NCBI GenBank assembly: GCA_019057635.1
Contig: DXJL01000095.1
Location: forward strand, 1-25,614
Length of the DNA stretch: 25,614 bases
Source of the DNA: Candidatus Heimdallarchaeota archaeon
GTDB lineage: Archaea; Asgardarchaeota; Heimdallarchaeia; Hodarchaeales; Hodarchaeaceae
Direction of reading: 5' to 3'
The notes below the pieces were generated by a model. That model was not told where the DNA came from. It worked only from the letters and a program-made list of their open reading frames with translations, and made no database searches. The number at the start of each line of letters is the position of its first letter. Positions within the stretch are counted from its first letter, which is position 1. Positions 1 through 25,614 of this stretch are shown here, one piece after another. The position numbers and the translations under genes were made by a program.

Positions 1-429
1 GAGAGATTATTGAATCCAACGTTAAGTAATTTACCCGCCTTTTTGACCTCTAATACTGGAATTAATTCCGGACTTATGATTGCTCAATATACTGCAGCTG
101 CATTAACCTCTGAAAATAGACAATTATCTACACCAGCCTCTGTTGATACTATACCAGTCTCTGCAAATCAAGAAGATCATGTAAGTATGGGTATGAACGC
201 GGCAAATAAAATCCTTAAAATTGTAAATAATCTGCAATATATTTTAGCTATTGAATTACTATGTGCAGGTCAAGCGATAGATATCGCCGATATTGAAGAT
301 AAACTCTCACCTCAGTGTAAAGAAGTATACAGAGCTATTAGATCACGTGTTCCTAAGATGAATCAAGATCGTGAGCTGGCTCCTGATATTGAACTGTGTG
401 CTTCATTGATAAAAGAATTTAAGCTATAG
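1..429 (+). CDS. hutH: Histidine ammonia-lyase (HAL/PAL family), C-terminal part, truncated at the window 5' edge
   Basis: Frame is open from base 1 (ERLLNPTLSNLPAFL...). It carries the HAL C-terminal motifs NSGLMIAQYTAAAL, PASVDTIPVSANQEDHVSMG and DRELAPDIE. A hutI-like gene lies nearby. Confidence 0.9.
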   Translation, partial: ERLLNPTLSNLPAFLTSNTGINSGLMIAQYTAAALTSENRQLSTPASVDTIPVSANQEDHVSMGMNAANKILKIVNNLQYILAIELLCAGQAIDIADIEDKLSPQCKEVYRAIRSRVPKMNQDRELAPDIELCASLIKEFKL

Positions 430-1614
430 ATTATCATAAAAGAAATGGTAAAATCCCATGAGAGCATAAATAGCAGTTCCTTTCCAAAGAACTGACTCAT
501 CTACATTGAATTTCGGATGATGGTGGGGATGGATCACCCCCTTCTCCTTATTCTGAATCCCTAGTGTAATGAAAGCACCTTTTGTCTCCTGAAGATAAAA
601 TGAAAAATCCTCCCCTACCATAGTTTGATCCATATTCACTATTTGGCCAACATCTTGAAGAAGTGGTGTGATATTGTCCACAGTTTTTTCATCATTTATT
701 ACTGCAGGATAAGCCATTGGATCGAACTCTGTTATTCCTTTACATCTCCAAGCAACACAATAACCCTCTACTATCTGCTCTATTCGCTGAATTAGATATT
801 TTCTTACTGCAGAATTCATAGTTCTGAGAGTTCCTTGAATGATTGCTTGATTGGGGATAATATTATGGGCATCACTGGCCATTAGGACTGGAAGAGATAA
901 CACCGTTTGTTCAAAAGGATCCACTTCACGGGGGATGAGTTTTTGTAACGCATTATAGATATCTACTAAGACACTTGTAGGATCAACTGTTTGCTGAGGA
1001 GCTGCAGCATGACCTCCCTTTCCAATAATTTTTATCTCGAATCGATCACTCGAGGCGAAAACAGGCCCTTTACGAATTCCGATAACACCTGAAGGCAGTG
1101 GGTTCCAAACATGAATTCCAAATATTGTATCAACATCTTTAAGGTGATTTTCTTCCACAATTTTCTTAGCACCTCCGCCTCCCTCTTCTGCAGGTTGAAA
1201 CAAGAGTTTGATGCTTCCAGAAAGTTGCTCACGATATTTGTACATCAGTTTAGCTGCTCCCAATAAGCAAGCGGAGTGTGCATCATGACCACAAGCATGC
1301 ATTTTACCTTCAATTTGACTTTTATAGTCTGTAAAATTTTCTTCAAGAATATTTAAAGCATCGATATCAGCCCGTAATGCCGTTGTATTCCCTTTCGATG
1401 ACCCTTCAATGACAGCAAGAACTCCTGTTCCAACAATACGTTGTGATTGTAGGCCTATCTTTCCTAATTCGCTTTCAATGAATGTTGCAGTATTTTCTTC
1501 TTCATATAGAGTTTCTGGATGCATATGGATGTATCGACGGGTTTGAATGATATATGATTCAAGTCCCTTTGCCTCTTGAATGATCTTTTGCTTCAGTCCT
1601 TCCTTATCCATCAT
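424..1614 (-). CDS. M20D-family (Acy1/hippurate hydrolase-like) metal-dependent amidohydrolase/carboxypeptidase
   Basis: Motifs RRYIHMHPE, ALRADIDAL, MHACGHDAH, FQPAEEG, GKGGHAA, GEDFSFY and HHHPKF. Its 3' end overlaps the hutH stop (convergent). Confidence 0.92.
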   Translation of the reverse strand: MMDKEGLKQKIIQEAKGLESYIIQTRRYIHMHPETLYEEENTATFIESELGKIGLQSQRIVGTGVLAVIEGSSKGNTTALRADIDALNILEENFTDYKSQIEGKMHACGHDAHSACLLGAAKLMYKYREQLSGSIKLLFQPAEEGGGGAKKIVEENHLKDVDTIFGIHVWNPLPSGVIGIRKGPVFASSDRFEIKIIGKGGHAAAPQQTVDPTSVLVDIYNALQKLIPREVDPFEQTVLSLPVLMASDAHNIIPNQAIIQGTLRTMNSAVRKYLIQRIEQIVEGYCVAWRCKGITEFDPMAYPAVINDEKTVDNITPLLQDVGQIVNMDQTMVGEDFSFYLQETKGAFITLGIQNKEKGVIHPHHHPKFNVDESVLWKGTAIYALMGFYHFFYDNL

Positions 1615-1840
1615 TTATAATCATCCTGATTCTTTTTAATGGCTGATCTTGTCGTTTAGAGAAGATTGTAAGGCCTTAATGATATTTTCTCTTCTAGAAA
1701 ATCTGTAATGGTAATTTTAAGAATGAAATCAGACCATAAACAGAAAAACCAATCTCTGCATATAATATATTTGAACAATTCAGATGTCACAAAACTTAAA
1801 CAATTCAAAAAAAACCAATATGCAATTAGAAATTTCTTGA

Positions 1841-3184
1841 GTGGATAGAATAATGGATTTGAAAAAAGCTCTTGAGCTAATTAAAGAGAAAGAGGTTAAA
1901 GAACTAGCTTTACAATTCACCGATTTATCTGGAATTTTACACACACTCTGGGTACCTTCTCAAGCTCTATCTCAGATAATAAAAGATGGGATTCATACTG
2001 ATGGTTCCTCACTAAGTAAAATTGTAGATGTAAGTAAGAGTGATGTTAAACTTGTTCCCGATTTGAATAGTTTTATGATTTTACCTCCTAAATTATTTGA
2101 ATATAATGTTGCACGAGTAGTTTGCGACATTTTTGAACCTGATTCAAACATACCTTTTAGTTTAGATTCAAGATTCATACTAAGAAAAGTTCTTACCTCT
2201 CTCCAAGATCAATTAGGCCCAAATGTGATAGGAATTGCTTCTAGTGAAATAGAATTTTTTCTGTTTGAAGAAGGGGAAGATCAACAAGTTCAACTCATTG
2301 ATAATGCTGGCTACTTAGCTTCACCTCCTAAAGATCGTGGAACGCAGCTACGTCACAAAATAACTGAAGCATTAAGAAACATTGGGATTTTTATAGAGAA
2401 GCACCATCATGAAGTTCCAGCAGGCAAAAGTGAATTTAATATTCCATATTCCGAAGCTTTACAGATGGTAGACACAATATATTTGATCAAGTTTATTACT
2501 AAACTGATGGCGAACAGATATGGGTTCATTGCTTCATTTATGCCAAAACCGTTTCATGGAGAATATGGTGCTGGACTTCATACTCATATTAATCTTCGAG
2601 ATCAAGAAAAAGAGCTAAATTTATTTTCCAATTCCAGTGAAAACGCAAAATTAAGTCCATTAGCCCGAAATTTCCTAGCGGGAATATTAATCCATGCGAA
2701 AGGCCTTGCATTATTAACAAATCCATCTGTTAATTCATATAAACGGCTTGTGCCAGGCTGGGAAGCCCCTGTATACATATCTTGGGCTAACTATAATCGA
2801 TCAACCCTTATTAGAATTCCCCCTGGTAGTAAAAAAGCGGCTCGCTTGGAATATCGTCCTACTGACGGATCCTGCAATTTTTATCTAGCTTACGCAGGGC
2901 TATTTTCATCTGGCTTAGATGGTGTTAAATTACAGTTAGAGCCCCCTACTCCAGTTGAAGAGAATATTTATGACATGTCTGAAAATGAACGTAAAAACAG
3001 GGGAATTAAAGTGCTTCCGGGAAATCTTGGAGAAGCAATATTCGAATTTTCAAAGGATAGATATTTTGATGATGTCCTTGGCTCAAAATTTGTTCAAAAA
3101 TACGTTACACTAAAAACGAGTGAATGGAAGGAATTTAGTGTTTATGTTCATAAATGGGAAAGAGATAGATATATCGATGTTTAA
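1841..3184 (+). CDS. glnA: Glutamine synthetase type I family protein (start GTG 1841 or ATG 1853)
   Basis: LQFTDLSG, DGSS, EIEFFLF, HHEV, FMPKP, NSYKRLVPGWEAP, NRSTLIRIP and RLEYR motifs, with a typical WER..Y C-terminus. Confidence 0.85.
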   Translation: MDRIMDLKKALELIKEKEVKELALQFTDLSGILHTLWVPSQALSQIIKDGIHTDGSSLSKIVDVSKSDVKLVPDLNSFMILPPKLFEYNVARVVCDIFEPDSNIPFSLDSRFILRKVLTSLQDQLGPNVIGIASSEIEFFLFEEGEDQQVQLIDNAGYLASPPKDRGTQLRHKITEALRNIGIFIEKHHHEVPAGKSEFNIPYSEALQMVDTIYLIKFITKLMANRYGFIASFMPKPFHGEYGAGLHTHINLRDQEKELNLFSNSSENAKLSPLARNFLAGILIHAKGLALLTNPSVNSYKRLVPGWEAPVYISWANYNRSTLIRIPPGSKKAARLEYRPTDGSCNFYLAYAGLFSSGLDGVKLQLEPPTPVEENIYDMSENERKNRGIKVLPGNLGEAIFEFSKDRYFDDVLGSKFVQKYVTLKTSEWKEFSVYVHKWERDRYIDV

Positions 3185-3206
3185 AATACTACCAGTGGGA
3201 ATATGA

Positions 3207-4493
3207 ATGGTAATACAAGCAGATTTTGTCATAATTAATGCAAATGAACTAGTGACATTAGCTGGTTCAAGCGAAACTCCTCGTACTAAAGAAAAGATGA
3301 AGGACCTACAAATTGTGAATAATGGAGCGGTAGCTGTTAAAAATGGAAAAATAGTGGCTGTAGGCGCAACAGATGAAGTATTAGGACAAATAGATGAAGG
3401 ATATGAAGTTATTGATGCCACAAATAAATTAGTAACACCAGGATTGATAGATCCTCATGTTCATTTAGTTTTTGCAGGAACCAGAGAAGATGAATTAGAA
3501 AAAATGGCTGTATTAGGAATCTCATATTTAGAAATAAAAGAACAGGGAGGAGGAATGAATAAGTCCCTCAAATTGACATCTGAGACCAGTTTTGAGGATC
3601 AGATCAGAATAACCTCCAAAATATTGGATAAAATGCTCATTCACGGGACAACAACGATTGAAGCTAAAAGCGGATATGAAATGACTTTCCACGGAGAGAT
3701 TAAACAACTGGAAATAATTAAATCACTTAACGAATCTCATCCACTGGATCTAGTTCCCACTTTTCTTGCTCAAGGTATCCCACCAGAATATGAGGATAAT
3801 TCTGATTTATTAGTAAGTGAAATTGTCGAAAAATGGATTCCTGAGATCGCAAAAAGGAATCTAGCAGAATATGCTGATGTGTTTTGTGAAAAAGGGTATT
3901 ATAATCTTGAACAAACTCGTAGAATCCTACTCTCTGCTCGAAAACATAGCTTGAAACTACGGAATCATTGTGATTGGTTGGCTCATAGCGGAGGGACTCG
4001 ACTATCTGCTGAAATAGGGGATATTGTGTCAGTCGATCATTTAATTTGGACTCCTCTAGAAGAAGTAGACGCCCTTCAAGGACAAAAGACGATAATTGTA
4101 TTTTTACCAACATCCCCGTTTTGTTATGTGAATAAATACGCACCTGCGCGCGAAATAATCGATCGTGGAATGCCTGTTGCTTTAGCAACAGACGTGAGTG
4201 CGGCAAACATGTGTGAATCGATGCAAATGATGATGACGCTTGCAGTACTTCGTATGAAGATGACTGCAGCTGAAGCCCTAACTGCTTCGACTATAAATGC
4301 AGCCCACTCAATAGATCGAGCTCATGAAATTGGTTCAATAGAAGTAGGAAAAAAAGCAGATATTGTTATTTTTAATGCTCCTAATCATCGATTCTTTGCA
4401 TATAATTACGGTATCAACCTTGCAGAGAAAGTCTACAAAGATGGGAATTTGGTGGCAGTTAGAGGAAGAAGAACTGATTCAGATAGTTCATAA
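3207..4493 (+). CDS. hutI: Imidazolonepropionase-like amidohydrolase (divergent active site)
   Basis: PGLIDPHVHLVFAGTREDE, GTTTIEAKSGY, DVFCEKG, ALATD and GSIEVGKKAD motifs. It lies 22 nt after glnA and near hutH. Confidence 0.8.
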   Translation: MVIQADFVIINANELVTLAGSSETPRTKEKMKDLQIVNNGAVAVKNGKIVAVGATDEVLGQIDEGYEVIDATNKLVTPGLIDPHVHLVFAGTREDELEKMAVLGISYLEIKEQGGGMNKSLKLTSETSFEDQIRITSKILDKMLIHGTTTIEAKSGYEMTFHGEIKQLEIIKSLNESHPLDLVPTFLAQGIPPEYEDNSDLLVSEIVEKWIPEIAKRNLAEYADVFCEKGYYNLEQTRRILLSARKHSLKLRNHCDWLAHSGGTRLSAEIGDIVSVDHLIWTPLEEVDALQGQKTIIVFLPTSPFCYVNKYAPAREIIDRGMPVALATDVSAANMCESMQMMMTLAVLRMKMTAAEALTASTINAAHSIDRAHEIGSIEVGKKADIVIFNAPNHRFFAYNYGINLAEKVYKDGNLVAVRGRRTDSDSS

Positions 4494-4551
4494 GAGGTAA
4501 GAAAGAAACAAAAAAAGAATTTCTCCCTTTTTTCTTATCAACAGTATCTTT

Positions 4552-7500
4552 CTAATTTTGCCTTAGATTTTTAGATCTTTTCAGAATTACAAGGCTTAAT
4601 AGCAACGACCACAACATGAAATCCCATTGAAAACCTGGACTTGTCTTAGTTTTCTCTGTTACCGTTCCTATGTTAAAAACAAACGAAATTGAGGCTGAAT
4701 TTCCTGCGAAATCATAAACAATCAATCGGATAGTGTAGGAACCTGTTTCATAATTGTCTGGAGTAAGGTCTTTTTCTATGTAATATCCTGAACCTGTAAT
4801 ATTTATTTTGGGATCATTAAATCCAATTTTATTACCATCGAGAGTCATTTCCGCAGAATATTGATCGATACCCGATCCATCATCGCGGAACCAGAATATA
4901 ATTTCAGTAGTTTCCGTCAGGAACGAATTGTTCTCCATTCCAAACATTCCAATGACGGGTGAAGTTTCATCGGTGATAATTTCAAAAGATACAACTTCAG
5001 AGTTCCATGTAAAGTTGAAAAGATGCACTCCTTGAGTTAGTGGGTAAGTAAAATTATACCAACCATTTAAACCAGTTTCTGGTATTTCTGTTGTTATATC
5101 GGACTCAACACCAAATGCAGAATTTCGATAAGATCCAGAAATGGTAACTGAATTATTTGGTACAAAATTCGTTGATGTGTGAAGTGAAACAGTTACACTA
5201 TCATCAGTTAATGTATACAACCCAAATAATTGGGATTCTGTATTAGCCCAAGTTAGAATATCTTTTACTAAAAGATTATTAAAAAGTGAGTTTTTATATT
5301 CAAAACCTTCATTTATCTCATTATTGTAACCACGATTGGTAATAAAATTACTTCCCGATACAACAACGACTCTTCCACCTAGGGGATAATCATAGGATGC
5401 CATTACAACATTCTCCCGTTTGTTCAGATAAGCAAGTGGGGTCGCAGTTTTTGTCAACTCAAAATAGGATCCAGATGCATCAAAATACTCTGTTGATGTA
5501 CCAATAGAATTGAAATGAGTTAATTGGCCAGGAATAGTACCTAAATACGGCGATAATTCACTTGTCTGAATGCCCCATTTTTTCATCATATTTTCCATTC
5601 CTATCGGGGTGGTATAAGGTGTGAGTATTAGCCCCCCTCCACTACTAACGAATGAAGTGATTGCGGATTGTTCGGATGCTGATAGAACAGTTAAAGTATC
5701 TTCGGATGTTACTAAATCAATTGCTGATACATATTCCCACGTTTGAGTTGTACGATTATCGGCAGCAAACCAAAGGACATCATAATTAGAAAGAGCTTGA
5801 GGAGTAATCTCAGAGTTATTTTCGTTAAGAACTATTCCTTGCTTACTTAAATCTATTTTTAGATCCAGAAATTCTCCCTTGGTATTATATGAAAACACTG
5901 GTCTATTCCCAGTATAAAATAATACTTTTTGTTTGGCAGGTTCCACATTTATTGTGAAGTGAATCCGTTGGATTTCTGTAGAATTAACTTGAAACAAAAT
6001 ATCTCCAGAATAAAGCCCGAGTGGCTCATTATCTGCAACATTCACTGCGAGAACAATATCATGTGAGAAGTATTCACATAATTTACTTGTTGCTAAATCA
6101 CTGTGGCTACTCATTAAGGACTCAGAATCATTGACCCACTGTTGTTCTTTCAACGTAATAATTGAAGAAAGATTTCCAGTTATCTGGATGGACACATTCA
6201 CAGTTTCTGATGATGTGAACGAAAATAATTTAGAAAAGTAGGAACCTTGAAGCACGTTAGGAAATTTCGTAAACCTTAATTCTTTAGGATTGATGATTCC
6301 TGCTAGTATATGATTTCCAACTCTTGGAGCAGCCAAAAGATATTCATACGCGGCTGAGGCATTAACCTGACCTGCGCCTTGTGCGTTTAGGTCCACTCCA
6401 ATATCTGTAGCAGTAGCCATAAGTGCAGCTTTTATCGTTCCAGGGTTTACATCAAGATTATGTTCTCTCATTGCTCCAAGAAGAATCGCTGAGACACCTG
6501 CAACATGAGGAGCGGAAAATGATGTACCTTGAGGGGTACCATATCCACTTTGCACAGCGGGAGTTGGAACAGCAGTACCTGGTGCAACCACATCAGGGGA
6601 AACTGCATCTGTCCTCCAGATGGGACCACGACTGCTATAAGTTGCCATTGCTTGCATTCCTTCATTTGTTGCTCCAACAGTAATTTCATCTACAAAATTA
6701 TCAGCAGAGATTGTATACATAGTTCCCCCATCATTACCAGCGGAATGTACAAAAATTACTCCTTGTTTTGCTGCTTGACGAATTGTGGCTAATCTTAGTT
6801 GATATCCAGGGTATAAAATCAAGTCCCAATAAGCTTCATCGCCATCTGAGATCCCATAACTCCGATTAATGACATCTACATCATTTTCTATTGCCCAATT
6901 AATCGCAGCAATTTCACCTATTAGAGTCATATCTAAGTGATCTTCTGGGCCTTCATCAACATCGGCATCTAAAATCCACGATTCATTAGCTATCCCTTGG
7001 TTACTCGCTGTTTGAATTCCACCACCAGCGGCAATCCCAGCGACCCATGTGCCATGAGATCCTGCAATATTATCCAAATCTTTCTCATTACCATAAGTAG
7101 TATTAACAAATCCCTCTACTGCTTTGATACGGGATGTACCATTTGCAAAACTAAAATCAGGATGACTAGCATTTATACCTTCATCAATTATACAGATTGT
7201 CGTCCCTTGTCCTTTATAACCTAGCTCCCATAATTTATCTACACCAATAACCTGAGCTGATGTGAATGATTGAACAGATGGATTAATAAATGAATTTTGA
7301 TCGTGTTGAGAATTGGGAATAAAGTTACCCTTATTACCCGAAGTAACAGGATAAAAGTTCTGATATGCTAGATATGCATTCTCTCTTACTATTGAAGCTA
7401 ATTCGGGGGGAGTAGCTTTGATTGTAGCTCCTAAAAGTCCGTTAAAATTAAGCTCTGTATCATATCTAGATGTGAAACTAGTATATTCAGATGATTTTTC

Positions 7501-7710
7501 GAAGAAAATCAAATAGATACTCTCTTCAGTCCCTTGAATTTCTAGAACCTCTTTTTCTAAGACCTCCACCTCTTTGGAAATACTTGAAATATCAATCATT
7601 TGCTCTGAAGATGAGATATTCAAAATAATATTGGATTTACTTGTTAAAATCACAAAAAGTAATATGAAGATTGGTGTAAATTTTAGTAACTTGCAATACC
7701 TTGTCATCAA
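4552..7710 (-). CDS. Secreted/surface-anchored S8 (subtilisin-like) serine protease with SKI-1/S1P-like accessory domains and C-terminal PGF-type sorting/TM segment (ATG at 7707)
   Basis: Hydrophobic N-terminal signal. Catalytic triad motifs IIDEG, SHGTWVAG and GTSFSAPHVAG, with oxyanion SAGNDG. C-terminus is TSPGF, then a hydrophobic helix, then basic KRSK. Confidence 0.9.
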   Translation of the reverse strand: MMTRYCKLLKFTPIFILLFVILTSKSNIILNISSSEQMIDISSISKEVEVLEKEVLEIQGTEESIYLIFFEKSSEYTSFTSRYDTELNFNGLLGATIKATPPELASIVRENAYLAYQNFYPVTSGNKGNFIPNSQHDQNSFINPSVQSFTSAQVIGVDKLWELGYKGQGTTICIIDEGINASHPDFSFANGTSRIKAVEGFVNTTYGNEKDLDNIAGSHGTWVAGIAAGGGIQTASNQGIANESWILDADVDEGPEDHLDMTLIGEIAAINWAIENDVDVINRSYGISDGDEAYWDLILYPGYQLRLATIRQAAKQGVIFVHSAGNDGGTMYTISADNFVDEITVGATNEGMQAMATYSSRGPIWRTDAVSPDVVAPGTAVPTPAVQSGYGTPQGTSFSAPHVAGVSAILLGAMREHNLDVNPGTIKAALMATATDIGVDLNAQGAGQVNASAAYEYLLAAPRVGNHILAGIINPKELRFTKFPNVLQGSYFSKLFSFTSSETVNVSIQITGNLSSIITLKEQQWVNDSESLMSSHSDLATSKLCEYFSHDIVLAVNVADNEPLGLYSGDILFQVNSTEIQRIHFTINVEPAKQKVLFYTGNRPVFSYNTKGEFLDLKIDLSKQGIVLNENNSEITPQALSNYDVLWFAADNRTTQTWEYVSAIDLVTSEDTLTVLSASEQSAITSFVSSGGGLILTPYTTPIGMENMMKKWGIQTSELSPYLGTIPGQLTHFNSIGTSTEYFDASGSYFELTKTATPLAYLNKRENVVMASYDYPLGGRVVVVSGSNFITNRGYNNEINEGFEYKNSLFNNLLVKDILTWANTESQLFGLYTLTDDSVTVSLHTSTNFVPNNSVTISGSYRNSAFGVESDITTEIPETGLNGWYNFTYPLTQGVHLFNFTWNSEVVSFEIITDETSPVIGMFGMENNSFLTETTEIIFWFRDDGSGIDQYSAEMTLDGNKIGFNDPKINITGSGYYIEKDLTPDNYETGSYTIRLIVYDFAGNSASISFVFNIGTVTEKTKTSPGFQWDFMLWSLLLSLVILKRSKNLRQN

Positions 7711-8069
7711 TGGTTATTCCACGTTTTTATTTTTTTTCAACGCCGATATACAATTCGTCGGTGATTAAAGTACCCAGTACACGTTCTCTTATTTTACCTC
7801 TAAATTCTTTCCTAAGTGTAAAAACGGACTCATTCTTTCGAATTCAAACCAGAATAAATACATTCCCAAATAAATGTAATTGATGAATTTAGATAATTAA
7901 AAGAACCTTTTTATTCACAAAAACCTTGTAATTCTTGTTTTTTCGCTCTTAACTCTGATTCAATTAAATCGAGTTTATTCAATTATTCCTTAAAATGATT
8001 AAAAGAGAATAATAATACGCATAAAACAAATTTCTCGAATAAAGGCAATTAGAATGATTTAAATATGGA

Positions 8070-8083
8070 ATTACACGTGTAAT
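8070..8083. promoter_or_regulatory. Perfect 14-bp palindrome ATTACACGTGTAAT in the divergent protease/SNARE-like intergenic region
   Basis: Self-complementary sequence read directly. A role as a TF site is inferred. Confidence 0.35.
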
Positions 8084-8210
8084 AATCAAAAGAAATCAAA
8101 ATCACTCTCATGTGGTTTTATTGTCTGTTGAATTCCTAATCATAAACATTTAGAACATTAAATAAGTAACAGGGAAAGAAAGCAATATTAAAGAGATTGA
8201 GGCTTAATTT

Positions 8211-8930
8211 TTGGCTTTACTGACAAATATATTAGCAAAATGGTTTAAAAAACCAGCTGAACCAACAGAAAAGGAAATGATTAAAGATTTCATTCAAGAA
8301 CTTGACTCAGTCCTAATGTCTATGGAAGAAATGACAGAAGATATGACAAACGGTTTTAGCAACCAGGTAATTCAACGACGACCACTCTCGACAAAACTCA
8401 TGACTTATTTACCGAAATTTATGCAATCTAAAAATACTCGGTCCCAAAATGAGAAATTAATTGAATTGAAGAATACAAAACAGAAAATGCATACATTAAG
8501 GGGAACATTATCTAAAATTGATGAATCTGTTGATTCAATGGATCTCCATGCTGCTCCCCTTGAGGGAGAAGAGGTTGGGAATAGAATATACGAGCTTGCC
8601 TATCCTGGAGAGGCAATAACCTCTTCAAAAGTGGGAACATTAGAGGAAAGGCTGCAAATGCTTGAAAATTCGTTTTTAGCTTCAATGGACCAAATAAATG
8701 GGCAGATGAATCAGATTTCATCAAATTTACTAACACTGACTCAAAGACTTGAGGAACAAGGGGTAAAAATAGACCGTATTGATGAAAAAATTACCGATGT
8801 TCAATCAAAATTACAAAAAATCCAATCTACTTTGGCAAAAATATCTCGGAAACTGACTCAAAACAGAACACTATTAGCACTTTTGGTTGGGTCTGTAATT
8901 GCTCTCGTGATTGTCATAGTCATCCTTTAA
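8211..8930 (+). CDS. Tail-anchored coiled-coil protein with Q-SNARE-like motif (syntaxin/Qc-like)
   Basis: Residues 159-211 give a 3-4 heptad of 16 layers with central Gln (LEEQGVKIDRIDEKI), then a basic linker and a C-terminal TM helix ending at the stop codon. Confidence 0.75.
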   Translation: MALLTNILAKWFKKPAEPTEKEMIKDFIQELDSVLMSMEEMTEDMTNGFSNQVIQRRPLSTKLMTYLPKFMQSKNTRSQNEKLIELKNTKQKMHTLRGTLSKIDESVDSMDLHAAPLEGEEVGNRIYELAYPGEAITSSKVGTLEERLQMLENSFLASMDQINGQMNQISSNLLTLTQRLEEQGVKIDRIDEKITDVQSKLQKIQSTLAKISRKLTQNRTLLALLVGSVIALVIVIVIL

Positions 8931-9067
8931 GCGTAAAAGAATACTGAAAATGTTAGTTAAAATGAGACCCCAGAAAATATAAGAAAAAGAATATAAGGAA
9001 TAAGGAAAATAAGGATTGTTGAGCGGAAGAATGAATAGAAGGTTATACAGAATTAGGTGAAGACTGG

Positions 9068-9541
9068 ATGCAACAAAGAGACGAAATACACCGCGAGTTA
9101 ACTCGTCTATTAAAAAGTGATACATCAATTAAAGTGACTTTACTAGGTGATAGAACAGGTTTAACGATTGCTAGAGCCTCAAGACTATTAGTATCAGCAA
9201 CTATGGGAGCATTTGATCTTGAAAGTATTGGAGCGATTGCTTCTGCTGTGTTTTGCGGTGCAGCAGAACAAGGAAGTGCCTTAACTCTTGGGGAGCTTGG
9301 TATTATGTTGGCTGAATTCACCGATGGCAAAATATTGACCGCTCAAAGTGGAGAAAGAGGAGTTTTAGTAGTAGTCGCAGAATCAGATGCTCAATTGGGG
9401 TTGATCCGAATGCGGATGAAAGAATCATCAGAGTCGTTAGCCTCACTCATGGATAGATTAATAGAGCCATCTACCGTTAAAATGAAGAAACCCGAATCTC
9501 AATCCATTATGGCCGCACTTAAAGAACTCGAAAACTTTTAA
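9068..9541 (+). CDS. Roadblock/LC7 (MglB-like) domain protein
   Basis: LLGDRTGLTIA, IGAIASAVFCGAAEQGSALTLGEL and LVVVAESDAQLGLIR fit the roadblock fold pattern. GGTGA SD lies upstream. Confidence 0.88.
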   Translation: MQQRDEIHRELTRLLKSDTSIKVTLLGDRTGLTIARASRLLVSATMGAFDLESIGAIASAVFCGAAEQGSALTLGELGIMLAEFTDGKILTAQSGERGVLVVVAESDAQLGLIRMRMKESSESLASLMDRLIEPSTVKMKKPESQSIMAALKELENF

Positions 9542-9557
9542 CCATCCAACGATTACA

Positions 9558-9566
9558 TTTTTTTTC
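9558..9566 (+). terminator. Oligo-T tract, candidate archaeal intrinsic terminator after the roadblock gene
   Basis: T-run about 17 nt after the stop codon at 9541. Confidence 0.3.
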
Positions 9567-9636
9567 TGCTACATTTATGTTATTAGTAATATGTAAATCA
9601 CTTTAATTTATGTAACTAGATATAGAAGGTTTAGAA

Positions 9637-10248
9637 GTGCCTTATTCCCAACTAGATGACGTTATTTTGAAGTTAACTGATGAAGTTACAGTTCAAGTCC
9701 TAAATATTTTATTAGAAAAAAGAGAAATTATTGATGAAGACATTGTGAATATTCTAAATGAGGGATTGGATCAAGAGAATCAAGAGACTGAGGCCCCTGA
9801 AGAAAACAATATTCCGAGGATTGCTCTCAAAGAAGTTAGAAAATCACTATACAAATTAAATGAAAGATCTCTCGCAAGGTACCGACGAGTACGTGATAAA
9901 GAAACGGGTTATTTTGTATATTACTGGTCACCTATTTGGGAAAGGATTCGAGACTTAATTGTCAGTCGTCGGAAGCAAACAATAAAGAAATTGAAGCAAC
10001 GCTTAGACTATGAACAACGAAACCTTCTTTATGTATGTGAAGAAGGACATACACCAGTTACTTTTTCTGATGCATTTGAATTTGGATTTTTATGCACCGT
10101 CTGTGGACAAGAACTTGCTCAAAAGGAGAACGCAGAGACAATTGCAATTCTACAAACCAAGATAACTGAGCTAAAAAAGATTCTCAAAACAGGCTTAGAA
10201 GAAATAGAGGGGATTGAAGAGAGAATGGAAAAGGCTGTCAACAGCTAA
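9637..10248 (+). CDS. tfe: Transcription factor E (TFE alpha / TFIIE-alpha homolog)
   Basis: Winged-helix EVRKSLYKL...RRVRDKETGYFVYYW, RLDYE, and zinc ribbon YVCEEGH...FSDAFEFGFLCTVCG. Confidence 0.92.
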   Translation: MPYSQLDDVILKLTDEVTVQVLNILLEKREIIDEDIVNILNEGLDQENQETEAPEENNIPRIALKEVRKSLYKLNERSLARYRRVRDKETGYFVYYWSPIWERIRDLIVSRRKQTIKKLKQRLDYEQRNLLYVCEEGHTPVTFSDAFEFGFLCTVCGQELAQKENAETIAILQTKITELKKILKTGLEEIEGIEERMEKAVNS

Positions 10249-10258
10249 AACATCAATA

Positions 10259-11308
10259 TCAAAAAGCTCTTTTTACCGAAAAATCGGCAACTTGTTCCAA
10301 TAATTCATGCATGGATTTATCTCGAAATTCTAGCCTTGCAATGTTCATCTTTGCTTCATTAGCCCATTTTTGCGCTTCATTCATAACAAATTCTTTTACT
10401 TTAGATTTCTCGATTAGAGGATTGCATTTGCTAATACGTTCTTCATCAGAAATTTTTTGATCGGTTAGGCAATCTTTCAATATCCGAGCATCTGTAGAAT
10501 CCAATAATCTTAGAGCTTGCACGATTACGAAGTTACCTAATTTCTGTTCAATTATATCTTTAAATATGACCTTTCCAAATGTATCTGCAGTAGAAAAAAT
10601 ATCCAAGTAATCATCTGCTATTTGAAACGCTATACCTGCAGCCCATCCATAATTCTCTGCGCATTTTTGTTCATCTAGGGAAGCTCCAGCCACCATAGCG
10701 CCTAATTTACATGCAGCTGCTAATAAGGCTGCTGTTTTACCTCTAATCATTTCTAAATAGTCTTCTAAGGTTACATCCATATATCGATTTGATTGAAAGT
10801 ACTCATTTTCTCTGTCTTCTTTCTGTTCAAATAGAATGTCCAAACGTTCTCCTTCTGTTAAATGACGGATTGTTTTTGAATACACATCAATTGTATTAGA
10901 AAAGTTTTCACCAGTGGCTTTTGCGGCGTCATAAATGGCTTCTCTATAAATTATTGCCGCTAAAATGGCAAATTTATCGCCAAATTTCGCTCTAGTTGTT
11001 TTTTTCCCTCGTCTAAGATCTCCTCGATCAATAATATCGTCTAGAATTAGTGAGTACGTATGTATTAGTTCAATACCTGCAGCTGCAGATCTAGATTCGA
11101 GATCATTACTTGAAGTACCAAATGCACGCGCAAATAGGAGGGTTAAAGCTGGACGTAGTCTTTTTCCCCCAGTTTTTGTTTGCCATTTGACCAAATCTAT
11201 AAAATCTGAATGAATATCTTTGAGAAGAAATTCATACATTTTTTCTTCAACAGACCTACCTAAGACACTTAATTCTGAAAAAACTTCGCTAAAATCTGAA
11301 TTATTCAT
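10259..11308 (-). CDS. idsA: Short-chain polyprenyl (geranylgeranyl) diphosphate synthase
   Basis: GGKRLRP, FARM DDIIDRGDLRRG, KTAAL and SARM FQIADDYLD. Tyr five residues before the FARM indicates a short chain (archaeal GGPPS type). Confidence 0.9.
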   Translation of the reverse strand: MNNSDFSEVFSELSVLGRSVEEKMYEFLLKDIHSDFIDLVKWQTKTGGKRLRPALTLLFARAFGTSSNDLESRSAAAGIELIHTYSLILDDIIDRGDLRRGKKTTRAKFGDKFAILAAIIYREAIYDAAKATGENFSNTIDVYSKTIRHLTEGERLDILFEQKEDRENEYFQSNRYMDVTLEDYLEMIRGKTAALLAAACKLGAMVAGASLDEQKCAENYGWAAGIAFQIADDYLDIFSTADTFGKVIFKDIIEQKLGNFVIVQALRLLDSTDARILKDCLTDQKISDEERISKCNPLIEKSKVKEFVMNEAQKWANEAKMNIARLEFRDKSMHELLEQVADFSVKRAF

Positions 11309-11489
11309 TTTTAATTCACCTGTTATTTTAATAATGATGTTTACTATTGTTTTCGTTCAAGAATGAGCAACTTACAAGTTTCACACTTATTCGTGCATTT
11401 GAAATACGCTTAAATTAAATTTATCCTAGATATTCTCATAGTAAAATAGTCAGTCGCTTAGGTAAATTATTAGCCAATATCTTCTAGCC

Positions 11490-12227
11490 TCATAAATCTT
11501 GTTCCAGATTCCTAGAAGCTAAAATCCATGATATAGCCTGTTCTAATGAATCAACAACAGTTGAAGGAGCGCTATAGCGAAGTAATACTGATTTACTAAC
11601 CAATCCTGTTGTTAAACCAATTGTATCTATACCAGCATCATTTCCCGCAAGAATATCTACAGGCATATCACCAAGAAAATAACAATGTTGAGGGCTCGTT
11701 GAACATGCTTCAATAGCCATAAGAAGCCCTTCGGGATCAGGTTTAATTCTAAGCACATCATCTCTTGAAATCAAAGCATCTGGATGAAAAAATTCCTTGA
11801 TTCCGTGTTTTTCTATCGTTTCTACTAATTGTTTACGAGAAGCATTTGTACAGATGCCTAATTGAAACCCATGGTTTATTAGCTTAGAGAGACTTAATTT
11901 TACGTCTGGGAAAAGTGGGGCGTTCTCATATACAGATTTAACTTTTCTAATGCAATTCAAAGCAAAATAAATAGCTTTTAAACGTCCCAGACCCATTTCT
12001 CTCCCAATTCTCCAAAAAATGTAGAATATAAGTCTAATTCCACTATTCGTTTGAGGAACTTGAAATTCTTTTAATAAATAAACACTAATTGTCTCCATTG
12101 ATTCTGGGGTCACACTTACTCCTGTTTTTTCAAGATTAGAAATGACTATCTTATTGAATGATCGCATAGAATCGAGTAAGGTTCCATCTAGGTCGAAAAT
12201 TGCTGCAAACGTTGTAGGATTTTTCAT
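11490..12227 (-). CDS. HAD-superfamily hydrolase (phosphoglycolate phosphatase-like, subfamily IA)
   Basis: FDLDGTLLDS motif I, GICTN motif II, KPDPEG motif III and GDMPVDI motif IV. Confidence 0.9.
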   Translation of the reverse strand: MKNPTTFAAIFDLDGTLLDSMRSFNKIVISNLEKTGVSVTPESMETISVYLLKEFQVPQTNSGIRLIFYIFWRIGREMGLGRLKAIYFALNCIRKVKSVYENAPLFPDVKLSLSKLINHGFQLGICTNASRKQLVETIEKHGIKEFFHPDALISRDDVLRIKPDPEGLLMAIEACSTSPQHCYFLGDMPVDILAGNDAGIDTIGLTTGLVSKSVLLRYSAPSTVVDSLEQAISWILASRNLEQDL

Positions 12228-12633
12228 ATGCGCTTAAATTCGTGAAGTTTACATTCGTAAATAAGCGATTTGTTACGGATATCTTTACTTCAATCTCAAT
12301 TATGAACCTGATACTGAAAAACCTGATACGGTGACTTTTTATAGGACCAAAATTTTTTTAATCATTCATACACAGCTTAAGTAACGCTCTTTCTTTACTA
12401 TCAGCAGGATTCGTTTATCAGTCTCTTTTTCTATTTTATAACTAACAATTGTTTCAAATCCCAAGATTTTTCTAATAGGATACTACAAAAAGTCAAAATA
12501 CATCCAGAAGATTCCTGCAAAGATAATTTATATTTCAGAGGTTTTCAGTGATGTAGAGTCTGAAGGGTTTTTCTGCTATCAAACTGACACCAGTGCCAAG
12601 CACTGAAGGTTTAATTTTATACATGTGATATAT

Positions 12634-13587
12634 ATGACGAAAGCTTTTGAAGTTCAAGATCTACGAAATTTAAGAGAAGAAATCGTACAACTTCGAGATC
12701 AAAAAGCGGATTTACTCAGTAATCTCCGAAAATTGGAAAAAGAGCGAAATCAAAAACGTGAAGAGAGGGATAATCTCAATAAGTTGGCATCTGAGAATTT
12801 TGCTAAAGTAAGAGGATTAAAGGATCAACGCGATAAAAATAACCGCTCAATCCAAGAACTAAAAGCAGTTCGTCGTAGTGTTCTTGAAGAAATGAAGGAG
12901 CTTATAGAAAAAGCCAAATCCTTGCAGGAAGAGATAGTATCAATGGATATCACAGAGCAGGATATCAAAAAATCTTACAGTCTTCGGAAACGTATTGATA
13001 GTTTAGATTGGAAAATACAAACAACTTCCAGAATGGGGATTGCAGAAGAACGACAACTAACTGAGCAAGTGAATATGTTAATGGAGCAATTGGGTGACAT
13101 CTCTGTATCTACTGAAAAGCTTAAGGCACGAAAAGAAATTAACAGGGAAATTAACCATCTTAGAGGGTTTTTAGATCATAGTTGGAAAGACTTCCAAGAA
13201 TTAGTGGAGAATTCCCAGAGGTCACACCAAGAATTAACCGAACTCTATGATACTGGAAAAAAAGCAAAAGATGAAGCTGATACCTGTCATAAATTATTCT
13301 TGGAGAGAGCAGACGAAATACGAACTCTTCGGGATGAATTCCGTGGGTTGAATAAATCACTGAGAGAAAAATCTAGTATCTTTAGAGAACAAAATCGTGC
13401 CCAAAAAGAACGTGTTCAGCTTGAACGAGAAAAAGCTAGTGCTGAAATACTAGAAGAACAAAAAGCCATTATTCAGGAGAAATTAAGCTCCAAAAAGAAG
13501 AAAGTCTTGTCTATTGAAGAAATGCGAATAATGATGAGTCAAGATCCAGATTTTTTAAGTAGCGATGATGTTCTTGAAGAAGAATAG
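12634..13587 (+). CDS. Conserved archaeal long coiled-coil protein (COG1340-like)
   Basis: All-helical K/E/R-rich protein with RD.LN, LDWKIQT, EERQLTEQV, ADTCH and C-terminal LSIEEM features typical of this archaeal family. ATG 12634 is preferred over GTG 12625. Confidence 0.7.
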   Translation: MTKAFEVQDLRNLREEIVQLRDQKADLLSNLRKLEKERNQKREERDNLNKLASENFAKVRGLKDQRDKNNRSIQELKAVRRSVLEEMKELIEKAKSLQEEIVSMDITEQDIKKSYSLRKRIDSLDWKIQTTSRMGIAEERQLTEQVNMLMEQLGDISVSTEKLKARKEINREINHLRGFLDHSWKDFQELVENSQRSHQELTELYDTGKKAKDEADTCHKLFLERADEIRTLRDEFRGLNKSLREKSSIFREQNRAQKERVQLEREKASAEILEEQKAIIQEKLSSKKKKVLSIEEMRIMMSQDPDFLSSDDVLEEE

Positions 13588-13642
13588 CAATTTCATCAGT
13601 TACCAAATCCAGCTGCGACAATAAAGACACAAATCCTCTAAT

Positions 13643-13677
13643 ACAATGGGTCATTGTCTAGAGCAATGGGTCATTGC
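13643..13677. promoter_or_regulatory. Tandem palindromic operator: two copies of CAATG-GGT-CATTG with 20-bp period, upstream of the heat-shock operon
   Basis: ACAATGGGTCATTGT (13643-13657) and GCAATGGGTCATTGC (13663-13677) each have perfect 6-bp arms. A TATA-like ATATATA follows at 13682-13688. Confidence 0.75.
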
Positions 13678-13750
13678 ATAGATATATATGCCGAGCTTCA
13701 TATCGTCCTATATGGTTAGAAACGGATAATAAAGGGAGACTCAGCTTTCT

Positions 13751-14488
13751 TTGAATGAAAAAGAATTTTTTCGATTAGTAGGAAACGAAATAAGACGTGA
13801 TATCCTTCGATCGGTCGCTCGAGAGCCAAAATATCTGTTTCAACTCGCTAAAGAGCTCACAGGGTCTCAACAGTCGATACAAAAACACCTCCAGTGCCTG
13901 TTAGAAAAAGGTTGGTTGTCTCAAGAATTAGTAGAGGGACCTCATGGTCCAGCTCGCAAGCTTTATCAAATAGCTAAGAATCTATCAGTAAGAATTACTC
14001 TAAGTCAGCATTCGTTTGATATAGACGTATTTGACATTCAAATCGGGAAAATTTCTGACCCCTTGGACGATTTCCAAACTCATCTGGATGAAATAGGTAA
14101 AGATCTTTCATTAACACTTTCTCAAGGAATTCAAAAAGATCATCAGAGTTATGCAATCCAAATTCGTACCCTTAATACAATTCTTGATAAACTGGGGTCA
14201 ATAGAAAATTTCATTCTTAGCAAAAAGCTTACTGTCACAGGTCAATTAAATGAGACAATTTCGATGAAACTAGAGGGAGATGATCATCGAAAAGACCGAG
14301 AATTGGCATATACAATTTTTAGTAGTTCAGCCCCAATCAAAATAGACGTAATTCAAAAAGAAATAAAAACAAAGCGAACAGAGCTTCTGGCTTCCCTTAA
14401 ACGACTGAATGAAAAGAATCTATTACCCAAACGAGGAGTAGATTTAATGGAGAAGCTAGAAGTCACATTGAGTAGCCAAACGGAGTGA
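13751..14488 (+). CDS. ArsR-like winged-HTH transcriptional regulator, Phr/HSR1-type archaeal heat-shock regulator
   Basis: N-terminal LVGNEIRRDIL...PKYLFQLAKEL...QQSIQKHL..L...G...GPARKLYQI resembles Pyrococcus Phr. First gene of the grpE-dnaK-dnaJ operon (3-nt gap to grpE). Confidence 0.8.
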   Translation: MNEKEFFRLVGNEIRRDILRSVAREPKYLFQLAKELTGSQQSIQKHLQCLLEKGWLSQELVEGPHGPARKLYQIAKNLSVRITLSQHSFDIDVFDIQIGKISDPLDDFQTHLDEIGKDLSLTLSQGIQKDHQSYAIQIRTLNTILDKLGSIENFILSKKLTVTGQLNETISMKLEGDDHRKDRELAYTIFSSSAPIKIDVIQKEIKTKRTELLASLKRLNEKNLLPKRGVDLMEKLEVTLSSQTE

Positions 14489-14491
14489 TAA

Positions 14492-15127
14492 ATGCCAATG
14501 AAAGAACATACTCCACAGAATACAGAAAATAATTCAAATTTCTATGACATTGATAAACAAATTAAAGAATCTGACTCAAAAAATGTCAAGATACTAACAA
14601 ACAGTAAATCCATGGATAGCAAATCAAATCAAATCAGTGAAGCAGAGGAACTAGAAAGCCAAATTGAGAAGCTACAAGAAGAGCTAGAAAAACAGGAGAA
14701 GAATAATCAAAAAGACAAAAAGCGTTATCTCCGTGCATTAGCTGATTATGAGAATCTTGAGAAGAGAACAAAAGCTGAAAGGTCAAGATTCTTAAAAAAT
14801 GCTAATGCTAATCTTCTGACAAAACTACTTGAGCTAGCAGACACGTTAGAAAAAGCAAAATCAAGCTTTCTTGATTCCTCGACTAATAATGATGTACTCA
14901 AAGAAGGTTTTCTAGCAATTGAAAGACATTTTTTTAGTATCTTGAATAATGAAGGAGTTGAAAGGCTAGAATGTATTGGAAAAAAATTCGATCCAGCTTT
15001 CCATGAAGCTGTCTTCGTAAAAACAGATTCCGGAGAGGAAGAAGAACAAATTCTAGAAGAAGTTCAAGCTGGTTACACACTGAACTCTACCTTATTACGA
15101 CCTAGTAAAGTAATAATTGCAAAATAA
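14492..15127 (+). CDS. grpE: Nucleotide exchange factor GrpE
   Basis: YLRALADYENLEKR, FDPAFHEAV and GYTLNSTLLRPSKV motifs. Directly upstream of dnaK. Confidence 0.96.
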   Translation: MPMKEHTPQNTENNSNFYDIDKQIKESDSKNVKILTNSKSMDSKSNQISEAEELESQIEKLQEELEKQEKNNQKDKKRYLRALADYENLEKRTKAERSRFLKNANANLLTKLLELADTLEKAKSSFLDSSTNNDVLKEGFLAIERHFFSILNNEGVERLECIGKKFDPAFHEAVFVKTDSGEEEEQILEEVQAGYTLNSTLLRPSKVIIAK

Positions 15128-15148
15128 AAATATTAAGGTGAACACAAA

Positions 15149-16981
15149 ATGCCTAGACCAATTGGTATAGATTTAGGAACGACATTTTCTGCCATAGCCA
15201 CAATGGAAGGTGGAAAAGCAAAGATTATTCCCAATGCGGAAGGTCAGCGAATTACTCCCTCTGTAGTATCCATATCGAAAGAGGGTGAACGAGTAGTTGG
15301 AATACAAGCTAAAAGACAAGCTGTTTCCAACCATGAGAGAACAGTTAGATCCATAAAAAGAGAGATGGGAACTAATTATACAGTGACTATTGATGGAAAG
15401 GTCTATAAACCTCCTGAAATAAGTGCAATGATTCTACAAAAACTAAAAAGAGATGCTGAGGCTTATTTGGGTGAAACTATTATCCAAGCAGTAATTACCG
15501 TTCCAGCGTATTTTTCTGATTCCCAACGTCAAGCTACAAAGGATGCTGGTAAAATTGCGGGATTAGAGGTTCTAAGAATTATTAATGAACCCACAAGTGC
15601 TTCTTTAGCTTATGGAATGGACAAAGAAGAAGAATCGACAATTCTTGTTTTTGACTTGGGTGGTGGAACATTTGATGTTTCAATATTAGAATTATCCGAG
15701 GGTGTATTCGAGGTAAAAGCAACATCAGGTAATAATAGACTTGGTGGAGACGATTTTGATCAACGAATAATTGATTGGATGAGTGAAGAGTTTAAAAAAC
15801 AAACTGGGTTGGATCTTTCGAAAGATGCAATGGCATTACAACGATTGAGAGATGCAGCAGAACAATCAAAAATTGAGTTATCACAAAAAACTTCCTCAGA
15901 GATCAATTTACCATATGTTTATGCTGATAACACTGGACCTAAACATCTGAATCTTTCTCTTACAAGGTCAAAATTTGAAATTATGATCGCTGATCTCATT
16001 GAAAAAGCTATGGGTCCTACTCGACAAGCCTTAGCCGATGCAAAACTTAAGCCTTCCGAAATTGATAAGATTTTACTCGTTGGTGGTTCTACTCGTGTTC
16101 CTGCCGTACAATCAGCATTACGTAACTATTTCAATAAAGAACTAACAAAAGAACTTAATCCTGATGAATGTGTAGCTCTGGGAGCAGCCATTCAGGCTGC
16201 AATTATAACTGGGGAAGTAAAAGATGTTTTGTTACTCGATGTAACTCCATTATCCTTAGGGATAGAAACTCTAGGTGGAGTATTTACTAGGTTAATTGAA
16301 AGAAACACTACTATTCCAACTCATAAGAGTCAAATCTTCTCTACTGCGGCTGATAATCAACCATCAGTTGAAATCCACGTATTACAAGGGGAAAGGAAAA
16401 TGGCCACAGGGAATATAACCCTAGGCAGATTCCAATTGGTCGGAGTACCTCCCGCTCCTCGAGGCGTTCCACAAATTGAGGTAAGCTTTGATATTGATGC
16501 CAATGGAATTGTAAATGTATCAGCAAAAGACCTTGGAACTGGAAATGAGCAGAAAATAACCATTAAGAGTGATAGTGGCCTTTCAGAAACAGATTTCAAG
16601 AGAATGGCTGAGGAAGCAGAAAAATACAAGGAAGAAGATAATAAACGATTGGAAGAAGCTGAAGCACGAAATAAAGCAGATTCACTTGTCTATCAAGTCG
16701 AAAAGATGATTAAGGATTTGGGTGAACAAGTGGATGCTACAACAAAAAGCAACGCAGAGAGTACGATTGAATCACTTAAATCATCTTTACAGAGCGGAAA
16801 TATTCCAGATGTCATTAAAAAGAGTGAAGATCTAGAGAAAATTGCACATGAATTAGCACAGAAACTTTATGCTCAACAAGCTCCACAAGGAGCACCAAGT
16901 GCAGGTTTTCAAGGTGCTCCATCAGGTCAAGATGACTCTGAAGTTGTAGACGTTGATTATGAGATTGTCGATGAAGAGTAA
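15149..16981 (+). CDS. dnaK: Chaperone DnaK (Hsp70)
   Basis: [38 protein letters not shown] and GVPQIEV motifs. GGTGA SD upstream. Confidence 0.99.
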
Positions 16982-17013
16982 TTGCAAGCCTAAGAATTTA
17001 TCAGGTGATATGA

Positions 17014-18162
17014 CTGAGTAGAAACAAAAAAGATTACTATGAGGTTCTTGGTGTCCAAAGGGATGCAGATGTTAAAGATATCAAGAAAGCCTTTCGAACT
17101 TTGGCTCGGAAATATCATCCTGATATGAACCCTGATGATCCAAGTGCAGAAGAGAAGTTTAAACAAGTAGCTGAAGCATTCGAAGTATTATCTGATGATG
17201 AAAAACGGCCTATATACGATCGGTATGGTCATGAAGGCTTATCAGGCGCTTCATTCAGAGATTTTTCAGGCATGGGGTTAGATGATCTTTTTGGTGGTTT
17301 TGGTATATTTGAAAATATCTTCAATGCCTTTGGAGGCGGAACTCAAGCTAGGACTTCCCGTTCTCGTGCGAGACGTGGCCAAGATGTAAGGCTTAACATT
17401 GATCTCTCTTTCGATGAGGCAATGAAAGGAATAAAGAAGTCAATCAAAGTCCCTAACTGGGCACAATGTCCTGTATGCCATGGCAATAGAATCAAAAAAG
17501 GCGAATCACTCATTAAGTGTAGTACCTGTGGTGGAGTAGGAGAAGTGCGTCAGGTTCAAAGAACGGCCTTTGGGCAGATGATAAATATTACTACTTGCCC
17601 AAAATGCCGTGGAGAAGGTGAGATATTGAAAAAAGGGACAGAATGTGAGACTTGCAACGGAGTTGGCAAAGTTAAGCAAACTAGAACTGTTGAAGCTCAT
17701 ATCCCTGCAGGGGTTGATACAGGAATGCGTGTGGTAGTTCAAGGAGAGGGTAGACCTGGTGAGTTGGGAGGACCTTCTGGGGATTTATATTTGGTAGTAA
17801 ACATATCCCCTCATCCTTTCTTCCAAAGAAATGGTGCGGAAATTATTCTGGAATATCCGATTAGTTTTCTTGACGCCGCGTTAGGTACTAAACTTACAAT
17901 TCCTACAATTAATGGAGACGAGAAAGTTACAATCAAACCAGGTACTGAATCTGGGAAAATAATTACCCTTAGAAAAAAAGGTGCCCCTAATCCTAATAGG
18001 TCTGGTCGTGGCGATATGCACATCGGAATTACTGTAAAATTTCCTAATAAATTAGAAAAAAGTGTAAAACAAACATTGCAGAAACTTCAAGAAGAAGATG
18101 AGGCAAAATATGTATTTAGAAATAATCCTGGATTAGCTAAATACTTAGGTTCCCAAAAATAA
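17014..18162 (+). CDS. dnaJ: Chaperone DnaJ (class A Hsp40); true start lies upstream of the track call, probably CTG at 17014
   Basis: Frame is open from 17014: (L)[17 protein letters not shown]...LARKYHPD J-domain, G/F region and four CxxCxG repeats. An in-frame TGA at 17011-17013 bounds it. Confidence 0.95.
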
Positions 18163-18198
18163 TAGATTTAATGACATATGAGGATAGTATAGATTTTT

Positions 18199-19296
18199 CT
18201 ATTCCTTTAAAGGGTTCAATTTTCGTAATTTAGATAATTTTCGGGTTCTGAAAGATTCCCAGGGCGTATTCATTAAAATTTCCCAATTTAAGTAGCATGA
18301 ACAAATTTCTGAGAAGTTTTCCGGTAGTTTTTCTCTTTGGACAGCTTTTTCAATCAGCTTGAGTACAATTTTATCACATTTTCCACAATTGTGAGCTCCT
18401 CGTTCTTTACCTGCGGCTGTGGGGTCACAAATAATTTTTATATTAGGAGCAATCTCATTAGCGATCTTAATCAGATGAAGTACAGTCCATAACCAAGGAG
18501 GTTGATATTCATCCTTTCTAAAAAGTTCGTAGATCAACGTCCCATTCTGAATATTACATGGATTTATTGAGATAACATCTGTTCCCATTTGTTTCGCATC
18601 AAAAACAGTCTTAATGGAATCTCTCAATGCTTCTTGTTCACTAAGAAACGGTGGTTTAATAAAAACGTAACTTTTAACTTCAACACCGATTGATTGTAAA
18701 TATATCAGACTAGATTCGAATTTTTCTAGAGTTGTTCCCTTATTCCAGCAATCTAGTAATATTGCGTTGTTAGAGCTCTCTAAACCAATACCAATTTCTA
18801 ATTTGATATTTGAAAGACGTTTGAGAATTTCTTTAATGGCTGTTTTCTCTTTTAAAATGAATTCTGGTCTACATTCAATTGATAATTTAATTATCTGCCC
18901 AGAACTTATAATAAGATCTATTATGGTATTTCTTAATTCCTCTGGAACATCGCTCTTATCAAAGAAGCTCCCCGAATTGAAAATCTGTAACTCAAGTGGT
19001 TTATTATACTTAGCCTCAATTATTAATCTTCTTAATTCATCTTCAATCTTTGTGACTGGGATTTGATTCTCTCTTGAGGAATCATTGACATATCCACAAA
19101 CTGAACATCCCCCATTATCCGATAAAGCCCAACTACATCCCTTGGATGGGATTACTATGGTCACGGTGATATAATCCTCTTTTTCTGACACACTACTCCA
19201 TATTTTGGAATGAGAGGTATCTGACACTTGAGTAAGGTACTTGTGACGAATTTCTTGAATTCTGTCCGAAATAAGAGGATTGACTTGTTTATGCAT
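18199..19296 (-). CDS. raSEA: Archaeosine biosynthesis radical SAM lyase RaSEA (TIGR01210-like)
   Basis: Atypical radical SAM motif GCSWALSDNGGCSVCGY, FNSGSF, IGLES, KPPFLSE, PPWLWT and RGAHNCGKCD. Overlaps arcS by 8 nt. Confidence 0.88.
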   Translation of the reverse strand: MHKQVNPLISDRIQEIRHKYLTQVSDTSHSKIWSSVSEKEDYITVTIVIPSKGCSWALSDNGGCSVCGYVNDSSRENQIPVTKIEDELRRLIIEAKYNKPLELQIFNSGSFFDKSDVPEELRNTIIDLIISSGQIIKLSIECRPEFILKEKTAIKEILKRLSNIKLEIGIGLESSNNAILLDCWNKGTTLEKFESSLIYLQSIGVEVKSYVFIKPPFLSEQEALRDSIKTVFDAKQMGTDVISINPCNIQNGTLIYELFRKDEYQPPWLWTVLHLIKIANEIAPNIKIICDPTAAGKERGAHNCGKCDKIVLKLIEKAVQREKLPENFSEICSCYLNWEILMNTPWESFRTRKLSKLRKLNPLKE

Positions 19297-21205
19297 TTTC
19301 TTTCACCTTCTGACGAATTTTTACACCTAATCCCCGAGGCATGTCGGCTAATAGCTTCCCTGGAAGATAAGCGACTCCTGTAGCCATGAGTTCTTCATTT
19401 TCATTAACTACTATCACTTCATCATTTATCCTGATTTCATGATCAGCCTGTCTAATGGCATTGGCAAATATTGTAGTTCCCCTTATACTTTCCCCATCAA
19501 ATCTCACTATATTTTTCGCTGTGCCAATCATACGTCTTGCAGCTTCTAGTGATAACGTTAAAAAGCCAGTAGAGGACCGAAAAGTCAATAGATGCTTACC
19601 AGCAAATTGAATTCGGATACCGAGTTCTTTATATCCTTGAAGTCTTACATTTTCAGGGATTAGTAACTTTCCTACTCCAATTCCAAATTGATAATCGGCG
19701 ACTACTCGTAAAAAATCAAGGAGCTTATTTCTCTTTGGAATTGGTTTTATGATTAGTTTTTCAGTAAGGAGACGTCTAAACTGATACAAACTTTCTTTTG
19801 AGGTTAGAGCTGGGACATCATCATCTATAATGTGAACAGCTCTGTCTAAATTCTTGCAAACATCAACAAGCACTCTTTTTTCCGTTCCTTTTAAATATCC
19901 CAAAAGTTGAACAGTAGTTGGGCAGTTTTTCAGAAAATTTTCAAGATCCTCAGCAAGTTGTTCTCGTTCTAGACAACTCCAATCTCCTGTAACTGGTATA
20001 TCGTAATGCGCAGCAGGATATGTATATTCTAACTCTCTGGGGACAATTCCCAGCGGACTTGTGAGAATAATCTCTGCAAGAGAGTGGCGTCGACTTTTCA
20101 GAGTTCTTCGAATAGCACTTTGGAATGCACGATGTGATTTCGACTGAGAGTAGGGTTTCCTTGCAGAACATGGAAGGAAAACTATACCTTGTATATGAGA
20201 AGCTAGTCGATATCTATCTCTTACCCTTTCTCTAAAGCGTTTAACCTCTGGTCTAGAAAAATCAGTTTCGTCTGTGCAGTAAAGTGATTTTGCCCCATAT
20301 GTTGTTGTTCCTTGATCTAACGGTATTTGTTTGTCAATCATTCGGAGTAAGGTCTTCTGGGGGGGATATGAATTTGCGTATATTCGGACTAAATCACGTA
20401 ATTTACCTGATTTAAGAGCGGATTTCATACGATTTATTACAAGTATATAATCCTCCGCTTTATTATCCATTTCCAATACATTTTCTCCGTTTGTAAGTGT
20501 AGAAAGGAAAGTAAAATCAAATAAATCAATACCCAGATAGGTCAGGATGGGAAAAAATGAAGAGGGTACGCCAGGTGCATGTAGCATAACATCAGGAGTA
20601 ATTATTTCTTTTATTGAAGATAAATATTGCAATAGAAATTTCGGATGGTTCAGTAATGACGAAATATCTCCTAAACTAATGATTCCAACCTTAAAAGGGA
20701 TGGTTTCTTTTAAAGATTCAGCTAGATTAGATCTAAATGGGATATTAACCATAAATTTAGACTGGAGAATACTAGTTATTGAGATTAAACGATTAATGGT
20801 TGAAATATATTCATTAATGTGATCTAAATAGATTTCAGGTAAATCCCATGGAATTAAGTGGAAAAATTCGTCTCGAGATACCAATGATTGGAAGATCTTG
20901 GGAAAAAAATCTTCTATTTTAGTCAAATTAGACAAAGATTTCCCCTGCATCTGTAAAGATGAATATAGAATGCATGTGGGAAAAGATGATAATTCTGGTT
21001 TTTGATGTTGTGAGTGGAAAAAAGGCTCAAGATTTGATTTGCTTAGAATTTTCTTCAATTTATCCGAGTTTTGATTTTCAATTGGAGATAAGTTATCTTC
21101 TTTTCTCATCTGAAGATTAAGAAAAGTAGGTGTTTCATAAGATCGTCCCAATTTCACATTCCCAAGTCTCCCCAATCCCTCATATTTTCGTATTTCAAAA
21201 GACAT
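19289..21205 (-). CDS. arcS: Archaeosine synthase ArcS (TGT-like N-terminus, ArcS core, C-terminal PUA domain)
   Basis: GLGRLG...TP N-terminus, LGIDLFD, FLPCSARKPYSQSKSH, TSPLGIVPRELE..YPAAHYDIPVTGDW, ADYQFG and a PUA-like C-terminus. Confidence 0.92.
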   Translation of the reverse strand: MSFEIRKYEGLGRLGNVKLGRSYETPTFLNLQMRKEDNLSPIENQNSDKLKKILSKSNLEPFFHSQHQKPELSSFPTCILYSSLQMQGKSLSNLTKIEDFFPKIFQSLVSRDEFFHLIPWDLPEIYLDHINEYISTINRLISITSILQSKFMVNIPFRSNLAESLKETIPFKVGIISLGDISSLLNHPKFLLQYLSSIKEIITPDVMLHAPGVPSSFFPILTYLGIDLFDFTFLSTLTNGENVLEMDNKAEDYILVINRMKSALKSGKLRDLVRIYANSYPPQKTLLRMIDKQIPLDQGTTTYGAKSLYCTDETDFSRPEVKRFRERVRDRYRLASHIQGIVFLPCSARKPYSQSKSHRAFQSAIRRTLKSRRHSLAEIILTSPLGIVPRELEYTYPAAHYDIPVTGDWSCLEREQLAEDLENFLKNCPTTVQLLGYLKGTEKRVLVDVCKNLDRAVHIIDDDVPALTSKESLYQFRRLLTEKLIIKPIPKRNKLLDFLRVVADYQFGIGVGKLLIPENVRLQGYKELGIRIQFAGKHLLTFRSSTGFLTLSLEAARRMIGTAKNIVRFDGESIRGTTIFANAIRQADHEIRINDEVIVVNENEELMATGVAYLPGKLLADMPRGLGVKIRQKVKENA

Positions 21206-21561
21206 GCGTTTCTACTCCTTAGTTTACCCAGAATATTCTTGAAATTTCCTCTAACTCGAAGGATATTAGCATAATCGTCAAAGATGAACAGATAGGATTC
21301 TACTAATAATGTTGATTGTTGAAAATACGAAACAGATGTCAAAGATTTCTGATATGATATATAAGGGAAATTTCATTCTTCGTTTATTTTAGATCGAAAT
21401 AAAGAATATCATCTAGATATTATCCGTATTGATAGAGGACATGAGATATGAATATTTGATGAAAATTAGATCCCTTAAACGCAAGGATCATTGTCATTAT
21501 TTGATAATCACACAGATTGAAAGTGAATTTTATCTTGAGTTCGTCTATTAGTAATACAACG

Positions 21562-22944
21562 ATGATGGAGTATTTTCGTCCAAGAGGAAAAATCGTTTGC
21601 CTTGGAAATAATATGAAATCTGAACTCGAACTGATAGAGAACATCTTAGACATAAACAATGATAAAAGAATACCAGTTCTTCTGCTCAGTTCTTCCACTA
21701 ATCTTAATGAATATGCTGATCAAGTAGTTATCTTTGATTCTGATTCAACAATTGCTCAAGTTCATAATCTTCTAAACTCCTCATTTTTATTTTTTTTGTT
21801 TAATTCTTCTGAACATGGAATACTGAGAATTTTAGGTACAATCCTAGCCTCAATTGAATACAGGGGCACGATCCCTATTTTTATCGATACTGGTAGAGGT
21901 CTACCCCCAGATCAAAAGAAAAATCTAGGTGAGTGTTATTTTCACTTCGATTTATCAGAGGATATCAATCAAAAGAGTTTTTCAGTATTTCTAGAAAGCA
22001 TAATATCTGTGTTATTACCTGATTCTGGGCTTGGGATATCATTTTCAGATTTAATTCAAATTTTTGGAAAATCTAAGAGTTTTTTTTATGGAATTTCACA
22101 ATCAACCCTCTTGGAACAAGTTCTAGAAGATTTAGTTGATCAAATTGGGGGAAAGCTTGTCCAAACTTTACCTGAAGAACTTGAAAATCTTGAAGCTATC
22201 TTTATCTCTGTTATTTCAGGAAAATCCCTCAGTTTGCAAATTATGAATAAGATAACCTCAAAATTTGCTTCAACATTTGGTATGGAATTCAATATCCATT
22301 TTTCTAATTCTGTAGAATCTGACCTTCAGGGTTACAAAACGATGGCCATACTTACAGATCTTCACCCTATAAATGAAATTTTTCCAGTTGCGAATCCCTT
22401 TTTAATGTTAGATTTTAATAATGAGACTGAAGACACTTCAACTGAATTATCCTTTTCAAATTCCGAAGAAAAACCATTGAAAGAAAATGAGGAGGATATG
22501 AGATTCCATATTTTGGGTAAAATATTTTCTGAATCTGAGGTTTACATATTTGATGATGGAGGACTTCCTCTATTTGCTAGTCACCGTCCAGCGGGGCAAG
22601 AAGTTTGTCTATATACTGGATTATTCTCTGCAATTCAATCTATGAGTTCAGATTTAATTGGTCATTCTCCAGACCATCTCACTGCGGGGGATAAAGAATG
22701 TGTATTTGTTTCACAGAAAGGTCCAAATCAAATACAACTAAGAGGAGTCGCCATTTGTCAAGGTGGACAGGAAGAAACTGCTAGAAATGACCTCAAAGTT
22801 TCTATGGATTTAGTTCATCGTGTAATGCTACAGGGAGAACCAGAATACGCTATAAACGATAAAATCCAAGGCATTCTTGTCAAAAGCTTCCAGAAAGGAG
22901 AACTATCTAATGGCTTTGCCTTAGCAAAATATCAAGCGAGCTAA
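21562..22944 (+). CDS. Hypothetical protein: degenerate FtsZ/tubulin-like N-terminal region fused to a C-terminal longin-like domain (track start TTG 21517, ATG 21562 more likely)
   Basis: Long ORF. FtsZ-like pattern GKIVCLG ... SGLGISFSDL ... AIFISVISGKSLSL ... IHFSNSVESDL...AILTDL. C-terminal VYIFDDGGLPLF...LYTGLFSAIQSMSSDL is typical of Asgard longin-like domains. Confidence 0.6.
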   Translation: MMEYFRPRGKIVCLGNNMKSELELIENILDINNDKRIPVLLLSSSTNLNEYADQVVIFDSDSTIAQVHNLLNSSFLFFLFNSSEHGILRILGTILASIEYRGTIPIFIDTGRGLPPDQKKNLGECYFHFDLSEDINQKSFSVFLESIISVLLPDSGLGISFSDLIQIFGKSKSFFYGISQSTLLEQVLEDLVDQIGGKLVQTLPEELENLEAIFISVISGKSLSLQIMNKITSKFASTFGMEFNIHFSNSVESDLQGYKTMAILTDLHPINEIFPVANPFLMLDFNNETEDTSTELSFSNSEEKPLKENEEDMRFHILGKIFSESEVYIFDDGGLPLFASHRPAGQEVCLYTGLFSAIQSMSSDLIGHSPDHLTAGDKECVFVSQKGPNQIQLRGVAICQGGQEETARNDLKVSMDLVHRVMLQGEPEYAINDKIQGILVKSFQKGELSNGFALAKYQAS

Positions 22945-22958
22945 CTAATTTCTACAGA

Positions 22959-23594
22959 TTATTTAGAAATAGGATTAATAGCTTCATTTGTTTGGTAACG
23001 TTCATAAACTTTTTCAACATAACCAAACTCTTCAATTAGTTCATGAATTCTTGTCGACTCAATATAGATTTCACAGGTCCATAAAATCAAGTACGCAGTA
23101 ATCATATGCAATTGAGGTGTAACTGATTCCTGTATTTCGAATAGGATCTGCTTACGTAGAGCGAGCTCTGTTTCATACATATCAATTATTTCTCGAATGG
23201 TATTTTCAGCTTGATCTATAATCTCTAAATCATGAGGCCATTCATCATTATCTTTTGCTGCTCGATTTTTCGCTGGTTGAAGGATATCACAGCGAAAGCT
23301 TTGCTCTATTTTTCTCATCTCGCGAATTACATCTTCAAAATGAGTTAAATAAGCATTCAATTCCGTAATGTGTCTATTGATAGATTCTGCAAGATTATAT
23401 GCTAGTCTGCCCTGTACATCATCAAACATAGTCTGTATTGCTTCAGAAAAGACACTTGATCTTTGAGTCAGGTTAAATCGTGATAAGATATTGAGTACCA
23501 TGTTTACAGTTCGTAACGACTGGCCTTGAACGGTGGTCCATTTTTTTTGAGAGATTTGTAACCTCTTTTTAAAGACCCGAATGCTCTGACTCAT
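22959..23594 (-). CDS. Helical-bundle protein resembling eukaryotic CINP / C1orf109 (AIRIM)
   Basis: KWTTVQGQSLRTVNMVLNI and IIDMYETELALRKQIL...AYLILWTCEIYIES parallel the conserved CINP segments as recalled (KWETLN...ANNIANL; MYRKELLLKR...SYLSMWLHQPYVES). Confidence 0.65.
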   Translation of the reverse strand: MSQSIRVFKKRLQISQKKWTTVQGQSLRTVNMVLNILSRFNLTQRSSVFSEAIQTMFDDVQGRLAYNLAESINRHITELNAYLTHFEDVIREMRKIEQSFRCDILQPAKNRAAKDNDEWPHDLEIIDQAENTIREIIDMYETELALRKQILFEIQESVTPQLHMITAYLILWTCEIYIESTRIHELIEEFGYVEKVYERYQTNEAINPISK

Positions 23595-23780
23595 AACCAG
23601 TCAAATCCTATCTTTTTCGACTTTCTCACCATGAATGAAATTATAGTTAAGAAAACAAGTCCTCGAATCAGGAAGTGTAAATTATTCCTTTAATATTATA
23701 CCTAATGATTGAGGCATAAAAAAATTCCCTTGGCCTTCACAATATCAATAAGGCATTTCCTCCTGATTTCTGTACTTAAC

Positions 23781-23820
23781 GTGTAAATAATTACACTCCT
23801 CTATAGGAAGTAAATAATTA
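23781..23820. promoter_or_regulatory. Palindrome GTGTAA-N4-TTACAC plus direct repeat GTAAATAATTA in a divergent promoter region
   Basis: Palindrome at 23781-23796. GTAAATAATTA at 23783-23793 and 23810-23820, with a near-copy GTAAATTATT at 23677-23686. Confidence 0.35.
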
Positions 23821-23854
23821 ATATCAAACTTGTTGTGTATAATGTGTGAGATGA

Positions 23855-25614
23855 TTGGCTAAAACGTACCAGATCTTATTGTGGACATTACTACTGACAT
23901 TTTCTTATAGTATTGACAATTCAGTTTATATAACTGACAATGCAACCGCTTTCACTTTCAAATCACTCTCTACCAGCGTAGATTTTACCAATTTTACCAT
24001 TATTCAATCAGGAATTCCTCAGGAAGGCGTTTTTACAAGCGAGAATCGCACTCATTACTGGAAACTAGAAAATGTAAATCAAAGTCAAGTTGTATATCTT
24101 TCTCTCTCTCCTCACAATGGTAATCAGAAAGAAAATCTGACTGTGGATTTATTTCGTCCATCAGGTGAGAGTTACTCACAAATCCTTGAACCCCCCGTGG
24201 ATTCTACTGATTATCTTACTTCTTGGTCAGCAAATGAAGATGGAGATTGGATTATTCAGGTTGACGACACAAGTGAGCCACCTGTCCTAAATTTGACCTA
24301 CACCATTCTAGTGATCATTCCGTCTTCTGCATTTAGTCTACCATCTGCTCCCTATATCACTACTACTCCAACTACAGCAAACTTTTCGATTAGCCATGAA
24401 AGTCATTATTGGAAAGTATTATTGGAAAAAAATCAAGTTGGAGAAATAAATCTTAAAGAAATCACCCCTACTGTCCTACGAGAATCTATAATTACTATTT
24501 TTCGTGAATTAAATCCTCAAAACCCGATTCTTTTGCCTTTTGTTATTTTACAGAATAATTATAGTTATTCATGGAATGCTCCCGCCTCAGATACATATTT
24601 CGTTAATATTACTCATAAAGCAAAGCAGGGTTTCCTTGGGCAGTATAATATTTCTTTTACTGCGGAAAAATTTGGATATAGTTTTGAAACAGCACAAGAG
24701 ATACCCTACAATCAAACATTCGCAGTCAATGTAGATCAGGGATTCATTCCAAAGAAACACTACTATTTTATGTTTAAAGTAAACGAAAGCCGAACTTTGA
24801 TAAACATCCGTGTTTTTGAGATGGATTCAACAGCTTCTACGATATTGGATTATGCAATTGTCGAAATCTATGATGAGGGTCGCCAAAGGCCAAAGCTGAC
24901 CATAAATGAAGTTTCACAAGATAGGGATGGTCAAATCAACATCTCAAAGAGACTTGATACTGGCATTTATTATTTAGTTGTTACACCAGAATCTAACGAA
25001 GTAGGAGTTTTTCATATATTTCTAGGATATCGACTTCCACAACCATTTGTATGGAATATTCCTGCGATCCTTCTAACCATTTGTGTAATCGTACTATTTC
25101 CAGTTTATTTGATTTATCTCGATTCAAAAGGAAAATGGTACCGTGTAAATCAATGGAATGTTGCTAGCTCTATCCAAAATACTTACAAAATCTTTCGAAA
25201 CAGTTTCAAAGGAATTTACAATATCAAAGAAGTACCTAGTGACTCAATCTTAATTCATATTGCTAGCATTCCATTTCGAACCTATGTCATTCTAAATTTT
25301 GTTGAGTCTTCTGAGAATGAAACATTAGTCTTTTCAAAACGTATTAACCGTAAATATGAGTGGGGGATCTATGTTCTAATAGGTCTATCTGTATTTGATG
25401 CATTAAATATTGGGGTCTATCTTTTATTCTCAGTACAATTTCTCCCCATATATTTTGCCAATCTGACATCTTTGATTTTATTTTTAACCATTCCAACAAT
25501 TTCACTGTTGATTATTGTATTATTCACCAATGGATCTTCATATATGACTTACAGCCAAGTCCATAATCGAATCTCGTATATAATACAAAATTTTGAGGAT
25601 TCAGAAGAAAACAC
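23855..25614 (+). CDS. Large membrane protein, 3'-truncated and not in the ORF track: signal peptide, about three PPC-like beta-sandwich repeats, TM, soluble loop, two more TMs
   Basis: Manual translation of frame +2 from TTG 23855 (MAKTYQILLWTLLLTFSY...) stays open for about 586 codons to the window end. Repeats contain THYWK / SHYWK / KHYYF and FETAQEI. Hydrophobic IPAILLTICVIVLFPVYLIYL segment. Many N-x-S/T sequons. Confidence 0.85.
   Translation, partial: MAKTYQILLWTLLLTFSYSIDNSVYITDNATAFTFKSLSTSVDFTNFTIIQSGIPQEGVFTSENRTHYWKLENVNQSQVVYLSLSPHNGNQKENLTVDLFRPSGESYSQILEPPVDSTDYLTSWSANEDGDWIIQVDDTSEPPVLNLTYTILVIIPSSAFSLPSAPYITTTPTTANFSISHESHYWKVLLEKNQVGEINLKEITPTVLRESIITIFRELNPQNPILLPFVILQNNYSYSWNAPASDTYFVNITHKAKQGFLGQYNISFTAEKFGYSFETAQEIPYNQTFAVNVDQGFIPKKHYYFMFKVNESRTLINIRVFEMDSTASTILDYAIVEIYDEGRQRPKLTINEVSQDRDGQINISKRLDTGIYYLVVTPESNEVGVFHIFLGYRLPQPFVWNIPAILLTICVIVLFPVYLIYLDSKGKWYRVNQWNVASSIQNTYKIFRNSFKGIYNIKEVPSDSILIHIASIPFRTYVILNFVESSENETLVFSKRINRKYEWGIYVLIGLSVFDALNIGVYLLFSVQFLPIYFANLTSLILFLTIPTISLLIIVLFTNGSSYMTYSQVHNRISYIIQNFEDSEEN

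Follow-up and report, generated by a model that had tools for sequence, protein, structure and literature searches.

The window, by which we mean the whole stretch of DNA analyzed (25,614 nt, about 36% G+C), comes from a genome of 3.19 Mb in 214 contigs that is 91.6% complete. On its forward strand, positions 8211 to 8930 hold a gene for a tail-anchored SNARE-like protein of 239 amino acids, a probable ortholog of the Heimdallarchaeota protein HPS1. The gene begins with a TTG codon (8211 to 8213) and ends with a stop at 8928 to 8930, and this start fits the alignment of the homologs, whose N-termini coincide and in which L8 and W11 are invariant. Upstream, in divergent orientation, lies the gene of an S8 subtilase (4552 to 7710, reverse strand), and downstream a codirectional Roadblock/LC7 gene (9068 to 9541, forward strand), beyond which we found a TFE-alpha-like gene, a polyprenyl synthase and an HAD hydrolase (both on the reverse strand), and a DUF7121 gene.

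The protein can be divided into four parts. Residues 1 to 142 (8211 to 8636) form an N-terminal region that is helical in an AlphaFold2 (AF2) model. They are followed, at residues 159 to 211 (8685 to 8843), by a 53-residue SNARE motif in which the layer count gives 16 heptad layers, from -7 to +8. The layers fall, at an alternating spacing of three and four, on residues 159, 162, 166, 169, 173, 176, 180, 183, 187, 190, 194, 197, 201, 204, 208, and 211, which are M, I, M, I, L, L, L, Q, I, I, I, V, L, I, L, and I. The glutamine at layer 0 (Q183, a CAA/CAG codon at 8757 to 8759, as read from the translation, with G184 next to it) is the sole polar layer, with seven layers on its N-terminal side and eight on its C-terminal side. 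A basic linker, SRKLTQNR (residues 212 to 219; 8844 to 8867), leads to the C-terminal transmembrane anchor (residues 220 to 239, TLLALLVGSVIALVIVIVIL; 8868 to 8927), and the mean Kyte-Doolittle hydropathy of these last 20 residues is above 2.0. Since the hydrophobic residues reach the stop codon, a luminal tail is absent. A sequence-only reading of this DNA had described the 16 layers, the zero-layer glutamine codon, the split of seven and eight, the linker, and the terminal anchor, and every one of these details was reproduced from the translation.

The 16-layer pattern is not due to chance. As a control, we used the 9,607 stop-to-stop frames of at least 60 amino acids in the source genome (1,461,050 residues), with a strict pattern defined as 15 out of 15 hydrophobic layers occupied by V, I, L, M, F, or A and by Q or R in the center. 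The single occurrence among these frames was the open reading frame at 8211 to 8930, and the pattern did not appear in any of 200,000 shuffles of residues 150 to 216. When the pattern was relaxed to 14 of the 15 layers, eight frames matched, and only the one at 8211 to 8930 had hydrophobic residues in its last 20 positions. This genome-wide specificity may be a new, if minor, observation.

Homology to HPS1

The nearest relative of the gene, the best among 18 loci in species-representative genomes, is located on contig NJBF01000020.1 of "Candidatus Heimdallarchaeota archaeon B3_Heim." The two genes are 97.6% identical in DNA sequence, and their products, both of 239 amino acids, share 231 residues (96.7%). 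The eight substitutions, which are all that distinguishes the two proteins in this comparison, affect residues 9, 36, 51, 65, 94, 124, 135, and 142 in the N-terminal part, while residues 143 to 239, including motif, linker, and anchor, are identical. B3_Heim has the NCBI taxid 2012493, and PWI47941.1, i.e., HPS1, is attributed to an organism with that same taxid, Heimdallarchaeota archaeon B3-JM-08 (Neveu et al., 10.1101/810531). The SNARE-like region of HPS1 has been placed at amino acids 159 to 211, with constructs that span residues 150 to 216 and 150 to 209 (Neveu et al., 10.1101/810531), and later work describes an F155W mutant, Q183 at layer 0, and crystal and molecular dynamics model chains of residues 157 to 215 (Bentahar et al., 10.64898/2026.10.19.760048). 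Our alignment shows F155 and Q183 without variation, at precisely the numbers published for HPS1. Considering that the taxid is shared and the residue numbering fits, the B3_Heim gene is, by strong inference, that of HPS1, a link that runs through these two coincidences and not through the accession PWI47941.1 itself, which did not appear among the cluster members of 10 homologs.

We therefore put at about 90% the probability that the gene at 8211 to 8930 is orthologous to HPS1 and belongs to a closely related genome, and that its product is a tail-anchored protein forming a homotetrameric four-helix bundle. The protein is in this sense already known, and its recognition here is a correct rediscovery of an ortholog of the best-characterized member of the family. 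It has what characterizes the HPS proteins: homology to HPS1 over the full length, the 53-residue, 16-layer motif with a central glutamine, a short linker followed by a C-terminal membrane anchor, and a distribution restricted to Heimdallarchaeia with usually a single gene per genome. The B3_Heim gene even has the same neighbors (S8 protease, Roadblock, TFE, and polyprenyl synthase). With HPS2 (OLS22354.1, from Heimdallarchaeota LC_2) and some 50 other Heimdall SNAREs, the protein has in common the architecture described in the HPS papers, consisting of an N-terminal helical region, a motif with a central polar layer, and a C-terminal transmembrane segment, usually encoded by one gene per genome.

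A good deal has been published on this family, which was described in 2019/2020 and for which a crystal structure appeared in a 2026 preprint (Neveu et al., 10.1101/810531; Bentahar et al., 10.64898/2026.10.19.760048). HPS1 was discovered with hidden Markov models of the SNARE subtypes (E < 1e-4) combined with a filter for tail anchors (Neveu et al., 10.1101/810531; Bentahar et al., 10.64898/2026.10.19.760048). On native gels, its SNARE region assembles with syntaxin-1, the SNAP-25 helices, and synaptobrevin, and it can replace the R, Qb, or Qc helix in neuronal complexes (Neveu et al., 10.1101/810531). By itself it is alpha-helical, melts above 90°C, and behaves as a 34-kDa tetramer in SEC-MALS (Bentahar et al., 10.64898/2026.10.19.760048). 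The 2.4-Å crystal structure, solved with syntaxin-6 as the molecular-replacement model, shows a parallel, fourfold-symmetric homotetrameric four-helix bundle of 16 layers, -7 to +8, in which four Q183 residues surround a water-filled cavity at layer 0 (Bentahar et al., 10.64898/2026.10.19.760048). The complex is resistant to murine NSF, and an eGFP-HPS1 fusion localizes to the endoplasmic reticulum of HeLa cells and fibroblasts (Bentahar et al., 10.64898/2026.10.19.760048). About 50 Heimdall SNAREs are counted there, usually one per genome, forming a clade of their own that is distinct from the Qa, Qb, Qc, and R types, and the legend of Fig. 4 names two cultivated Asgard archaea whose SNAREs are highlighted in the tree (Bentahar et al., 10.64898/2026.10.19.760048). 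These papers are in line with the background given in the sequence-only reading, that SNARE-like proteins have been reported from Heimdallarchaeota, and the proposal of an archaeal tail-anchored proto-SNARE with glutamine at layer 0 agrees with what they describe for the near-identical HPS1 (motif at amino acids 159 to 211, Q183).

A word-indexed search recovered 67 homologs with 54 to 100% identity, nearly all of 231 to 266 amino acids (four were shorter, 167 to 217), and those with a label came from Heimdallarchaeota or Hodarchaeales metagenome-assembled genomes, with a few other Asgard labels. In their source annotations, the homologs are called "hypothetical" or else FlaC, RecN, or "chromosome segregation ATPase." A phmmer search of 1.84 billion representatives gave 27 matches at E ≤ 0.001, counted without an individual check of their identities; they were mostly proteins of about 230 to 250 amino acids aligned over nearly their full length, and one was a protein of 2,049 amino acids.

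Among 39 close relatives, Q183 is invariant, as are KLTQNR (K214 to R219) and much of the transmembrane segment. More distant representatives, with 26 to 41% identity, still align from end to end, and in a set of 20 sequences that includes them, 17 have Q at layer 0 and three (P0076, P0087, and P0096) have H; G184 and K193 are found in all 20. The conservation of the zero-layer glutamine among orthologs, whose failure the sequence-only reading had listed as one ground for refutation, was complete at close range and broken by histidine alone in the distant set. Histidine at this position is not mentioned in the main text of the 2026 preprint (10.64898/2026.10.19.760048), and its presence in some distant members may be another new, minor point.

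Relation to eukaryotic SNAREs

The similarity of the protein to eukaryotic SNAREs at the sequence level appears real but marginal. Three SNARE models, V-SNARE_C (PF12352, 21.7 bits against a curated cut-off of 27.1), SNARE (PF05739, 19.3 against 26.8), and Synaptobrevin (PF00957, 19.2 against 26.4), were among the five best Pfam models, all below their cut-offs, and HAP1_N was first. Across the 39 members, generic coiled-coil models (DUF1664 in 37, DUF7310 in 29, and COG6_N in 28) were matched at least as frequently as SNARE (28), V-SNARE_C (23), and Synaptobrevin (8). In a six-frame search of the source genome, however, the gene was the best match to both PF05739 (23.2 bits, the next at 14.0) and PF00957 (23.8 bits, the next at 13.4), although again below the cut-offs. 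The expectation that a SNARE profile would rise above generic coiled coils was hence nearly refuted in Pfam, where HAP1_N leads, but found support within the genome, where this gene tops two SNARE models by about 10 bits.

Among PDB sequences, the top match of the single sequence was the R-SNARE VAMP2 (3hd7_A, E = 0.0024). The alignment with VAMP2 (3hd7_A and 2kog_A) is gapless over residues 156 to 238, that is, motif, linker, and transmembrane segment, and it places Q183 on the layer-0 arginine of VAMP2 and the two membrane segments on each other. The archaeal protein differs from VAMP2 in having glutamine instead of arginine at layer 0, a homotetramer instead of a QabcR heterotetramer, and an additional helical N-terminal region of 140 residues. 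With the Qc-SNARE syntaxin-6 (2nps_D), it shares the glutamine at layer 0 and the tail-anchored topology, but the match is weak (E = 0.15 for the single sequence and 0.094 for the family profile). The family profile found VAMP2 at E = 0.052, and both SNAREs were outranked by designed coiled coils and viral proteins. The earlier impression that the segment reads like a Qc-SNARE such as syntaxin-6 did not hold up, given that VAMP2 is the better match and that Heimdall SNAREs fall into none of the four types (Qa, Qb, Qc, and R) in the published tree (Bentahar et al., 10.64898/2026.10.19.760048). A reading as a chemoreceptor or phage coiled coil was also considered and rejected, as MCP chains matched at E = 3 to 4.5 (single sequence) or 0.3 to 0.4 (profile), worse than the SNAREs. 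Since profile scores alone fail to decide, the case for membership in the SNARE superfamily is built on the protein's architecture together with the biochemical and structural work published on the family.

A heteromeric QabcR assembly with cognate partners, an SM protein, and NSF/SNAP recycling was not found in the source genome: the SNARE gene is single copy, no second SNARE-like gene and no longin were detected, and Sec1/Munc18 gave no match in a search that lacks a positive control, the control genomes also being blank. Matches to SNAP were TPR-like and at noise level, as in 10 of the 14 controls. The genome does contain an ArsA/Get3 gene (a strong match, 280.7 bits) and four Cdc48-type genes, with four matches to CDC48_N over the cut-off. 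Of the homologs for which the sequence-only reading had suggested a genome search, ArsA/Get3 was therefore recovered, and a second SNARE and Sec1 were not, with SNAP at noise only.

These results leave some room for a generic tail-anchored coiled coil that became SNARE-like by convergence, an independent bundle with a buried polar layer that would act as a scaffold or tether and would not fuse membranes. Such a protein would be compatible with Pfam and PDB profile scores that fail to tell SNAREs apart from other coiled coils, with the FlaC, RecN, and "chromosome segregation ATPase" annotations of the homologs, with the failure to detect SM, longin, or a second SNARE in the source genome, with histidine at layer 0 in 3 of the 20 sequences, and with fusion being, as the 2026 preprint states, undemonstrated in the family (10.64898/2026.10.19.760048). 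However, what the protein has in common with SNAREs is the entire architecture, from the 53-residue motif with its 7 + 1 + 8 layers to the short basic linker and the terminal anchor, and the alignment with VAMP2 is gapless with layer 0 in register. In addition to the genome-wide ranking by SNARE models, the published mixed complexes with neuronal SNAREs and the molecular replacement with syntaxin-6 (10.1101/810531; 10.64898/2026.10.19.760048) argue against convergence, as does the restriction of the family to the archaeal class held nearest to eukaryotes. We consider convergence improbable.

Within that class, 37 of 83 genomes carry the gene, with a tandem duplicate in a single genome. By family, it is present in 19/21, 2/2, 1/1, 3/3, and 11/12 genomes and absent from two families (0/31 and 0/12), and in five genomes of the latter two, searches at E ≤ 1 still yielded nothing above noise. 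That two families lack the gene may be new as well, although minor. A patchy distribution of this kind could be expected if a eukaryotic SNARE gene had been transferred horizontally into Heimdallarchaeia, as has been proposed for the SNAREs of Legionellales, and were not ancestral, but this is very improbable, considering that the gene is found as a single copy in five of the seven families, that its members have diverged to as little as about 26% identity and closely match no eukaryotic subtype, that the published tree puts the family at a basal position outside the eukaryotic types, and that its homomeric 4Q layer is unlike that of any eukaryotic complex (10.64898/2026.10.19.760048).

Assembly and possible function in membranes

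We modeled residues 150 to 216 in four copies, with a custom alignment. The homotetramer scored 0.84, against 0.00 for the best of three controls. Among proteins solved as pairs, 20 out of 30 reached this mark, compared with 1 out of 23 solved as single chains, counts that serve only as a rough benchmark here because of the custom alignment and the four copies, and because solved SNARE bundles were perhaps remembered by the model. The runs agreed in at least 98% of the contacts, with a partner pLDDT of at least 87. Contacts between identical residues (187-187, 190-190, 194-194, 197-197, 201-201, and 204-204) indicate a parallel, in-register bundle with the layer residues at the predicted interface.

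The AF2 model of the monomer, from an alignment of 39 sequences, was less certain (mean pLDDT 67.6, pTM 0.60). It has helices at residues 20 to 54, 59 to 64, 74 to 109, and 123 to 130, and its motif is broken at residues 183 to 189. A Foldseek search of this model against the PDB found nothing at E ≤ 0.001; its highest-ranking entries were designed "maquette" four-helix bundles, not syntaxins. A three-helix N-terminal bundle is predicted in both papers on HPS1 (Neveu et al., 10.1101/810531; Bentahar et al., 10.64898/2026.10.19.760048). The Habc-like bundle that had been suggested for the N-terminal segments was not reproduced in our model, which has two long helices and short ones in this region and, at this confidence, says little on an Habc domain or a closed conformation.

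In the mechanism that we propose, the C-terminal helix resides in a membrane, into which the archaeal Get3 (ArsA) pathway may insert it, with the SNARE motif directed towards the cytoplasm. The motifs of four copies zip together in parallel, with their layers in register, to give a highly stable bundle that has 15 hydrophobic layers and, at its center, one ring of four Q183 residues. Since this assembly has been shown experimentally for HPS1, and residues 143 to 239 are identical, it should apply to the present protein as well. If copies were located in two apposed membranes, zippering from the N- to the C-terminus might draw the membranes together, and the complexes could then be recycled by one of the Cdc48-type ATPases of the genome. 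According to the Discussion of the 2026 preprint, membrane fusion has not been demonstrated for any Heimdall SNARE (Bentahar et al., 10.64898/2026.10.19.760048). That the protein acts by trans zippering as a primitive homotypic SNARE device for fusion or docking is a tentative proposal, to which we would give slightly less than even odds.

Conserved neighbors of the SNARE gene

The order SNARE, Roadblock, TFE is maintained in 17 of the 18 named loci, and in the 18th the contig stops right after the SNARE gene. Among 29 further loci, Roadblock adjoins the SNARE gene in 18, namely, the 17 congeneric loci, without exception, plus one of two loci from the same order. No Roadblock gene was detected at E ≤ 1e-3 within 1.5 kb in the other 11, which comprise all 10 loci from three more distant families and the second locus of the same order. 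In Hodarchaeales, the Roadblock/LC7 gene is on the same strand, about 140 to 500 nt downstream of the SNARE gene, and its product is 84 to 99% identical where the SNARE is 55 to 96% identical. As a partner of the SNARE, this protein is attractive because eukaryotic R-SNAREs have longin domains, to which the Roadblock fold is related. However, ordinary synteny would explain the adjacency equally well, since TFE and polyprenyl synthase are also kept in the Hodarchaeales block. Of 21 sequencing runs listed for positions 8000 to 9600, one of them recorded as RNA, four were examined, and the RNA run yielded only two contigs of 151 nt, both on the Roadblock gene (9042 to 9192 and 9264 to 9414). These data are contigs, none of which lies on the SNARE gene, so that they are silent on its transcription or cotranscription.

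In distant families, the SNARE gene has another neighbor, a conserved protein of about 346 amino acids found only in Heimdallarchaeia, which adjoins it in all nine loci with sequence on that side. It is the constant neighbor in two of the Heimdallarchaeia families, with three different orientations relative to the SNARE gene. Searches with this protein gave only noise at E ≤ 1 in Pfam, only a designed toroid repeat in the PDB (residues 299 to 339), and only chance-level matches in the ESM Atlas (scores up to 0.81, TM up to 0.31), and its AF2 model had a pLDDT of 54.2 and a pTM of 0.32. The protein is present in 30 of the 31 genomes of the family in which the SNARE gene is found in none of 31, and this mismatch of phyletic patterns weakens a functional link between the two.

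The main texts of the two papers on HPS1 make no mention of Roadblock, gene neighborhood, synteny, or operons (10.1101/810531; 10.64898/2026.10.19.760048), and the conserved neighbors, as leads to partners, may be a further minor novelty. That the archaeal SNARE has genomically linked partners in Roadblock/LC7 or the 346-residue protein is unlikely on present evidence. Should one of them bind or regulate the SNARE, prokaryotic SNAREs would have their first candidate regulator.

In eukaryotes, the core machinery of membrane fusion consists of SNAREs, and where they came from matters for the question of how endomembranes evolved. For the ancestral state, the best candidate at present is a homomeric SNARE encoded by a single gene in the archaea nearest to eukaryotes. 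This significance belongs to the published family, to which the window adds one further, near-identical member.

Conserved and variable neighbours of the SNARE gene

Downstream of the SNARE gene (8211-8930, forward strand), and separated from it by 137 nt, lies a Roadblock/LC7 gene on the same strand (9068-9541; PF03259, 28 bits). The two genes adjoin in 17 of the 18 named loci, as they do in 18 of the 29 further ones; the loci with this arrangement all come from Hodarchaeales-level relatives, and across these relatives the Roadblock/LC7 protein is much better conserved (84-99% identity) than the SNARE (55-96%). Two 151-nt contigs from one RNA-library run fall on the Roadblock/LC7 gene. On the other side, an AT-rich spacer of 500 nt separates the SNARE gene from the divergently transcribed gene for an S8 subtilase of 1,052 aa with a hydrophobic C-terminal segment (4552-7710, reverse strand). 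The subtilase is found upstream of the SNARE gene in only 5 of the 18 named loci, with identities there of 46% to 91%.

In two other Heimdallarchaeia families, the SNARE gene is adjoined, in all nine loci in which that flank is sequenced, by a gene for an uncharacterised protein of ~346 aa (L056:291-1355, L057:315-1352, L058:2356-3420, L060:2374-3411, L061:166-1275, L062:1-880, L063:229-1269, L064:2346-3389, and L065:260-1306), in three orientations relative to the SNARE gene. The protein is 42-47% identical between the two families, and its 43 homologues, where named, are labelled as Heimdallarchaeia only. A search for a Pfam family found none, and no fold was obtained with AF2 and Atlas. Homologues are encoded away from the SNARE gene in the window's own genome (contigs C34 and C106), and the family also occurs without a SNARE, in 30 of the 31 genomes of one SNARE-less family.

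Layer-0 variants and tandem SNARE genes

Histidine replaces glutamine at layer 0 (the Q183 column) in 3 of the 20 distant representatives in alignment A2 (P0076, P0087, and P0096), while the glycine immediately following is invariant, His-bearing members included. The main text of a 2026 preprint on Heimdall SNAREs (Bentahar et al., bioRxiv 10.64898/2026.10.19.760048) does not contain the word "histidine". The preprint mentions rare SNARE duplications, with which two tandem, same-strand SNARE-like genes in one genome from the same taxonomic order as the window's own genome (G069:C473:2993-3691 and 3760-4461; L055) are consistent.

Other genes of the window

The window also carries a grpE-dnaK-dnaJ chaperone cluster (GrpE, Hsp70, and DnaJ; 14492-18162, forward strand). 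No Pfam family was found at E <= 1e-5 for ORFs of 245, 365, and 475 aa or for a 3'-open ORF at 23855-25612. A 211-aa ORF on the reverse strand (22959-23594) matches PF15011, the C1orf109-like ribosome biogenesis proteins, with 39 bits (cut-off, 27; E 9.6e-10). Since PF15011 is a largely eukaryotic family, this ORF may encode another eukaryotic signature protein.
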